From contig JBBCJC010000001.1 of the NCBI GenBank assembly GCA_037189525.1, positions 352,001-416,000 of the forward strand: a stretch of 64,000 nt of DNA, given 5' to 3'. Under the pieces are notes generated by a model. The model ran no database searches and was not told the DNA's origin. It worked only from the letters and a program-made list of their open reading frames with translations. This document shows, piece by piece, positions 1 through 64,000 of the stretch. The stretch comes from Gemmatimonadales bacterium (GTDB lineage Bacteria; Gemmatimonadota; Gemmatimonadetes; Gemmatimonadales; GWC2-71-9). The translations under genes and the position numbers were made by a program. How positions within the stretch are numbered: position 1 is the first letter of the stretch; each line of letters opens with the position of its first letter.

Positions 1-617
1 ACGCGGGCGACGCGGCGGGCGCCAAAGCCCTGGCGAGCCAGAATGTCCGCGCATTCCTGGACCAGGCCGATGCGGTCGTGGTCAATAGCGCCGGTTGTGG
101 CGCGCTCCTCAAAGATGCCGGCCACTTGCTGGGCAGCGCCGAGGCCGAGCGTTTTGGCCGCTCGGTGCGCGACGTGACCGAACTGCTGGCCGAGGCGGGA
201 CCGCGGCGCGGCGCATCGCTGCCGCTAGAAGTCTGCTACGACGCGCCCTGCCACCTCCAGCATGCGCAGCGGATTCACAAGGAGCCGCTTGCCGTGCTGC
301 AGGCCATTCCGGACCTCACGATCCGTCTCCTGCCCGGGTCCGATCGCTGCTGCGGCAGTGCCGGGATTTACGGCGTGCTCAACCCCGAGATGTCGCGCAA
401 GGTCCTCGACGACAAGATTGCGGGCATTCGCGACGCCTCGCCTCGGCCCGCGTTCGTCGCGACCGGGAACCCGGGCTGCCTGATGCAGATCGGCGCCGGC
501 CTCAAAGCCGCAAACCTCGATATCGCGGCGATCCACCCGGTCGAATTGCTCGACTGGTCCTATCGCGCCGCCGGATTCTACGACGAGCCGGCGACGTCGT
601 CGCGGAACGGCAACTGA
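1..617 (+). CDS. glcF: Glycolate oxidase iron-sulfur subunit GlcF-like (CCG-domain Fe-S protein), 5'-partial
   Basis: Frame open from window start. CCG-type motifs VNSAGCG, YDAPCHLQHAQ, CCGSAGIY, TGNPGCLMQI, HPVELL. Confidence 0.8.
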   Translation, partial: AGDAAGAKALASQNVRAFLDQADAVVVNSAGCGALLKDAGHLLGSAEAERFGRSVRDVTELLAEAGPRRGASLPLEVCYDAPCHLQHAQRIHKEPLAVLQAIPDLTIRLLPGSDRCCGSAGIYGVLNPEMSRKVLDDKIAGIRDASPRPAFVATGNPGCLMQIGAGLKAANLDIAAIHPVELLDWSYRAAGFYDEPATSSRNGN

Positions 618-619
618 CC

Positions 620-1612
620 ATGGAATCGATCCCTCGCTCGCCTGCGCAGCTGTTGCGGCTCCGCTCCGCTCCGATTCGGGTTCCCGATCGCCTCGCCATT
701 TTCCGGATTGCCGGACCGGGCGCCGAGCAGTGCCTGCAGGGTCTCCTGACCAACGACGTCAGCAAGCCGGGCGTCGACGCGTTGATCTACGGCGCGCTGC
801 TGACGCCCAAGGGCATGATCGTGGTCGACTACTGGGTCGTCCGGCTCGCCGACGCCTTCCTGTTCGCCACCGACCTTTCAGCGCAGCAAGCGTCACTCGA
901 TCTCTTTCGCCGCCAGCTGCCGCCCCGGCTGGCTAAGGTGACCGACCTGACCGACAGCTGGGATGCTCGCTGGCTTCTCGGTACGGGTACCGACGCCTGG
1001 ATCGACGCCGCCGGCGGCACTCGCCCGGAGCCGGGTCGGGTACGCCGCCTTCCGGTCGGATCGGGTGACATCCTGGTCGGCGCCCCGTCCTCCCACCGGG
1101 CCGGCTTCCGATACTTGGTCCTGGGCCCATCCGATCTCCTCCGCGATGCGGATGCCCTGCTTGGCGGCGGCGGCGCGGCGGGTGAGCTCGCGGACGTGAG
1201 AGCCGCCCGGGTGCTCGCCGGGTTTCCCTCGCTCGGGGCCGAGATCGACGACAAAACCCTGCCCCAGGAAGTGGACTTCGACGGCATCGGCGGGATCTCC
1301 TACACCAAGGGATGCTACGTGGGACAGGAGACGGTGGCGCGGCTCCATTTCCGCGGCCACGCCAACTGGTTGCTGCGCGGCGTCGAGGTCACCGGCGACC
1401 GCGCCGGACTCACCGATCCGGTCGAGCGAGACGGCAAGCCGGTCGTGCGCATCGGCACCTTGATCGAGCTTGGTCCGCATCAGGCCATCGGGCTCGCCAA
1501 GGTGCGGCGCGAAGTGGAACCGGAAACGATGCTCGAGCTATCGGGAGTGACGATTCGCGTGGTGGCCCTGGACGCCGAACCCGGATTCTCTCCGCCGCTC
1601 GACTCCGCCTGA
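620..1612 (+). CDS. ygfZ: YgfZ/GcvT-family folate-binding Fe-S cluster maturation protein
   Basis: ATG at 620, 2 nt after the glcF stop. LQGLLTNDV, LLTPKG and the signature ISYTKGCYVGQETVAR. Confidence 0.9.
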   Translation: MESIPRSPAQLLRLRSAPIRVPDRLAIFRIAGPGAEQCLQGLLTNDVSKPGVDALIYGALLTPKGMIVVDYWVVRLADAFLFATDLSAQQASLDLFRRQLPPRLAKVTDLTDSWDARWLLGTGTDAWIDAAGGTRPEPGRVRRLPVGSGDILVGAPSSHRAGFRYLVLGPSDLLRDADALLGGGGAAGELADVRAARVLAGFPSLGAEIDDKTLPQEVDFDGIGGISYTKGCYVGQETVARLHFRGHANWLLRGVEVTGDRAGLTDPVERDGKPVVRIGTLIELGPHQAIGLAKVRREVEPETMLELSGVTIRVVALDAEPGFSPPLDSA

Positions 1613-1618
1613 CCTCCG

Positions 1619-1660
1619 GAAAACAACGAGCCCCGGCAACCAGAACGTCGCCGGGGCCCT
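1619..1660 (-). terminator. Intrinsic terminator of the small lipoprotein gene (may also act on ygfZ)
   Basis: Minus strand GCCCCGGCGAC-loop-GTTGCCGGGGC followed by TCGTTGTTTT, between convergent genes. Confidence 0.65.
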
Positions 1661-1680
1661 TCACACTGATGATGAGACGC

Positions 1681-1869
1681 TTACTGCGGAGTCGCCGCAG
1701 TGGCGGTGTCACGCGCGACCGTGGTGTCGGTCGTGCTGTCGACGGCAGCCGGCGGGACGACCGGAGCGACGACGGCGGCGGTATCGACCGCCGGAACTTC
1801 TTCGGCCTTCTTTTCACCGCAGGCGGCCAGGACCAGCACCGACGCGGCGGCCAACACGTACTTGGACAT
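1681..1869 (-). CDS. Small Ala/Thr/Val-rich lipoprotein (62 aa)
   Basis: Strong SD (AAGGAG) before ATG; signal peptide MSKYVLAAASVLVLAA-C with lipobox; low-complexity tail; own terminator. Confidence 0.8.
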   Translation of the reverse strand: MSKYVLAAASVLVLAACGEKKAEEVPAVDTAAVVAPVVPPAAVDSTTDTTVARDTATAATPQ

Positions 1870-2101
1870 TCCTACTCCTTACGCAACCGAGGGTTACTTT
1901 GTCAGTGGTCGACAGGAGCCGGTGAGCGCTGTTCCACTGCGGTTGAAGATAGGAACCGGCCCCATCTTGTCAATCAGGGCAACGACTTAGCTCCACTTTG
2001 CCTGGTTGGAATATGCCCTGCTGCGCCGAAACGACACCCGAACACAAACCGAACGAGGCGTGACTTCGCAGCACGGAGCCAAACGCCGGAATGACAGGCC
2101 G

Positions 2102-3547
2102 ATGGAACGACCCACTACCCTTGGCGGACTCCGCGCCAGTCCGTATGTCGGCGCCCGCAGCATCCACGACGAGATCCGGGCCAATCTGCTGGCGGCCCTG
2201 GCCCGCGGCGAAACCCTCTTTCCCGGGATCCAGGGATACGAGGACACCGTCGTGCCGCAGGTGGTCAATGCTCTGCTCGCCCGTCAGGATTTCATTCTGC
2301 TGGGCCTCCGCGGCCAGGCCAAGAGCCGCTTGCTGCGCGGCCTGACCCGCTTTCTCGATGCGGCCGTTCCGGTGGTGGCCGGCAGCGAAATCAACGACGA
2401 CCCCTTCGCCCCGATTTCCCGATACGCTCGCGACATCCTTGCTGCGCAGGGCGACGCCACCCCGATCACCTGGCTGCCGCGTGAAGCGCGCTACGTGGAG
2501 AAGCTGGCGACCCCCGATGTGACCATCGCCGACCTGATCGGCGACATCGACCCGATCAAGGCCGCCAAGGGCGGTCATACGCTGGGTGACGAACTCACCA
2601 TGCACTACGGCCTGCTGCCTCGGGCCAATCGCTGCATCTTTGCCATCAACGAGTTGCCCGATTTGAGCGGCAAGATTCAGGTCGGGCTCTTCAACATCAT
2701 GCAGGAAGGCGACGTCCAGATCAAAGGGTACCCGGTGCGTCTGCCCCTCGACGTGGCGCTCGTGTTCACCGCCAATCCGGAGGACTACACCGCCCGCGGG
2801 AAAATCGTCACCCCGCTCAAAGATCGGATCGGCGCCGAAATCCAGACGCACTATCCCCGCGCGGTGGAGATGGGCATGGCCATCACCGCCCAGGAAGCCT
2901 GGGTCGACCGCGGCGAGCTCGAGGTCCGGACCCCGGAGTTCATGCGGGAGCTGATCGAACGGGTGGCCTTCGAAGCCCGGAGCGACCGCCGGATCGACAA
3001 ACGCTCCGGCGTCAGCCAGCGCCTCCCCATCAGCCTGCTCGAAAATGTGGTGTCCAACGCGGAGCGGCGCGGCATCATGCGCGGCGAGCGATCGGTCGTG
3101 CCGCGCATCGGCGACTGCTACGCCTCGCTTCCCGCCATCACCGGCAAACTCGAACTCGAGTACGAAGGCGAACTGCAAGGCGCGGAAACGATCGCCAAGG
3201 ATCTGGTGCGCCGCGCTGCGCAGCGGACCTTTGTGTCCCGCGCCGAGCACGTCGGCCCGGAAGGGATCGAGGAGGTGGTGGCGTGGTTCGACGGCGGCGG
3301 AGCCCTGCGGATCGGCGGCGATGAGCGGACCGAGCTCTGCCTCAAGGCCTTCCACACCGTCCCCGGTCTGATCTCGCTTGCCGAGCAAGTGGCCGGTGGT
3401 TCCGAGCCGACACCAGGCGACCTGGTCTCGGCGGCGGAGCTGGCCCTCGAAGCCCTCACCGCGCAGAAGCGGATCAGCCGGAGCGACGATCTGGGATGGA
3501 CCGCCGCCCGGTTCGGACGGGAGCGGCGCCGCGACCCGGATGATTGA
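2102..3547 (+). CDS. AAA+ ATPase, Mg-chelatase ChlI/MoxR-like (vWA-associated)
   Basis: Variant Walker A GLRGQAKS, Walker B-like [20 protein letters not shown] and PLKDR. Start chosen at ATG 2102. Confidence 0.85.
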
Positions 3548-3553
3548 TCCGGC

Positions 3554-4207
3554 TCAGGGACGAGCCGAACGGCGCTCGAGGGTTTCGTGGGGCCAGCGGA
3601 TCTTGGCCCGCCCCACGATGGTGTCGACGGTCTGATCGATCCCGAGGGCCGCCGTGTTGAGGACGAGGTGGTACTTCGAGGCATCCCGCCAATCCCGCCC
3701 GTAGTACAACTCGTGATAGCGGGCCCGCGCCGCATCAGACCGGGTAATCTCCGCAGCCGCTTGCTCCGGAGTACACCCCGACCGCAATACGATGGCATCG
3801 ATCCTGGTCTGGCGCGGCGCCACCACTTTGACGTGCAGCGCGTCGCGCTCGCCGCCCAGGACCGCCGACGCGGCCCGGCCCACCATCACCACGCGCCCGT
3901 CCCGGCTCGCATCGGCCACCGCCGCTTCGGTCACTCGGACCAGCTTGGCCTCTTCGAGTTCCGGGATCTCCTCCGAAGGCGCCGCCTGAATCTCCGGGGC
4001 CGCATTGCTCAACGCGCGCACCAGGCGTTCCACAAATCCCGGCGCCCGCTCCTCCCGCTCGGCCACTTCCTCGGGCGTCAGGCCCGAACGGTCGGCGATC
4101 TGATCGATCAACTCGTTATCGACCACGCGCCAGCCCAGCGCCGACGCCACCTGCCGCGCCACCAGAGCGCCGCCGGCGCCGATTTCCCGAGACAAGGTGA
4201 TGATCAT
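3554..4207 (-). CDS. Cytidylate kinase-like family protein
   Basis: MIITLSREIGAGG P-loop-like start, VMVGRAA, SDAARARYH, YHLVLNT. ATG overlaps the MFS stop (ATGA). Confidence 0.85.
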   Translation of the reverse strand: MIITLSREIGAGGALVARQVASALGWRVVDNELIDQIADRSGLTPEEVAEREERAPGFVERLVRALSNAAPEIQAAPSEEIPELEEAKLVRVTEAAVADASRDGRVVMVGRAASAVLGGERDALHVKVVAPRQTRIDAIVLRSGCTPEQAAAEITRSDAARARYHELYYGRDWRDASKYHLVLNTAALGIDQTVDTIVGRAKIRWPHETLERRSARP

Positions 4208-5505
4208 GCGGTACTCCCGGTCGCCGACACTTCTTCGTTGGGCGGAGGCGGGGGCCGGAAAAAGCCCATACGCCAGGATACCGTCACCGCAGCCATCAGA
4301 CAAATCGCGCCGCCCATACCGATGGCAAAGGACGGCCCGAACCGCTCACCCACCCAGGAGGCCTGCGCCGAACCGAACGGCGCCATGCCGATCACGATGA
4401 AGGCGTAGAGCCCGACCACCTGGCCCCGGATATGATCGGGCGCGCTGGTCTGTAGGATGGTGTTGGTCATGATCGCGTTGAGCGCCATACAGAGGCCGGC
4501 CACCACGAGCAGGACCGCCGATGCCGTGTAGGAATGGATGATGCCGATCAAGAGGAGACTGCTGCCCAGACCGAGCCCCGCCGTGAAGGCTACCCGCTCC
4601 CTCGGAAACCGCTGACCGATTGCCGCGAGCATCAAGGCTCCGGACGCCGCGCCGATACCGAAGGACGCGAGCAGGCCGCCGAAGCCCTCGACTTCGACGC
4701 CAAGCGTTTTCCGGGCGTACGCCGGCAGGATGGCCGTCAGCGATGCGCCGAAGAGGGTGAACGTGGTGGTCAGGATCACCAGGGCGCGCGGTAAGCGAAG
4801 CCCGAGCACGTGATCGATCCCGGCGCGATACCCGGTCCGCCGAATCACCGACGGCGCCGCCCCCAGGTTCGCATCGATCTTGTAGAGACCGATCAGCACC
4901 GCAAGGAAACTCGCGGCATTGATGAAGAAGCAGGCGGCCGAGCCCAGTATCGCGCTGACCAGACTGCCCAGCGCGGGGCCGAAGACGCGGGACAGATTGA
5001 ACGCGGAGCTGTTGAGCGCAATCGCGCTCATCAGATGCTGCTTGCCCACCATCTCGACCAGATAGGCCTGCCGGATCGGGATCTCGAAGGCGCTGATCAG
5101 TCCGGCGCACGCCGCGAGCAGGTAGATCAGCGGAACCGTAATCCATCCCATCACCGTCAGAATGCCGAGCGCCAGGGCTTCGACCAGAAACGCCGTCTGC
5201 AGCATCATCAGCCAGCGGCGTTTGTTGACCCGGTCGGCCACGATCCCGCCGTAGAGCGTGAACAGCAGCACCGGCAAGGCGTTGAGGGTGACGACCAGTC
5301 CGGTCTTGAGGGTGGAATCGGTGAGCTCGAGCACCAGCCACGAGAGCGCCACCGTCTGCATCCACGACCCGCAGAGGGAGACGAACTGACCCGCAATGAA
5401 GAGCCGAAAGTTGCGACTCTGGAGCGCACCGATCGACAGGAGGCCCCGTCCGACGGATTCACCGGCCCGGCGTAAGAATGGGAGCACGGACCGGAAGATA
5501 GTCAC
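4204..5505 (-). CDS. MFS transporter (MFS_3/DUF894-like)
   Basis: About 12 hydrophobic segments; RNFRLF...GQFVSLCGSWMQ, GGIVADRVNKRR, AIALNSSAFNLSRVFGP. Confidence 0.9.
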   Translation of the reverse strand: MTIFRSVLPFLRRAGESVGRGLLSIGALQSRNFRLFIAGQFVSLCGSWMQTVALSWLVLELTDSTLKTGLVVTLNALPVLLFTLYGGIVADRVNKRRWLMMLQTAFLVEALALGILTVMGWITVPLIYLLAACAGLISAFEIPIRQAYLVEMVGKQHLMSAIALNSSAFNLSRVFGPALGSLVSAILGSAACFFINAASFLAVLIGLYKIDANLGAAPSVIRRTGYRAGIDHVLGLRLPRALVILTTTFTLFGASLTAILPAYARKTLGVEVEGFGGLLASFGIGAASGALMLAAIGQRFPRERVAFTAGLGLGSSLLLIGIIHSYTASAVLLVVAGLCMALNAIMTNTILQTSAPDHIRGQVVGLYAFIVIGMAPFGSAQASWVGERFGPSFAIGMGGAICLMAAVTVSWRMGFFRPPPPPNEEVSATGSTA

Positions 5506-5573
5506 GCCCGGAAATCGGTCCGACCACGACCCTTCCTGTTGCCGTGGCCGGCCCGAGTCGGCACCTTATCAGG

Positions 5574-6866
5574 ATGCGGTACACCACCTACGCCAAGTTC
5601 ACCCCCGGACTGGCCGACGCCGTCAATCTCCAGGCACTGCTCGACGAGTTGGGGGACTTTCTGCTCCAGTCCGGCTTTGCCGGCAGCGACGCTGACTGGC
5701 CCTGGTGGGCGCCACCTCCCGAAGGGGGAGACCGCACGCTCGACACGCTGCGGCAGGCCATCCTCGACGCGCTGATCCACTCGAACCAGCTGACCCCCGA
5801 GATGGTACGCTATCTCCGCGGCGAACCGTCGGGCGATGAGGCCAAAGATGCCGAGCTGGCGGCGCAATTGGCCGCGCTGATCGATTCGCTGATCGAACGG
5901 CTGATGGCCGAGGGATACCTCAAGACCCGCCCAATGCCCCAAGCCCCTTCGGGATACTCGGCAGTCACGGGCCCCGGCGGTCAGGCGCGCGCCGCCGCCG
6001 AGCAGGTCCATTTCGAGCTGACCGACAAGGGCCTCGATTTTCTCGGCCATCGCACACTCAAGCACCTCCTGGGCACCGCGGGGAAGTCCAGTCTCGGCGC
6101 TCACGAAACCCGCCTGCTCTCCACCGGCATCGAAGCCGAGGGATCGTCACGCCCCTACCAGTTCGGCGACACCCTGAATCTCGACGTCCCGGGCACCCTC
6201 GCGAGCGCCATCGCCCGGCACGGTCTGTCGGTCCCGCTCGACCTGGACTACGACGATCTCCAGGTCCACCAGTCCGAGTACCGCTCCTCGGCGGCGACCG
6301 TGCTGATGCTCGACTGCTCCCATTCGATGATCCTCTACGGCGAGGACCGCTTCACTCCCGCCAAGAAAGTGGCGTTGGCGCTCACCCATCTGATTCGGAC
6401 CCAGTTCCCGGGTGACACCCTCAAGCTCGTTCTTTTCCACGACTACGCCGAAGAGATTCCACTTGCTGCGCTGCCGTCGGCTCAGGTCGGCCCCTATCAC
6501 ACCAATACCGCCGACGGCCTCAAACTCGCGCGACGGCTGCTGATGGCGCAGAAGAAGGAGATGCGGCAGATCATCATGATCACCGACGGGAAGCCGTCCG
6601 CCATGACGGGACCGTCCGGACAGACCTACGTCAACGCTATGGGACTCGATCCCGAGATCCTAGACGTCACCTTCCGCGAGGTCGCCGCCTGCCGGCAAAG
6701 CGGGATCGTGATCAACACCTTCATGCTCGCCCGGGAGCCGAGCCTGGTGGAGTTCGTCAAACAGGTTTCCGAGATCTGCCGCGGCAAGGCGTACTTCACC
6801 AACACGATGACCCTGGGCCAATTCATCCTGATGGATTTCATGCGGCGCCGGACCACCCGGGGCTGA
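5574..6866 (+). CDS. vWA-domain protein, partner of the AAA+ ATPase
   Basis: [33 protein letters not shown] linker typical of AAA-associated vWA proteins. Confidence 0.85.
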
Positions 6867-6893
6867 GCCGGTCCCGGCTCGGCAGGTCTCGAC

Positions 6894-6932
6894 TTGCTAC
6901 AGAAATAAACTGATATTATTTTTTCTGCAGAA
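6894..6932 (+). promoter_or_regulatory. Sigma70-type promoter with operator palindrome for the TA operon
   Basis: TTGCTA(6894)-17 nt-TATTTT(6917), or extended TG-n-TATTAT(6914). Palindrome TTCTGCAGAA 6923-6932 overlaps the ATG; related half-site CTACAGAAA overlaps the -35. AT-rich island in GC-rich DNA. Confidence 0.6.
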
Positions 6933-7309
6933 TGACACACCCACTTCCGACCACCTCCCCGCATCCGGAACCGGTCCTGTCGAAGGCCGTGGTCCGAGCC
7001 GCGACCCTGCTCGGGTTGAACCAGAGCGAGTTGGCCGAGATCCTGGGCATCAGCCCGGCCTCGGCGTCGCGCCTGGTGGCCGGCCGGTATCAGCTCGCGC
7101 CGGGACGCGGCAAGGAATGGGAGCTCGGGGTCCTGTTGGTCCGCCTCTTCCGGTCGCTCGATGCCATCGTCGGGCACGGCGAGGCAGCCGCGATCTGGCT
7201 CCGCGGGCACAACAGCGACCTGAACGGCAAGCCCGTGGCGCTGATCGGCACGGCGGAAGGCCTGGTCCGGGTCATTCACCACCTCGACGCCGTCCGTGGC
7301 CGAGTTTGA
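6932..7309 (+). CDS. Xre/MbcA/ParS-family antitoxin
   Basis: N-terminal HTH (LGLNQSELAEILGISPASASRL) and C-terminal MbcA/ParS-like WLRGHNSDLNGKP...GLVRVIHHLDA. Confidence 0.9.
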   Translation: MTHPLPTTSPHPEPVLSKAVVRAATLLGLNQSELAEILGISPASASRLVAGRYQLAPGRGKEWELGVLLVRLFRSLDAIVGHGEAAAIWLRGHNSDLNGKPVALIGTAEGLVRVIHHLDAVRGRV

Positions 7310-8021
7310 CCCGATAACGGTAAGGCTGGCGGTGTGGCGCGCGGTCGAAGCGCAGCACATCGTCTCGACCATGGTGCTGGTCGACACCGCCGACGAACAA
7401 CGCCTGCTGGAAGATCTCCTCGAAGCGCACAAACCCGCCGTACCCGCCGACGCCTCCCGGCTGCACTATCTCCTGTTCACGCCGTTCCGCTACCCGACGA
7501 GCGAGTTCGGCTCGCGCTTTCGCGCGCCGCACGACCCCGGGGTGTTCTATGGCGCCGATGAGATTCGCACGGCCTGTGCGGAGGTGGGATACTGGCGTTG
7601 GCGCTTCCTGATGGCGAGCCCGGCGCTGCCGGAACTCGAGCCCCGCGAGCAGACGGTCTTTCAGTCCCAGCTGCGCGGCCCCGCCATCGACCTGCGCACG
7701 CCGCCGTACCTGCGCCGCCGACGCGCCTGGACCGACCCCGATGACTACGGCCCCTGCCAGACGCTGGCCCGCCAGGCGCGCAGCACGGGGGTCCAGGTGA
7801 TCCGCTACCAGTCGGTGCGCGATCCGGAGTCCGGCGGCTGCGCAGCAGTGCTGTCACCCGCCGCGTTTGCCCGCCGTACCCCACTCAAGCTGGAATCGTG
7901 GTATCTCGCAGTGTCACGCGACCGGGTCCGCTGGTATCGGGGCCGGCTCACCGGCCCCGGACGTCACTTCGAATTTCTCATGTCCCCCCGCGAGGCCCGA
8001 AGCAGCACGCCGACCGAGTAA
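7296..8021 (+). CDS. RES-domain toxin (NAD+ phosphorylase family)
   Basis: GTG start overlapping the antitoxin; catalytic R (VWRAVE), E (TACAE), S (YQSVR); GSRFR...PGVFYGA. Confidence 0.9.
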   Translation: MAEFDPITVRLAVWRAVEAQHIVSTMVLVDTADEQRLLEDLLEAHKPAVPADASRLHYLLFTPFRYPTSEFGSRFRAPHDPGVFYGADEIRTACAEVGYWRWRFLMASPALPELEPREQTVFQSQLRGPAIDLRTPPYLRRRRAWTDPDDYGPCQTLARQARSTGVQVIRYQSVRDPESGGCAAVLSPAAFARRTPLKLESWYLAVSRDRVRWYRGRLTGPGRHFEFLMSPREARSSTPTE

Positions 8022-8068
8022 GCCGCTGTTGATAGCCCATCTGCAGGAGCGACCCGTTCGGGAGCTGA

Positions 8069-8437
8069 AAGACGAGCCACCCCGATCATGGCTCCCATCG
8101 GCGCCAGCCACCGGCACCGGCACCGGCACCGGGACCGTGGGCAGCGTCGCTCCGTATCGGATACTCACACCAAGGCCTACAGCAAGTACCACGGCAGCCG
8201 CCGCCGCGCCGGCACACTGCGCAACGATGTACGGAGCAACCATCCTGACCGGGAACCGACCCGTCGACCACAGTGCCACCGTTACGGCCGGATTGATATG
8301 CGCTCCGGAAATGGGACCGAGCGCGTAGACGACCACCGACACCGCCGCACCAAACGCAATGGCAACGCCGAGATGCGTGATCATGCCGCTTCGACAAGTG
8401 CTCGACGCAATACCCCGTCAGACGGCGACTCGCTCAT
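8069..8437 (-). pseudogene. Aquaporin/aquaglyceroporin (MIP, arsenic-cluster type) pseudogene with two internal deletions
   Basis: ATG 8437 coupled to the upstream stop reads MSESPSDGVLRRALVEAA-stop. The next frame gives GMITHLGVAIAFG...SGAHINPAVT...AQCAGA...GATLP, then (CCGGTG)4, then a third frame WLAPMGAMIGVARL resembling TM6. TM1 and the second NPA half are absent. Confidence 0.8.
8109..8132. repeat. Hexamer tandem repeat (CACCGG)4
   Basis: Four exact copies at the second deletion junction of the aquaporin pseudogene. Confidence 0.9.
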
Positions 8438-9183
8438 GCCGTTCCTCCTCGGCGCAGTTCCTCCGCAAACCGATCGGGAAGATCACTCGTCAGGATTGCA
8501 CTTGCCGCTCTCTCCACCTCGTACTCGACGCGAATGAAATCGACCTCGAATCGCTCGGATCCGGCAGCGACGACGACATACCCAGCGCGCGGATCGCCGT
8601 CTTTCGGACGTCCCACGCTTCCCGCGTTGACATAGTGGACACCGTCGATAATGCGGTGCCAGGGCCGATGAGTATGTCCAAAAGCAATCAGGTCGCCGGC
8701 TCGCGCCCCGGCATGCGCAGCCATTTTCCGGCAGAAATCGTCCGGTCGATCCTCGGTCCAATACACCGTGTTGAGCATCGGGTTGCCGTGCACCAGAATG
8801 AGACGCTGACCTGCCGCATGACCACCTCGAATACTGACATCGATTCGAAAAGGCAGTGCCGCAAGACGCCGTTTCGTCTCGGCCGAGAGATGGCGTCTGG
8901 TCCAGTCGTAGCTCAGATGACTGGCCGCCTCCTGCTCAGGGTTCTCATAGCGGCAACCACAGTGCGAATGATCGAAAGCAACGGTGGAGTCGTAGTTCCC
9001 CGCGACACCAGCAATACCGCGTCGATCCAGCAATGCCACGACCTCGTTAGGCCACGGCGCATAGCCGACCAGGTCCCCGAGATGATAGATGACGGTATCG
9101 CGGTTCCGGCTGGCAATGTCGTCCAGCACGGCCTCCAATGCCGGGAGATTGGCATGAATATCCGAGATCAGCGTGTATCGCAC
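8434..9183 (-). CDS. Calcineurin-like metallophosphoesterase (arsenic-cluster associated)
   Basis: GTG 9183. Motifs SDIHAN, LGDLVG, GNYD, VHG, GHTH, NAGSVGRPKDGD, plus an extra HCGC motif. Confidence 0.9.
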   Translation of the reverse strand: MRYTLISDIHANLPALEAVLDDIASRNRDTVIYHLGDLVGYAPWPNEVVALLDRRGIAGVAGNYDSTVAFDHSHCGCRYENPEQEAASHLSYDWTRRHLSAETKRRLAALPFRIDVSIRGGHAAGQRLILVHGNPMLNTVYWTEDRPDDFCRKMAAHAGARAGDLIAFGHTHRPWHRIIDGVHYVNAGSVGRPKDGDPRAGYVVVAAGSERFEVDFIRVEYEVERAASAILTSDLPDRFAEELRRGGTA

Positions 9184-9235
9184 CGGCCACCTCGAGTCCC
9201 GTTCGCGGAGTTTGACCGATTCGTGCCCGGTCGGT

Positions 9236-10120
9236 TCACACCTGACTGGCCGGCTTACACCCTCTGACAAAAGCCCCCATGACGCGCCCATCGACCTCAT
9301 GCGCCAGGCGGTCGGCATCGAGACCGGCACCGGCCAGGAAATCACGGGCGTCCTCGTACCGGTAGATCCGCGTCGGCTCGATCGACGTCTCCACGAACCC
9401 CGCCTCTGCCAGCAGCCGGTGAAAGGTGGTCTCTTCGAGAGCGCCAGCCACGCATCCAACCCACAGTTCCATGCTGCGACGAACGTCGGCCGGTACCTCG
9501 CCGCGAATCACCACGTCGGATACCGCAAAGCGACCGCCGGGACGGAGCACCCGAAACGCCTCCCGCAGGACACGCGCTTTGTCGCCCGAGAGATTGATGA
9601 CGCAGTTGGAGATGATTACGTCCACCGATGCATCGGGAAGGGGAATTTGTTCGATCTCGCCCTTCAGAAAGGTCACGTTGGTGACACCTGCTTCCCGCGC
9701 ATTGTCGCTCGCGAGGGCAAGCATCTCGTCCGTCATGTCGAGACCATACGCGTGCCCGGTCGGGCCAACTCGTCGAGCCGACAGCAGCACGTCGATCCCG
9801 CCGCCGGACCCGAGATCGAGCACCGTCTCACCCTGGCGCAGTTGGGCCAACGCCGTGGGGTTGCCACAACCGAGCGAGGCCTGGAGTGCTTGCGCCGGAA
9901 TCCCGGCCGTCTCACCCGTATCGTAGAGATTCGAGGTAATCGGATCGGCGCAGTCGGAGCCCGGCGCCGATCCGCAGCAACCGTGGAACTGGCCGGCTCG
10001 GACCCGCTGCGCCGCCGCACCATACTTGTCGCGCACCACAGTCCGGATTTGTCCCGCGTCGGCTGGCTTGTCGTCACAGCACCCCGGAGCGCAGCACGCA
10101 TCGGATGTCGAAAGATCCAC
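9236..10120 (-). CDS. arsM: Arsenite S-adenosylmethionine methyltransferase
   Basis: SLGCGNP, VLDLGSGGG, SNCVINLS, WVGCVAGA; Cys-rich N-terminus (CC..CC, CC); directly downstream of arsR. Confidence 0.95.
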   Translation of the reverse strand: MDLSTSDACCAPGCCDDKPADAGQIRTVVRDKYGAAAQRVRAGQFHGCCGSAPGSDCADPITSNLYDTGETAGIPAQALQASLGCGNPTALAQLRQGETVLDLGSGGGIDVLLSARRVGPTGHAYGLDMTDEMLALASDNAREAGVTNVTFLKGEIEQIPLPDASVDVIISNCVINLSGDKARVLREAFRVLRPGGRFAVSDVVIRGEVPADVRRSMELWVGCVAGALEETTFHRLLAEAGFVETSIEPTRIYRYEDARDFLAGAGLDADRLAHEVDGRVMGAFVRGCKPASQV

Positions 10121-10131
10121 GGTTTCTCCTA

Positions 10132-10147
10132 ATCAAAAAATTTTGAT
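10132..10147. promoter_or_regulatory. ArsR-type operator ATCAA-N6-TTGAT upstream of arsM
   Basis: ATCAAAAAATTTTGAT between arsR and arsM; matches the site upstream of arsR. Confidence 0.75.
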
Positions 10148-10166
10148 ATATAAGATCAAAAAAAAA

Positions 10167-10490
10167 TCAGCTACAACAACTCGAGCCGCCAGCGGATACC
10201 GCCGTGAAAGTCGGAGCCAGATCATCGAGCGCCAAGCGAAGCTCCTGAAGCGCCGCAGGCCGAATGGTGTAGTAGATCCACCGCCCGTCCCTTCGGTCGG
10301 TGACCAGTCCGGCATCCTTGAGAACCTTGAGGTGAAAGGAGAGCCTCGACTGGGCGGCATCCAGCACCCCGGTCAACTCGCAAACACACCGTTCTCCCCC
10401 GCGCAGCAGACCGAGAATCTGCAGGCGGGTCGGATCAGACAGAGCCTGAAACAGCCGGGCGGTTTCGACGGGGTCGCTGGTGGAGGTCAT
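10167..10490 (-). CDS. arsR: ArsR/SmtB-family arsenic-responsive repressor
   Basis: FQALSDPTRLQIL, ERCVCEL (alpha3 Cys site), SRLSFHLKVLKDAGLV, C-terminal CC. Confidence 0.93.
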   Translation of the reverse strand: MTSTSDPVETARLFQALSDPTRLQILGLLRGGERCVCELTGVLDAAQSRLSFHLKVLKDAGLVTDRRDGRWIYYTIRPAALQELRLALDDLAPTFTAVSAGGSSCCS

Positions 10491-10496
10491 GGAATC

Positions 10497-10525
10497 AATA
10501 ATATCAACAAAATTTGATTAGTCAA
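10497..10525 (-). promoter_or_regulatory. arsR promoter with operator in the spacer (probably leaderless)
   Basis: Minus strand TTGACT (10525-10520)-16 nt-TATTAT (10503-10498)-7 nt-ATG; operator ATCAACAAAATTTGAT at 10503-10518. Confidence 0.75.
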
Positions 10526-10541
10526 TCCGGGGAGCCCCTCC

Positions 10542-10580
10542 AACAAAAACACCGCCACCCACGATGCGGATGGCGGTGTT
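10542..10580 (-). terminator. Intrinsic terminator after the M48 protease gene
   Basis: Minus strand AACACCGCCATCC-loop-GGGTGGCGGTGTT followed by TTTGTTG. Confidence 0.75.
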
Positions 10581-10611
10581 ACCGGGAACCGGGCGTCGAG
10601 ACGCTATCGGC

Positions 10612-12060
10612 TCACTGCACCCGCTTGGCCATGGTGCCCGACTTGAGCATATCGGTCGGCGCATTGACGCCATTGATGTACGCAACGGCCGTGACCGATA
10701 CCGAGCTCGGATACTGGCGATGGAAGGCCTCCACTGTCATGTCCCGGGTCAGGCGCACCAGGCGGATCCGACTGGGCTGCTTGGCAAGCGCCGCCTGATC
10801 CGTCAACCGTCCGAAGCTCTGGATCGACTGGCTCAGCGCTCCCCGATACGACGCCCACTGCGCAGCCGGCGTGTAGCCGAGCAACTGAAAGGTGCTTCCT
10901 CCGTGAGACACATAGGTGATCCGTCCGATCACCGCCCCGCTCTCCGTCTGCGCCTGGAACTCCGCCGATGCGGCCGGCAGCCCGTTGATCGACGCGTTCG
11001 ACGTCGCCCCGGCCTGAATGCCCTGCTGGCCGAGAAACTGTGTCAGGGCCTGCGCGGGGGCCGTCTTGCCGGGCACACTGAGAACCACCATAGCATCCTG
11101 CGCGCTGCTCATGCCGACCACCGCCGCCGCCTGGTTCTGGGTCTGCCAGCCGCTCGGAAAGTCGAGCCGGAACGCCATGTCCGGGTGATTGAACCGGGTG
11201 CCCTCGAAGTAGCCATGACGGGGGTTCTCACCGTAGATGAGACCGTCCATCCGCTGGATGAAGGGATCCCGATTGAGCTTGGACTTGCTGAAGTCGACCG
11301 ATACCGTGGCCAGCCGTTCTTCGGTCTTGATGATCCGATTCTCCGGATCGGGGTGGGTCGACAGCCACTGCGGCAAGCGCCCCTCGGCGTTGGCACCTCC
11401 GCTCACGCGGCTCAGCATCGCAAACATGCTCTGCATCGCGCGGACGTCATACCCGTCGCCGAGCGCATACTTGAAGCCCAGGTCATCCGCCTGGGTTTCG
11501 GCATCCCGGCCGTACTTGAGAAACATCAGACCCAGCCCCTGGCTCGCGATGCCCGCGACGGCCGCGACTTCATTGCTCAGGATGCTGCCGACACCCAACA
11601 GACCCTGTGCCAGCTGCGTACGGGAAATCTGCTGCACGGAATGCTTGGCGGTGATGTGGCCGATCTCGTGGCCGAGCACCGACGCCAGCTCCGCTTCGTT
11701 CTGCATGAAGGCGAGGATGCCGCGCGTCACGAAGATGGGCCCGCCGGGCAGCGCAAAGGCGTTGACCGCGGCGTCATCGACCACTTCGAACGACCAGGGA
11801 AGATTGGGACGCTCCGACTCGCGGGCCAGCCGCATCCCGATGCCCCGGACATATTCCTGCAGCGCGGCATCCTGGACCAGGCCCATCGACTGCCGGACCT
11901 CCTCGGCGCCCTGCTGCCCCATCGCGATCTCTTGGGATTCGGACACGAAGGAGAGTTCGCGCCGGCCGGTCACCGGGTTGGTCGCGCAGGCGCCGGTAAA
12001 ACCGGCCAGAACGGTCGCCAGCACGGCTGTACGTACCAGGCTTCCACTCAACAGCATCAT
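10612..12060 (-). CDS. M48-family zinc metalloprotease (BepA/YfgC-like lipoprotein)
   Basis: Lipoprotein signal ...GACATNPVTG; VNAFALPGG, HEIGH, ETQADDLG, STHP. Start at ATG 12060. Confidence 0.9.
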   Translation of the reverse strand: MMLLSGSLVRTAVLATVLAGFTGACATNPVTGRRELSFVSESQEIAMGQQGAEEVRQSMGLVQDAALQEYVRGIGMRLARESERPNLPWSFEVVDDAAVNAFALPGGPIFVTRGILAFMQNEAELASVLGHEIGHITAKHSVQQISRTQLAQGLLGVGSILSNEVAAVAGIASQGLGLMFLKYGRDAETQADDLGFKYALGDGYDVRAMQSMFAMLSRVSGGANAEGRLPQWLSTHPDPENRIIKTEERLATVSVDFSKSKLNRDPFIQRMDGLIYGENPRHGYFEGTRFNHPDMAFRLDFPSGWQTQNQAAAVVGMSSAQDAMVVLSVPGKTAPAQALTQFLGQQGIQAGATSNASINGLPAASAEFQAQTESGAVIGRITYVSHGGSTFQLLGYTPAAQWASYRGALSQSIQSFGRLTDQAALAKQPSRIRLVRLTRDMTVEAFHRQYPSSVSVTAVAYINGVNAPTDMLKSGTMAKRVQ

Positions 12061-12204
12061 CGGTTCGACTCCCTCGGGATTGGTCGACTTCGGGTGGACC
12101 GGATATCTATCTTTCAGACGTTCGCTTGACGGCCGCCAGACACATCCGTTGGTTATGATCGCAACCCGCGACGACGGCGGCAAGGCCCCCACAGGGAGAA
12201 CCGT

Positions 12205-12723
12205 ATGGCCCGATTCGGATGGCTGCTCACGCTCGCCGGCCTGCTCTGGCACCCCGCCGGCGCCGCTGCCCAGGAGGCGACCACGGTGTTCGTGGTCCGC
12301 CACGCGGAACGCGCCTCGGGCGAGGCCGACTCGCCGCTGAGCGACATCGGACGGACTCGGGCCACCGCCCTGGCCCATACCCTCTCCGCCGCCCGGATCA
12401 CCGCGATCTTCACGTCACAGTTCAAGCGCACCCAGGAAACCGCCGCGCCGCTGGCCGCCGCGACCGGCGTGACGGCGCAGACGGTCGACGCGCGCGACCA
12501 GGAGGCACTGGTCAAGGCCATTGCGGCCCTGCCGGCCGGCAGTCGCGTGCTGGTGGTGAGTCACAGCAATCTGGTGCCGGTCATCGTGACCCGGCTGTCC
12601 GGTCAGCCCGTTCCGGAGATGACAGAAGCGGAATTCGACTGGCTCTATCAGGTCGCGATGGTGTCGCCGGGCAAGGGCGCCGTCATCCCGCTCCGCTTTG
12701 GCGGGCCCTCAGGGGCGCATTAG
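12205..12723 (+). CDS. Exported histidine phosphatase family protein (SixA/PGM-like)
   Basis: Signal peptide, VRHAE, LSDIGRTRA, SQFKRTQET, VVSHSN. Confidence 0.85.
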   Translation: MARFGWLLTLAGLLWHPAGAAAQEATTVFVVRHAERASGEADSPLSDIGRTRATALAHTLSAARITAIFTSQFKRTQETAAPLAAATGVTAQTVDARDQEALVKAIAALPAGSRVLVVSHSNLVPVIVTRLSGQPVPEMTEAEFDWLYQVAMVSPGKGAVIPLRFGGPSGAH

Positions 12724-13906
12724 TCCACCCGGGCCGGCCCGCCACTCGGCGCGGATCGGCCTTGCCCAGCAAGGCGAGCACATAGGCGCGCTGCCGCCAG
12801 AAGAGCAGCGCGCCGATCCAGACGGCAAAACCGAACAGGAGCGCTTCGATCAGGCTCGCGCCATGTTCGGGAGAGAAGCCGCGCAGTCCGACCAGCACCA
12901 TCCCAGCCACAGCGCTTGCTGCGAAGGTTCTCGCTCGCCCGATCAGCGCCCGGTCCGCAGCCCGGCTCCGAATCTCCGCCGCGGCGTATCCGATCACACT
13001 GCAGGCCGCCATCAGCTCCAGCAGCCGCAGGATCCCGGCATTGCCCAATTCGCGGACCGGATGGCTGGGCAGGACTCCGCCCTCCCAGACCGGAGTCAGG
13101 TCGACCACCGGCCAGAGGGCCACGCAGAGCAGATAGACGCCGAACGGGCCTAGAGCCCGCCGGACCGTGGGCACTTCGTACCGTCGCCCGTCCGATTCGG
13201 CCCGGGTCAGGTACTCGCCCAGGAGCAGGACGCCCAGCGCCACCAGCAGCGAACACCCGACCAGAAAGACCGGCTCACGAAACCACCCCGGCGCCAGCCC
13301 GATGGCAAAGAGCACCCCGCCCGACAGCGCCACGACGGTCTTGGGCACGCCCCGCGGTATCAGATGATGCCGCGCGACCGACGCGAGGATGACCGCCACG
13401 CCCAATCCGACCAGGCCCAGGAGCCAGCGGCGGACCGGATCGCCATCGTCGGCCAATCCCGACAGCCAGAGTAACGGAATGGTGAGATACACGAGCCCCA
13501 TGAGCGGCAGGTCGAGGGCCAGCACCCCGACCCGGGAATTGCGCATCAGAACCCGCCGAATGGCGTGGTAGACGAGCCCGCCCAGCCAGGCGCCGGTGGT
13601 GTTGGTGACCAGATCGACCAGCGAGGGCGACCGCGCCGGGAGCAGCTGCTGCAGCAACTCGACCGACAGGCTGAGCCCGGCCCCAACCAGCACGGGCTGC
13701 CAGCGCCCGGCAAAGGCCACGACGAACCCCAGCGGAACGAAGAGAGCGATGTTCTGCACCACGTCGGCCACGGTCGCAAAACCGATCAGCCGAAATCCGG
13801 ACGGCCGCTCGAAACCGAACGGCACCAGGGTTACGACAATGATGACGACGACGAGATACCAGGTGAGGGCCAACCCGAGCCGGCGTTGGGTTCGATCGAT
13901 TGTCAC
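12683..13906 (-). CDS. VanZ-like domain multi-pass membrane protein
   Basis: DVVQNIALFVPLGF, SLSVELLQ, RSPSLVDLVTNTTGA followed by many TM segments; GTG 13906 with AAGGG SD. Confidence 0.75.
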   Translation of the reverse strand: MTIDRTQRRLGLALTWYLVVVIIVVTLVPFGFERPSGFRLIGFATVADVVQNIALFVPLGFVVAFAGRWQPVLVGAGLSLSVELLQQLLPARSPSLVDLVTNTTGAWLGGLVYHAIRRVLMRNSRVGVLALDLPLMGLVYLTIPLLWLSGLADDGDPVRRWLLGLVGLGVAVILASVARHHLIPRGVPKTVVALSGGVLFAIGLAPGWFREPVFLVGCSLLVALGVLLLGEYLTRAESDGRRYEVPTVRRALGPFGVYLLCVALWPVVDLTPVWEGGVLPSHPVRELGNAGILRLLELMAACSVIGYAAAEIRSRAADRALIGRARTFAASAVAGMVLVGLRGFSPEHGASLIEALLFGFAVWIGALLFWRQRAYVLALLGKADPRRVAGRPGWTNAPLRARQSGAG

Positions 13907-13980
13907 GACTACCCTTGGGCGCAAGACACTACGGCGGAACCTGTCGAAGTATCGGCGCCGGAGGGCTGCGACTTGAGGGG

Positions 13981-15963
13981 TCAGCGCGCCAATTCGACCA
14001 ATGTCTGGTTGGTCCCCATGGCCAGGAGCGAACCGGCGGGGGTCTTGGTAAGGCCGACCAGGAAGACATCGGTCACAGGAGGGAGAGCGGTCCAGCGAGA
14101 CCCGTTGAACCGCAGCATGACGCCCTCGTGACCCACGGCGTAGTATTCGGTCGGACCGACCGTGGCCACGGCCCGGAGTTCGATGTCGGTAGGCGTCGGC
14201 ACCGGATACCAGCTGTGCCCGTCGAAACGGAGGGCGACCCCCGCCTCACCGACGGCCACGACATCCCGTGAGCTGGTCCCAACCACCGATCGCAGCCGCA
14301 GGAAAGTCGGCGCCGCCATCCGCTCCCAGGTCTCGCCGCGGTAGCGCAGCACGACGCCACTGTCGCCCACGGCAAAGACGTCTCGGCCGTTCACGCCCCA
14401 GATGTGACGGATGAAGGCGGTGGTGGGCGTCGCATGCAGCCGCCAGACCCCGCCGACCCGCTGGATGATGGTGCCGCGATCGCCCGCGGCAAAAACGGCA
14501 TCGGGGTCGGTCGCATCTGCCCAGACCGACCGCATCAACATCCGGGTGGGCGTCGGTTCGATCTGCCACTCCTCGCCGCGCTTGCTGAGCGCCATCCCGC
14601 TGTCGCCGACCACCAGGAGATCGCCGGAGGCGGTCTGCACCATCCCGTACAGATCGCGTCGAAGAAGCGGACCGACCCGCTCGAAGCCAGTGCCGGTCCG
14701 GCGCAGCAGCGTCCCGGCCCCGCCGGCCAGATAGAGCCGTCCATCCGCACCAACCGCCGACGCCGTCAGCAGCGGCGACGACTGCGAGAGCCGCCACCCG
14801 CCGGTCGATCGGGTCATGATGGTGCCGGCCCAGGCGACCGTCCAGAGCGTCCCGGACGGATCGAAGGCCGCCGCGCGCAGGTTCTCCAGCGTGGCCTGCT
14901 GGGGCGCCTGGGTCCAGGCAATGCCGTTGAAGCTGATCACCGCTCCCGTATTGCCGACCACGACGATGTCGCCCCGGTTCCGGCCCGCGATGGCAAAAAA
15001 ATCGGCCTTACTCGGCACGGGAACCTGTCGCCACGCCGTGCCGTCATAGTGGAGGACGGTGCCGCGGATCCCGACCGCAAAGACGTCGACCGGCGAGGTA
15101 CCCCAGAGGCCGAACAGCACCAGATGCGTCGGCGTTTCCATCATCCGCCAGGTGTTGCCGTCCCAGGTCTGGATCTCGCCGTTTTGCCCGCTGGTGAAGA
15201 GCTGATCCGGCGCCGTACCCCACACCGCCCAGAGCTCGGACGACTCGACACCCGGCATGGAACGCCAGGCACCCTCCTCCCGCGCAAACGCTACTTGCGC
15301 ACCAACGATGTAGACGTGATCGGCATCGAGGCCCCAGACATCCAGCAGCGCCTGCTCCGTCTCGAGCGAGAAGGCCCGCCAGGCTTGGCCATCGTAGTGG
15401 ATGGCCGCCCCACGCGCACCGACCGCATAGACATCGGTGGCCGAACTGCCCCATACCGCGGTGAGGTCCGCCGTGATCGGCGTCTCCATCTTCTGCCAGC
15501 TCTGCCCCGCATCCCGGGTCACCAGCACGACCCCGTCGGCGCCGACCGCAAAGATGGTGGACGCATCGGCGGCCCAAACACCGAGCAAGCTGGCATCGGT
15601 CAGTCCCTGCGCAGCGAGCGTTGCCTGGCGCGACGCGATGGGAGCCCGAACCTCGATTGCCGCGGTCCGGCGGCCGACTCGAAACGACGCCTCGAGATCG
15701 GTACGGCCCGGAGCGAGCGCCACCATCCGCGCCCCGGACAGGCCTAACACACCCGGATCCGAGACCCGCAAACTCATCGGTTGGCTGGGCTCGGCGCGCA
15801 ACGTCATGGTGTCGCCGGTCTCGAGCCAGAGCGCGGCGGGGAGCAGGGTCGGCACCACGTCGGGCAGCGGCGACCCGTCGGGTGCGGTAGGCTCGCGATC
15901 GAGACATCCGCCGAGCGTGAGCAGACACCACACCAGGACACCGGACCGTCGCATGCGCCTCAC
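13981..15963 (-). CDS. Lipoprotein with an Ig-like domain and 14 YCF48/WD40-like beta-propeller repeats
   Basis: Lipobox LGGC; 14 repeats of about 39 aa with consensus L..VWG.....VfAVG..G.vl.ydG..W. Confidence 0.8.
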   Translation of the reverse strand: MRRMRRSGVLVWCLLTLGGCLDREPTAPDGSPLPDVVPTLLPAALWLETGDTMTLRAEPSQPMSLRVSDPGVLGLSGARMVALAPGRTDLEASFRVGRRTAAIEVRAPIASRQATLAAQGLTDASLLGVWAADASTIFAVGADGVVLVTRDAGQSWQKMETPITADLTAVWGSSATDVYAVGARGAAIHYDGQAWRAFSLETEQALLDVWGLDADHVYIVGAQVAFAREEGAWRSMPGVESSELWAVWGTAPDQLFTSGQNGEIQTWDGNTWRMMETPTHLVLFGLWGTSPVDVFAVGIRGTVLHYDGTAWRQVPVPSKADFFAIAGRNRGDIVVVGNTGAVISFNGIAWTQAPQQATLENLRAAAFDPSGTLWTVAWAGTIMTRSTGGWRLSQSSPLLTASAVGADGRLYLAGGAGTLLRRTGTGFERVGPLLRRDLYGMVQTASGDLLVVGDSGMALSKRGEEWQIEPTPTRMLMRSVWADATDPDAVFAAGDRGTIIQRVGGVWRLHATPTTAFIRHIWGVNGRDVFAVGDSGVVLRYRGETWERMAAPTFLRLRSVVGTSSRDVVAVGEAGVALRFDGHSWYPVPTPTDIELRAVATVGPTEYYAVGHEGVMLRFNGSRWTALPPVTDVFLVGLTKTPAGSLLAMGTNQTLVELAR

Positions 15964-16826
15964 GCCAGTTTGCGCTCCAGCCGTGCCAGCGCGGACCGGA
16001 TCAGACGGTCGGTGACCCGGTCCGGCAGGAATCGGGTCAGGGTCGCGCGCAGCTTAGCGTCCGTACCGACCAGATAGCGGGTCCGCGGCCGCTCGGCGCG
16101 CAGGGCGTCGACCACCGCATCGACCACGGCCTCAGGCAGCACCCCGCGCCGATCGTTGAGTTCGAGCAATTTGCCCAGGAAGCGCAACTTGGCGCCGTAG
16201 CGCGCCTCGGCGTCGGGCGGCATCGGCGTGGCCGAGGCGAGCGCATCGAGTCCCTTCTGCCAGATCGGGGTACGTACGGCGCCGGGTTCGATGACGACGA
16301 CCTCGATCCCCTCCGGCGCCAGTTCGAGCCGCAACCCGTCCGTCAGCGCTTCGACGGCGAATTTGGACATGCTGTACGGCGCCACGAAGGGCGTGACCGT
16401 CTTGCCGGCAATCGACCCGATATTGACGATCCGCCCGCGAGCTTTCCTGAGCAGAGGAATCACCGCCTGCGTCACCGCCAGGAGGCCGAACACGTTGACC
16501 TCGAAGAGACGTCTCACCTCGGCCAGCGGAACGACCTCGAGCGGACCGCCGCCCGCCACGCCGGCATTATTGATGAGGCCCGCGAGGCCGGCGTCGCCGA
16601 CCCGGGCGCCGATCTGCGAGATCGCGGCCGCAATCTGATCGGCATCGGTCACATCGAGTGCGATCGGCTCGAGCCGCGACGATGCCCCCGATCGCAGCCG
16701 ATCGGCGTCCGAGGCTTTCCGTACCCCGGCAAACACCGTGAACCCCTGACGATCCAGCTCGAGCGCACAGGCCGCGCCGATCCCGGTCGAGGCACCTGTC
16801 ACGAGTACGGCGGGATGGGTTACCAT
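15960..16826 (-). CDS. Short-chain dehydrogenase/reductase
   Basis: TGASTGIG, NNAG, S, YSMSK. Confidence 0.93.
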   Translation of the reverse strand: MVTHPAVLVTGASTGIGAACALELDRQGFTVFAGVRKASDADRLRSGASSRLEPIALDVTDADQIAAAISQIGARVGDAGLAGLINNAGVAGGGPLEVVPLAEVRRLFEVNVFGLLAVTQAVIPLLRKARGRIVNIGSIAGKTVTPFVAPYSMSKFAVEALTDGLRLELAPEGIEVVVIEPGAVRTPIWQKGLDALASATPMPPDAEARYGAKLRFLGKLLELNDRRGVLPEAVVDAVVDALRAERPRTRYLVGTDAKLRATLTRFLPDRVTDRLIRSALARLERKLA

Positions 16827-16990
16827 CTGCGGAATCTAGCCGAGCCGGCGGCCCCGCCGCTCGAAATCCCGACCCCAGGCCCAACTCACGAAACCGAAGG
16901 TGTGTCACTATCGTACGAGGCACGTCGCCCGCGGACGCGGGTGCCCGAAGTTCTCACGGCCAGATCAGCCCCGACTCAAGGAGTTTCCCG

Positions 16991-18133
16991 ATGCGTCGTG
17001 TCCCGCGACTCGGCATCGTTGCAGCGCTCACCCTCGTCCTGGCCGCACCGGTTGTGGCGCAGACGGGGCGTTTCGATCTCGAACGAACCAAGACGGTCCT
17101 GTCCGGGATGATCGAACAGATCATCAAGGAACGCGGGGTGCCGTCGATTTCGATCGCCCTGGTTCGCGGGGACTCGATCGTCTGGAAAGCGGCCTTCGGT
17201 TACGCCAACGTCCGGACCAAGACGGCCGCCACGCCCGAGACGATCTACAGCACCGGCTCGACCTTCAAGGCCGCGACGGCCACGGCCATCATGCAGTTGG
17301 TCGAGCAGGGGAAATTGCAGCTCGATCACCCGGTCAACCGTTATCTCGGCGACGACCGGATCCAGGACCGGCTCCAGAGTGAAAAGCCGGTCACCTTCAC
17401 CCACATCCTCTCCCATTGGTCGGGGCTGACGCCCGGCGCCGTCACCAAGCCGATCTGGGGACGCGAGCTGCCCAAGACGCTCGGCGCCATGACCAACACG
17501 CTCTACTCGATCCGAGCCCCGGAAACCAAGTACGAGTACAACAATTTCGCGTACGGCATGGCGGGACTCCTGATCGAAAAGATCTCCGGCGTCGAGTACG
17601 AGCAGTACATGGTGAACAACCTGCTCAAGCCGCTGGGCGTCGCGATCGCCAATCCGATCACGCCCTCACCGGAAATGGTCGAGCTGATGGCCCTGCCCTA
17701 CCTGCCCGGCGGCGCCAGCGGCAAGCCTCGGCCCGTTGCCCAGGTGCACTTCGACGTCTACCCGGCCGGCGACGTGTACCTGACGGCCGAGGACATGGCC
17801 AAGTTCCTGGCGATGCATTTGAACGACGGGATGTATCGCGGCAAGCGAATCATCTCGGAGGCCTCCGCCCGGAAGATGCGGGAGCCACAATTCGGCGGGA
17901 GCTATGGCTTTGGCTTCGGGATTCAGAAGGATTCGACCAACGGCAACACCCTGATCCTCCACAGCGGCGGCATCCCGGGACAGAGTTCGTGGATGATCGG
18001 CGACGTAGACGCCAAGGTCGGGGTCTACTACATGTCCAACTCCGGCGCGCCGGTCGGACTCGGCATGGCCGCCATTCGGTTGCTGCGCGGCGAGAACTAC
18101 GTCCCGCCGGCGCCCGGCAGCAACCGCGACTGA
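16991..18133 (+). CDS. Exported serine hydrolase (beta-lactamase/CubicO-like S12 family)
   Basis: SD AAGGAG, signal peptide, SxxK (STFK), YNN, HSG. Confidence 0.88.
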   Translation: MRRVPRLGIVAALTLVLAAPVVAQTGRFDLERTKTVLSGMIEQIIKERGVPSISIALVRGDSIVWKAAFGYANVRTKTAATPETIYSTGSTFKAATATAIMQLVEQGKLQLDHPVNRYLGDDRIQDRLQSEKPVTFTHILSHWSGLTPGAVTKPIWGRELPKTLGAMTNTLYSIRAPETKYEYNNFAYGMAGLLIEKISGVEYEQYMVNNLLKPLGVAIANPITPSPEMVELMALPYLPGGASGKPRPVAQVHFDVYPAGDVYLTAEDMAKFLAMHLNDGMYRGKRIISEASARKMREPQFGGSYGFGFGIQKDSTNGNTLILHSGGIPGQSSWMIGDVDAKVGVYYMSNSGAPVGLGMAAIRLLRGENYVPPAPGSNRD

Positions 18134-18144
18134 TCAATGTGCTC

Positions 18145-18176
18145 CCGACCGGGGCGGATGGTGTCGCCCCGGTCGG
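18145..18176. terminator. Hairpin between convergent genes (probable terminator)
   Basis: CCGACCGGGGCG-8 nt-CGCCCCGGTCGG, perfect 12-bp stem; no clear U tract. Confidence 0.55.
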
Positions 18177-18184
18177 CTCGAGCG

Positions 18185-21100
18185 CTATTCGACCCGCTGG
18201 ACCACCGAGCGCACGCCGTCGGAGAAGGTCACGTCGAAACGCCGGCTCGCGGTCCAGATCGCCGCTGACCCGCCCCGCGCAAACGAGAGGATCTCTCCCG
18301 TTACCGCGTCGCGCACCATCGCCACCGGATACGTTGCCGCATCCCAGGTCAGCCCGGCCTGAACCGCATTGGGCGCCCGGAGCGCCACCGCCGGGCTCCG
18401 CAACTGCAATCGGCCGGCACCAGCCGCCGCCAATCCCTGCGCCGATCGGCGCTCCACCGAGCCGGCCGGACCGACTAAACGCAGCCGCACCAGATCCCGA
18501 TCGGCGACGGCGTCGAGTGGCACGGCAGACGAGAAATGTTCCTCGCGCTCCCGATCGTTGTGCGTCTCCTCCACCGCGATCGGATAGTCGAACAGCAACC
18601 GACCGTCTGCTGCGTAGCCTTCGATCCGGTAGGGGCTGTTGGCCGGAGCCAGCGGCGTGGGCGCCGCCAGCCGCAATGCCGGTTCGAGCTGAATCCCGCC
18701 GGCCGTGATCCGGCCCCAGACAAGCAGCGCACCAACCGCACTCGGCGGCGGCGCCATGGGTGGGGCATAGTTAGGATTCGACTGCCGGTACGCGATCATC
18801 GCGCGCCAGGTGTAGTCGCTGATCCAATCGGGGCTGCAATAGCCCATCAGGTCGAAGTGTCCGGTCGGCGACTTGAGGCCCATGGTGGCAAGGTCGATGC
18901 CCCAGCTGCCAATGGCGCCGCCCGCATGAGGATAGCCGGCGTCGGCGCCCGACACCCCGCCGCACGGGGCGTGCGACCGCCCCATGTTGTGACCGAGCTC
19001 GTGCGCCATGACCCCGGAGCCGCTGGGCATGTGGTCCCACCCGATCGACGCCAGCCAGCCGCCACCGACATACCCCATGCCCGCAATCCCGCTGCCGTAG
19101 GTCGTCTTCACGACGCCATAGTAGTAGCGAGTGCTGGCGTCGGCCGTGCGCAGGTTGCGAACTTCGAGCAGAATGGTACCCCAGGCGCCGTTACCGTTAC
19201 CCGACTGGAGCACCGGCGCCGTCGTGGTATAGGCCGCTCGGACATCGGCGCTGTAGGTGCCGATTGGAAGCATCTTGAGCGGGTCCACCAGATACTGGGC
19301 CATGTTGCCCGCCGTCACGTTGCCCTGCAGGCCGTTGACCTGCTGCAGCACCGGAACGAAGCGCACCTGCCAGGTCGGCACGGTCCGGACATCGACATTC
19401 GCCGGTGTCCCGGACAACGGGAACTCGTTGTCGCTCTCGTTCGACTCGCCCACCACGGCGGTCGGATCGACGTCAGCCAGGATGCGCAGATTGGCCTGCA
19501 CCAGGGACCCCGGCACCGCCAGGTTCCACGAACTGGCCAGCGAGCCTTCATTGACCGTCTGCGGAACGCTGGCGCCCGGTGCGTTGATGGTCGAGGTCTG
19601 CACCAGGGAGGCCCCATGATAGAACCGGACCCGCACCGTCGGTGCCGCCGTGTTGGCCTGGTTGGCACGCACGAAGACGCGCAGATAGGCGTCCCGTCCC
19701 GCCACGACCGGCGTGGTGCCGTCGTACTTGGCAATCGGCTGGGTCAGATAGAGCCCGTCGATCGTCAGGTTGAGCGTGGCGCCCGGGGTCGAGGCCGCGT
19801 AGGCAATCGTGGCGGTACCGGTAGCTCCGGAGGGCACGGTGACGTTTTGCGTCGGAGGCGTCGGCGCATAGGTGGTGCCTCCGGAGACGACGGCCGCCGC
19901 GGTGACGGTGTAGCTGCCCGGCGTCACACCATTGAGCACCTGGCTACCGGTCAGCGTCTGCGAGAAGCCTCCGGGCCCGGCGACCTGGACGCTGGCCGAG
20001 GTTCCGCCCGGCAGCCCCGACACGGACACCGACAAGGTGCCGGGGGCAACCGTTCCGTACGTCACGGTGGCGGTACCGGTCCCGCCGGCCGAGACCGCGC
20101 GGGACTGCGAGGCGGGGCTCGGAAGATAGGTCTGCCCACCTGACGATACATTGGACGCCGCAATGGTGTAGGCCCCCACCGCGAGGCCGGTCAGGGTGGT
20201 AGTCGCCGTGAGGGCGCGGCTGAAGCCGCCCGGTCCGCTGACCTGCACCGCGGCGCTGGCGCCTCCCGGCAATCCGTTGACGGTCACCGTGAGCGAACCA
20301 AGCGTGGCGCCATAGGTGACGGTGCGGGCAACCGTCCCGCCGACCGTAACGACGGCGGTCTGGGACGGCGGCGCTGGCTGATAGACCTGGCCGCCGGACG
20401 ACACCGCCCCGGCGGTGATGGTGTAAGTACCCGGGGCGAGATCACTCAAACGACCCGACCCGGTGATCGACCTGGTAAATCCGCCCGGACCGCCCACCGT
20501 TACGGCGGCGGCAACACTACCCGGCAAGCCGCCGATATTCAGATCCAGAGTACCCACGCCATGGCTGTACGTGACCTGACGCACCGCCGGCTCGGCGGAC
20601 GCAGCGACCGTAACCGATTGCTGCGCCGGCGCCGCGACGTAGAGCGACCCTCCGTCGGTGAGATTCTGCGCAGCGATCGTATAGGCGCCCGGCGTCAGGC
20701 CTCGAAGCGTTTCGGTCGAGGTGATCGCGCGCTGGAACCCGGCCGGTCCGCTGACCGTCACTCGGCCGTCGGTACCCGTGGGAAGGCCGTTCACCTGAAT
20801 GCGCAGCAAACCACTGGCGAGCCGGAAGCGGACGTCGGCGTCGGTAGTGGCGCCGGCCTCGATGTCGACCTGATCGGGCGCAATCAGCGCCGAGAATCGA
20901 TCGCCGGCGAGGGTCAACTCGGCGGCAGAAATACGATAGCGTCCCGGGGTCAGGCCTTTGACGACGGCCGAGGCCGAGACGGTGTGCAGAAATCCGGCAG
21001 GCCCTTCGATCCTCACCGACGGCTCGGTCCCATCCGGAGCATCGCGCACCGTGAGCGCGAGCCGCCCGGTCACCAATCCGTACTCGACCGCCGCTGGCGC

Positions 21101-21691
21101 AGCAACCGGACCGGGGGTCACCAGAATCAGGAGCGAATCGACGGCCGTGGCAAAGCCTTCGCCATCGACTTGGACCGGGCGCGCCCGGACGACGTAGACA
21201 CCCGGAGGCAAGCCGCGCAGCTGATCGGAGCCGGTCGCAGTCCGGTTGACTCCTTCGGCCCCCGAAACGACGACATCGGCGGCTCCGGCGGGCACGCCGG
21301 TTACCGACAGCCCGATCCGGCCTGTCGTCGCCGTGTATTCGATCGTGGCGCTGGCCACTTCGTTCGACCGGATTGCAATCGTCTGGGTTACGGGAGCGCC
21401 GCGGTAGCCGTCGCCATCGATGGTCTGATCGGCCGCGGTCACCGAGTACGTCCCAGGGGTCAGCCCGGTCAGCGTCTCGGAACCTCCGATCGTCCTGCTA
21501 AACCCGCCGGCGCCGGTAATCGTGACACTCCCCTGTCCCCCGATCGGCAGCCCCTGGACGGCAACGGAGAGGCTCCCCGGCCGGGTGGGTTCGGGGCCTA
21601 GACCGCCCTGCTCCGTCCCGCCGCATCCGGCCAGCAGCGCGGCCGCCAGGACTGGCAGGACGCGGGCAAGCTGCAACGCAAACTCCTGCAC
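18185..21691 (-). CDS. Large lipoprotein: 7 Ig/CarboxypepD-like repeats plus an M66 (StcE/TagA-like) metzincin domain
   Basis: Lipobox LAGC; seven repeats of about 86 aa (G.L.V.V.GLP...V.V.GPgGF...L.GL.PG.Y); HELGHNMGRSH and Met-turn DLMGY. Start codon uncertain. Confidence 0.8.
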   Translation of the reverse strand: MQEFALQLARVLPVLAAALLAGCGGTEQGGLGPEPTRPGSLSVAVQGLPIGGQGSVTITGAGGFSRTIGGSETLTGLTPGTYSVTAADQTIDGDGYRGAPVTQTIAIRSNEVASATIEYTATTGRIGLSVTGVPAGAADVVVSGAEGVNRTATGSDQLRGLPPGVYVVRARPVQVDGEGFATAVDSLLILVTPGPVAAPAAVEYGLVTGRLALTVRDAPDGTEPSVRIEGPAGFLHTVSASAVVKGLTPGRYRISAAELTLAGDRFSALIAPDQVDIEAGATTDADVRFRLASGLLRIQVNGLPTGTDGRVTVSGPAGFQRAITSTETLRGLTPGAYTIAAQNLTDGGSLYVAAPAQQSVTVAASAEPAVRQVTYSHGVGTLDLNIGGLPGSVAAAVTVGGPGGFTRSITGSGRLSDLAPGTYTITAGAVSSGGQVYQPAPPSQTAVVTVGGTVARTVTYGATLGSLTVTVNGLPGGASAAVQVSGPGGFSRALTATTTLTGLAVGAYTIAASNVSSGGQTYLPSPASQSRAVSAGGTGTATVTYGTVAPGTLSVSVSGLPGGTSASVQVAGPGGFSQTLTGSQVLNGVTPGSYTVTAAAVVSGGTTYAPTPPTQNVTVPSGATGTATIAYAASTPGATLNLTIDGLYLTQPIAKYDGTTPVVAGRDAYLRVFVRANQANTAAPTVRVRFYHGASLVQTSTINAPGASVPQTVNEGSLASSWNLAVPGSLVQANLRILADVDPTAVVGESNESDNEFPLSGTPANVDVRTVPTWQVRFVPVLQQVNGLQGNVTAGNMAQYLVDPLKMLPIGTYSADVRAAYTTTAPVLQSGNGNGAWGTILLEVRNLRTADASTRYYYGVVKTTYGSGIAGMGYVGGGWLASIGWDHMPSGSGVMAHELGHNMGRSHAPCGGVSGADAGYPHAGGAIGSWGIDLATMGLKSPTGHFDLMGYCSPDWISDYTWRAMIAYRQSNPNYAPPMAPPPSAVGALLVWGRITAGGIQLEPALRLAAPTPLAPANSPYRIEGYAADGRLLFDYPIAVEETHNDREREEHFSSAVPLDAVADRDLVRLRLVGPAGSVERRSAQGLAAAGAGRLQLRSPAVALRAPNAVQAGLTWDAATYPVAMVRDAVTGEILSFARGGSAAIWTASRRFDVTFSDGVRSVVQRVE

Positions 21692-21882
21692 CCAACCAGT
21701 GCATTTTCCTGCAGTTGCCGCCGCAACCCGTGGCGCCGCAAGCAGATGGGCGACCGCGGGGAACCGGCCTCGAATCGGAGTCAGGGACATGGCCTTGGCG
21801 AGGGGCACGCCGCATGCCCCGGCTTGCCAACCGGACCGTCCGGGCAAACATTTGGACCACCCTCCAACCACAGGCAACCGTT

Positions 21883-23160
21883 ATGCGGTCGCGCCGTGCC
21901 TTTGTTTCGACCGTTCTGGGTGCTGCGGCAACGCTGCCGGCATTCCGTCCCGATGCATTCCGGAGCGTGCTCCGCGCCGCCGAACGCGGGTCCGGCAACC
22001 CGAACGACGAAGCCTACTGGGGCGAGATCCAGCGAGCCTTCGATGCCGACCGGACCATGATCAATCTGAACAGTGGCGGGGTGAGCCCGACTCCGACCCA
22101 CGTGCTCGAGGCCATGATCCGGGACCTGCGGTTCTCGAACGAGTTGCCGGTCAACCACATGTGGACCGTGCTCGAGCCGCGCATCGAAAGCGTCCGCCGC
22201 GACTTGGCCCGCGACTTCGGCTGCGACCCCGAGGAAATGGCGATTACCCGGAACGCGTCCGAAGCCAACGAGATCATGATCTTCGGACTCGACCTCAAAC
22301 GCGGCGACGAAGTCATCGTCACCAATCAGAATTATCCGCGCATGCTGACCGCGTGGGACCAGCGCGCCCGGCGCGATGGTGTGGTGATCAAGTCGATCAG
22401 TTTCCGGGTTCCACCGCCGTCACAGGAATATCTGGTCGACCAGTTCCGCGCCGCCATCACGCCGCGGACCAAAGTGATCGAGGTCACCCACATCACCAAC
22501 CTGACCGGACAGATCATGCCGGTTCGGGAAATCGTCGCGATGGCCAGGCCGCTGGGCATCGAAGTCTTCGTCGACGGCGCGCACGCCTACGCTCACTTCC
22601 CGTTCAAGCATGCCGATCTCGATTGCGACTACTACGGCACCAGCCTGCACAAATGGCTGCTGGCGCCGGTCGGCACCGGGTTCCTGTACGTCAAGAAGGC
22701 CAAGCAGCGTTCGCTCTGGCCCCTGATGGCGGCCACCCGCGAACAGGACAACGACATCCGGAAGTACGAGGAAATCGGCACCCACCCCGCCGCCAATCAC
22801 AATGCGATCTCCGTGGCGCTGGCTTTCCACCGCTCGATCGGCGCCGAGCGGAAGATTGCCCGGCTCCGCTACCTGCGCGACCGCTGGGCCAAGCGCCTCT
22901 TGGCCGACAGCAATCGCGTCTCGGTGCCGACGCCGCTCGGCTCACCCCATGCCGGCGCCATCGGCTTGCTGAGCATTGCCGGGGCCGATGTGAACAAGCT
23001 GCACGGGTGGCTGCTCGACCGGCACCGGATTCAGACGGTGGCCATCGTGCACCCGGAGTTCAGCGGGCTCCGCATCACGCCCAACGTGTTCAGCACGCCG
23101 GACGAAATCGATCTGTTCGGTGATAAGGTGATGGAAGCGATCCGTAGCGGCGTGGCCTGA
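21883..23160 (+). CDS. Class V PLP-dependent aminotransferase (isopenicillin-N epimerase/cysteine desulfurase-like) with Tat-like signal
   Basis: SRRAFV signal; NLNSGG, DGAHA, SLHKWL (PLP lysine). Confidence 0.87.
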   Translation: MRSRRAFVSTVLGAAATLPAFRPDAFRSVLRAAERGSGNPNDEAYWGEIQRAFDADRTMINLNSGGVSPTPTHVLEAMIRDLRFSNELPVNHMWTVLEPRIESVRRDLARDFGCDPEEMAITRNASEANEIMIFGLDLKRGDEVIVTNQNYPRMLTAWDQRARRDGVVIKSISFRVPPPSQEYLVDQFRAAITPRTKVIEVTHITNLTGQIMPVREIVAMARPLGIEVFVDGAHAYAHFPFKHADLDCDYYGTSLHKWLLAPVGTGFLYVKKAKQRSLWPLMAATREQDNDIRKYEEIGTHPAANHNAISVALAFHRSIGAERKIARLRYLRDRWAKRLLADSNRVSVPTPLGSPHAGAIGLLSIAGADVNKLHGWLLDRHRIQTVAIVHPEFSGLRITPNVFSTPDEIDLFGDKVMEAIRSGVA

Positions 23161-23181
23161 CCTCCAGCGCGGCCCCGCCGA

Positions 23182-24195
23182 TCAGACGCTGACGTACCGC
23201 AAGGCTGGGTTGAACTCGCCGGCAACCTGATCGAGGTTGGCAACGCGCAGCTGGCCCCGTTCGTAGAGATACTCCACGTGCGCCCCGATTTCGGTGAGCG
23301 CCAGCAGAATATTCCAGCCTGCCACGCCTGGATACATCCGGTGCCGGAGTTCGTCGATCGTCGTGCCCGCCGAACTCTTGAGCAACTCGGCGATCCGATC
23401 CAGCTTGCGCCGGTGATCGATCCGAATCGTCTCGATCCGCGGATAGAAATCATCCAGCGGCGTCTCATGCCCGCCAAGCGCCAATCGAATGCCCGGCACC
23501 CGCCCGATCTTGTCGAGCGCGTCGAGATAGTGGCCGAGTCCGGTCCAGGCGGTAATGCTCTCGGGATTCTGGTGAGGAGTGGTCTTCGGCAGCACGTGAT
23601 CGGCCGAGAGCAGGATGTCGCCGACTTTGAGGCAGACCTGTCCCGGGCAATGCCCGGGGGTGTGGATCACCTCGATGCCGTCGAGAACCTGTCCGTCGCG
23701 CAACGCGAAATCGACCGGAACACTCCGCAGGTGCTGCTTCCCTTCCATGTACATCTCGAGCAGCGTGCCACGATCCTCATCGGGCACACCCGCCTGCGCC
23801 AGGTAGAACCGCAACGCCTTGGTGGCGACCACGACCCGCTCTTCGTACCCGTCGAGCACCCATCGGTCCAGTTCATGGATCCCGACTTCCGCGGTGATCG
23901 GCCCTGAAAGCTGCGCAATGCCGCCGAAGTGGTCGAGATGGCCGTGCGTGATGATAACCCGTTCGATCTCCCCCGGCCCGGCTCGTTCGCCGTACTCCCG
24001 GCGCACCTGCTCGAGGCCGGCCAGCAGCTGCGGAGTCGAGTCGCCGTACCCGCTCCCGGTGTCGACCAGGGTGATCGGCCCGGCTCCGATCAGGAGATAG
24101 CAATGCACCACCAGGCCGGGAAAGGCCTGGCTCGAAATACGATAGATGCGAACTCCGGTGTCGCTCTCGAAACGGAGCGGCGAGGGGACACTCAT
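23182..24195 (-). CDS. Metallo-beta-lactamase-fold hydrolase with C-terminal winged helix
   Basis: LVDTG, THGHLDHFGG, PGHCPG, SADH, GGHE; C-terminal AHVEYLYERG. Confidence 0.87.
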   Translation of the reverse strand: MSVPSPLRFESDTGVRIYRISSQAFPGLVVHCYLLIGAGPITLVDTGSGYGDSTPQLLAGLEQVRREYGERAGPGEIERVIITHGHLDHFGGIAQLSGPITAEVGIHELDRWVLDGYEERVVVATKALRFYLAQAGVPDEDRGTLLEMYMEGKQHLRSVPVDFALRDGQVLDGIEVIHTPGHCPGQVCLKVGDILLSADHVLPKTTPHQNPESITAWTGLGHYLDALDKIGRVPGIRLALGGHETPLDDFYPRIETIRIDHRRKLDRIAELLKSSAGTTIDELRHRMYPGVAGWNILLALTEIGAHVEYLYERGQLRVANLDQVAGEFNPALRYVSV

Positions 24196-24265
24196 CGGGG
24201 GAGAGACGAACAGGTTCCGGTCGGGCCGCCGGTCGGATGACCGACGGCCGCGAACCCGAAAACGA

Positions 24266-25393
24266 TCAGGCCGGCGCGGCGTGCGTCACGTCGCTCGTCC
24301 GGCGGGCCCACGCTTCAGGGCCAAAGGCGCGAAGCATCCGTTGGTGTGAGCGAACCGCCGCCATCAGCGTCGGCTGCTGATAATACGGCACCCCGTGCTT
24401 CGCCGCGATTCGCTCGACGATCGTACTGATGGCCGGATAGTGGATGCTGCAGACTTTGGGGAACAGATGATGTTCGACCTGGTAATTGAGGCCGCCCACA
24501 TACCAGGTCAGCAGCTTGTTGGAGCGGGCAAAATTCGAGGTGGTCTCCATTTCGTGGAGCAACCACTGGTCTTCCATCCGCCCCTGCTCGTCGGGCGCCG
24601 GAAACTCGGGACCTTCGACGACGTGGGCCAACTGGAAGATGACGCCGAGGATGAAACCCGCCACCAGGTGCATGACCAGGAACGCGATCAGATACTGCCA
24701 CCACGCCACGTTCGAGAGCACCGCGATCGGAATGATCAGCGCCCAGGTGTAGTAGAGTCCTTTGGTCACGAACAGATTGACCCACTCACCCACCGGATGC
24801 TTCTTGTCCTCGTACGGGCCCAAATTCTTCTGGAAGAAGTATTTGTAGTCCTTGCCGAAGACCCAGAACAGGGTCGACAGCCCGTAGGCAAAGAAGGCGT
24901 AGTAGGGCTGGAATCGGTGGATCCACAACAACGGAGAATTGGGCGACAGGCGGAGCAGCGGCGAAACGGTCAGGTCTTCATCGACACCTTCGATATTGGT
25001 GTAGGTGTGATGAATCACGTTGTGAGTGATTTTCCAGAGGTAGCCGTTCGCGCCAAGAATGTCGAACAATCGCCCGATCGTGGCATTCACTTTGGGATTG
25101 TCCGAATAGGCGCCGTGCAGAGCGTCGTGCGTAACCGCAAAGCCGATCCCGGCAAAGCCGATGCCCATCAGGACCATCAGGCCCATAAGCGGCCAGAAAG
25201 TCGGATTGAGCGCCAGCACCAATCCGTAGCTGCCGAAAGTGATCAGCACCAGCACGGCCGTCTTGACCATCATGGCCGTGTTGGCTTTGCTCGAAATCCC
25301 GCGGCTCTTGAAGTACTGGTCGACTTCTCGTTTGAGTTCGCGAACGAACGCTTCCGCATTGCGAGCCGGGAACGTGATACCCGAAGTGCTCAA
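24266..25393 (-). CDS. Membrane fatty acid (acyl-CoA) desaturase
   Basis: His boxes HDALH, HNVIHH, QVEHHLFP; TTG start with GCAGGAG SD. Confidence 0.92.
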   Translation of the reverse strand: MSTSGITFPARNAEAFVRELKREVDQYFKSRGISSKANTAMMVKTAVLVLITFGSYGLVLALNPTFWPLMGLMVLMGIGFAGIGFAVTHDALHGAYSDNPKVNATIGRLFDILGANGYLWKITHNVIHHTYTNIEGVDEDLTVSPLLRLSPNSPLLWIHRFQPYYAFFAYGLSTLFWVFGKDYKYFFQKNLGPYEDKKHPVGEWVNLFVTKGLYYTWALIIPIAVLSNVAWWQYLIAFLVMHLVAGFILGVIFQLAHVVEGPEFPAPDEQGRMEDQWLLHEMETTSNFARSNKLLTWYVGGLNYQVEHHLFPKVCSIHYPAISTIVERIAAKHGVPYYQQPTLMAAVRSHQRMLRAFGPEAWARRTSDVTHAAPA

Positions 25394-25535
25394 GTCGATC
25401 TCCTGCGATGTCTGCAGAACGGGGAAACGAGGCCGTAGTTGGCAGGGATGATGCCCCTCAAGCAAATTGCATCCGAACCCATCGACCGGCAAGTCTCGGT
25501 CCGTCCGGATAACGACTTTTTCACAGGTTATTCCT

Positions 25536-27773
25536 ATGAAATTCACCTCCTGGTGGATTCCCGCACTGTTGGCGGTGATACCGTTCACCCCTGAACCATT
25601 TCAGGAACCAACTCCGATCCGAGGTTACTCGGCGCAGGACTCGCGAATCCAGCGTGATTGGGAAGCCAAGTTCCAGGCAGTGCCGTCGACCGACAGCCTG
25701 CGGTCGTACCTTCGCACGCTGGCCGCGCGGCCTCAGTTCCTGGGATCACCGGGAGGCAAGCGCAACGCGGAGTGGCTGGTCGAGGTGTATCGGAGTTGGG
25801 GACTCGACGCCAAAATCGAAACGTTCGAAGTCCTCTTTCCGACGCCGAAGGAGCGGCGGGTCGAACTGCTTGCCCCGGTGCGCTTCACGGCCGCGCTTCG
25901 CGAACCGCCGGTGCGCGGCGACCACTCCTCGACCCTGCAGAGCGAGCACCTGCCGTCCTACAACGCCTATTCGATCGACGGCGACGTAACCGGCCCGCTG
26001 GTGTTCGTGAACTACGGCATCCCCGCCGACTACGATGAACTCGAGCGGCGCGGCATCTCGGTCAAAGGCGCCATCGTGATTGCCAAGTACGGCGGATCGT
26101 GGCGCGGCATCAAACCCAAGGTCGCGGCGGAACGCGGCGCCATCGGCTGCATCATCTACTCCGACCCGGCACAGGACGGCTTCGTGCAGGGCGACGTCTA
26201 TCCCGACGGCCCCTACCGGCCGCCGCATGGTGTGCAGCGCGGCAGCGTAGCCGACATGCCCCTCTACGCCGGTGATCCGTCGACACCCTTCGTCGGCTCC
26301 GTACCCGGCGTCACGCCGCTGCCGCTCGACCGGATCGAATCGCTCACCAAGATTCCGGTGCTGCCCATTTCGTACGCCGACGCGGAGCCCTTGCTGCGCC
26401 AGCTGGGCGGCGATGTGGTCCCCCCAGCCTGGCGCGGCGGCCTGCCGCTGACCTACAAGACCGGCCCCGGCCCCGCGACGGTCCGCCTCAAGGTCGCGTT
26501 CGACTGGAAACGGGTGCCGCTCTACAACGTGATGGTGACGATTCCCGGCACCGATGCCGCCGCCGAGTGGATTCTGCGCGGCAACCATCGCGACGGCTGG
26601 GGTGCCGGCGCCGAGGATCCGCTCTCGGGCACGGCGGCCCAGATGGAGGAGCTGCGCGCCTTTGCCCAGCTGCTCCAGCAGGGCTGGAAGCCACGGCGCA
26701 CCATCGTGTACGCCGCCTGGGACGGCGAGGAACAGGGCTTACTCGGCAGCACGGAGTACGTCGAAACCCATCGCGACGAACTCCGGGCCAAGGCCGTCAC
26801 CTATCTCAACACGGATTCGAACGGCCGCGGCTTCCTGAGCATGGGCGGTTCGCATTCGCTGGAGCGCTTCATCAACGACGTCGCTCGCGAAGTCCGCGAT
26901 CCCGAAACCGGCCTCTCGGTCTGGCAGCGAAACCAGGCGCGCGCCATCGCGAGCGGAGACGCCACCACGCGGCGCGAAGCCCGCACCCGCCGCGACCTGC
27001 GCATCGGCGCACTCGGCAGCGGGTCCGACTACACCCCGTTCCTGCAGCACGCCGGCATTGCCGCCTTGAACCTCGGCTTCGGCGGGCACGGGGGCTCCGG
27101 TATCTACCATTCGATCTACGACAGCTTCGAACACTACACCCGGTTCAACGACACCAACTTCGTCTACGGCCGAGCGCTGGCGCAGGTGGTGGGAACGGCG
27201 GTGATGCGACTGGCCGGCGCGCCGGTGCTGCCGCACCACTTCATCGGCATGGCCGACACCTACGGCCGCTACATCGATGAGCTCAAAGCCCTGCTGGTGG
27301 CCAGCCGCGAGGCGGCTCTGGAGCAGAACCGCCAACTCGAGGAAGGCGTCTTCGCGGCGGTTGCCGATCCGCGGTTGCCGCGCAAGCAACCGGACCGGGC
27401 TGCGGTTGCTCCGCATCTCAACCTGACTCCGCTCGACAACGCGCTGACGGTGCTCCAGACCGCCGCCGAGCGCTACGAGTCGGCATTGGCCCGCACCGCG
27501 CTGGACCGGCCGCGACCGGCCACCAACCGGGCCCTCCGTGAGGTGGAGTTTGCCCTGACCAGTACCGAAGGGCTGCCTCGACGGCCCTGGTATCGCCACC
27601 ACATCTATGCGCCGGGGTTCTATACCGGATACGGCGTCAAGACGATGCCGGGGGTGCGGGAAGCGATCGAACAGGGAGACTGGGCCGAAGCCGAACGGGA
27701 AGCCGCGCGGATTGCCGAGCGGTTGCTGGCCGCCGCCGCGGTCATCGATCAGGCGCGCGCCGGCCTCGACTGA
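25536..27773 (+). CDS. Glutamate carboxypeptidase II / transferrin-receptor-like M28B peptidase (PA + TFR dimer domains)
   Basis: Signal peptide; PA domain (VFVNYG...GAIGCIIYSDP), GNHRD, AEDP, WDGEEQG, YHSIYD, WYRHHIYAP. Confidence 0.92.
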   Translation: MKFTSWWIPALLAVIPFTPEPFQEPTPIRGYSAQDSRIQRDWEAKFQAVPSTDSLRSYLRTLAARPQFLGSPGGKRNAEWLVEVYRSWGLDAKIETFEVLFPTPKERRVELLAPVRFTAALREPPVRGDHSSTLQSEHLPSYNAYSIDGDVTGPLVFVNYGIPADYDELERRGISVKGAIVIAKYGGSWRGIKPKVAAERGAIGCIIYSDPAQDGFVQGDVYPDGPYRPPHGVQRGSVADMPLYAGDPSTPFVGSVPGVTPLPLDRIESLTKIPVLPISYADAEPLLRQLGGDVVPPAWRGGLPLTYKTGPGPATVRLKVAFDWKRVPLYNVMVTIPGTDAAAEWILRGNHRDGWGAGAEDPLSGTAAQMEELRAFAQLLQQGWKPRRTIVYAAWDGEEQGLLGSTEYVETHRDELRAKAVTYLNTDSNGRGFLSMGGSHSLERFINDVAREVRDPETGLSVWQRNQARAIASGDATTRREARTRRDLRIGALGSGSDYTPFLQHAGIAALNLGFGGHGGSGIYHSIYDSFEHYTRFNDTNFVYGRALAQVVGTAVMRLAGAPVLPHHFIGMADTYGRYIDELKALLVASREAALEQNRQLEEGVFAAVADPRLPRKQPDRAAVAPHLNLTPLDNALTVLQTAAERYESALARTALDRPRPATNRALREVEFALTSTEGLPRRPWYRHHIYAPGFYTGYGVKTMPGVREAIEQGDWAEAEREAARIAERLLAAAAVIDQARAGLD

Positions 27774-27800
27774 CCCTAACGACCCGGGCGTCGCGGGCCC

Positions 27801-29045
27801 TCAGCTCGCGGCGCCTAGGCCGGCCAGTCGGCCGGTCGCCCAGGCCCAGCTGAAGTTGTACCCGCCGATCGGCCCAAAGGCGTCCAGGATTTCGCCGCAG
27901 AGATACAACCCGGCCGCCCGCCGGCTTTCCATCGTGGCGGGGTGAATCTCACCCAAACCGACGCCGCCGCCGGTAACCTCCGCCTTCTTGTACCCCTCGT
28001 CACCGGTCCAGGGCAACGGATAGTCGGCGACCATCTGGACCAGAAGACGCCGCTCCTCCCGACTCAATTGCGACAGAGTCCGATCCGGCGGTACGCCCGC
28101 CTCCGCCAGCAGCCGCGCCGCCAGCCGATCGGGCAATTCGGCCCGCAACACGGTGGCAACCGCCTGCCGGGACTGGGCCCGGAGCCGTTCGTCCCAGGCC
28201 GCCGGATCGTCGCCGGTCCACCGCACCCGCAGCACCGCGTCGGATTGGCCCAGCAGACGAGAGCGGACCGCCAGATGCGAGACGTCGAGCGCCGCCGGAC
28301 CGCTGTAGCCCCGATGGGTAAAGAGAAAGCCGCCATCCGACTCCGCCGACTCGCCCCGCCAGGCGCCCACGATCCGGACCCGGCGCGACACGCCCGCAAG
28401 CTCCGCATGAACGGGTGGAGTGGCCGTGAGCGGGGTCAGCGCTGGGTAGGTGGGCACCATCCGATGACCCAGTCGCTCCGCAGCCGCGAGGCCGATCCCG
28501 TCGCTTCCGGTTTGCGGCACGCTGAGGCCGCCGGTCGCCAGGATGACGCGGTCTGCCGCCAGCGCGGTTCCTCCGTCGAGCTCCGCGCTCCACCCGGATG
28601 CAGTCGGCGCGAGGTTGCGGACCACCACGCCGAACCGGAAGGTGGCGCCGGCCGCCCGGGCTTCGGCCACGAGCCGGTCGCGCACCTCCCGAGCCCGGTT
28701 GGATACCGGGAACAGCTTGCCGGTTTCCTGCTCCAGCGCCAGCGGAATCCCCAGCGCCGTCTCGATGAACTGCCGCTGCGCATCGAGCGGCCAGCTGCCC
28801 AGCAGGCGATTGAGGGTGTGGCGGGACGAATCCGTCACGAACCGTCGCTCGGCCGCGACCGAGGGCAGCACGTTACACCGGCCACCGCCACTGATCAGGA
28901 TCTTCCGGCCGCCATCCGCGGTCCGCTCGAGCACGGTGACCTCCGCGCCGCTTCGGGCCGCGTGAATCGCCGCCATCAACCCGGCGGCCCCGGCGCCTAC
29001 GACCAGGACTCGGCGTTCAGCCACGGACGGGACTCGCAAGCTCAT
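27801..29045 (-). CDS. HI0933/BaiN/YhiN-family NAD(P)/FAD flavoprotein
   Basis: GAGAAG, GRKILISGGGRCN, ATGG.S.PQTGSDG, TGGGV, GEILD, GGYN. Confidence 0.92.
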   Translation of the reverse strand: MSLRVPSVAERRVLVVGAGAAGLMAAIHAARSGAEVTVLERTADGGRKILISGGGRCNVLPSVAAERRFVTDSSRHTLNRLLGSWPLDAQRQFIETALGIPLALEQETGKLFPVSNRAREVRDRLVAEARAAGATFRFGVVVRNLAPTASGWSAELDGGTALAADRVILATGGLSVPQTGSDGIGLAAAERLGHRMVPTYPALTPLTATPPVHAELAGVSRRVRIVGAWRGESAESDGGFLFTHRGYSGPAALDVSHLAVRSRLLGQSDAVLRVRWTGDDPAAWDERLRAQSRQAVATVLRAELPDRLAARLLAEAGVPPDRTLSQLSREERRLLVQMVADYPLPWTGDEGYKKAEVTGGGVGLGEIHPATMESRRAAGLYLCGEILDAFGPIGGYNFSWAWATGRLAGLGAAS

Positions 29046-29173
29046 GAGGCCAGCACCGCATCGAACACCCCTTGGATCCAACGGAAAACGGCCACCCCGC
29101 CGAATCATCGTCGGCGTGGCGGCCGTGGGTTGCCGGATGCCTAACCGCGGGCATCCCGGCCAATATCACGCGG

Positions 29174-29692
29174 TCAGCGTCGCCCGCCGCGGTCCCTGTC
29201 TCCTTTGGGCCGAGTCTTTTCCCGCTCGACGGCGGCGGCCTCGGCCCGGCGGATCATCTTCTCGGGGCTGATCGGATTTGCGCCCGGACGGGGGGCGCCC
29301 ATCTTGAGCGAGATCTGCCCTGCGTCGTCGGTCGAAACCGTCACCGGTCGCCCGCCGCGAACTTCGTAGACACCGAGCACTTCCTCACCGACGGTCGCAC
29401 CGGGCTTGATCCGCTCGATCAGGGCCTCCCGGTTGGCAAATCCCTCCAACGACAGGAATTTGACGCCGCTCGCCCCCTGGATCCTGATCAGGGCGGCAAA
29501 CCGGGACCCGCTCAACGCGCGGATCGACCGAAGATCCGTTCCTTTGGCCAACTCACGTGCCCACCGGGTGGCCTCCTGCTCCTGCGCCGACAACGGCTGC
29601 GCCGGCGCGGCACCGGACTCCGGTCCACGCTTCTGCTGCTTCCGCTCCTGGCTCTTACGGAGCCGTTGGAGATACTCTGGTTCGTCCGACAC
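29174..29692 (-). CDS. Hypothetical basic protein (172 aa)
   Basis: Fills the gap between co-oriented genes; GAGG SD before GTG; no family recognised. Confidence 0.65.
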   Translation of the reverse strand: MSDEPEYLQRLRKSQERKQQKRGPESGAAPAQPLSAQEQEATRWARELAKGTDLRSIRALSGSRFAALIRIQGASGVKFLSLEGFANREALIERIKPGATVGEEVLGVYEVRGGRPVTVSTDDAGQISLKMGAPRPGANPISPEKMIRRAEAAAVEREKTRPKGDRDRGGRR

Positions 29693-29796
29693 GGGGTAAT
29701 TCCTCTACCTTGTTAGTCTGGTAGGATAAGAGGACGATAGAGAGGACGAAAGGCCCGTCCGCCATCGTACCCCAGCTACCGCCGGACTTTTCGCGG

Positions 29797-31140
29797 TCAG
29801 CGAGCGTCGCCAGGCCCCTCGAGCCGCCGCACCAGTTCGCTCGACGGTTCGGGACCGCGCCGGACCTCGATTTCGGCCGCCGCACCGATCCGGAACCAGA
29901 CGGCGCCTCCCTGCGGCGCGGCCCGCAACGCCTTCGGCGTCGGGTGCAGGAACAGCCCGGTCGCATCCAGCGTATCGATGGCCACCGCGCGCTGGAGATC
30001 GCCGACCTCCCGAACCCGTCCCCCGGTCCGCGCCACCGCGTCGTCGAAATTGATCGCCACATCCGCGACGAAGGGCGCCGCGCCCGGCAGGACGACCTTG
30101 CCACCGAGCACCAGCAGGTCGTTCGCGCCCCCGGCGTTGAAGGGCAGATCATCGTACCAGGCCGCCGAAGCCCGTGCGTACCCGCCGGTCGCAATGGCAT
30201 CCAGGGCCGCGAGGATCCCGCCCACATGGAGCGCCCGCAGTCGCTGCTTCTGCGGATCGTCGGGCAGCGCGCCGCTTTCGATCAGGACCGTGCTGGTGCC
30301 CCACTGCTGCATCAGGTCGCCAAAGGCGCGCGGATTGAAGCCGTCGTCGTACTTGGCAATCCGACCCGGAATTTCCGATTCGAACGTCTTGGCGAGGGTG
30401 GCGGCGACCAAACGGGCCCGGGTGCGCACCTCGTTGTAGTTCCGCTCCGCATCGAACGGCGGGGCCAGCAGCGCAATGCCCGCCTGGCGGCCGCCCTGCC
30501 CGACCCGGCTGCGGGCGTTCTGGTCATGCAGATTGAAACCGAACTGCGGATTGAACCGGTCGCGGAAGGTCTTGAGCGTCTGCCCTTCCGGCGTGGACAG
30601 GCGACGGGCATCCCGATTGATGTCGATACCCCAGGCATTTTCCCGCTGGAACAACTCGGCGCCATCGGGGTTGAGCATGGGGATGAACGCAACGGTCAGC
30701 TGGCTCCGCAGCCGCTCCCGGAGCGAATCCCCTTCGGCTTCGGCCAGAAACCGGAAGATATCCGCCAGGGCCATCGACGCCGTCGACTCGTCGCCGTGCA
30801 TCTGCGACCACAAGAGGACTGTAGTGGGACCGGTGCCGTAGGTAATCGCCCGAATGGGGCGTCCCTGAACCGACTTGCCAATCTCCTCGGTACGGAAAAC
30901 CGGGGAGGCGAGTGACGGCTCCAGCGCCTTCCAGTAGGTTGCATGATTGAAGCGACGCCCGCTGATCGCATCGACCCGATAGCGGCCTGCCAGTTCGAGC
31001 CCGGTCTTCGCATCCATCGTCGTGGGCGGCGCCTCTGAAGCCGGGCTGGGTTTGGCCTGGTCAGAACCGCAGGAGGCCAGTCCAGGCAGCGTGACGGCGA
31101 CAGCGAGCGTGAGGCGAAGGGATCGGGCACGAAGGGGCAT
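29797..31140 (-). CDS. M14-family zinc carboxypeptidase lipoprotein
   Basis: Lipobox LASC; QMHGDES, LNPDG, DINRD, NLHDQ, LIESG. Confidence 0.88.
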   Translation of the reverse strand: MPLRARSLRLTLAVAVTLPGLASCGSDQAKPSPASEAPPTTMDAKTGLELAGRYRVDAISGRRFNHATYWKALEPSLASPVFRTEEIGKSVQGRPIRAITYGTGPTTVLLWSQMHGDESTASMALADIFRFLAEAEGDSLRERLRSQLTVAFIPMLNPDGAELFQRENAWGIDINRDARRLSTPEGQTLKTFRDRFNPQFGFNLHDQNARSRVGQGGRQAGIALLAPPFDAERNYNEVRTRARLVAATLAKTFESEIPGRIAKYDDGFNPRAFGDLMQQWGTSTVLIESGALPDDPQKQRLRALHVGGILAALDAIATGGYARASAAWYDDLPFNAGGANDLLVLGGKVVLPGAAPFVADVAINFDDAVARTGGRVREVGDLQRAVAIDTLDATGLFLHPTPKALRAAPQGGAVWFRIGAAAEIEVRRGPEPSSELVRRLEGPGDAR

Positions 31141-31329
31141 CGGCACGGGGATTCTCGCGGAAAAGGTCGGAAGGGAACGCCGGCCTAATGTGCGCCGTTC
31201 TGCCGACATGGGCAAGCGCACGCGACAGGGCCACGTCTCCCGCGGCATCCGGCGCTCGACGGACGGGTTTGTTGGGCTCCCCGAGCGACTCGACCCAGCC
31301 TGACACCGGAGCGATTTGCGCTTTCGTAC

Positions 31330-31360
31330 CACGATATATACAATCAATTGCGCAATTACA
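31330..31360 (+). promoter_or_regulatory. AT-rich promoter/operator upstream of the PTE-MBL operon
   Basis: Perfect 12-bp palindrome AATTGCGCAATT (31346-31357) just after TACAAT, a -10-like hexamer. Confidence 0.5.
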
Positions 31361-31394
31361 TGAGGGTCCGTCCCGAGACTCAATAGGGGGCACG

Positions 31395-32456
31395 GTGACG
31401 ACACGGCGGGCGTTTATTGGGGACGCGGGTCGGCTGACAGTCACGGCAGTCGCCGGCCCCGCGCTGGGGGTGTTCGAAGCCGTCAACCGGACCGCGGCGA
31501 ATCGGCGCGTCCATACCGTGACCGGCCCGGTCGATGCGCAGCAACTGGGATTTACGCTCCCGCACGAACACATCGCGGTGCGAAGCGCGGGGCTGTTCGA
31601 TGCTTGGCCGGAGCTCTTCGGCCCGCGCGCCCGATTCGTCGATCGGGTTGTCACACGACTCAAAGCCCTGCGAGCGGCGGGAGTCGCCACCATCGTCGAG
31701 GTCACACCCAGCGATCTCGGCCGTGATGTCCGCCTGCTGCGCGAGGTCTCGCGCAAATCCGGTGTTCGCATCGTCGCCTGCACCGGACACTGGCTCACGC
31801 CCTCGCCGTCGATGGCGGCGCGGTCGATGGAGGAGCTGACCGACTTCTTCGTGCTGGAACACAGCCGAGGCCTCGACGGCACCGGAATCAAACCCGGCGT
31901 GATCAAGATCGCCTCCGATCGCGAGGTCACCCCGTTCCTCGACAAAGCACTCCGGGCCGCCGCCCGGGCAGGCAAGCAGACAGGGCTTCCGGTCACGACG
32001 CACAGCCACGCCGCGAGCCGAGGAGGAGAACGGCAGGCTGAGCTCTTCGAATCGGAAGGCCTCGACCCGGGGCAAGTGTGCATCGGTCATTCGGACGAGA
32101 GCAACGATCTCGACTATCTGACCGGGCTCGCCAGGCGGGGGTATATGATCGGGATGGATCATTTCCCGGTCGGCACCCGAAGCGCCCCAGGATTGCTCAG
32201 CTGGCAGGCGCGCGCCGATACGGTGGCGCGGCTGCTCGAGGCGGGCCATGCCGACCGGCTGTTGTTGTCGAACGACTGGTTCTTCGAGCTTTCGATTGCG
32301 CCGACAGGTTCGCTGGATGCGCTGGAACGGACCAACCCGGAGGGGATGCTGTTCCTGATTCGTACGGTGCTTCCGTACCTGGCGGAACGCGGCGTGACAC
32401 CGGCACAGATCCGAACCATCACGGTCGAGAATCCGAGCCGTTTCTTTGGCCGGTGA
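31395..32456 (+). CDS. Phosphotriesterase (OPH/OpdA-like), Tat-exported
   Basis: GTG with GGGGG SD; TRRAFIG Tat signal; metal ligands HEH, K (VIKIA), TTH, IGHSD, SNDW; colinear by eye with OPH as I recall it. Confidence 0.92.
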   Translation: MTTRRAFIGDAGRLTVTAVAGPALGVFEAVNRTAANRRVHTVTGPVDAQQLGFTLPHEHIAVRSAGLFDAWPELFGPRARFVDRVVTRLKALRAAGVATIVEVTPSDLGRDVRLLREVSRKSGVRIVACTGHWLTPSPSMAARSMEELTDFFVLEHSRGLDGTGIKPGVIKIASDREVTPFLDKALRAAARAGKQTGLPVTTHSHAASRGGERQAELFESEGLDPGQVCIGHSDESNDLDYLTGLARRGYMIGMDHFPVGTRSAPGLLSWQARADTVARLLEAGHADRLLLSNDWFFELSIAPTGSLDALERTNPEGMLFLIRTVLPYLAERGVTPAQIRTITVENPSRFFGR

Positions 32457-32483
32457 CCGGACAACTTCTTTGGGAGATTCACG

Positions 32484-33437
32484 ATGAGAATCGTCGTTGC
32501 CGGAATCGCGCTGGTCCTGGCGGGTACGAGCGGCACCTCGCCATCGAGTCCGATGACACGGTCCTCCGAAGCGCAGGCGGGACACGTCCGGATTGCGGTT
32601 GGTGACATCGAGGTCGTGGCGCTCAACGACGGCACCGTCCCCTGGCCGACCCGGACGGTCCTTCCGACGGCAACCGCCGAGCAGATCGATCGGGGACTGC
32701 GCGCGGTGGGGCTCACCGACCCGGTGGGCATGACCTACAGCGGATTCCTGGTCAGGACGAAGACCCACCGCATCCTGGTCGATGTCGGCACCGGAGGGAA
32801 GTTCGACGGCATGGCCGCGTTTCGCGGCGCCGGACAGCTTTTGTCGAACCTCCGCGCAGCCGGATACGAGCCCGACCAGATCGATGAGATCTACATCTCC
32901 CATCTGGGCCCCGATCATATCGGAGCGCTCGCGAACACGACGTCCGGAGCCACCTTTCCGAACGCGAAGCTGCGGGCCGCGCGTCTCGAAGTCGCGGGAT
33001 TCATGGACGAACGCCTGCGCCACGGCCCGGATTCACTCTGGCGCCGGTTCCAGGCAGAGATGTTTGCCCCCTATATCGCTGCCGGGCGCTTCGAGCCCTT
33101 CGACGGCGATGTCGAGCTTGCCCCTGGCATCACGGCACTCGCCACGCCGGGGCATACTCCGGGTCACACGTCATACCTGGTCGAGAGCGGCGGAGAGCGG
33201 CTGCTGATCCTGGGCGATGTCCTGCATCTCAGCGCGCTCCAGTTTGCCTACCCCTCACTCCCGACACTTTTCGATGCGGATCGGACGGTGGGAGCTCAGC
33301 AACGGGAACGGATCCTCAAATTGGCAGCTGAGCAGAATTATCTAGTGGCGGGAGCGCATCTGCCGTTCCCGGGGATCGGTCGCGTCCGTGTCGACGGAAC
33401 AGGATACCGCTGGGTTCCGATCAGTTCCGCGCAGTAA
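32484..33437 (+). CDS. Exported MBL-fold hydrolase, methyl-parathion-hydrolase/OPHC2-like
   Basis: GGGAG SD, Sec signal; ILVDVG, AAGYEPDQIDEIYISHLGPDH, PGHTPGH, LGDVLH, GAHLPFPGIG...GYRWVP. The second His of HxHxDH is Gly. Confidence 0.88.
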   Translation: MRIVVAGIALVLAGTSGTSPSSPMTRSSEAQAGHVRIAVGDIEVVALNDGTVPWPTRTVLPTATAEQIDRGLRAVGLTDPVGMTYSGFLVRTKTHRILVDVGTGGKFDGMAAFRGAGQLLSNLRAAGYEPDQIDEIYISHLGPDHIGALANTTSGATFPNAKLRAARLEVAGFMDERLRHGPDSLWRRFQAEMFAPYIAAGRFEPFDGDVELAPGITALATPGHTPGHTSYLVESGGERLLILGDVLHLSALQFAYPSLPTLFDADRTVGAQQRERILKLAAEQNYLVAGAHLPFPGIGRVRVDGTGYRWVPISSAQ

Positions 33438-33519
33438 GGATTGGTCGGGATACCGGCCGGCAATCCCGGTCGTATCGGTGAGCAGACGATGGCACTACGA
33501 CTAGCTGATATGCTTGCCG

Positions 33520-33825
33520 CTACCGACTAACGCGAAGACCGGACATGAAGTTCCGCTGCGCTTCAGCGATGGTCGCATCGCGCGCGGCCTGATCTTCGAG
33601 ATCCTCGGCGGACAAACCAAGCCGGAGGGAGGCGTGGAATCGCTCGCCCGGGTGCAGGGCGGTATCGTCGGTGATCTCCGCCAATAACTCCGCAGCCCGC
33701 CGGATCTCATCAGAGCTCTGGCGAAGGACATCAACGGGGCGCGTGGCGGAAACCGGTCGGATCATCGCTCCGTACTCGATAGGGTCGAACTCCTGAACCA
33801 TCTCGAGTATCGGCAGCCCGCGCAA
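33520..33825 (-). pseudogene. Possible 3' gene fragment or small hypothetical protein
   Basis: Helical-looking ORF; the frame stays open about 45 nt past the TTG and ends in a stop inside the operator of the next cassette; no convincing start or SD. Confidence 0.35.
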
Positions 33826-33872
33826 GAACTTGAGTTCCGCGCCGATCCCGTTGCTCCTTGTCGGCTCACAAA

Positions 33873-33902
33873 ACCAAATGTATAGTTACTACTACATTTG
33901 GT
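33873..33902. promoter_or_regulatory. Operator: perfect 10-bp inverted repeat
   Basis: ACCAAATGTA-N10-TACATTTGGT immediately before the AGGAG SD of the ABC ATPase. Confidence 0.75.
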
Positions 33903-33914
33903 ATAGGAGTTATT

Positions 33915-34889
33915 GTGCCCCCTGGAAAGGAATCCGCATCGTCAGAGCTCGCCCTCGACGTGCGCGATCTGCGAATGCAGTACGGGACCAGGGATGTCCT
34001 CGCCGGCGTGTCCTTCACGGCCCGGCGCGGCGAAGTAGTCGCCTTGCTGGGTCCCAACGGCGCCGGCAAGACCACGACGATCGAAATCCTCGAAGGTTTC
34101 CGGATGCGGTCGGCCGGCCAGGTCTCCGTCCTGGGCACCGACCCGGCCAAGGCCGACGAAGCGTGGCGAGCCCGGGTCGGCGTGGTACTGCAATCGTGGC
34201 GCGACCACGGACGGTGGCGGGTCCGCGAACTCCTCAGCTATCTGGCTCGCTTCTACGCGCCGTTTGCAACGGCCACCGCGCGGCGACCTTGGAACGTGGA
34301 CGAACTCATCGAGGTCCTCGGCCTGACCGCGCATGCCGACACCAGGCTGCTGACCCTCTCCGGGGGACAACGGCGGCGCGTCGATGTCGCGATCGGCATC
34401 GTGGGCCGGCCGGAGGTCGTCTTCCTCGACGAGCCCACCGCGGGGTTCGACCCGCATGCTCGGCGCGAATTTCACGATCTGGTGCATCGCCTGTCGGACT
34501 TCGAGAACACCACCGTTCTGATTACCACCCACGACCTGGACGAAGCCGACAAGATCGCGGATCGGATCCTCGTGCTCGACCAGGGACGCATCGTCGCGGA
34601 TGGCACCGCCGACCAGTTGGCGCGAGACTTCTCGACGGCCGCCGAAGTACGCTGGATTTCCGGCGGACGCCGCCACGTTCACGCGGTGCGCGACGGAGAC
34701 CCAACGGGCTTCGTCCGCAACCTGCTGGCCAACGACGCAGCCGCCACCGAACTGGAAGTGCATCGGGCCAGCCTCGAGGATACTTACATGGCGCTGGTCC
34801 GGCGCGCCGAGTCGGCTGACGTTGCCCGCGCCGGGACGTCCGGAGTGGCACAGGACGACACTACGCAACGATCGGAAGGGCGAGCATGA
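33915..34889 (+). CDS. ABC-2 (DrrA-like) exporter ATP-binding subunit
   Basis: GPNGAGKT, LSGGQ, FLDEPT, TTHDL; GTG with AGGAG SD. Confidence 0.93.
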   Translation: MPPGKESASSELALDVRDLRMQYGTRDVLAGVSFTARRGEVVALLGPNGAGKTTTIEILEGFRMRSAGQVSVLGTDPAKADEAWRARVGVVLQSWRDHGRWRVRELLSYLARFYAPFATATARRPWNVDELIEVLGLTAHADTRLLTLSGGQRRRVDVAIGIVGRPEVVFLDEPTAGFDPHARREFHDLVHRLSDFENTTVLITTHDLDEADKIADRILVLDQGRIVADGTADQLARDFSTAAEVRWISGGRRHVHAVRDGDPTGFVRNLLANDAAATELEVHRASLEDTYMALVRRAESADVARAGTSGVAQDDTTQRSEGRA

Positions 34890-35752
34890 CCGCGCCGACG
34901 TCGTTCGACGCCCGCCGGGCTGCGGTCCGGGCGGGCTTTTCCCGCGGCTGGATCGAGACCAAGCACGGGCTGACCGAGCCCGCCTACGTGATCTCGTACC
35001 TCGCGCTCCCGGCGATCTACGCCGTCGTGCTGCTGATCATGCGCGGCCGTACCGTACCCGGCACCGACTTCGCGCTCGGCGCGATGGTGCTGTCGGGCAT
35101 CGTGGGGATGTCGGTCGTCTTCAGCGGGCTCACCGGGCCGGCAGGCACCCTGGCGGTCGACCGCGAGGACGGCACGCTCCTCCGCGCCAAAGCCACGCCG
35201 AACGGGATGACTGGCTATCTCATCGGCAAAATCGTGATGTTCGGGTTGACGACGCTCATCAGCCTCCTTCTGCTCGTCATTCCCGGCATCATGGTCGCAG
35301 GCGACCTGCTGCTCGACGCGCGGGCCTGGCTGATGCTCGCGCTGATCTTCGTGATCGGGATGGTCGCCACCGTCCCGATCGGCGTTGCCCTCGGCTCTCT
35401 GATGAAGTCGGCCGCGCAATCCGTTTTCATCGTCATCGTCTCGATGCCGCTGATCGCCTTCTCCGGTATTTTCTATCCGATCACCGCGCTGCCGACCTGG
35501 TTGCAGTGGGTGGGCCAAGCCTTCCCGTTCTACTGGCTGGGCCTGGGCACCCGTTCCGCGATGCTACCTGCGGAGATGGCGGCGATGGAGATCGGCGGGT
35601 CCTGGCGTACCGTCGAGATGTTCGTGGTGCTGGGCGTCTGGGCCGTCATCGGCCTGCTGCTCGCGCCCGTCCTGCTGCGCCGCATGGCCCGGCGTCAGTC
35701 GGGATCCACCGTGGCCGCCGCGCGGGAGCGCATCATGACCAAGGGTTATTGA
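34886..35752 (+). CDS. ABC-2 type permease
   Basis: ATGA overlap; six TM segments; DREDGTLLRAKATP, SGIFYPITALP.W. Confidence 0.92.
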   Translation: MTAPTSFDARRAAVRAGFSRGWIETKHGLTEPAYVISYLALPAIYAVVLLIMRGRTVPGTDFALGAMVLSGIVGMSVVFSGLTGPAGTLAVDREDGTLLRAKATPNGMTGYLIGKIVMFGLTTLISLLLLVIPGIMVAGDLLLDARAWLMLALIFVIGMVATVPIGVALGSLMKSAAQSVFIVIVSMPLIAFSGIFYPITALPTWLQWVGQAFPFYWLGLGTRSAMLPAEMAAMEIGGSWRTVEMFVVLGVWAVIGLLLAPVLLRRMARRQSGSTVAAARERIMTKGY

Positions 35753-35754
35753 CG

Positions 35755-35988
35755 GTGGGCGATTCCACGGATCTCGTCCACAACCGAATCGCCATGCTCC
35801 GCGCCGAGCGCGGCATCTCGCGTCGTGAGCTGGCCGACGCGCTCGGCGTACATTATCAGACCATCGGCTACATCGAGCGCGGTGAATACAGTCCTTCACT
35901 TCACCTGGCGCTCCGCATCGCGGAGTACTTCGACGTGGCCGTCGAAATCGTATTCTCCCTGCAGCCGTTTCCGCGGCTGGGGGCATAG
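35755..35988 (+). CDS. XRE-family helix-turn-helix regulator
   Basis: HNRIAMLRAERGISRRELADALGVHYQTIGYIERGEYSPSLHLALRIA; start GTG 35755 or TTG 35749. Confidence 0.92.
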   Translation: MGDSTDLVHNRIAMLRAERGISRRELADALGVHYQTIGYIERGEYSPSLHLALRIAEYFDVAVEIVFSLQPFPRLGA

Positions 35989-36085
35989 AGCAATGCCGCC
36001 GGCCCGGGCAACCGGGTTCCGGCGTCCCAAGAGAGCTTTGATTCAGGCGTAGACCCAGTCGGCCCACAAACAGCGAGGATATGCC

Positions 36086-36973
36086 GTGGCACTCGTCATC
36101 GAGAATCTGACCAAAACGTATCCCAACGGCGTCCGCGCATTGGCCGGGATCAACCTGACGATCGGCGCCGGCATGTTCGGCCTGCTGGGCCCGAACGGCG
36201 CCGGCAAGTCGTCGTTGATGCGCACCATCGCGACCCTGCAGCTTCCCGACTCGGGCAGCATCCGGTTCGGCGAGATCGACGTGCTGCAGCGTCCCGACGA
36301 CCTGCGCCGCCAGCTCGGCTACCTGCCCCAGGAGTTCGGCCTCTATCCCAATCTGTCGGCGGAACTCACGCTCGATCACTTCGCCACCATGAAGGGCGTG
36401 ATCCACCGCGGCGAGCGGCGGGATCTGGTGGCCGGGTTGCTCAATCAGACCAACCTCTACCAGGTCCGCAAAAAACACGTCGGCACTTTTTCCGGCGGGA
36501 TGAAGCAGCGGCTCGGCATTGCGATTGCCCTGGCGGGTAACCCGAAACTCCTGATCGTCGACGAGCCCACGGCCGGTCTCGATCCGACCGAGCGGCATCG
36601 GTTCCTGAGCCTCCTGGGCGACATCGGCCGCGACGTGGTCGTGATCCTGTCGACCCACATCGTCGAAGACGTCCGGGAACTCTGCAACACCATGGCGATC
36701 ATCAGCGCCGGTCGAGTCGTCCTGTCGGGAGATCCGCGCGCCGTGGTCGACGAGCTGCGCGGCCGGATCTGGCGGCGCACGGTCGCCAAGCAGGATCTCG
36801 ATGCCATCAAGGCCACCCACCACGTCATCTCGAGTCGCCTGCTCGCGGGCACTCCGGTGGTTCACGTCTACGCCGATGCCTCGCCAGGCGACGGATTCAC
36901 GCCGGTCGAGCCGGGCCTGGAAGACGTCTACTTCCATCAGCTCGACCTGGCCGGACGGCGAGAGGCGGCCTGA
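36086..36973 (+). CDS. ABC transporter ATP-binding protein
   Basis: GPNGAGKS, FSGGMKQR, IVDEPT, STHIV. Confidence 0.93.
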   Translation: MALVIENLTKTYPNGVRALAGINLTIGAGMFGLLGPNGAGKSSLMRTIATLQLPDSGSIRFGEIDVLQRPDDLRRQLGYLPQEFGLYPNLSAELTLDHFATMKGVIHRGERRDLVAGLLNQTNLYQVRKKHVGTFSGGMKQRLGIAIALAGNPKLLIVDEPTAGLDPTERHRFLSLLGDIGRDVVVILSTHIVEDVRELCNTMAIISAGRVVLSGDPRAVVDELRGRIWRRTVAKQDLDAIKATHHVISSRLLAGTPVVHVYADASPGDGFTPVEPGLEDVYFHQLDLAGRREAA

Positions 36974-36976
36974 TCG

Positions 36977-39900
36977 ATGCTGCGCAATGTCATGGCGTTC
37001 GAGGTGCGGTACCACCTGACCCGGCCGGTCACCTACCTCTATTTCACCGTCTTCTTCCTGCTGGCGTTCTTCATCGTCTCCACCGATGTCGCGACGGTGT
37101 CCGGCGCAGGCGGCCAGGTCAAGCGTAACGCGCCCTATTTCGTCGCCAACACCATGATGATCCTGGTGGCGATCGGCCAGGTCATCGTCACCGGCCTGGT
37201 CGGCACCGCGGTGCTGCGCGACTACCAGTATCGGACCCACGAGCTGCTCTTCACCACCCCGATTACCCGTTTCGCCTATCTCGGCGGGCGTTTTTCCGGG
37301 GCGTTTCTCGTCATGGTCCTGGTCCATCTGGGCATTCCGCTGGGTCTCTGGCTCGGGTCGCTGATGCCGTGGATCGATCCGGAGCAGTTGCTGCCGGTTC
37401 GCACGGTCGGATACCTCTACCCGTTCCTGGTGCTGGTCCTGCCGTCGGTCTTCCTGCTCAGCGCCATTTTCTTTGCGGTCGGTGCGCTGACCCGGAGTCT
37501 CTTCGCGATCTACACCCAGGGCATCTTCCTGCTGGTGGCGTGGAGTATCGCGGGCCAGCTCTTCAATGACCTGGAGAACCGGGATCTCGCGGCCCTGCTC
37601 GAGCCCTTCGGCTTGCAGGCATTCGGGTGGCTGACCCGCTACTGGACGGTGGCCGAACGCAACACGCTGCCGGTACCGCTCAGCGGCATCATCCTCAGCA
37701 ACCGCTTGCTCTGGACGGGCATCGCGGCCGTCATCGTCGGCATCACCTTTGCCGCGTTCCGGTTCCGCAGTGCGCCCCCCACGCTGCGACGGCGGCGTAA
37801 GGCGGTCGAAACAACGAATGAGGTTGCTCCCGCGGGCGCCGCGCTGACCGTTTCCGCTCGCCAGGAATACGGAACCGGCGCCTGGCTGCGGCAGTGGATC
37901 AGCACCACGCGTCTTTCGTTCTGGAGCATCGTCCGCCAGGTGCCGTTCCTGGCCATCGTGACCGTCGGCGTGATCAACCTGATCATGTCGGCCCACTATG
38001 CCGACATGGTGTTCGGCGCCAAGACCTGGCCGGTCACCTACAACATGCTGGAGATCGTCGAAGGCGCGTTCCTGATCTTCTTCATCATCCTGATCACGAT
38101 CTACGCGGGTGAAGCGGTCTGGCGCGAACGCCAGCTGCACATGGACCAGATCACCGACGCGCTGCCCACCCGATCGAGTGTGGCGCTGCTGGGCAAGCTG
38201 TCCGGGCTGATACTGGTACACGTCCTGCTGCTGTTCGTGATGATGGCGTCGGGCATAATCGTCCAGACGCTCAAGGGATACACCAACTACGAGCCGGGCC
38301 TCTACCTGACCTACCTGTTCGGGACGACGCTACCCCAGCTCATTTACGTCACCGTCCTGGCCGTGCTGGTGCACGTCCTGGTCAACCAGAAGTTCGTCGG
38401 CCACGTGATCATGATCCTGTTCTGGATCGTGCGCAGCGTGCTCCCCCAACTCGGCCTCGAACACCAACTCTTCAGCTACGGCAACCTGCCGAGCTTCACC
38501 TATTCGGACATGAACGGCTTCGGCCCGTTCGTTCCCAACCTGCTCTGGTCGATCGTGTACTGGAGCGGGATGGCCGGCCTGCTCGGCGTGCTGGCCTACC
38601 TGTTCTGGATCCGCGGCACAGCCATGCCGTGGCGTGGGCGGCTCGCGCTGGCCGGGCGCCGGTGGCAGGGACCGGTTCGCGGTGTCACGGTCGCTGCGGC
38701 CGCCATCGCGGCCGTCGGCGGCGGGGCGATCTTCTACAACACCAACGTCCTCAACAATTACACCACCACGGCCGAGGGACGGCGCCAGCGGGCAGATTAC
38801 GAGCGGACCTACAAGCCGCTGGCCGATTTGCCCCAGCCGCGCCTGATTGCGGCGGATGTGCGCGCCGACCTCGAGCCCGAACGGCGCGCCTTTGCGCTCT
38901 CGGGAACGCTAACGTACCTGAACCGCACCGACCGTGCGATCGACTCACTCCTCGTCACCTCCAACGTGACGAGGCTGTCCATCGACACCCTCACCTGGAG
39001 CCGGCCAGCCACCATCGTGGTCAGCGACAGCGCCAAAGGCACCCGGATCTTCCGGCTCGAGGAGCCGCTGGCTCCGGGCGACACGATCCGGCTCCGCTAC
39101 CGCGCGAATTTCATCGAGCGTGGCTTCCCCAATTCCGGGCCGTCGACCGCCATCGTCGCCAACGGCACCTTTATCAACTCGACCTACTTCCCGGTGCTGG
39201 GCTATCAGCCGAGTAACGAACTCGGCTCGGACGACGATCGCCGGAAAGAGAAGCTGCCGCCCAAAGATCGCATGGCGCCGCTCGAAGACGAGCACGCCCG
39301 CAACGACATCTATTTCGGTATCAACGCCGACTGGATCGACTTCCGGGCAACCGTCAGCACAGCCCCCGATCAGATTGCCATTGCCCCAGGCTACCTGGTT
39401 CGGGAGTATGAAGAAAACGGCCGCCGCGTGTTCGAGTACGAGATGGATCGCCCGATGCTGGCGTTCTTCTCGTTCCTCTCGGCGCGCTACCAGGTCAAGC
39501 GCGACAAGTGGAACGATGTCAACCTGGAGATTTATTACCACGCCGGACACGAGTACAATCTCGACCGGATGATGGCATCGATGAAGGCGTCGCTCGAATA
39601 TTTCACGACGAACTTCAGTCCCTACCAGTTCCACCAGGTTCGCATCCTGGAATTCCCGCGCTACGCCGGCTTTGCGCAGGCCTTCCCGAATACCGTTCCC
39701 TACTCGGAACGGATCGGCTTCATCCTGCGCGCCGACCGCAAGGAGGATCTCGACATCCCGTTCTACGTCACGGCCCACGAGGTCGGCCACCAGTGGTGGG
39801 CCCACCAGGTCATCGGCGGAAACCTGCAGGGGTCGACGTTGTTCTCCGAAGGCCTGGCGAACTACTCGGCGCTGACGGTGATGGAAAAGCAGCTCGGAAC

Positions 39901-40558
39901 GGAGAAGCTGCAGCAGTTCCTGGCCGAAGAACTCGATCGGTATCTGGCCGGACGCGCGAGTGAGACCAAGAGGGAAATGCCGTTGATGCGGGTGGAGAAC
40001 CAGCCCTACATCCACTACAACAAGGGCTCGCTCGCGCTCTATGCCTTGCGGGATTACATCGGCGAGGACGCGATGAACCGGGCGCTGAGCCGGTTCCTGG
40101 CCGAGAAGGCCTATCAAGCGCCGCCCTTTACCACCAGCCGCGAGTTCCTGGGCTACCTGGAGGCGGAGACCCCGGACTCATTGCAGTACGTGCTCGAGGA
40201 TCTGTTCCGTACCATCACGCTGTGGGACAACAGCGTCGAATCGGTGCGGGCGACCCCGCGAGACGATGGCAAGTTCGACGTGAGCCTGGCGATCCGATCG
40301 CTCAAGTTCCGGGCGGACAGCGTCGGTAACCAGACGGAAATCCCGGTCAACGACCTGGTCGACATCGGCGTCTTCGGCGCGGCCGAGCCCGGCAGCAAGC
40401 TTGGCCCCGCGCTCTACCGCGCCAAACACTGGATTCGGAGCCGGGACACCACCATAACCGTGACGGTCGATGCGCAGCCACGCCGGGCAGGGGTCGATCC
40501 GTACAACAAGCTGATCGACCGCGACCCGAGGGATAACGCGCGAGACGTGACGCCCTGA
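36977..40558 (+). CDS. ABC permease (tandem ABC-2 membrane domains) fused to an M1-family aminopeptidase
   Basis: About 13 TM segments, then a soluble domain with AHEVGHQWW-18x-E (SEGLANY), YIHYNKG; GFAQAF replaces GAMEN. Confidence 0.9.
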   Translation: MLRNVMAFEVRYHLTRPVTYLYFTVFFLLAFFIVSTDVATVSGAGGQVKRNAPYFVANTMMILVAIGQVIVTGLVGTAVLRDYQYRTHELLFTTPITRFAYLGGRFSGAFLVMVLVHLGIPLGLWLGSLMPWIDPEQLLPVRTVGYLYPFLVLVLPSVFLLSAIFFAVGALTRSLFAIYTQGIFLLVAWSIAGQLFNDLENRDLAALLEPFGLQAFGWLTRYWTVAERNTLPVPLSGIILSNRLLWTGIAAVIVGITFAAFRFRSAPPTLRRRRKAVETTNEVAPAGAALTVSARQEYGTGAWLRQWISTTRLSFWSIVRQVPFLAIVTVGVINLIMSAHYADMVFGAKTWPVTYNMLEIVEGAFLIFFIILITIYAGEAVWRERQLHMDQITDALPTRSSVALLGKLSGLILVHVLLLFVMMASGIIVQTLKGYTNYEPGLYLTYLFGTTLPQLIYVTVLAVLVHVLVNQKFVGHVIMILFWIVRSVLPQLGLEHQLFSYGNLPSFTYSDMNGFGPFVPNLLWSIVYWSGMAGLLGVLAYLFWIRGTAMPWRGRLALAGRRWQGPVRGVTVAAAAIAAVGGGAIFYNTNVLNNYTTTAEGRRQRADYERTYKPLADLPQPRLIAADVRADLEPERRAFALSGTLTYLNRTDRAIDSLLVTSNVTRLSIDTLTWSRPATIVVSDSAKGTRIFRLEEPLAPGDTIRLRYRANFIERGFPNSGPSTAIVANGTFINSTYFPVLGYQPSNELGSDDDRRKEKLPPKDRMAPLEDEHARNDIYFGINADWIDFRATVSTAPDQIAIAPGYLVREYEENGRRVFEYEMDRPMLAFFSFLSARYQVKRDKWNDVNLEIYYHAGHEYNLDRMMASMKASLEYFTTNFSPYQFHQVRILEFPRYAGFAQAFPNTVPYSERIGFILRADRKEDLDIPFYVTAHEVGHQWWAHQVIGGNLQGSTLFSEGLANYSALTVMEKQLGTEKLQQFLAEELDRYLAGRASETKREMPLMRVENQPYIHYNKGSLALYALRDYIGEDAMNRALSRFLAEKAYQAPPFTTSREFLGYLEAETPDSLQYVLEDLFRTITLWDNSVESVRATPRDDGKFDVSLAIRSLKFRADSVGNQTEIPVNDLVDIGVFGAAEPGSKLGPALYRAKHWIRSRDTTITVTVDAQPRRAGVDPYNKLIDRDPRDNARDVTP

Positions 40559-40576
40559 TTTCCGTTCGCACTCTTC

Positions 40577-40603
40577 TCCTCCGGGTCAAGGTGACTCGGA
40601 GGA
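40577..40603. terminator. Hairpin downstream of the ABC-M1 gene
   Basis: TCCTCCGGGTCA-AGG-TGACTCGGAGGA; weak U tract. Confidence 0.45.
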
Positions 40604-40713
40604 AAGGGGCGCGAAGCCGCAACGGGCCGGATCCGCCCTTCTGTGTCGTAGGGGTACACGGCGGTGCAGACCTCTTTTGCGAAGGCGCCTGCCGATGATC
40701 AGGTGGAACGACC

Positions 40714-41097
40714 TCACGATGCTGGCAGAAGCCGCGCCTGCAGAAGTCGTGTCACCGGATAGGGACAATCCCCGCCAACGACCTGGACCACGACACCGGA
40801 CACACTCCAGTCCGCGTATCCGACAGCCGAGATTCGGACATCGAACGGGCCCTTCCCGGTTCCTCCAAACAGTGTGTTGCCGACCTGCGTCCGCTTCAGG
40901 CTGTCGATGGCAGTTCGGCCAACGACGACACCACGCGCGATCGACACCAGGGATGCACCGGAGACAGAGTCAGTAACGACGACACTGATTGGCGGAGTAT
41001 ACTCGGCGATACACACGACCGGCTCTGAACACGCTGCCAGAGCGGTACCTCCGGTTGCTGCGAGCGCCCGAGCGAGACGGCGGCTAGTGGTCAGCAT
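40714..41097 (-). CDS. Hypothetical lipoprotein (single beta-sandwich)
   Basis: Signal ...TALAA-C, then CIAEYTPPISVVVTDSVSGA; Cys pair. Confidence 0.7.
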   Translation of the reverse strand: MLTTSRRLARALAATGGTALAACSEPVVCIAEYTPPISVVVTDSVSGASLVSIARGVVVGRTAIDSLKRTQVGNTLFGGTGKGPFDVRISAVGYADWSVSGVVVQVVGGDCPYPVTRLLQARLLPAS

Positions 41098-41116
41098 ATA
41101 CCCCACACGTCTGTTC

Positions 41117-41560
41117 TTATGGTACGGGAAGACGAACCGTCACTTCCTCCAAAGGCGGCGGTCCCGGCACTGGAACGAACCTGACAGACACCAGGGCGCT
41201 GTCCAGGTAGAACGGGTTATCTGGCACGGTCGGTGAACTGCCGTAGTGAACCCAAACGTCTCTGACCTCCGGGCCGCCGGTCATGCGCGGCCCGGAGTCG
41301 AGCACGCGAAGCTCGGCAGTCCCGTCGGAGTTCGGGGATTTCCCGTCGGCACCTCGAACGGAAATGAAATAACGGCTGCCGGTCAACGGCTGATCCGCAT
41401 TGCCCACCAAGCGAACACGGATCCGCGCGCACCCGGCGATCGGGATGTTCTCGATCGTGGCGGGGCACTCGTCGGACTCCGGCTCGCTCAGAGATTGACA
41501 GGCAAAAACGAGGAGCAACGGAACACCCACGACGAGGCAACGGACGGCCGAACTCGTCAT
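41117..41560 (-). CDS. Hypothetical lipoprotein
   Basis: MTSSAVRCLVVGVPLLLVFA-C signal; beta-rich; co-oriented 20 nt upstream of the previous gene. Confidence 0.6.
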   Translation of the reverse strand: MTSSAVRCLVVGVPLLLVFACQSLSEPESDECPATIENIPIAGCARIRVRLVGNADQPLTGSRYFISVRGADGKSPNSDGTAELRVLDSGPRMTGGPEVRDVWVHYGSSPTVPDNPFYLDSALVSVRFVPVPGPPPLEEVTVRLPVP

Positions 41561-41621
41561 CCGAGACGAAGCGCGAAAATCTGCCCATCCACCGCCGGAC
41601 CGTTGCATCAGAACACCCCCG

Positions 41622-42979
41622 CTACCTGACCAGATGGAGCCGATCCTGCCGTTGGAGCACCCAGCTCGGCCGGCCATCTCGTCCTACGAAGAAATCTTCT
41701 TCCTGCGCAATGCGCACCTTCTGGCCACCCCATTCCGGTACCGGGGAGGTGACCTGCAGTTCGCTGGAGTACCACATCCCCGGAATAACCTTGTGATCTC
41801 CCCGACCCGGGACTCCCTCCTGATAATCCCACAACCCGATCAATGGCCCGGCCCCGTGCCCATGCATCCCGACCGGATGGCTGTACATCGTGCCGTCCAG
41901 CCCCTCGCGGGTCATGGTCGCGCGCACGGCGGCAAGGATCTCGTTGCCGCTCCGGCCCGGCCGGACCTCTTCGAACAAAATATCCTGCAGCCGGTTGGCG
42001 CGGGCGAGCGCGCGCGTAAGCCCTGCCGGCGCGGCGGTCTCTCCTTCACGCAGGACGTAGGCATTGTGCTGCGTATCGGTGTTGAGTCTGAGCGCGGTGA
42101 GTCCGACGTCGCACCAGATCAGGTCGCCCCGCTGGATCACCGGATCGCTGCCCAGCTCCTCGGCCGACACGCCGCGACGCTGCACGGCCACCGACGGCTG
42201 GAACCACGTACCGATGCCAAGATCCGCCACGCGCTGTCGCCACCACCAGACCAGATCGCTGGTCTTCGTGACTCCGGCGTTATGGTGCGAGACGAGAACA
42301 TCTCCTCGATCATGTCCCACACCAGCCGAGTGAGGTCGCGGAAAAACGCCTCTTCCTCCGGAAGCCGGGCCGCGATGAAGTCCACCGCCAACCCCTCGGC
42401 CGGCCGAAACCGGCTCGTCCACTGCGGACCGAGCGCCTCGGACATGCCCTCGAGCTCGCCGGCCGAGAGCCCGTCGGAAAAAGCAAACACCCGGGAGGTA
42501 TTGATCCCGATGACCTTCGGTTGCCGCGCTTCGATCACCTCTTTGAGTACCTGCCACTGCTGGTCGCCCCAAAGCTCGGCCTGGCGTCCGGCAACCCCCT
42601 CGGCGGCGCGGGTCGAGCGTACCGCCTCGTAGAGCCCGCCCTGGGAAGTTCCACCCAGCGCAATTCGCTCGACGCTCCGCTCCGGGCCGCGATCGAAGAA
42701 GACGTAGATCGTCCGCCGCCGCGCCGCGAACGTCGTGGGCGACACGAGCGAGGTGAAGACCGGGTCCTCGTTGTACTCCCGCATCGGGATGACCCACATG
42801 TCGATCCCATAGCTGCGCATCAGCGGCGGCAGTACCGCCTCGAGGCGTTTGGCCAGCCACGCCTGTTGCCGCTCGGCCTGTTCCCGCATGGTGCCGAAGG
42901 GCCGCTGCTGCGCCTCCGCAGCGCTCAGAGCTCCGAGCACCAAGACCAGCGTCAGGCTCCATGCGAATCGGCGCGCCAT
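41622..42979 (-). pseudogene. Exported M24-family Xaa-Pro aminopeptidase, split by a single-base frameshift near 42275
   Basis: N-half (ATG 42979, signal peptide) reads ...MFSSRTITP; the C-half in another frame reads GVTKTSDLVWW...WCDVG, NTDTQ, SHPVG.HGH, SELQ, QEED. Adding one G in ACGCCGG^AGTC restores a full ORF. Could be a sequencing error. Confidence 0.8.
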
Positions 42980-44100
42980 CAGTGTCGCCCCATCAGGTCG
43001 AGGTAGGCGCGATCCCATGCCGCGGGCATGCTTTCCCGCGCGGAGTACGGGCCAGGCTGATAACGACGGGATTTGATGCCGATCAAACTTTCCTCCGTGA
43101 TGTGCCAGTCCTGCCGATTGGTGAGATCCCACATCGAAACCGCGTCCTCCGGATTGAAGCCGGCCGTATCGAAGGCATCCGGATGAAACAGCCATTCGCT
43201 TTCGACGATGGTCCGCTCCGCCGAGATCGGCCAGACCAGATAGTAGTTGACGTAATCGGGATGGATACTCAACATCAGATTGGGCATGATGGTGTAGTAG
43301 TATGCCCGCCGCTGATCGTCCGCCGGCAGATCGGCAATCAATCGCGCTGCGTAGCGACCCGAGGTCGTGACGCTCTCGAACTCGTCGACGATCTCCATGT
43401 ACCCGCCGAGATAAGGCCCCTCCACCAAATCATTGGCGCCACTCTGATACGGCAGGCGGCATGACAACTCCGGATGAATCATCGGGCAATGAAGACATTC
43501 GGAGAAGTTCTGATAGATCAGCTTCCAATTCGATCGGATATCGTAGCTGACCCGGTGTCCGACCCTGAGGCGATCGAGACCGAAGCGACTCAGCCGACCG
43601 ATCAGCGGCGCCGCCGCCAGCTCGAACGGCTCCGCTCGCGGATCGAGGTTGACGAAGAGAAACCCCTCCCACTCGGCGATCCGAGCCGCATGCAGGCCGT
43701 AGTCGGATTTGACGAAACCCTCGACATCCTGCATGTGGGGCGCACCGAGCAACCTGCCGTCGGTGCCGAAGGTCCAGGCGTGATACGGGCACTGGATCGA
43801 GCCGGAAAAGCGCCCGCTCTCCTGCTCACAGAGTCGGGTACCGCGGTGACGGCAGACATTGAAGAGCGCCCGCAACTCACCGCTCCGGTCTCGAACGATG
43901 ATCAGGGATTCGCCCGCGATGGTGCGCAGGAAGTAGTCGCCGGGCTGGGCCACCCGATCCGAGCGGCCGACGCAATGCCACTGGGTCAGCCCGATGCGTT
44001 CGGCTTCTTCGGCAAAGATCTCGGGCGACACATAATACGCCGCCGGCATCGTGAACGACCCTTGCCGGAAGGTGGTCGTCGTGCGGTGAAATGCGTCCAT
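42979..44100 (-). CDS. Rieske non-heme iron oxygenase alpha subunit (betaine/choline/stachydrine oxygenase-like)
   Basis: CRHRG...CPYHAW Rieske motif; NWKL, ECLHCPMIHPEL mononuclear Fe site; NRQD. Confidence 0.9.
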   Translation of the reverse strand: MDAFHRTTTTFRQGSFTMPAAYYVSPEIFAEEAERIGLTQWHCVGRSDRVAQPGDYFLRTIAGESLIIVRDRSGELRALFNVCRHRGTRLCEQESGRFSGSIQCPYHAWTFGTDGRLLGAPHMQDVEGFVKSDYGLHAARIAEWEGFLFVNLDPRAEPFELAAAPLIGRLSRFGLDRLRVGHRVSYDIRSNWKLIYQNFSECLHCPMIHPELSCRLPYQSGANDLVEGPYLGGYMEIVDEFESVTTSGRYAARLIADLPADDQRRAYYYTIMPNLMLSIHPDYVNYYLVWPISAERTIVESEWLFHPDAFDTAGFNPEDAVSMWDLTNRQDWHITEESLIGIKSRRYQPGPYSARESMPAAWDRAYLDLMGRH

Positions 44101-44149
44101 CCCTGCCCCGTTTCCGTCGGCAACCGGTCCGCTGCGACGCCGGCGCGCC

Positions 44150-45697
44150 TTATCTGCGCCCGCCGAGCACCGCTTGCGCTGCAAGCCAGGCGGAGGCGCC
44201 GACGATGCCTCCACCCGGATGGGTTCCCGAACCCGCGAGATAGAGACCGTTCACCGGCATGGCATACTGTGACCACCCCGGAATCGGCCGCATGAACAGG
44301 ATCTGGTCGAGCATCATCTCACCCTGGCTGACCGCGCCCTCCCGGAGCCCGAAGTCGCGCTCGATGTCGAGTGGCGTGAGCACCACCCGATCGCGCACCA
44401 ACTCGGTAAAACCGGGAATCCGATCGCCGACCACCTGCAGCGCGAGATTGCCGACGGTATCCCGCAACTGGTCCCAGTCGCCGTCCCGCAAATGATACGG
44501 CGTAAACTGGACATGCAGCACCGCCACGTGCTTGCCAGCGGGCGCAAACTCGGTATGGGCAATGGTGGGAAATCGCACTTCAACATACGGCGCGTCGGAT
44601 AGCCGCCCGTATTTGGTGGCATCATAGGCCCGCTCGAGGTACCGGATCGACGGAGCCAGGGCAATCCGCCCGTCGAAGCCGGCCGGCAGCGGCGGGAGTC
44701 CGTCGAGCGCGACCATCACTTTGCTGACCGCGCCGCGATAGCGGATGTTGCGCACCGCGTGGATCAGTGCCGGATCGAACCAGACCGGGTCGACGAGTTC
44801 GAGCAGAGAGCGATATGGATCCAAGGTCGACACGACCTCCTGACAGTCGATCTCCTCGCCCGACGCCAGGACGACGCTGCGCACCCGATAGTCGTCGACC
44901 GCGATCCGGGAAACCCGCGCATCCGTCCTGAGATCCACCCCGACGCGCCGGGCCTGATCGACCAGTGCCGTGACCAGCGCCGACGGATCGGTGCCGCCAC
45001 GAATCCGATAACCGCCCGGATCACTGCCCACCTGGCGATGCAGCAGGGAGAAGGTCGTCCCGCCCGAACACGGCCCCTGGCAGAGATCGGTCACGGCGTC
45101 GGCCGCCACGACCCCTTTGAGCAGGTCGGACTGGAACCACTCATCCAGCAACTCGGCCACCGCCATCGGCACCACACGCAACACCTCGACCATCTCCTCT
45201 CGGCCCAAACTACGCAGCTTGCGACCGAGTTTCAGGAGCCCTACCATCTCGTCCAACCGGTCCGCATCGACCCGGGGCGGCGCCGAGACATAGAGGGTCC
45301 GGAGAAAACCGGCCAGCCGGTGGAGTCGCGCGGCAAAACCGGGCCAGGCATCCGCATCGGCAGGACTATGGCGGCGGAGATTTTCGGCGGTGGCCTTCGC
45401 GTCGGCGTGGATCTCGAGCCATTCACCACCGTCGACCGGCGCGATGATCCGGGCAACCGGATCGCGAGCCTCCGGCAGCCCCAGACCGATGCCGCGGGCA
45501 ACCTCGGGAGGAAACCAGCCCGGGTCGCCGGCCATGGGGAGAGCGCGGTAGCCGGGCACAAACTCGATCGGACGCAGCACCCCGCCGAATCCCGGTCCCG
45601 CTTCGAGCAGGATGACCTTGGTACCGGCCCGGGCCAACGCAATGGCCGCCACCAACCCGCTGGTGCCGCCGCCGATGACGATGGTCGGGACGCTCAT
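44150..45697 (-). CDS. PYROXD2/phytoene-dehydrogenase-like FAD oxidoreductase (divergent paralog)
   Basis: IGGGTSGL, ERAYD, TPLDIE..GL.EG...GE..LDQ, GSGTHPGGG; ATGA-coupled. Confidence 0.88.
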   Translation of the reverse strand: MSVPTIVIGGGTSGLVAAIALARAGTKVILLEAGPGFGGVLRPIEFVPGYRALPMAGDPGWFPPEVARGIGLGLPEARDPVARIIAPVDGGEWLEIHADAKATAENLRRHSPADADAWPGFAARLHRLAGFLRTLYVSAPPRVDADRLDEMVGLLKLGRKLRSLGREEMVEVLRVVPMAVAELLDEWFQSDLLKGVVAADAVTDLCQGPCSGGTTFSLLHRQVGSDPGGYRIRGGTDPSALVTALVDQARRVGVDLRTDARVSRIAVDDYRVRSVVLASGEEIDCQEVVSTLDPYRSLLELVDPVWFDPALIHAVRNIRYRGAVSKVMVALDGLPPLPAGFDGRIALAPSIRYLERAYDATKYGRLSDAPYVEVRFPTIAHTEFAPAGKHVAVLHVQFTPYHLRDGDWDQLRDTVGNLALQVVGDRIPGFTELVRDRVVLTPLDIERDFGLREGAVSQGEMMLDQILFMRPIPGWSQYAMPVNGLYLAGSGTHPGGGIVGASAWLAAQAVLGGRR

Positions 45698-47265
45698 TGG
45701 TCCGCCAGAATCTTGAGCGCCGCCAGACGACCCGACGCGCCCATGATGCCGCCCCCGGGATGGGTGCCCGCGCCGCACTGGTAGTAGCCGCGAATCGGCG
45801 TCCGGTACTTGGCCCACGCCGCGGCCGGCCGCAGGAAGAACAACTGCTGCAAGGCAAGCTCTCCCGCAAAAATGTTCCCCTCCGACAGCCCGGTGATCCG
45901 CTCGATATCGACGGGTGTCAGGACCTGCCGGTGCAGGATGGCGCTCTTGAGGTTCGGGGCGTATCGGGTCAGCGTATCGACCACCGCATCGCCGAATGCC
46001 TCCCGCTTCGCATCCGTCCAGCCACCGTTCAGATGATACGGCGCGTACTGCACGAAGATGCTCATCACATGCTTACCCGGCGGCGCCATGCCCGGATCGA
46101 TCATCGAGGGAATCACGATGTCCATGTACGGACTGCGGGAGAACTCCCCGTACTTGGCGTCGTCGTAAGCCCGCTCGAGATAGTCGAGACTCGGGCTGAT
46201 GGAAAACGCCCCTCGATGCTGAGGACCGACGCCAGGCATGCAGGTAAAGTTCGGCAGCTCGGACAAGGCCAGATTCACCTTGCCGGACGAACCGCGAAAC
46301 TTGAAGCGTCGGACGGCGTCGACAAGGTCGGTAGGCAACGCGGCCGGATCGACCAGCTCGAGAAATGTTCGCCGCGGATCGAGTCCGCTCACCACCAGCG
46401 GCGCCTTGATCTCCTCCCCGCTGTCAAGCACCACGCCCACGGCCCGATCGCCCTGCGTCAGCACCTTGGCCACGGCCGCATTGGTCCGAATCGTCGCCCC
46501 GAACGACTCGGCCGCCCGCCCGATGGCATTGCTGATCGACCCGGTGCCACCCTTGGCAAAGCCCCAGGCCCGGAATGCGCCGTCGATCTCGCCCATGTAA
46601 TGATGCAGCAGCACGTAGGCCGACCCGGGAGAGCGGGGCCCCAGAAAGGTGCCGATGATCCCGCTGGCCGATTTGGTCGCCTTGAGCGGATCGAACTCGA
46701 ACCATTCGCCCAGATAGTCGGCGGAGCTCATGGTCATGAGTTTATACAAGGCGTGAAACCGCTCCGCACCGAGCGACCGCATGTGGGTCCCGAGCTTGAG
46801 CATGCCGCGCAGATCGCTGGGCGCGAGTGAGGTCGGATCGGGAGGGATCATGCCGAGGATCGGCCGAACCGCCATGGCCATATGATGCATCATCCGCCCG
46901 AACTCGATCGTCGCCTCCGCATCGAGCGGCGAGTGGCGGGCAATTTCCTGGCGCGTCTGGTCCGGGTCGGCCCACCCGGCGAGGTAGTCGCCGTTGTCGA
47001 GCGGCGTCACCGTGCTTTCGAGCGGAAGGATCTGGAGTCCGTGCCGCGGCAGATCCAGATCGCGGATGATCTCGGGACGCAGCAGGCTGACGACGTACGA
47101 AAAGACCGAGAAGGTGAAGCCCGGAAAGACTTCCTCGCTCACCGCCGCTCCGCCGATCAGGTGGCGACGCTCGAGCACCAGGACTCGCCGGCCGGCGCGG
47201 GCCAGGTACGCCGCGGTTACCAGGCCGTTGTGCCCGCCGCCGATGATGATGGCATCGTAGCTCAC
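45694..47265 (-). CDS. PYROXD2/phytoene-dehydrogenase-like FAD oxidoreductase
   Basis: IIIGGGHNGLVTAAYLA, GGAAVSEE.FPGF, YVLLHHYMG, GAGTHPGGG; GTGA-coupled. Confidence 0.92.
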   Translation of the reverse strand: MSYDAIIIGGGHNGLVTAAYLARAGRRVLVLERRHLIGGAAVSEEVFPGFTFSVFSYVVSLLRPEIIRDLDLPRHGLQILPLESTVTPLDNGDYLAGWADPDQTRQEIARHSPLDAEATIEFGRMMHHMAMAVRPILGMIPPDPTSLAPSDLRGMLKLGTHMRSLGAERFHALYKLMTMSSADYLGEWFEFDPLKATKSASGIIGTFLGPRSPGSAYVLLHHYMGEIDGAFRAWGFAKGGTGSISNAIGRAAESFGATIRTNAAVAKVLTQGDRAVGVVLDSGEEIKAPLVVSGLDPRRTFLELVDPAALPTDLVDAVRRFKFRGSSGKVNLALSELPNFTCMPGVGPQHRGAFSISPSLDYLERAYDDAKYGEFSRSPYMDIVIPSMIDPGMAPPGKHVMSIFVQYAPYHLNGGWTDAKREAFGDAVVDTLTRYAPNLKSAILHRQVLTPVDIERITGLSEGNIFAGELALQQLFFLRPAAAWAKYRTPIRGYYQCGAGTHPGGGIMGASGRLAALKILADQ

Positions 47266-48455
47266 GCGACCGCCTTCTTTCGGGGCGGATCGAAAAACGG
47301 CAGCGTACCGACCCGGGCATAGGCCCGGCGGCGGTGATGCTCGACCGTCATTTCCATTTCGACCCGAGTGCCTGGCGCGGCATGCGCAGCCTGCAGGTGC
47401 GCCAGAGCGAGATACTTCTTGAGCAACGGCGACCAGCACCCGCTCGATGCGTAGCCGATTTGCCGCCCGTCGCGATAGATGGGCACACTCGCGCGCCAGG
47501 CGACGGTGGGCAGCGCCGGCGGAAGGCCGACCGCGGCGTAGAGCGCCTCCAGCGACTCCCAGTCGATCTCGATTCCGACGAAACGCCAGGCCGCGCCGCG
47601 CGCCTGCTCGGCCGCCAGCGCGCGCCGGCCGTTGAACGGTCCCTTGTCGAAGCTGACGGTCCAGTCGAGCGACAACTCGTACGGCGTCGACTTCTGCGCA
47701 TCGATCAGCGCCCGTTCCGCCGAATGGTAGTCGACGTCGAGCATGACGAGCCCCGCTTCGATCCGGGCAATGTCGAGCGCCCAGATGCCCGCCGGGGTAA
47801 TCCCGAACGCAAACCCCTCGGCCATCAGCGCATCCCACACCGCGAGCGCCCCATTCGCGGGGACCCAGATTTCAAAGCCGAGATCGCCGGTGTACCCGGT
47901 GCGCGAAATGTCGACCGGGACACCCGCAATCCGGCGGGAGGTAACCCGGAAGTAGCGGAGATCGTCGATCGGGCGATCCGTCACCCGGTTCAAGATTTCT
48001 CGCGAGAGCGGACCCTGAAGCGCCAGCGCCCCGACCCGATCCGATACCTCCGAAATCTCCACCTCCATTCCGAAGGCGTTCCGGTGCAGCCAGCGGAGGT
48101 TGGGTTCGGCCGATGTGAGACGAAACAGCTGGTCGTCGAGCCGGCTCACCGTTCCGTCATCGACCACCTTGCCGTGGGCATCGCACCAGGTCGTATACAT
48201 CACCTGACCGACAGCCGACGAGGCCACTTTGCGCGTCACCATCCGGTCGAGCAAACGCCCGGCATCGGGTCCGCTGATCAGATATTTATGGAGAGGGGAG
48301 ACATCGAACAGGGCCGCGGCATTTCGGACGGCCGCGTATTCTCGATCGGGGACCAGCTCGTAGGCACTCGCCACGGCGTACCCCGCCCAGCGCCGCCATG
48401 CCTGCCCCAAAACGAGCGGAGCTGTCCGCTCGTGGAACGGAGTCGTCTTGAGCAT
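47262..48455 (-). CDS. GcvT/aminomethyltransferase-family THF-binding protein (stand-alone)
   Basis: LKTTPFH, EYAAVR...DVSPL, DDGT, ISRTGYTGDLGFEIW, ARIEAG, PFFDP. Confidence 0.9.
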   Translation of the reverse strand: MLKTTPFHERTAPLVLGQAWRRWAGYAVASAYELVPDREYAAVRNAAALFDVSPLHKYLISGPDAGRLLDRMVTRKVASSAVGQVMYTTWCDAHGKVVDDGTVSRLDDQLFRLTSAEPNLRWLHRNAFGMEVEISEVSDRVGALALQGPLSREILNRVTDRPIDDLRYFRVTSRRIAGVPVDISRTGYTGDLGFEIWVPANGALAVWDALMAEGFAFGITPAGIWALDIARIEAGLVMLDVDYHSAERALIDAQKSTPYELSLDWTVSFDKGPFNGRRALAAEQARGAAWRFVGIEIDWESLEALYAAVGLPPALPTVAWRASVPIYRDGRQIGYASSGCWSPLLKKYLALAHLQAAHAAPGTRVEMEMTVEHHRRRAYARVGTLPFFDPPRKKAVA

Positions 48456-48570
48456 CGAATTCCCTGGCCGCGAGTAGTGCTGAGAATGATGGTCGTCGCA
48501 AGATACAGCCGGAGAGAATGCCCCGACAGACCGCGAAGCACCGGTTTTCTTCGGATTCTCTACGGTGGAC

Positions 48571-48593
48571 ATCCACCCCAAATTGGGGTAGAT
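48571..48593. promoter_or_regulatory. Inverted repeat in the divergent GcvT/NlpC intergenic region
   Basis: ATCCACCCCAA-A-TTGGGGTAGAT (11-bp arms, one mismatch). Confidence 0.45.
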
Positions 48594-48602
48594 ATTCCGG
48601 CT

Positions 48603-49142
48603 ATGTTGAAACGGCTCCCGCTCGCCGCATTGGCGCTCCTGCTGGCCTCGGCCTCCCCGGCCCACGCCCAGACAGCCAAGCCCTTTGCCGAGTTGAGCCG
48701 CACGCTGCTGGCCGGAAGAGACTCCCTCATCAAAGTCACCCGTAACCAGGTCGGCCTCCGGTACCGTCTCGGCGCCAAAGAGCCCGGCAAAGCCTTCGAC
48801 TGCAGCGCCCTGGTCCAGTGGGTCGCCGGCCTGTTCGGGCGAGACCTCCCGCGCACCGCGGCGCAACAGGCCAACATGGGGATCGCCATCCCGAAGGACA
48901 CCGCCCAGCTCCTGCCCGGCGACCTCCTCGTCTTTGGCAAGGGGCGCGGGATCGATCATATCGGGATCTATGTCGGCGACGGGGTGTACGTCCACGCCGC
49001 CAACCGCCGGAAGGGCGTGATCGAAACCGAGCTGGCCCGGACCAAGGACACCTACTGGAAAGGCGTTCGCCGGATCTTCATCGAAGCCGACAGCACGCTG
49101 TATTTCACCCCCAACATCGTGGCGACTCCCGCAGGCGACTGA
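48603..49142 (+). CDS. NlpC/P60 (C40) cell-wall peptidase
   Basis: Signal peptide; YRLG, FDCSAL, LPRTA, GDLLVF, HIGIY, HAA. Confidence 0.92.
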   Translation: MLKRLPLAALALLLASASPAHAQTAKPFAELSRTLLAGRDSLIKVTRNQVGLRYRLGAKEPGKAFDCSALVQWVAGLFGRDLPRTAAQQANMGIAIPKDTAQLLPGDLLVFGKGRGIDHIGIYVGDGVYVHAANRRKGVIETELARTKDTYWKGVRRIFIEADSTLYFTPNIVATPAGD

Positions 49143-49165
49143 CACCACGCATCACCCGTTCGGCC

Positions 49166-49834
49166 TCACCAGTACTGCCACTGCCCCGCCAGCACCACCC
49201 ATCCCGACAGACACGCATTGGTCACCGCGTGGCACCAGATCAGATCACCCAGACTCCGGGTCTTGATCATCCACCAGTTATAGATGATGCCCGCCGCGAT
49301 GCCAACATCCCAGAACGGGCCGTGCTCCATCCCGAACAGAATCACGGTCGCCGCGAATGAAAAGGTCGTAAACGCACCCAGCGGCCGACGCCGGAAGTCG
49401 TCCGAGGCGTCGATCCAGCGGGGCAGCCAGCCGCGCCAGAAGAGCTCTTCGACGATCGGCACGATCAGCGCGGCACGCAGGAACCGCAGCAGGATCACGA
49501 CCAGGTCGGTGCGTGCCTCGACGGCCATCGAACTCTCGACTCGGCCGGTCAGCGAATTCTGGAACAGCATGCTGTCCCGATACCCCGGCATCAGCTGATC
49601 GGGCAGGATCCACAGCACGAAGACGCCGATGCCGACGAGCAGCGTGGCTATCGGGCGCTCCATTCGGAAGCTGAGCACCGGACGGGCCACCAGCGCGATG
49701 ACCGCGAGCAGAACGGTGACCCGGACAATGGCCTCGACCCGCGGTGATACCGGCAGCGCCGGTCCCACGCCGAGCCACACCATGAACACCGCGAACGGAA
49801 GGATGTACCGCAGCGATGGATACCGTTCCAGCAT
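49166..49834 (-). CDS. CAAX prenyl protease-related CPBP intramembrane protease
   Basis: VPIVEELFWRGW, FGMEH, HAVTNACL. Confidence 0.9.
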   Translation of the reverse strand: MLERYPSLRYILPFAVFMVWLGVGPALPVSPRVEAIVRVTVLLAVIALVARPVLSFRMERPIATLLVGIGVFVLWILPDQLMPGYRDSMLFQNSLTGRVESSMAVEARTDLVVILLRFLRAALIVPIVEELFWRGWLPRWIDASDDFRRRPLGAFTTFSFAATVILFGMEHGPFWDVGIAAGIIYNWWMIKTRSLGDLIWCHAVTNACLSGWVVLAGQWQYW

Positions 49835-49847
49835 ACGCGAGACCCCG

Positions 49848-49889
49848 AAAAAAGGTCGGCGAGGCGAACCGGAGCTCGCCCCGCCGACC
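49848..49889 (-). terminator. Intrinsic terminator of the TonB-dependent receptor gene
   Basis: Minus strand GGTCGGCGGGGCGAGC-loop-GTTCGCCTCGCCGACC followed by a run of T. Confidence 0.85.
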
Positions 49890-49903
49890 GGAAGGCCAAC
49901 CAA

Positions 49904-52720
49904 TTAGAACGTGTACGAAATCTTGGACGTCACCAACCGGCCCAGCGTCGGCACGCCGACGAAGGTGGCGTAGCCGGTATTGAAGACGTTGTTGATGCCC
50001 ACCGCCACCAGCATGTTGCGTCCGGCAAACCGCGGCCGGATGCTCCCCTGCAGGTCGAGCAGTGCGTACGAGTCGGTCGGCTCGAAGCTCCCGTCGGCCC
50101 GCTGCGGACTCACATAGACACCCGAGTTGACCGGGAAGCCCTTGGTGTAGCGGCCCCGAGCTTCCACCGCCCACCCCGCCGGATCGTTCCGATACCGGAG
50201 CGACGCCGTACCCCGGTTCTTTGACCCGTTGAGCGCAATCGGCGTCGGACCGTTGACCTCTTCGGCCGTGAAGAAATCCTTGTTCACCACCGACCAGGTC
50301 GCGGCCATCGACCAGCGGTCATTGGCGACGTAATCGAACGCCATGTCGGCGCCGAAGAGATCGACCTCGCCGAAGTTCCGGTAGGTCAGGAAGATGTCGG
50401 AGCGTTCGGTGAGCGGCGAGTTGTTCGGGACCACCGTGCCAAGCGGAATGCCCTGCGTCCCCGAAGCGCCGGTTGCGCCCGAGATACCCGCCATGGCGGT
50501 GCCGAGCTGCCCCGCTGCCTGCGCAGCGGCCTGGGCTCCGATCGCGGGGGTGAACGCTGCCGTCAGGTACGCAATCAGCGAGTTCCGGTCGAAAAAGACG
50601 TTGGGCGACTCGACGATCAGCGGGCCGACGAAGTTCTCGCGCCGCTCGTAGTAGACGTCGACCGCCAGGCGCGCCTTGTTGCCCAGGTTGCCCTTGTACC
50701 CGACTTCGAACGTGTTGCTGATACTCGGCTTGAGGGTCGCAATGTCCTGGACCTGGGCCGGATCGATGTCGAGGAAGGTGGCCGTCGTGGTGTTGAGCCG
50801 GCGGAGCTGGGTGCCGACCTGCGTCGTCGGCGCCGGAATGGCCGCCAGCAACTGCCGAAGTTGCGCCGGCACGGCCTGGTTCTGTGAGATGATCCCGACT
50901 GCCAGCGGCCACAGGGCGGCCGCATTGGCGGGCAGCTGCTGCGTCGGGCTGCCCAGAACCGGAATGGCCCGCATGCAGAGATTGCTGAGGCCGTTGGCAC
51001 AGCCGCCGCCCGCCCGGAACTGGAACCCGCCCTGCGGCACGCCGAGCGCGCGAACCGTATAGGGCCCCGCCGCTCCACCACGAATATCCAGGAACAGGTT
51101 GTTGTTGCTGGGCGTCGAGAAGGCCCGGTTGTAGGTCAGGCGAATGTTGTTGGACTCATTCGGCTTGAGCACCAGCGCCACCCGCGGCGACAGGACCGGA
51201 TCGTCGAGACGGCTGTGGTGATCGACCCGGAGCGCAGCCACGACGTCGACTCGCGGGCTCAAATGGGTCACACTGTGGAGGTACCCACCGACTTCCTTGA
51301 TGTCGTCGTCGGCCTCGTTGGACCCGTTGATGCTGCCGCCGGTCCGCGCATCGGTGAAGATATAGTCGACGCCGTAGATAAAGGTCTGCCGAGCGCCGAG
51401 GCTGAAGCCATGCTGGACTTGCGCCGCCAGGGTGCGGGAACTGTCGAGAATCTGCTGGCCGTCGCGGAGCAGGAAGGTCCCGCCGGAGTTGCTGAAGTTC
51501 CCGAACACCTGGGCAAACAGGTCTTTGTGTCGAAACCGGGTCTGGATGCTCTGATACCGCCAATCGCGCGCCTGGCCGGCGCCGAGCCCGGTGAGTTCGA
51601 TCAGGTTGATCGCTTCGCTGTGCCCGTAGCTGGTGATCCACTCGGTATTCTCGTCCGGCCGGACATCGAAGCGGAACTCACCATTCCATTTTCTGATATC
51701 GAAGTTCCGGCACCCGGTCACGGTGCGAGTACAGGAGATCGTGCTGTTGTCATCCCGCGACCGGGTCCGGAGCGTGTCGCCCGGATCGGCGTAGCGCCAG
51801 TCGCTGCCGGTTAGATACTCACCCGACAGCTTGAAGCCCACCTTGGGCGAGAGCCGCGTCGCATGCCGGAATCCGAAGCGGAGCAGCCCGCCGCCGTTGT
51901 CGGCCGCGTTGGTCCCTTCCGCCCACTTGGAACTCGCCCGGAACCCGCTCTCGAGCGAGACCGTCGTGCCCGGCGAGTTGATCGGCGACTTGGTAATGAT
52001 GTTGAGCACGCCGCTGGTCACGTTGGGACCATAGAGCGCCGCGCCGGGGCCCAAGACGAACTCGATCTGTTCGATATCCTCGTTCGTGGTCGGAAAGAAC
52101 CCGGCCACGTTGACCTTGAGCGACGGCACCGCCGCCATCCGGTTATCGATCAGCGTCAGCAGCGACCCGGAAAAGGTGTTGTTGAAGCCGCGGGAGACGA
52201 TGTTGGACTGGACCAACCCGCCCTCCGAGAACGAGATCCCGGGAGCCGCCTTGAGATGGTCGAGGACGGTGATGGCCGGCCGTTCCTGGACCTGAACCGC
52301 CGGGATCACGGTCACGCTGGCCGGCGCATCCGTGAGCTTTTCCGGCACTTTGGAGACGGAGGTGACCATGACCTCTGAGAGGTTATACACCTGGCTCGAG
52401 AGGACGAAATCGACGGTGACCGTCCCGCCCGACGTGACCACAACGCCTCGCGTCTGGCGCGGGGAGTATGGGATCATGGTGGCCAGGACCGCGTAGGTCC
52501 CGGCGGGAAGGTTGTCGATCCGATAGACGCCGTTGGCACCGGTGGAGCCTTGCCCGACGTTCCTTCCAGAAACGTCGCGAACCTGGATCTGAGCGCCGAC
52601 CAGACCATCTCCTCTGGTACTGTCGGAGACGCGGCCGGCAATCGAGCCAGCCTGGGCCGACGCCACCACGGGAAAACCGACCAATGACAACGCCAGCAAC
52701 CACAGACGGGAAGGAGTCAT
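49904..52720 (-). CDS. TonB-dependent receptor with N-terminal carboxypeptidase-regulatory-like domain
   Basis: Signal peptide, GSIAGRVSD; plug (SRGF, IEQIEFVLGPGAALYG...GVLNIITK); C-terminal NNVFN...YTF. Confidence 0.93.
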   Translation of the reverse strand: MTPSRLWLLALSLVGFPVVASAQAGSIAGRVSDSTRGDGLVGAQIQVRDVSGRNVGQGSTGANGVYRIDNLPAGTYAVLATMIPYSPRQTRGVVVTSGGTVTVDFVLSSQVYNLSEVMVTSVSKVPEKLTDAPASVTVIPAVQVQERPAITVLDHLKAAPGISFSEGGLVQSNIVSRGFNNTFSGSLLTLIDNRMAAVPSLKVNVAGFFPTTNEDIEQIEFVLGPGAALYGPNVTSGVLNIITKSPINSPGTTVSLESGFRASSKWAEGTNAADNGGGLLRFGFRHATRLSPKVGFKLSGEYLTGSDWRYADPGDTLRTRSRDDNSTISCTRTVTGCRNFDIRKWNGEFRFDVRPDENTEWITSYGHSEAINLIELTGLGAGQARDWRYQSIQTRFRHKDLFAQVFGNFSNSGGTFLLRDGQQILDSSRTLAAQVQHGFSLGARQTFIYGVDYIFTDARTGGSINGSNEADDDIKEVGGYLHSVTHLSPRVDVVAALRVDHHSRLDDPVLSPRVALVLKPNESNNIRLTYNRAFSTPSNNNLFLDIRGGAAGPYTVRALGVPQGGFQFRAGGGCANGLSNLCMRAIPVLGSPTQQLPANAAALWPLAVGIISQNQAVPAQLRQLLAAIPAPTTQVGTQLRRLNTTTATFLDIDPAQVQDIATLKPSISNTFEVGYKGNLGNKARLAVDVYYERRENFVGPLIVESPNVFFDRNSLIAYLTAAFTPAIGAQAAAQAAGQLGTAMAGISGATGASGTQGIPLGTVVPNNSPLTERSDIFLTYRNFGEVDLFGADMAFDYVANDRWSMAATWSVVNKDFFTAEEVNGPTPIALNGSKNRGTASLRYRNDPAGWAVEARGRYTKGFPVNSGVYVSPQRADGSFEPTDSYALLDLQGSIRPRFAGRNMLVAVGINNVFNTGYATFVGVPTLGRLVTSKISYTF

Positions 52721-52962
52721 AATTCGGGGCCTCGAGGAAAACGGGACTTGCCGGGAGACGAGGGCTTGGCGTATCACGACAACCCCTTGTCTTTCAATAA
52801 GATCGGAATTGGACCGGGGCAGTGTCAAGCCGAGCCCAGCCCCCCGCCGTGTGCAAGGGTCGGCCACTGGGGCGTCCCTTTGCTTTGACAATCGACTAAA
52901 GCATGTTTCCCAGTTCGCGTCTAGGCGGGATCGGTCCCGCCGGCTATCCCAGGAGGGGATTT

Positions 52963-53895
52963 ATGAAGCGCAGTCTCGTAGCCCTTGTCGCAGTGACCGG
53001 TATCGTCGCGTGCAACGCGGGACCGCGAGGGCAGCTGGTACAGTCGATCCCGTCGGACTCGACCGAGTTTTTCCGGACCCAAGTGCAGCAGATGACCACC
53101 GTGTCGGCCACCAAGGACAGCCTGTTCCGTGACCTCGCGGAAACCACCAAGCTGCTCGCCGACATCAACACCGAGTTGGCCACGGTCCGGACCGGCAACA
53201 AGGCCGTCGAGCCCGTCGTTTCGCCCGAGAGTCAGCTGGCCGCGTCGCCCAGCGACCGCGCCCTGGTCCTCAAGAAGGTCAAGGATCTCACTGCCCGCGT
53301 GAAGAACAGCGAGAGCCGGTTGGCCACGAGCCAGCGCCGGATCCGCGCGCTGACCGCCGAGTCCGACAGCTTCCGCGTGGTACTGGCAGACTTCCAGACC
53401 ACCATCGACGGCCTCAACTCGATGGTCGACAATCAGAAGAGCACCATCGCGAACCTCGAGTCCGAGCTCAACACCAGCCGGGCCCAGGTCGTCGCGCTGA
53501 CCGAGGAAAAGGTCGTCCTCCAGGACACCGTCTCGGCCATGACCACCCGTGAAAACACGGTCTACTACGTGGTTGGCACCAAGAAGGAGCTCAAGGACCG
53601 CGGCATCATCAAGGAAGTCGGCGGCACGCGCTTCCTCCTGGTGACCCGCACCGGTGAGACCCTGAAGCCGGCGGACAACCTCGATCCGTCGATGTTCACC
53701 GCCATCGATCGGCGCCAGACGGCTGAGATTCCGCTGCCGCGCCCCGACAAGCAGTACCGGGTGGTGACCAATCAGAACGTCGCGTACGCCAACGCCAGCC
53801 AGGACAACAGCGGCAAGGTGCGCGGCACGCTCCAGATCTCGAACCCGGAGCAGTTCTGGACCAACTCGAAGTTCCTGATCCTGGTCGAGAACTAA
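52963..53895 (+). CDS. Coiled-coil lipoprotein, Cbp1 (Bacteroidetes collagen-binding adhesin)-like
   Basis: GGAGGGG SD, lipobox IVAC, long heptad coiled coil; C-terminal NTVYYVVGTKKELKDRGII...FTAID...EIPL...NPEQFW..SKFLIL. Confidence 0.75.
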   Translation: MKRSLVALVAVTGIVACNAGPRGQLVQSIPSDSTEFFRTQVQQMTTVSATKDSLFRDLAETTKLLADINTELATVRTGNKAVEPVVSPESQLAASPSDRALVLKKVKDLTARVKNSESRLATSQRRIRALTAESDSFRVVLADFQTTIDGLNSMVDNQKSTIANLESELNTSRAQVVALTEEKVVLQDTVSAMTTRENTVYYVVGTKKELKDRGIIKEVGGTRFLLVTRTGETLKPADNLDPSMFTAIDRRQTAEIPLPRPDKQYRVVTNQNVAYANASQDNSGKVRGTLQISNPEQFWTNSKFLILVEN

Positions 53896-53914
53896 CGCGG
53901 GTACGAAGCGGATG

Positions 53915-53952
53915 AACGAAAGGGCGGCCCGAGCGGTCGCCCTTTTCGTTTT
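53915..53952 (+). terminator. Intrinsic terminator
   Basis: AAAGGGCGGCC-CGAGC-GGTCGCCCTTTT then CGTTTT. Confidence 0.85.
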
Positions 53953-54017
53953 CCCTTCCACGCCATCGCCGCGCTTGCTGGTCTGCCCGGATGACGGATA
54001 AGTTGGCACACCTCCAG

Positions 54018-55064
54018 ATGCGATCCTCCGACCCGCCCATGCCAGCCGCCGTCCGCCTCCCACTCGTGGTCCTGACCCCGATCCGGAACGAAGGGTGGAT
54101 CCTCGATCGCTTCCTGGCCGTCACCTCCCGGCTCGCCGACCATATCGTCCTGGCCGATCAGCAATCGTTCGACCGGAGCCGAGCGATTGCTGCGCAATAT
54201 CCGAATGTCACCGTGGTCGCGAACGACGACCCCGGCTTCAGCGAGGCCGCCCGGCAGGAGCTCCTGATCGAGACCGCTCGGCGGCTGGTGCCCGGCCCCA
54301 AGGTGCTGCTCGCGCTCGACGCCGACGAGATCATTGCCGCCGACGCGCCCGATACGCCCGGCTGGGAGACCATGCTGACGGCCGAGCCCGGCACGATCCT
54401 CTGCTATGAGCTCGTCGACCTGATCCATACGCCCGACCGCTGCATGCGTCACGACCGCTGGCGGCCCTTCGGCTACGTCGACGACGGCGCCGCCCACGCC
54501 GGCCGCCTGATTCACAGCGGGCGGGTACCCCTCCCCGCCGGCGCGCCTCGGCTCAAGCTGAACGACGTCAAGCTGCTCCACTATGCGCCGCTCCGCAGCA
54601 CGGGCATGGCGTCCAAACTCCGCTGGTACAGCGTGGTCGAGAACGTGCTGGGGACCTGCCCGCCTGTCTTCAAGCGCCGGCTCCGCTATCTGAACCACGT
54701 CGACTTCACCTGGGAAGGCCGCTTCGAAGCGAGCCAATCGCGCTGGTTCGAAGGGTGGGAGGCGGTGGGCATCGACATGCGCACCATCGACGATCCCGAG
54801 TTCCACTGGTACGATGTCGAGGTGCTGCGCGCCTTCCGCACCTACGGCACACGGAAGTTCTGGCTCGATGACATCTGGCGGTTCGACTGGGAACCGGCGC
54901 GGCAATGGGCCCTCGCCCAGGGGCTCGAAGGGCTACCCGAGGGCCCGATCCGTCCGGCGCCCGACTGGCTCGTCTGGGTGATGCGCGCGCTGGGCTGGGT
55001 CCATCGCCATCAGGTCTGGCTCCGCCAGCGTCTCTCGGGACGGCGGAGCCGCCGCCTCGAGTGA
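54018..55064 (+). CDS. Glycosyltransferase family 2 protein
   Basis: LTPIRNEG, VLADQQSFDRS, LDADE, IHSGRVP, LLHY. Start is 54018 or 54039. Confidence 0.82.
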   Translation: MRSSDPPMPAAVRLPLVVLTPIRNEGWILDRFLAVTSRLADHIVLADQQSFDRSRAIAAQYPNVTVVANDDPGFSEAARQELLIETARRLVPGPKVLLALDADEIIAADAPDTPGWETMLTAEPGTILCYELVDLIHTPDRCMRHDRWRPFGYVDDGAAHAGRLIHSGRVPLPAGAPRLKLNDVKLLHYAPLRSTGMASKLRWYSVVENVLGTCPPVFKRRLRYLNHVDFTWEGRFEASQSRWFEGWEAVGIDMRTIDDPEFHWYDVEVLRAFRTYGTRKFWLDDIWRFDWEPARQWALAQGLEGLPEGPIRPAPDWLVWVMRALGWVHRHQVWLRQRLSGRRSRRLE

Positions 55065-55167
55065 GGACATTGCCCGCGCGCGAGACACCGTCGTCGTTGC
55101 CTCGCCGTCCCCGGTCCCCGTAGCTTTGATGCCGTCCGCCTTGCCGTATCGTCACCCCGGAGCATCC

Positions 55168-56568
55168 ATGCGCCGCCTCACCGTAGCCCTTCTTACCCTG
55201 CTCGTGCTCGCCCTGCCCCGTCCCGCCCGAGCGCAGGACGATGCGCAGCGAGCGCTGGAGCGCGAGATCCTGGCCGAACTGATCGCCATCAATACCAGCG
55301 ACTCCGCCGGACAGAGCGCGCGCATCTCGGCCGTGATCCGCGACCGGCTCCTCGCCGCCGGGTTCGAGGCGGCCGACGTCCAGGTGATCGGGCACGATCC
55401 GCGCTATCAGAACGTGGTGGCGCGCTATCGCGGCCGAGCCACGGGCAAGAAGCCCATCATGCTGATGGCCCACCTCGACGTGGTCGACGCGCGCCGCGAG
55501 GACTGGTCGTTCGATCCCTACGCGTTCCGGGAAGAAGGCGGCTTCTACTACGGACGCGGCACCAGCGACAACAAGGCGGGCGTGGCAACGCTGGTTGCCA
55601 ACTTCATCCGGCTCCGCCGCGAGAAGTTCGTCCCCGACCGCGATCTCATCATGGTGCTCACGGCCGACGAGGAGACGGACGGCAACGCTATCGCATGGCT
55701 GGTATCGGATCAACGCGCCCTGGTCGACGCCGAATACGCCCTCAATACCGACGCCGGCGGTGGCGCGCTGGTCAACGGGACGCCCTCGGCGTTCGCGGTG
55801 CAGACGGCCGAGAAGATCTATGTCACCTTCGAACTCACGGTGCGCAACAAGGGCGGCCACAGCTCGGTGCCGGTGCCGGACAACGCTATCAACCGGCTCG
55901 CGACCGGGCTGACCAAGCTTGCTGCGTATACCTTCCCGGTTCGCTTGAACGAGACGACGCGCGCCTACTTCGAGCGGAGCGCGCGCACGGAGTCGGGCCA
56001 GACCCGCGCCGACATGCTGGCGCTCGCGTCCAAAGCCGACCCGGCCGCCGCGGCCCGGCTGAGCGCCGCGGTGCCGTTCTACAACTCGGTGATGCGAACC
56101 ACCTGTGTTGCCACCAAGCTCTTCGCGGGCCACGCCGACAACGCCCTTCCGCAGCTGGCGCGCGCGACGGTCAACTGCCGGCTCCTGCCCGACGATCATC
56201 AGGACTCGGTGCAGGCCGTACTCACCAGAGTGCTCGCCGACCCGGAAATCGCCATTACGACGACGTACCCGGCCAAGCCGAGCCCGCCGTCGCCGCTCCG
56301 GCCCGACGTGGTGGGCCCGATCGAGTCGCTGGTCAAAGAAATGTGGCCGAGCGCCACGGTGGTGCCGGAGATGTCGACCGGCGCTACCGACGGGCTCTTC
56401 GTACGGAACGTGGGGATCCCGGTCTACGGCGTGAGTGCGATCTTCGAAGACATCAACGACGGTCGCGCGCACGGAAGAGATGAACGCGTCGGCGTGGAGG
56501 AGTTCCACCGCGCATCGACCTTCTGGTACCGGATGCTCAAGGCGCTCACCTCACCGGGAGCCACCTGA
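55168..56568 (+). CDS. Exported M20/M25/M40 metallopeptidase
   Basis: Signal peptide; MAHLDVV, GRGTSDNK, ADEE, GGHSS, GATDG, AHGRDER. Confidence 0.92.
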   Translation: MRRLTVALLTLLVLALPRPARAQDDAQRALEREILAELIAINTSDSAGQSARISAVIRDRLLAAGFEAADVQVIGHDPRYQNVVARYRGRATGKKPIMLMAHLDVVDARREDWSFDPYAFREEGGFYYGRGTSDNKAGVATLVANFIRLRREKFVPDRDLIMVLTADEETDGNAIAWLVSDQRALVDAEYALNTDAGGGALVNGTPSAFAVQTAEKIYVTFELTVRNKGGHSSVPVPDNAINRLATGLTKLAAYTFPVRLNETTRAYFERSARTESGQTRADMLALASKADPAAAARLSAAVPFYNSVMRTTCVATKLFAGHADNALPQLARATVNCRLLPDDHQDSVQAVLTRVLADPEIAITTTYPAKPSPPSPLRPDVVGPIESLVKEMWPSATVVPEMSTGATDGLFVRNVGIPVYGVSAIFEDINDGRAHGRDERVGVEEFHRASTFWYRMLKALTSPGAT

Positions 56569-56624
56569 GGCCGGGCAATATCTCCGGCAAGACCCTCACG
56601 GACGGATCTGTCACCCCCGATATA

Positions 56625-56662
56625 TCACGGCCCGCCGCCGCTCGATGCGGAGCGGGCCGTGA
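56625..56662. terminator. Hairpin between convergent genes
   Basis: TCACGGCCCGC...GCGGGCCGTGA, 11-bp perfect outer stem. Confidence 0.5.
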
Positions 56663-56706
56663 CTCGATCTCCCTCGGCTCCGCACCGAGCGGAACCGCTT
56701 TCGTAG

Positions 56707-58578
56707 CTACCAGGCGATCCCGTAGTCCTCGCCGTCGGTGCTCGACCCGCCCCAGAAGCTGCCGTGCTTCCAGTCGAAGAAGATCGCGTTGATCGGCCCC
56801 GAGGTGCGCGGCGAGAAATTCAGGTTATAACCCATCTTCTGCAGGTCGGCGCGCACCCAGCCTGGCACCGCGTCATTGAGCGTGATCCGGCCCGGCCGTG
56901 AGTCGTGCGAACCGAACGAGCTCCGCATCTGATAGCTGGTGACGTTGGCCGCCTCGGTCGCCTGCTGCACATTCATCCCGAACTCGACCATGTTGAGGAA
57001 GAACTGCAGCAGGTTCTGATCCTGCGTGTCCCCGCCCTGCACCGCGAATGAGACGAACGGCCGTCCCTCCTTGAGCGCGAGCGTAGGCGTGAGCGTCACC
57101 CGCGGACGCCGGCCCGGTTCGATCACGTTGAACGGACTCTCCTCTGGATCGAGCACGAAGCTCTGCGCCCGCTGGCTCAATCCGACGCCCGTCTTGCCGG
57201 CAATCACCGCCGGAATCCAGCCGCCGCTCGGCGTGATCGACACGACCCACCCCTTGGCATCCGCAGCCTGAATCGACGTCGTACCGGCGCGGAAGGCCTC
57301 GTCATAGGTCATCGCTGCGAGCCCGCTCGCGCTACCGGTCTGATCAGTGTTGGCCGGCGGCGTCTTGGCCTTGGGCGGCCACTTGGACAGAATCGAGGTG
57401 AACGGGTTGCTGCCTCCCTGGAAGGGATACGGGTCGCCCGGCTTGATGGTCGAGTCGTTCCGTTCCCAGTTGATGGTGCCGAAACGCTGCTTGGCGTACT
57501 CCTTGGAGAGGAGTCCCTTGATCGGCGTGCGCGGCTCGAACGACGGATCGCCGTAGTAAAAATCGCGATCCGCAAAGGCCAGACTCATCGCCTGATAGAT
57601 GGTGTGGATGTACCGCGACGAGTTGTATCCCATCGACTTGACGTCGACGTTCTCGAGGATGTTGAGCGCCTGGAGCAGCGCCGGTCCCTGCTGCCACTCC
57701 TGCAGCTTGTAGACATCGATGCCCTTGTACGACACCGAGAGCGGCTCCTCGATCTTGACCTTCCAGTTCGCCAGGTCCTGCGCCGTGATGAGCCCTCCCT
57801 GCTCCTGGGTGCCGCGCGCGATCTCGGCGGCGATGTCTCCCTTATAAAAGCGGTCGTACGCTGCGTAGATCGCTTCCTTCCGGCTCTTGCCGCGCTTGAG
57901 CGCCTGCTGTTCCGTTTCAACCAGCTTGCGCAGCGTGACCGCCAGATCCGGCTGGCGGAAGATCTGGCCCGCATCCGGCCCCTTCCCGTCATTGACGAGA
58001 AAGACCGACTTCGAGTACGGCCACTGCTCCAGCATCTTCTTCCGGCTCTCGATGCTGGATGCGGTCTGCGCTTCGATCGGATATCCATCCGCCATCTCGA
58101 TCGCGGGCGCCAGCACATCCTTCAGGCTCATCGTGCCATACTCGGCGAGCATGGTGAGGAGGCCGCCGGGCGTCCCCGGCGTCACGGCTGCGAGCGGGCC
58201 GAACTCGGGCGGATAGTTGTGTCCCTTGCTGCGGTAGAAATCGGCCGTCGCACCGGTGGGCGCCACACCGAGTGCATTGATGCCGATCACCTTCTTGAGT
58301 TCGGGATGGTAGATCAGCGCCTGCGTCTCGCCACCCCAACTCAGGACATCCCACATGGTGGAGACCGCCGCGAGCATGGCGCAGGCAGCATCGACGGCAT
58401 TGCCGCCCCGTTGAAAGATCATGGCCCCGGCGGTCGCGCCGAGGGGCTTACCGGTAATCGCCACCCAGTGACGCCCGTGGAGCACGGGTTTGACGGTACG
58501 CTGAGCGAGCACGGGGGCAAGCGGGACGAGCGCCAGGAGCAGGGCGACGAGTGCCGCACGACGGCCAAAGCGGAACAC
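56707..58578 (-). CDS. ggt: Gamma-glutamyltransferase family (Ntn hydrolase)
   Basis: Signal peptide; GGNAVDAA, FYKGDIA, AFADRD, autocleavage site G-TTS, PGRRPRVTL, GGDTQ. Confidence 0.9.
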   Translation of the reverse strand: MFRFGRRAALVALLLALVPLAPVLAQRTVKPVLHGRHWVAITGKPLGATAGAMIFQRGGNAVDAACAMLAAVSTMWDVLSWGGETQALIYHPELKKVIGINALGVAPTGATADFYRSKGHNYPPEFGPLAAVTPGTPGGLLTMLAEYGTMSLKDVLAPAIEMADGYPIEAQTASSIESRKKMLEQWPYSKSVFLVNDGKGPDAGQIFRQPDLAVTLRKLVETEQQALKRGKSRKEAIYAAYDRFYKGDIAAEIARGTQEQGGLITAQDLANWKVKIEEPLSVSYKGIDVYKLQEWQQGPALLQALNILENVDVKSMGYNSSRYIHTIYQAMSLAFADRDFYYGDPSFEPRTPIKGLLSKEYAKQRFGTINWERNDSTIKPGDPYPFQGGSNPFTSILSKWPPKAKTPPANTDQTGSASGLAAMTYDEAFRAGTTSIQAADAKGWVVSITPSGGWIPAVIAGKTGVGLSQRAQSFVLDPEESPFNVIEPGRRPRVTLTPTLALKEGRPFVSFAVQGGDTQDQNLLQFFLNMVEFGMNVQQATEAANVTSYQMRSSFGSHDSRPGRITLNDAVPGWVRADLQKMGYNLNFSPRTSGPINAIFFDWKHGSFWGGSSTDGEDYGIAW

Positions 58579-58664
58579 GGGGACCTCGGAGTGCAGGGAA
58601 TCCTCAAAGATATCCCGTTCCCGCCCCGCGTCACGTCCGGAGCCTGGTGTAGTATTCCACCGGC

Positions 58665-58709
58665 TTGTTATTTTGATTTTCGCTAATTACGCTTTCAGCT
58701 AATTACAAT
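58665..58709 (+). promoter_or_regulatory. Promoter/operator of the ArsR(SdpR)-like gene
   Basis: TTGTTA(58665)-17 nt-TACGCT(58688); direct repeat GCTAATTAC at 58682 and 58698. Confidence 0.6.
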
Positions 58710-58719
58710 CTGAGGCGAC

Positions 58720-59073
58720 ATGCCTGGCCCCAACGCCGTATTCCGTGCGCTCGCCGATCCTACCCGCCGGGACATCCTCAAGTCCCTGCGCAGCGGGCCG
58801 CGCACGTCGGGCGAGATCGCCGCCAGTTTCCCGGTATCGTGGCCCACGATCTCCCGGCATCTGGCCGTGCTGCGAGACGCGGGTATGATCGCTGCCACCC
58901 GGGAGGGAACCAGCATCTCCTACGAAATCGACACCACCGTCTTTCACGAGCTAGTCGAGCAGGTTCTGCATCTGGTCGATCTGGGGAAGAACGCTAGGGT
59001 GGATCGTCGTTCCGGCCGGGTTTCTGACGGGGCTCTTCGCCCTGCCCCGGCTTCCCGAGGTCGTCATTCGTGA
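58720..59073 (+). CDS. ArsR-family regulator without metal site (SdpR-like)
   Basis: VFRALADPTRRDIL, SGEIAASF, PTISRHLAVLRDAG, YEIDTTVF; no Cys; atypical C-terminal tail. Confidence 0.85.
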   Translation: MPGPNAVFRALADPTRRDILKSLRSGPRTSGEIAASFPVSWPTISRHLAVLRDAGMIAATREGTSISYEIDTTVFHELVEQVLHLVDLGKNARVDRRSGRVSDGALRPAPASRGRHS

Positions 59074-59137
59074 CTTCCCCGGCCGAGTCCTGCTCATCCC
59101 GCTCCCGGCATTCGCCACCCTCAAGTAGAGACGCCCC

Positions 59138-60187
59138 ATGTCGCCCATCGTGCTGGCCACCCTCCTCGCGAGTCACGCCATGACTGCCCACGCGACCGAC
59201 CCTCGGATCGTCTCCGAAGAAGTCACCTTCGTTGCGGGCGGCCGGACCATCCCTGGCACGCTCGTCCGTCCCGAATCGGGCACCGGCCCCGGACTCCTGC
59301 TCCTGGCCGGCAGCGGACCAACCGATCGCGACTGGAACAGTCCGCTCCTGCCCGGCACGAACGGCAGCGCCCGGCTCCTGGCCGAAGCGCTTGCTGCGCG
59401 TGGCGTGACCGTGCTGCGATTCGACAAGGCGTTCTCCGGCAAGAATGCCGGCCTGCCGATCACCGAGCTCTCCATCGACACCTATCGCGACGAGGCAAGC
59501 GCCGCGCTCGACTTCCTGCGCGCGAGGCCGAGCGTCGATCCTGCCCGGATCTTCGTCGCGGGCCACAGCGAAGGCGGCATTCACGCCACCCGTTTGGCCG
59601 AGTCGGCGGGCGACCGGCTTCGGGGCGTGATCCTGATCTCGGCGCCAGGTCGCTCGATGCGCGAATTGCTCGAGGTGCAGTTCGAGCACAACGTGCTGAG
59701 CGCGTTCAAGCTGACGCCGCAGCAGATGGAGACCGAGATGGCGCCGATTCGCACGGCACTCCGGTCCTTCGTCGCGGGGGAGAACGTCGACCCCAAGTCG
59801 GCATCGTCCCGCCCCGAGGTCGTCGGTATCCTGACCGCGCTGATGGCGCCTCCGGTAGCTGGGCTCGGTCGCGCGCTGGCGGGGTTCGAACCGGTAAAGG
59901 CGGTTGCGAATCTTGCCCAGCCGGTGCTGGTCCTGCAGGGTGGGAAAGATGTCCAGGTGGAGCCGGCAGAGAACGCGGAGCGGTTGGTTGCGGCGCGCCG
60001 GGCCGCGGGGAAAGAGGTCGAATACTACTTGAGCCCGTTGGCCGACCATGTTCTCAAGACCGAATCTCGCTCGCTCGAAGAGGCTCGCGCCAATCTTCAG
60101 CTCCTCATGGCGGCGTACAACGCGCCCGATCGGACCCTCGCCGGCGACCTGGTCGAGACGCTGGCGAAGTGGGTCCACGCCCGATGA
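59138..60187 (+). CDS. Alpha/beta hydrolase (S9/S33-like), exported
   Basis: GSGPTDRD, LRFDK, GHSEGG nucleophile elbow, QGGKDVQV, DHVLK. Confidence 0.88.
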   Translation: MSPIVLATLLASHAMTAHATDPRIVSEEVTFVAGGRTIPGTLVRPESGTGPGLLLLAGSGPTDRDWNSPLLPGTNGSARLLAEALAARGVTVLRFDKAFSGKNAGLPITELSIDTYRDEASAALDFLRARPSVDPARIFVAGHSEGGIHATRLAESAGDRLRGVILISAPGRSMRELLEVQFEHNVLSAFKLTPQQMETEMAPIRTALRSFVAGENVDPKSASSRPEVVGILTALMAPPVAGLGRALAGFEPVKAVANLAQPVLVLQGGKDVQVEPAENAERLVAARRAAGKEVEYYLSPLADHVLKTESRSLEEARANLQLLMAAYNAPDRTLAGDLVETLAKWVHAR

Positions 60188-60220
60188 GGGCGTGGCGACT
60201 CTGCCGATCGGGCGTCGGAC

Positions 60221-62212
60221 TTACGGACGCGTCGGGACCACGCCCAGCTCGCGGTGGAGGTCCGCCACGGTGTAGTGCTTCCCTGCCCGGACCACCTGCT
60301 CGACTCGGCGCAGATCGGTGATCCGCTCGGCAGGCTTCCCGGCGACGATCGCGAGATCAGCGACCTTGCCCACCTCGATGCTGCCGTAGTCGCGATCTTC
60401 CTTCATCACCCGCGCGGGTACGATGGTGGCGATCTGGAGCACGTTGGCAGCGGGAATGCCCGCGCGCTCGTAGATCTCGAGCTCTCCGTGGAAGGAGAAG
60501 CCGGCCAGGTTGTCGGTGCCGGGTACCAGCGTCACGCCCGCATCGAAGAGCCGCTTCAGAATCCGCCGATAGGTGGCGCTGGCCGCCTGCGCCCGTCCGG
60601 TCGCCTCCGCCGAACCACCCCGCCCGGCGCGGAAGCTGCGCTGCAATACCGCCGGGAACCAGTCGACCGTCGGACCGAAGACGGGATCGGTTCCGTCGGC
60701 CAGGAGCCGTGACCGATCCTGCCAGAGATTGAAGGTGCCGTCGACTACCGTGCCTCGGTTCCGCAGCAAACTGATCAGCCCGGTCATCTGGGCCGATTCG
60801 GTATCGAAGCTGGGCGCGATCCCGGCCGCGACATCGGAGTACGCCCGCATCGAAGGGACGTAGAGCGAATCCTGATAGAAGGTCGTGATCAGGTTGGCGA
60901 CATGCTGGATCTCATCGTACCCGAGCCCGATGGCAGCCGGTACCGACAGGCCGCGAGGGATGTGCCCCGAGAGCAGCATGCCCCGTTTTTTCGCTTCCTC
61001 CGCAATCGTGGGCAGCAGATCGGGATGGATCAGATTGTAGAGCTTGATCTGCCGATAGCCGAGCGAGTCGTACCGCGCGATCCAGTTCCTCGCCTCCTCG
61101 GCCGAGCCGGCTAACGCCTCGGTCGGTCCGGCCCAGCGCCCCGGCCCTTCCAGAAATCCGGCGAGGAGGATCCGCGCACCAAGCAGCGTGCCGGCTTCGG
61201 TGCGCGCCCGGTGCGACACCGCCGCATCGATATCCGCAGCGACGTCGCGCACGGTGGTGATACCAGCGGCCAGGTGGAGCAGCCCGTTGGACTCACCGCC
61301 CAGTTGGAGATGCGTGTGCATGTCCCACAGACCCGGAATGACGGTCTTGCCGGTGGCGTCCACGATTCGGGCGCCTGCGGGAGCGCGGATCGAATCCGCC
61401 GGGCCGACTGCAGCGATCCGATCTCCCTCGATTACCACCGTCGTGCGCGGCCGGACCACGCCCTGCTGAGCGTCGAAGACATCGCCGTTCCGAATCACCA
61501 GGGCACGCGTCGGCGCCGGAGCGAGCCGGCGGGCCACGACTTCCGACTGCCGGGCGCGCCACGCCATCTCGGCGGACCGCAAGGCGGGCAGCACGGACAC
61601 TGCCTCTGCCGGCACCGTGATGAACCAGGCGGCGTCGCTCGCGAAGAGCCGATTCTGTTCGTCGAGCCAGACGGCCGCATCGTCGAAGCCGAGCCCCCGA
61701 ATCGCAGCGAGCCGGACCCGGGCGGTCTTCCCGGCAAACGTCACCGTCGTGTCTACGACGACTTCAACCGATGCGGAGCCGACGGGCAGGAGTTTGGCGG
61801 TGCGTCCCGGTTGTCCGAGCAGATGGGCCGCCAGCAACGCTCGGTCGTACGGCGTCCCGCCCCGAGGCAGGTAGAAAGCGCCGGACTCCCGTCTGACGCG
61901 ACCCGAATCGCCGGCAGAACTCCAGCGCATCTCGCCCGCGGTCGCCTCGAACCGCTCGGTCACGCTGGCCGGCTGCGCGGCAGCGCTCAGGCCCGCGGCT
62001 TCCCGTACCAGCACCGTGCCATCCGCGCCGAACCGGTAGCGAACCTGCATCCGCGGTCCGCGCTGCCGGTCCTGATAGACGTAGCGAACCGCCGCCGAGT
62101 CGCCGGCCGCGGCTACCATCATCTCGCCGGCGGCGCGGCCATGGTTGAGCACCACGTAGCGGGTGGTATCGGAGGCGGTCAGGGCAAACAACGCGAGCAA
62201 GCTGGGCAGCAT
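60221..62212 (-). CDS. Exported amidohydrolase family protein
   Basis: Signal peptide; PGLWDMHTH, GITTVRD, IKLY, SGH, IQH, GTD, GSIEVGKVADL. Confidence 0.9.
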   Translation of the reverse strand: MLPSLLALFALTASDTTRYVVLNHGRAAGEMMVAAAGDSAAVRYVYQDRQRGPRMQVRYRFGADGTVLVREAAGLSAAAQPASVTERFEATAGEMRWSSAGDSGRVRRESGAFYLPRGGTPYDRALLAAHLLGQPGRTAKLLPVGSASVEVVVDTTVTFAGKTARVRLAAIRGLGFDDAAVWLDEQNRLFASDAAWFITVPAEAVSVLPALRSAEMAWRARQSEVVARRLAPAPTRALVIRNGDVFDAQQGVVRPRTTVVIEGDRIAAVGPADSIRAPAGARIVDATGKTVIPGLWDMHTHLQLGGESNGLLHLAAGITTVRDVAADIDAAVSHRARTEAGTLLGARILLAGFLEGPGRWAGPTEALAGSAEEARNWIARYDSLGYRQIKLYNLIHPDLLPTIAEEAKKRGMLLSGHIPRGLSVPAAIGLGYDEIQHVANLITTFYQDSLYVPSMRAYSDVAAGIAPSFDTESAQMTGLISLLRNRGTVVDGTFNLWQDRSRLLADGTDPVFGPTVDWFPAVLQRSFRAGRGGSAEATGRAQAASATYRRILKRLFDAGVTLVPGTDNLAGFSFHGELEIYERAGIPAANVLQIATIVPARVMKEDRDYGSIEVGKVADLAIVAGKPAERITDLRRVEQVVRAGKHYTVADLHRELGVVPTRP

Positions 62213-62241
62213 GGGGATTCGCGGGGTAAGGGTGACAGAAA

Positions 62242-63012
62242 CTACGGTTCGAGTTCGACCAGGACCGGGGCATGATCGGACGGGAGCTTTCCCTTGCGCT
62301 CGTCACGATCGACCCAGGCGCGGTGGGAGCGGCGTGCCACGGGCTCCGTCGCGAAGATATGATCAATCCGGACTCCGTTGCCCTTCGGAAAGGCGAGCAT
62401 CCGATAATCCCACCAGGAATACGGTCCCGGCCCGGGCTCATGCAGACGCATCGTGTCGATCAGCCCCCAGTCGTTCAGAGTGCGGAGCGTGCGACGGGCC
62501 TCCTCGTGGCAGAGCACGCTGGCGCGCCACTCCTCCGGCCGCGCCACGTCCCGATCTTCCGGCGCGACGTTATAGTCGCCACAGAGGAGGAGCGGATCGG
62601 CAGACCGGTAGGTCCGCTCGAGATGGGCGCGGAGACGCCGGATCCACTCCAACTTGTAGTCCCACTTGTCGCTGCCCACGCTCTGGCCGTTGGGAAAGTA
62701 CGCCGAGAGGATCCGGATCCCGGCGACCGTAGCGGCAATGAGTCGCGCCTGCGCGTCTTCCGAGCCGTCATCGAATCCGAGCGTGACATCCGCGATGGAA
62801 TGCCGGCTCAGGATGGCGACACCATTGTAGGTCCGCTGACCGTGAAAGACGGCTTCATATCCTTCTGCGCGGATCACCTCGAGCGGGAACTCCCCGTCCG
62901 GCACCTTGAGTTCCTGCAGACAGACGACGTCGGGTCCGGTCCGCCGCAGCCATGCCACCAGGCGGTCGAGCCGGGCACGAATCGAGTTGACGTTCCATGT
63001 GGCAATGCGCAT
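62242..63012 (-). CDS. xth: Exodeoxyribonuclease III / AP endonuclease
   Basis: ATWNVNSIRAR, CLQELK, YFPNG, GDYNVA, RIDH, SDHAP. Confidence 0.96.
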   Translation of the reverse strand: MRIATWNVNSIRARLDRLVAWLRRTGPDVVCLQELKVPDGEFPLEVIRAEGYEAVFHGQRTYNGVAILSRHSIADVTLGFDDGSEDAQARLIAATVAGIRILSAYFPNGQSVGSDKWDYKLEWIRRLRAHLERTYRSADPLLLCGDYNVAPEDRDVARPEEWRASVLCHEEARRTLRTLNDWGLIDTMRLHEPGPGPYSWWDYRMLAFPKGNGVRIDHIFATEPVARRSHRAWVDRDERKGKLPSDHAPVLVELEP

Positions 63013-63189
63013 AGGCCGTGCAATCTATCGAGCCGCGCGGGTTCTCGCATCCGACGCTCTGTCGCATGGAACCAGGATGCGCATGCCACGGGAGGTCGAT
63101 ATCACGAGATATCGGCTCCCACGTCTCTAGGGCTTGCCCTCGGGTATCACCGGAAATCCATATTGCGCAGCTTACGAAACCGAGCCTGA

Positions 63190-64000
63190 CTACGCGCCGG
63201 GTGTGTCACGCCCTTCATGGAGGTATCCCATCAACCGATCCAACACAGTGGAAAGGTCCGGCCGCTGATCGAGTACCGGCCGGACCGGGTCGTACCCCAA
63301 CGACTCCATCCGCGCCGCAGCGGTCTTGATCGTGAACATCCGGCGTCGCTCTTCGAGATCGTCGTTGACCTCGTCCCACTCGAGCGGCATCGAAACCGTG
63401 GCACCGGGCAGCGGTCGCACACTGTAGGGCGCCACGATCAGCTGCCCGCGGCGATTCTGGAGGTAGTCGAGATAGACCTTGTCGCCACGCTTGGTGACCT
63501 GGCGGACGATCGTCGACGTCTCGCGATGTTCGCGCGCCACCAGCCGAGACAACAGTTCGCCAAGGGTTCGCGATTGTTCGTAGGTGAGCTGGCGACCTAG
63601 CGGAACCATGATATGGAGACCGGTTTTCCCCGTCGTTTTGACGTAGCTGGGAAGTCCCGCATCGGTACAGATCCGGTAGAGCGTCCGCGCAATCGCCACG
63701 ACTTCGCGGAACGGCGCTTCCTTCGGATCGAGGTCGATCACGCACCAGTCGGGCTGCTCGAGCGAGGAAATGCGGCTGGCCCAGATGTGCAGCGGAATTG
63801 CCGCGGAGTTGGCGAGATAGAGCAGCGTCTCCTCGTCGTTCGCGATGAAATAGCGAACATCCCGCTGGGTGTCCTCGCTCCAGATCGGCACCGTTTGAAT
63901 CCAGACCGGCGCAAACTCCGGTGCATCTTTCTGATAGAACGACTTCCCCGCAATCCCGTCGGGATACCGGGTCAGCACGACGGGCCGATCCTTGAGATAC
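63190..64000 (-). CDS. ligD: NHEJ DNA ligase D, polymerase/primase domain (5'-partial)
   Basis: Frame open to the window end (YLKDRPVVLTRYPDG); FYQK, IDLDP, KTTGKTGLH, VYLDYLQN, APYSVR. Confidence 0.92.
   Translation of the reverse strand, partial: YLKDRPVVLTRYPDGIAGKSFYQKDAPEFAPVWIQTVPIWSEDTQRDVRYFIANDEETLLYLANSAAIPLHIWASRISSLEQPDWCVIDLDPKEAPFREVVAIARTLYRICTDAGLPSYVKTTGKTGLHIMVPLGRQLTYEQSRTLGELLSRLVAREHRETSTIVRQVTKRGDKVYLDYLQNRRGQLIVAPYSVRPLPGATVSMPLEWDEVNDDLEERRRMFTIKTAAARMESLGYDPVRPVLDQRPDLSTVLDRLMGYLHEGRDTPGA

Follow-up and report, generated by a model that had tools for sequence, protein, structure and literature searches.

Phosphotriesterase (PTE, OPH), whose hydrolysis of paraoxon is nearly diffusion-limited, is a standard example of an enzyme that evolved within decades. 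The original loop-remodelling paper is Afriat-Jurnou 2012. In the available excerpts of PMC6269825 and PMC4068969 the nearest relatives of PTE are put at about 30% identity; those of PMC6269825 also describe catalysis at a bridged two-metal centre as the chemistry of PTE. Laboratory evolution from PTE to an arylesterase included the steps D233E and F306I (PMC4579389, in excerpt). Insertions and deletions in loop 7 raise arylesterase and lower paraoxonase activity (excerpt of PMC7351745); in one preprint, also seen in excerpt, deletion of loop 7 left the arylesterase activity of the wild type unchanged (bioRxiv 2023.11.25.568631). According to the consulted part of PMC11134384, a tyrosine (Y97 of SsoPox) is conserved in metallo-lactonases and absent from PTEs. 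In our search of the full-text literature, which took in few subscription journals, natural relatives with more than about 35% identity to PTE were not described, except for OpdA.

Here we analyzed a gene from a Gemmatimonadales bacterium. The window, i.e. the whole stretch of DNA under analysis, comprises 64,000 nucleotides and contains the following features:

31395..32456, plus strand: PTE-family binuclear amidohydrolase of the Tat-type His254 clade that includes OPH, 353 aa
31395..31499 (end approximate), plus strand: probable twin-arginine signal peptide without lipobox cysteine (TIGR01409, RR motif)
31563..31622, plus strand: loop 1, 20 aa as in OPH, with ligands H57 and H59
31791..31793, plus strand: W133, equivalent to OPH Trp131 (in the outer PLL-type group mostly Tyr)
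31905..31907, plus strand: K171, equivalent to the carbamylated bridging Lys169 of OPH
32001..32099, plus strand: ligands H203 and H232, plus E235 (equivalent to OPH Asp233)
32157..32204, plus strand: loop 7, 16 aa (Asp to Trp), with H256 (equivalent to OPH His254) and, five residues past the Asp, the family-invariant Gly
32268..32345, plus strand: loop 8, 26 aa, with ligand D294; L303, F306, S308 and Y309 of OPH are F, L, I and A
32484..33437, plus strand: metallo-beta-lactamase (MBL)-fold hydrolase resembling MPH and dihydrocoumarin hydrolases (DHCH), motif HxGxDH, 317 residues

The open reading frame at 31395–32456 (plus strand) starts with GTG behind a G-rich, ribosome-binding-like stretch and encodes 353 residues uninterrupted by a stop. 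The protein matched the Pfam profile PTE (PF02126) with 216.9 bits (cut-off 22.4) and the NCBIfam OPH model NF041153 with 340.9 bits, which is under the cut-off of 500. All 60 listed PDB matches were PTE/OPH variants (best E value 2.4e-104). No other PTE-family gene was found in the source genome. A contig from a sequencing run, probably the source run and not independent, was identical to positions 29500–34074 with zero differences.

A preliminary description of the locus had proposed an OPH-like amidohydrolase with all PTE metal ligands and roughly half identity to OPH. Both statements held: H57, H59, K171, H203, H232 and D294 form the complete ligand set, and BLASTP yielded 48% identity to OPH from pPDL2 (170/351; 49.4% for the mature core) as compared to 29–39% for eight PLL/PHP-type outgroup loci. 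OPH/PTE (opd of pPDL2 and pCMS1) and OpdA, at 48–50% identity, have all ligands, Trp131 and the twin-arginine leader in common with the window protein. It also shares His254 (H256) and the lengths of loops 1 and 8 (20 and 26 aa) with OPH, and its loop 7 has 16 aa versus 25 in OPH and is thus nine residues shorter, all of this as first described. The Tat signal fared less clearly: the RR motif and a probable leader are present, but TIGR01409 scored 15.3 bits, just below the cut-off of 16.7. Despite the RR motif the window protein contains no lipobox cysteine, which was found in 4/4 rows of the OPH clade.

An AlphaFold model of the window protein (pLDDT 95) exhibited a (beta/alpha)8 fold and superposed on PTE (1psc) with Z 49.6 and an rmsd of 1.4 A. 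The PLL-A/PLL-B lactonases (SsoPox, PPH, DrOPH, GkL; P83) share the fold and the metal centre (Z 43.0 and 40.8; SsoPox 43.0); they are 32–35% identical, and their Arg/Tyr hallmarks are missing in the window protein, where H256 and W133 are found. PTER, another protein of this fold, is an N-acetyltaurine amidohydrolase. PTER and further non-lactonase members superposed with Z 36–38, as would be expected if the window protein were an amidase or another non-ester hydrolase like them; these proteins are only 25–32% identical, as against 50% and Z 49.6 for PTE, and we consider such an activity very unlikely.

A search with the window protein retrieved 625 matches at E <= 1e-40 out of 8000 scored candidates; the 120 matches listed were 55–93% identical. 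A search with OPH gave 371 matches, with OPH, OpdA and variants first, then one natural protein (P0128) at 68%, then the same family at 45–56%. For tree construction the listed matches of several searches were pooled with proteins from the loci and with plasmid or E. coli outgroups. After exclusion of engineered variants, one frameshifted record and fragments, 485 distinct cores of 501 were kept, some of them near-identical cluster members. The FastTree phylogeny contained a clade of 219 rows (support 0.998), made up of OPH, OpdA in two rows, P0128 and 215 further sequences, the window protein among them; 27 more rows joined this His254 clade at 0.99. The family with Tat signal, His254 and Trp131 comprises at least 215 sequences. 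Among these, the twin-arginine motif was present in 193, His254 in 214, Trp131 in 194 and a loop 8 of 26 residues in 199. The outer group carries mostly Arg at position 254 (103/130) and Tyr at position 131 (85/130). In the next groups out, many of them Dehalococcoidia, a leader is mostly lacking, Arg254 occurs in 91/100 and a 14-residue loop 7 in 71/100.

Named loci of the clade and of the 27 outer rows belong to Gemmatimonadota, Gamma- and Alphaproteobacteria and Acidobacteriota. Occurrence is patchy: an orthologue-level match was found in 2/24 genomes of the same family, and in a sample of the phylum the PTE gene was present in 2/401 genomes, own genome included. The metagenomic protein P83 was considered as a characterised family member and rejected; the PMC4686663 supplement places it at 34.6% identity to OPH, outside the Tat/His254 family. 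We conclude with high confidence that the window protein belongs, as an ordinary member, to an uncharacterised family of Tat-exported binuclear metallohydrolases which is widespread and forms the closest natural kin group of OPH/OpdA. The gene leads to the natural family that most likely gave rise to OPH.

Two further groups were observed. Most of the loci L014–L083 form a large Dehalococcoidia/SAR202 group which is about 40–47% identical and combines Arg254 with an OPH-length loop 8 and a 14-residue loop 7; this group is a better structural intermediate between the PLLs and the His254 clade. Six of its loci contain a distant MBL gene 4–7 kb upstream. An outer Tat clade (L009, L013, L114, L115, P0190, P0194; named loci from Acidobacteriota) has Gln254 and a proline-rich loop 7 of 23 residues.

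The positions of OPH and the window protein were analyzed with IQ-TREE on a subset of 68 of the 485 rows, from which loop 7 had been cut out; the bootstrap was not fully settled. OPH, OpdA and P0128 grouped together (100/100) inside the His254 clade (99/98), while the window protein fell into a separate nested set (96/87, then 97/94). A mixture-model tree of 37 rows gave the same placement (100/99; 96/90), with the sister of OPH not settled. The PLL side of these trees consists of plasmid-borne PLL-type proteins, one of them labelled by its best PDB match 4if2, in place of the SsoPox, AhlA, QsdA, GkL and DrOPH sequences. AU tests were performed on small quick trees of 29 and 32 rows. They rejected a grouping of the window protein with four plasmid-borne PLL-type rows (p 0.027), in agreement with the initial statement that the PLLs are much more distant from it than OPH is and that it lies outside the PLL clade. 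A grouping of OPH and OpdA with the PLL-type rows was rejected as well (p 0.006). Not rejected were the window protein with OPH, OpdA and P0128 (p 0.18), OPH just outside the Tat family (p 0.22) and OPH, OpdA and P0128 with the PLL-type rows (p 0.098). Therefore, the nesting of OPH in the Tat/His254 clade, although recovered in all three trees, is preferred rather than formally established. In these trees, the window protein forms a deep side branch of the clade holding OPH. In similarity to OPH it ranked 139th of 526 by score and 177th of 500 by identity, which rules it out as the closest natural relative of OPH.

The preliminary description had further claimed that the protein lacks exactly the key nine-residue insertion of loop 7 and is itself a candidate missing link between lactonases and PTE. 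Neither claim was supported. Loop 7 is hypervariable: it ranges from 13 to 30 residues in the 215 clade members with a mode of 20, and 16 aa occur only in 29/215. This spread rules out the nine-residue difference as something special. In the window protein and its 120 best matches the loop has 14–21 residues (20 in 48, 17 in 32 and 16 in 24). It measures mostly 23 residues in the outer 27 rows, 10–11 in the PLL-type rows and 23–27 in the nearest natural relatives of OPH, the rows next to OPH in two trees having 23. Compared with PTE, the window protein is 9 residues shorter, whereas the PLLs are 11–14 shorter according to the excerpts of PMC6269825. Aligners break the nine-residue gap between the window protein and OPH into three pieces of 3. 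Thus, there is a match in length and not the same block as in the engineered deletion, which spans residues 265–273 (PMC6269825, in excerpt) and differs in register from the natural gap. A Gly five residues past the loop-7 Asp is found in 213/215 members (Ala in the other two) and also in P0128; the loop-7 Gly of OPH sits eight residues past the Asp. From this ambiguous alignment, the simplest reading is that the first part of loop 7 may have grown by three residues near His257 in OPH, and that the second part would vary freely across the family. Linear parsimony on the 68-row tree gave a loop of 18–19 residues where the His254 clade begins, 23–25 towards OPH and 17 beside the window protein, values that depend on the choice of rows and on weak nodes. 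The window protein probably owes its short loop 7 to the loss of a few residues from a family ancestor with about 18–19.

A primitive short-loop enzyme standing between PLLs and OPH and acting on both homoserine lactones and paraoxon would nevertheless account for several observations. The loop has the length of that of the engineered deltaL7 PTE (5wcr, 6bhk, 6bhl) and aligns ungapped to 5wcr. Superposition of the model on these crystals gave an rmsd of 1.2–1.5 A, the best fit being 1.2 A. The outer groups have a shorter loop 7 (modes 14 and 11), and the AU test leaves the window protein with OPH, OpdA and P0128 unrejected. In contrast, the loop-7 sequence and glycine register are unlike those of the engineered deletion, and 40/47 members of the window protein's own subclade have 20-residue loops. 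The window protein is nested deep, away from OPH (sets of 28 and 8 rows in the 68-row tree), and its grouping with OPH and OpdA without P0128 was rejected (p 3e-6). Furthermore, His254 and Trp131 stand in place of the lactonase Arg and Tyr, whereas, as far as the excerpts of PMC6269825 go, the engineered PTE-derived bifunctional lactonase needed H254R besides the loop deletion; deltaL7-2/H254R has Arg at 254 where the window protein has His. A bifunctional intermediate is thus quite unlikely. What makes the locus interesting is the family, P0128 and the gene pair described below, not the number nine.

P0128 is the closest natural relative of OPH found apart from OpdA. This natural protein, known from one contig of 1615 bases, shows 68% identity to OPH, but its loop 7 of 27 residues is unrelated to that of OPH. 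Its Tat leader contains an OPH-like lipobox, and the protein scored 542 bits on NF041153, above the cut-off of 500. We considered that P0128 might be a chimera with OPH and rejected this: identity is 57–87% per 30-residue window and 30% in loop 7, never near 100%. Since P0128 combines 68% identity with a 27-residue loop, the long loop 7 and His254 probably predate the pesticide-era OPH. A joint reading, which we put forward tentatively and with somewhat more doubt than belief, is that OPH came from the Tat/His254 family. Tat export, a long loop 8, a loop 7 both long and variable, Trp131 and His254 would then be old traits of esterases not acting on AHLs, and OPH would have arisen by remodelling of the pocket together with a minor alteration early in loop 7 rather than by the recent insertion of nine residues into a quorum-quenching lactonase. 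The kin of PTE and those of MPH, two organophosphate hydrolases that evolved independently, would be a linked pair acting on one natural substrate class, and P0128 a surviving near-ancestor. With a natural series at 41–57% identity and one protein at 68–70%, real relatives of PTE become assayable. The family allows the natural substrate to be named and the question to be tested whether growth of loop 7 and His254 long preceded pesticides. It also supplies natural diversity for work on detoxifying enzymes.

The substrate pocket of the family differs from that of OPH. The OPH residues G60, I106, F132, H257, L271, L303, F306, S308, Y309 and M317 correspond to V, L, L, V, a gap, F, L, I, A and L in the window protein, so that only W131 and H254 are kept. 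Throughout the 215 members the OPH pocket residues are nearly absent (G60 in 2, L303 in 4, S308 in 0, F132 in 5, F306 in 1, Y309 in 1 and H257 in 0), and these counts of 0–5 at seven positions speak against a natural phosphoester hydrolase, i.e. a family that already cleaves phosphotriesters or related phosphorus esters in the periplasm and an OPH that refined an old activity. Neither did phosphate-uptake genes recur among the neighbours of 44 loci. The PTE-type His254, Trp131 and loop 8, the linkage to a relative of the second organophosphate hydrolase, MPH, and the finding of a close strain of the source in an activated-sludge sequencing run would fit such an enzyme, which we regard as unlikely. 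An esterase for siderophores or other macrolactones would agree with the probable periplasmic location and with the title of a paper on the interaction of OPH with ferric enterobactin (Parapatla 2020, known here as a citation in excerpts of PMC9045253). The same 44 loci showed no recurrent TonB or iron genes among their neighbours, and the lipobox of OPH is missing from the window protein; hence this possibility appears more remote than any other considered here.

The MBL-fold gene starts 27 bp downstream of the PTE gene, and both are probably co-transcribed. With an E value of 1.4e-71, the best PDB match of its product is AncDHCH1, a dihydrocoumarin hydrolase reconstructed as ancestor of MPH, and comparison with excerpts of bioRxiv 504811 places the protein beside dihydrocoumarin hydrolases. 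It is 41% identical to an MPH. The MPH-specific residues R72, L258 and L273 are V, H and F, which match or resemble the DHCH ancestor; T271 resembles MPH. The HxHxDH motif of MPH/DHCH is changed to HxGxDH with the other ligands kept, and the second His is Gly in 118/119 best homologues. These HxGxDH proteins form a separate clade near MPH (support 100). Lacking one histidine ligand, the partner may not be a typical DHC hydrolase. The protein at 32484–33437 and P0372–P0490 represent a large MPH-like HxGxDH subfamily without one metal histidine.

The pairing was counted in 43 other loci of the His254 clade, leaving out copies of the window and one duplicate; flanking sequence of 1.1 kb was present upstream in 29 of these and on both sides in 25. 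An HxGxDH partner was found near the PTE gene in 5/43 loci, in both gene orders. In 4/43 it lies upstream, adjacent in L101, L102 and L122 and 1.6 kb off in L004. The fifth pair is L086, for which a longer cut was used: in this genome (G023) the partner is located 2.3 kb upstream of a PTE gene of the branch nearest OPH. No partner was seen in 38/43 loci (only 25 of the 43 having 1.1 kb on both sides), and it was absent from 14/14 outer-clade loci and 3/3 opd loci. In the phylum sample 3/401 genomes contain the partner, and both genomes with a PTE gene have it nearby. One genome (G009) has the partner and no PF02126 match. Ten family genomes searched as a whole, incomplete MAGs among them, yielded no HxGxDH partner, two of them having distant canonical MBLs only. 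Between the linked PTE proteins and the window protein identity is only 56–62%, and the linked partners are scattered over the partner tree. The pairing is optional. The clustering may also be unspecific, because G023 holds both genes in a run of other hydrolases. This run (L191, 5117–12749) encodes a serine beta-lactamase-fold protein, the HxGxDH MBL, an alpha/beta hydrolase, the PTE-like protein and a second alpha/beta hydrolase. An MBL gene near opd on pPDL2 was rejected as a remnant of the pair, being only 31% identical over 62 aa with IS21 genes in between. The recurring link to an MPH/DHCH-like gene provides a concrete substrate hypothesis.

Position 233 is naturally Glu in 94/215 members, and position 306 is Ile, Leu or Val in 82, 39 and 33 of 215, respectively. 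Taken together, the lack of the lactonase Tyr/Arg and of the OPH pocket residues, the natural Glu233 and Ile/Leu/Val306, the effects of loop-7 insertions and deletions and the DHCH-like partner favour a periplasmic hydrolase of aryl esters or aromatic lactones. On sequence grounds we therefore lean slightly towards a Tat-exported periplasmic binuclear aryl-ester or aromatic-lactone hydrolase with phosphotriesterase as a side activity, and not an AHL lactonase. For the substrate class, aryl esters or aromatic lactones of the dihydrocoumarin type, the evidence is evenly poised. Against this assignment, the laboratory path to an arylesterase relied on H254R, which is absent from the Tat/His254 family. 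The window protein would be exported in folded form to the periplasm. By analogy to the established chemistry of PTE, two metals bridged by carbamylated Lys171 would activate hydroxide, His256 and Glu235 would occupy the place of the His254/Asp233 pair of OPH, and loop 7 would act as a lid for specificity that varies freely. The enzyme might then hydrolyse carboxyl esters whose leaving group is phenolic, often jointly with the adjacent MPH/DHCH-like enzyme, and phosphotriesters would be cleaved as a side activity only.

No transposase or repeat signature was found beside the window gene, none of the promoter, terminator and repeat signals examined at the locus was informative, and a search of the ESM Atlas returned generic names only. 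On a single contig of the close strain (run X2, depth 6.8) position 31584 is joined to 32474 via about 38 bases; this strain appears to have lost most of the PTE gene (31585–32473) and retained the MBL gene. Elsewhere in the window, a second MBL-fold gene (PF00753; 23182–24195, minus strand) adjoins a class V aminotransferase gene, and an open reading frame at 24266–25588 (minus strand) with a GC content of 58%, lower than its neighbours, resembles by eye a fatty-acid desaturase.
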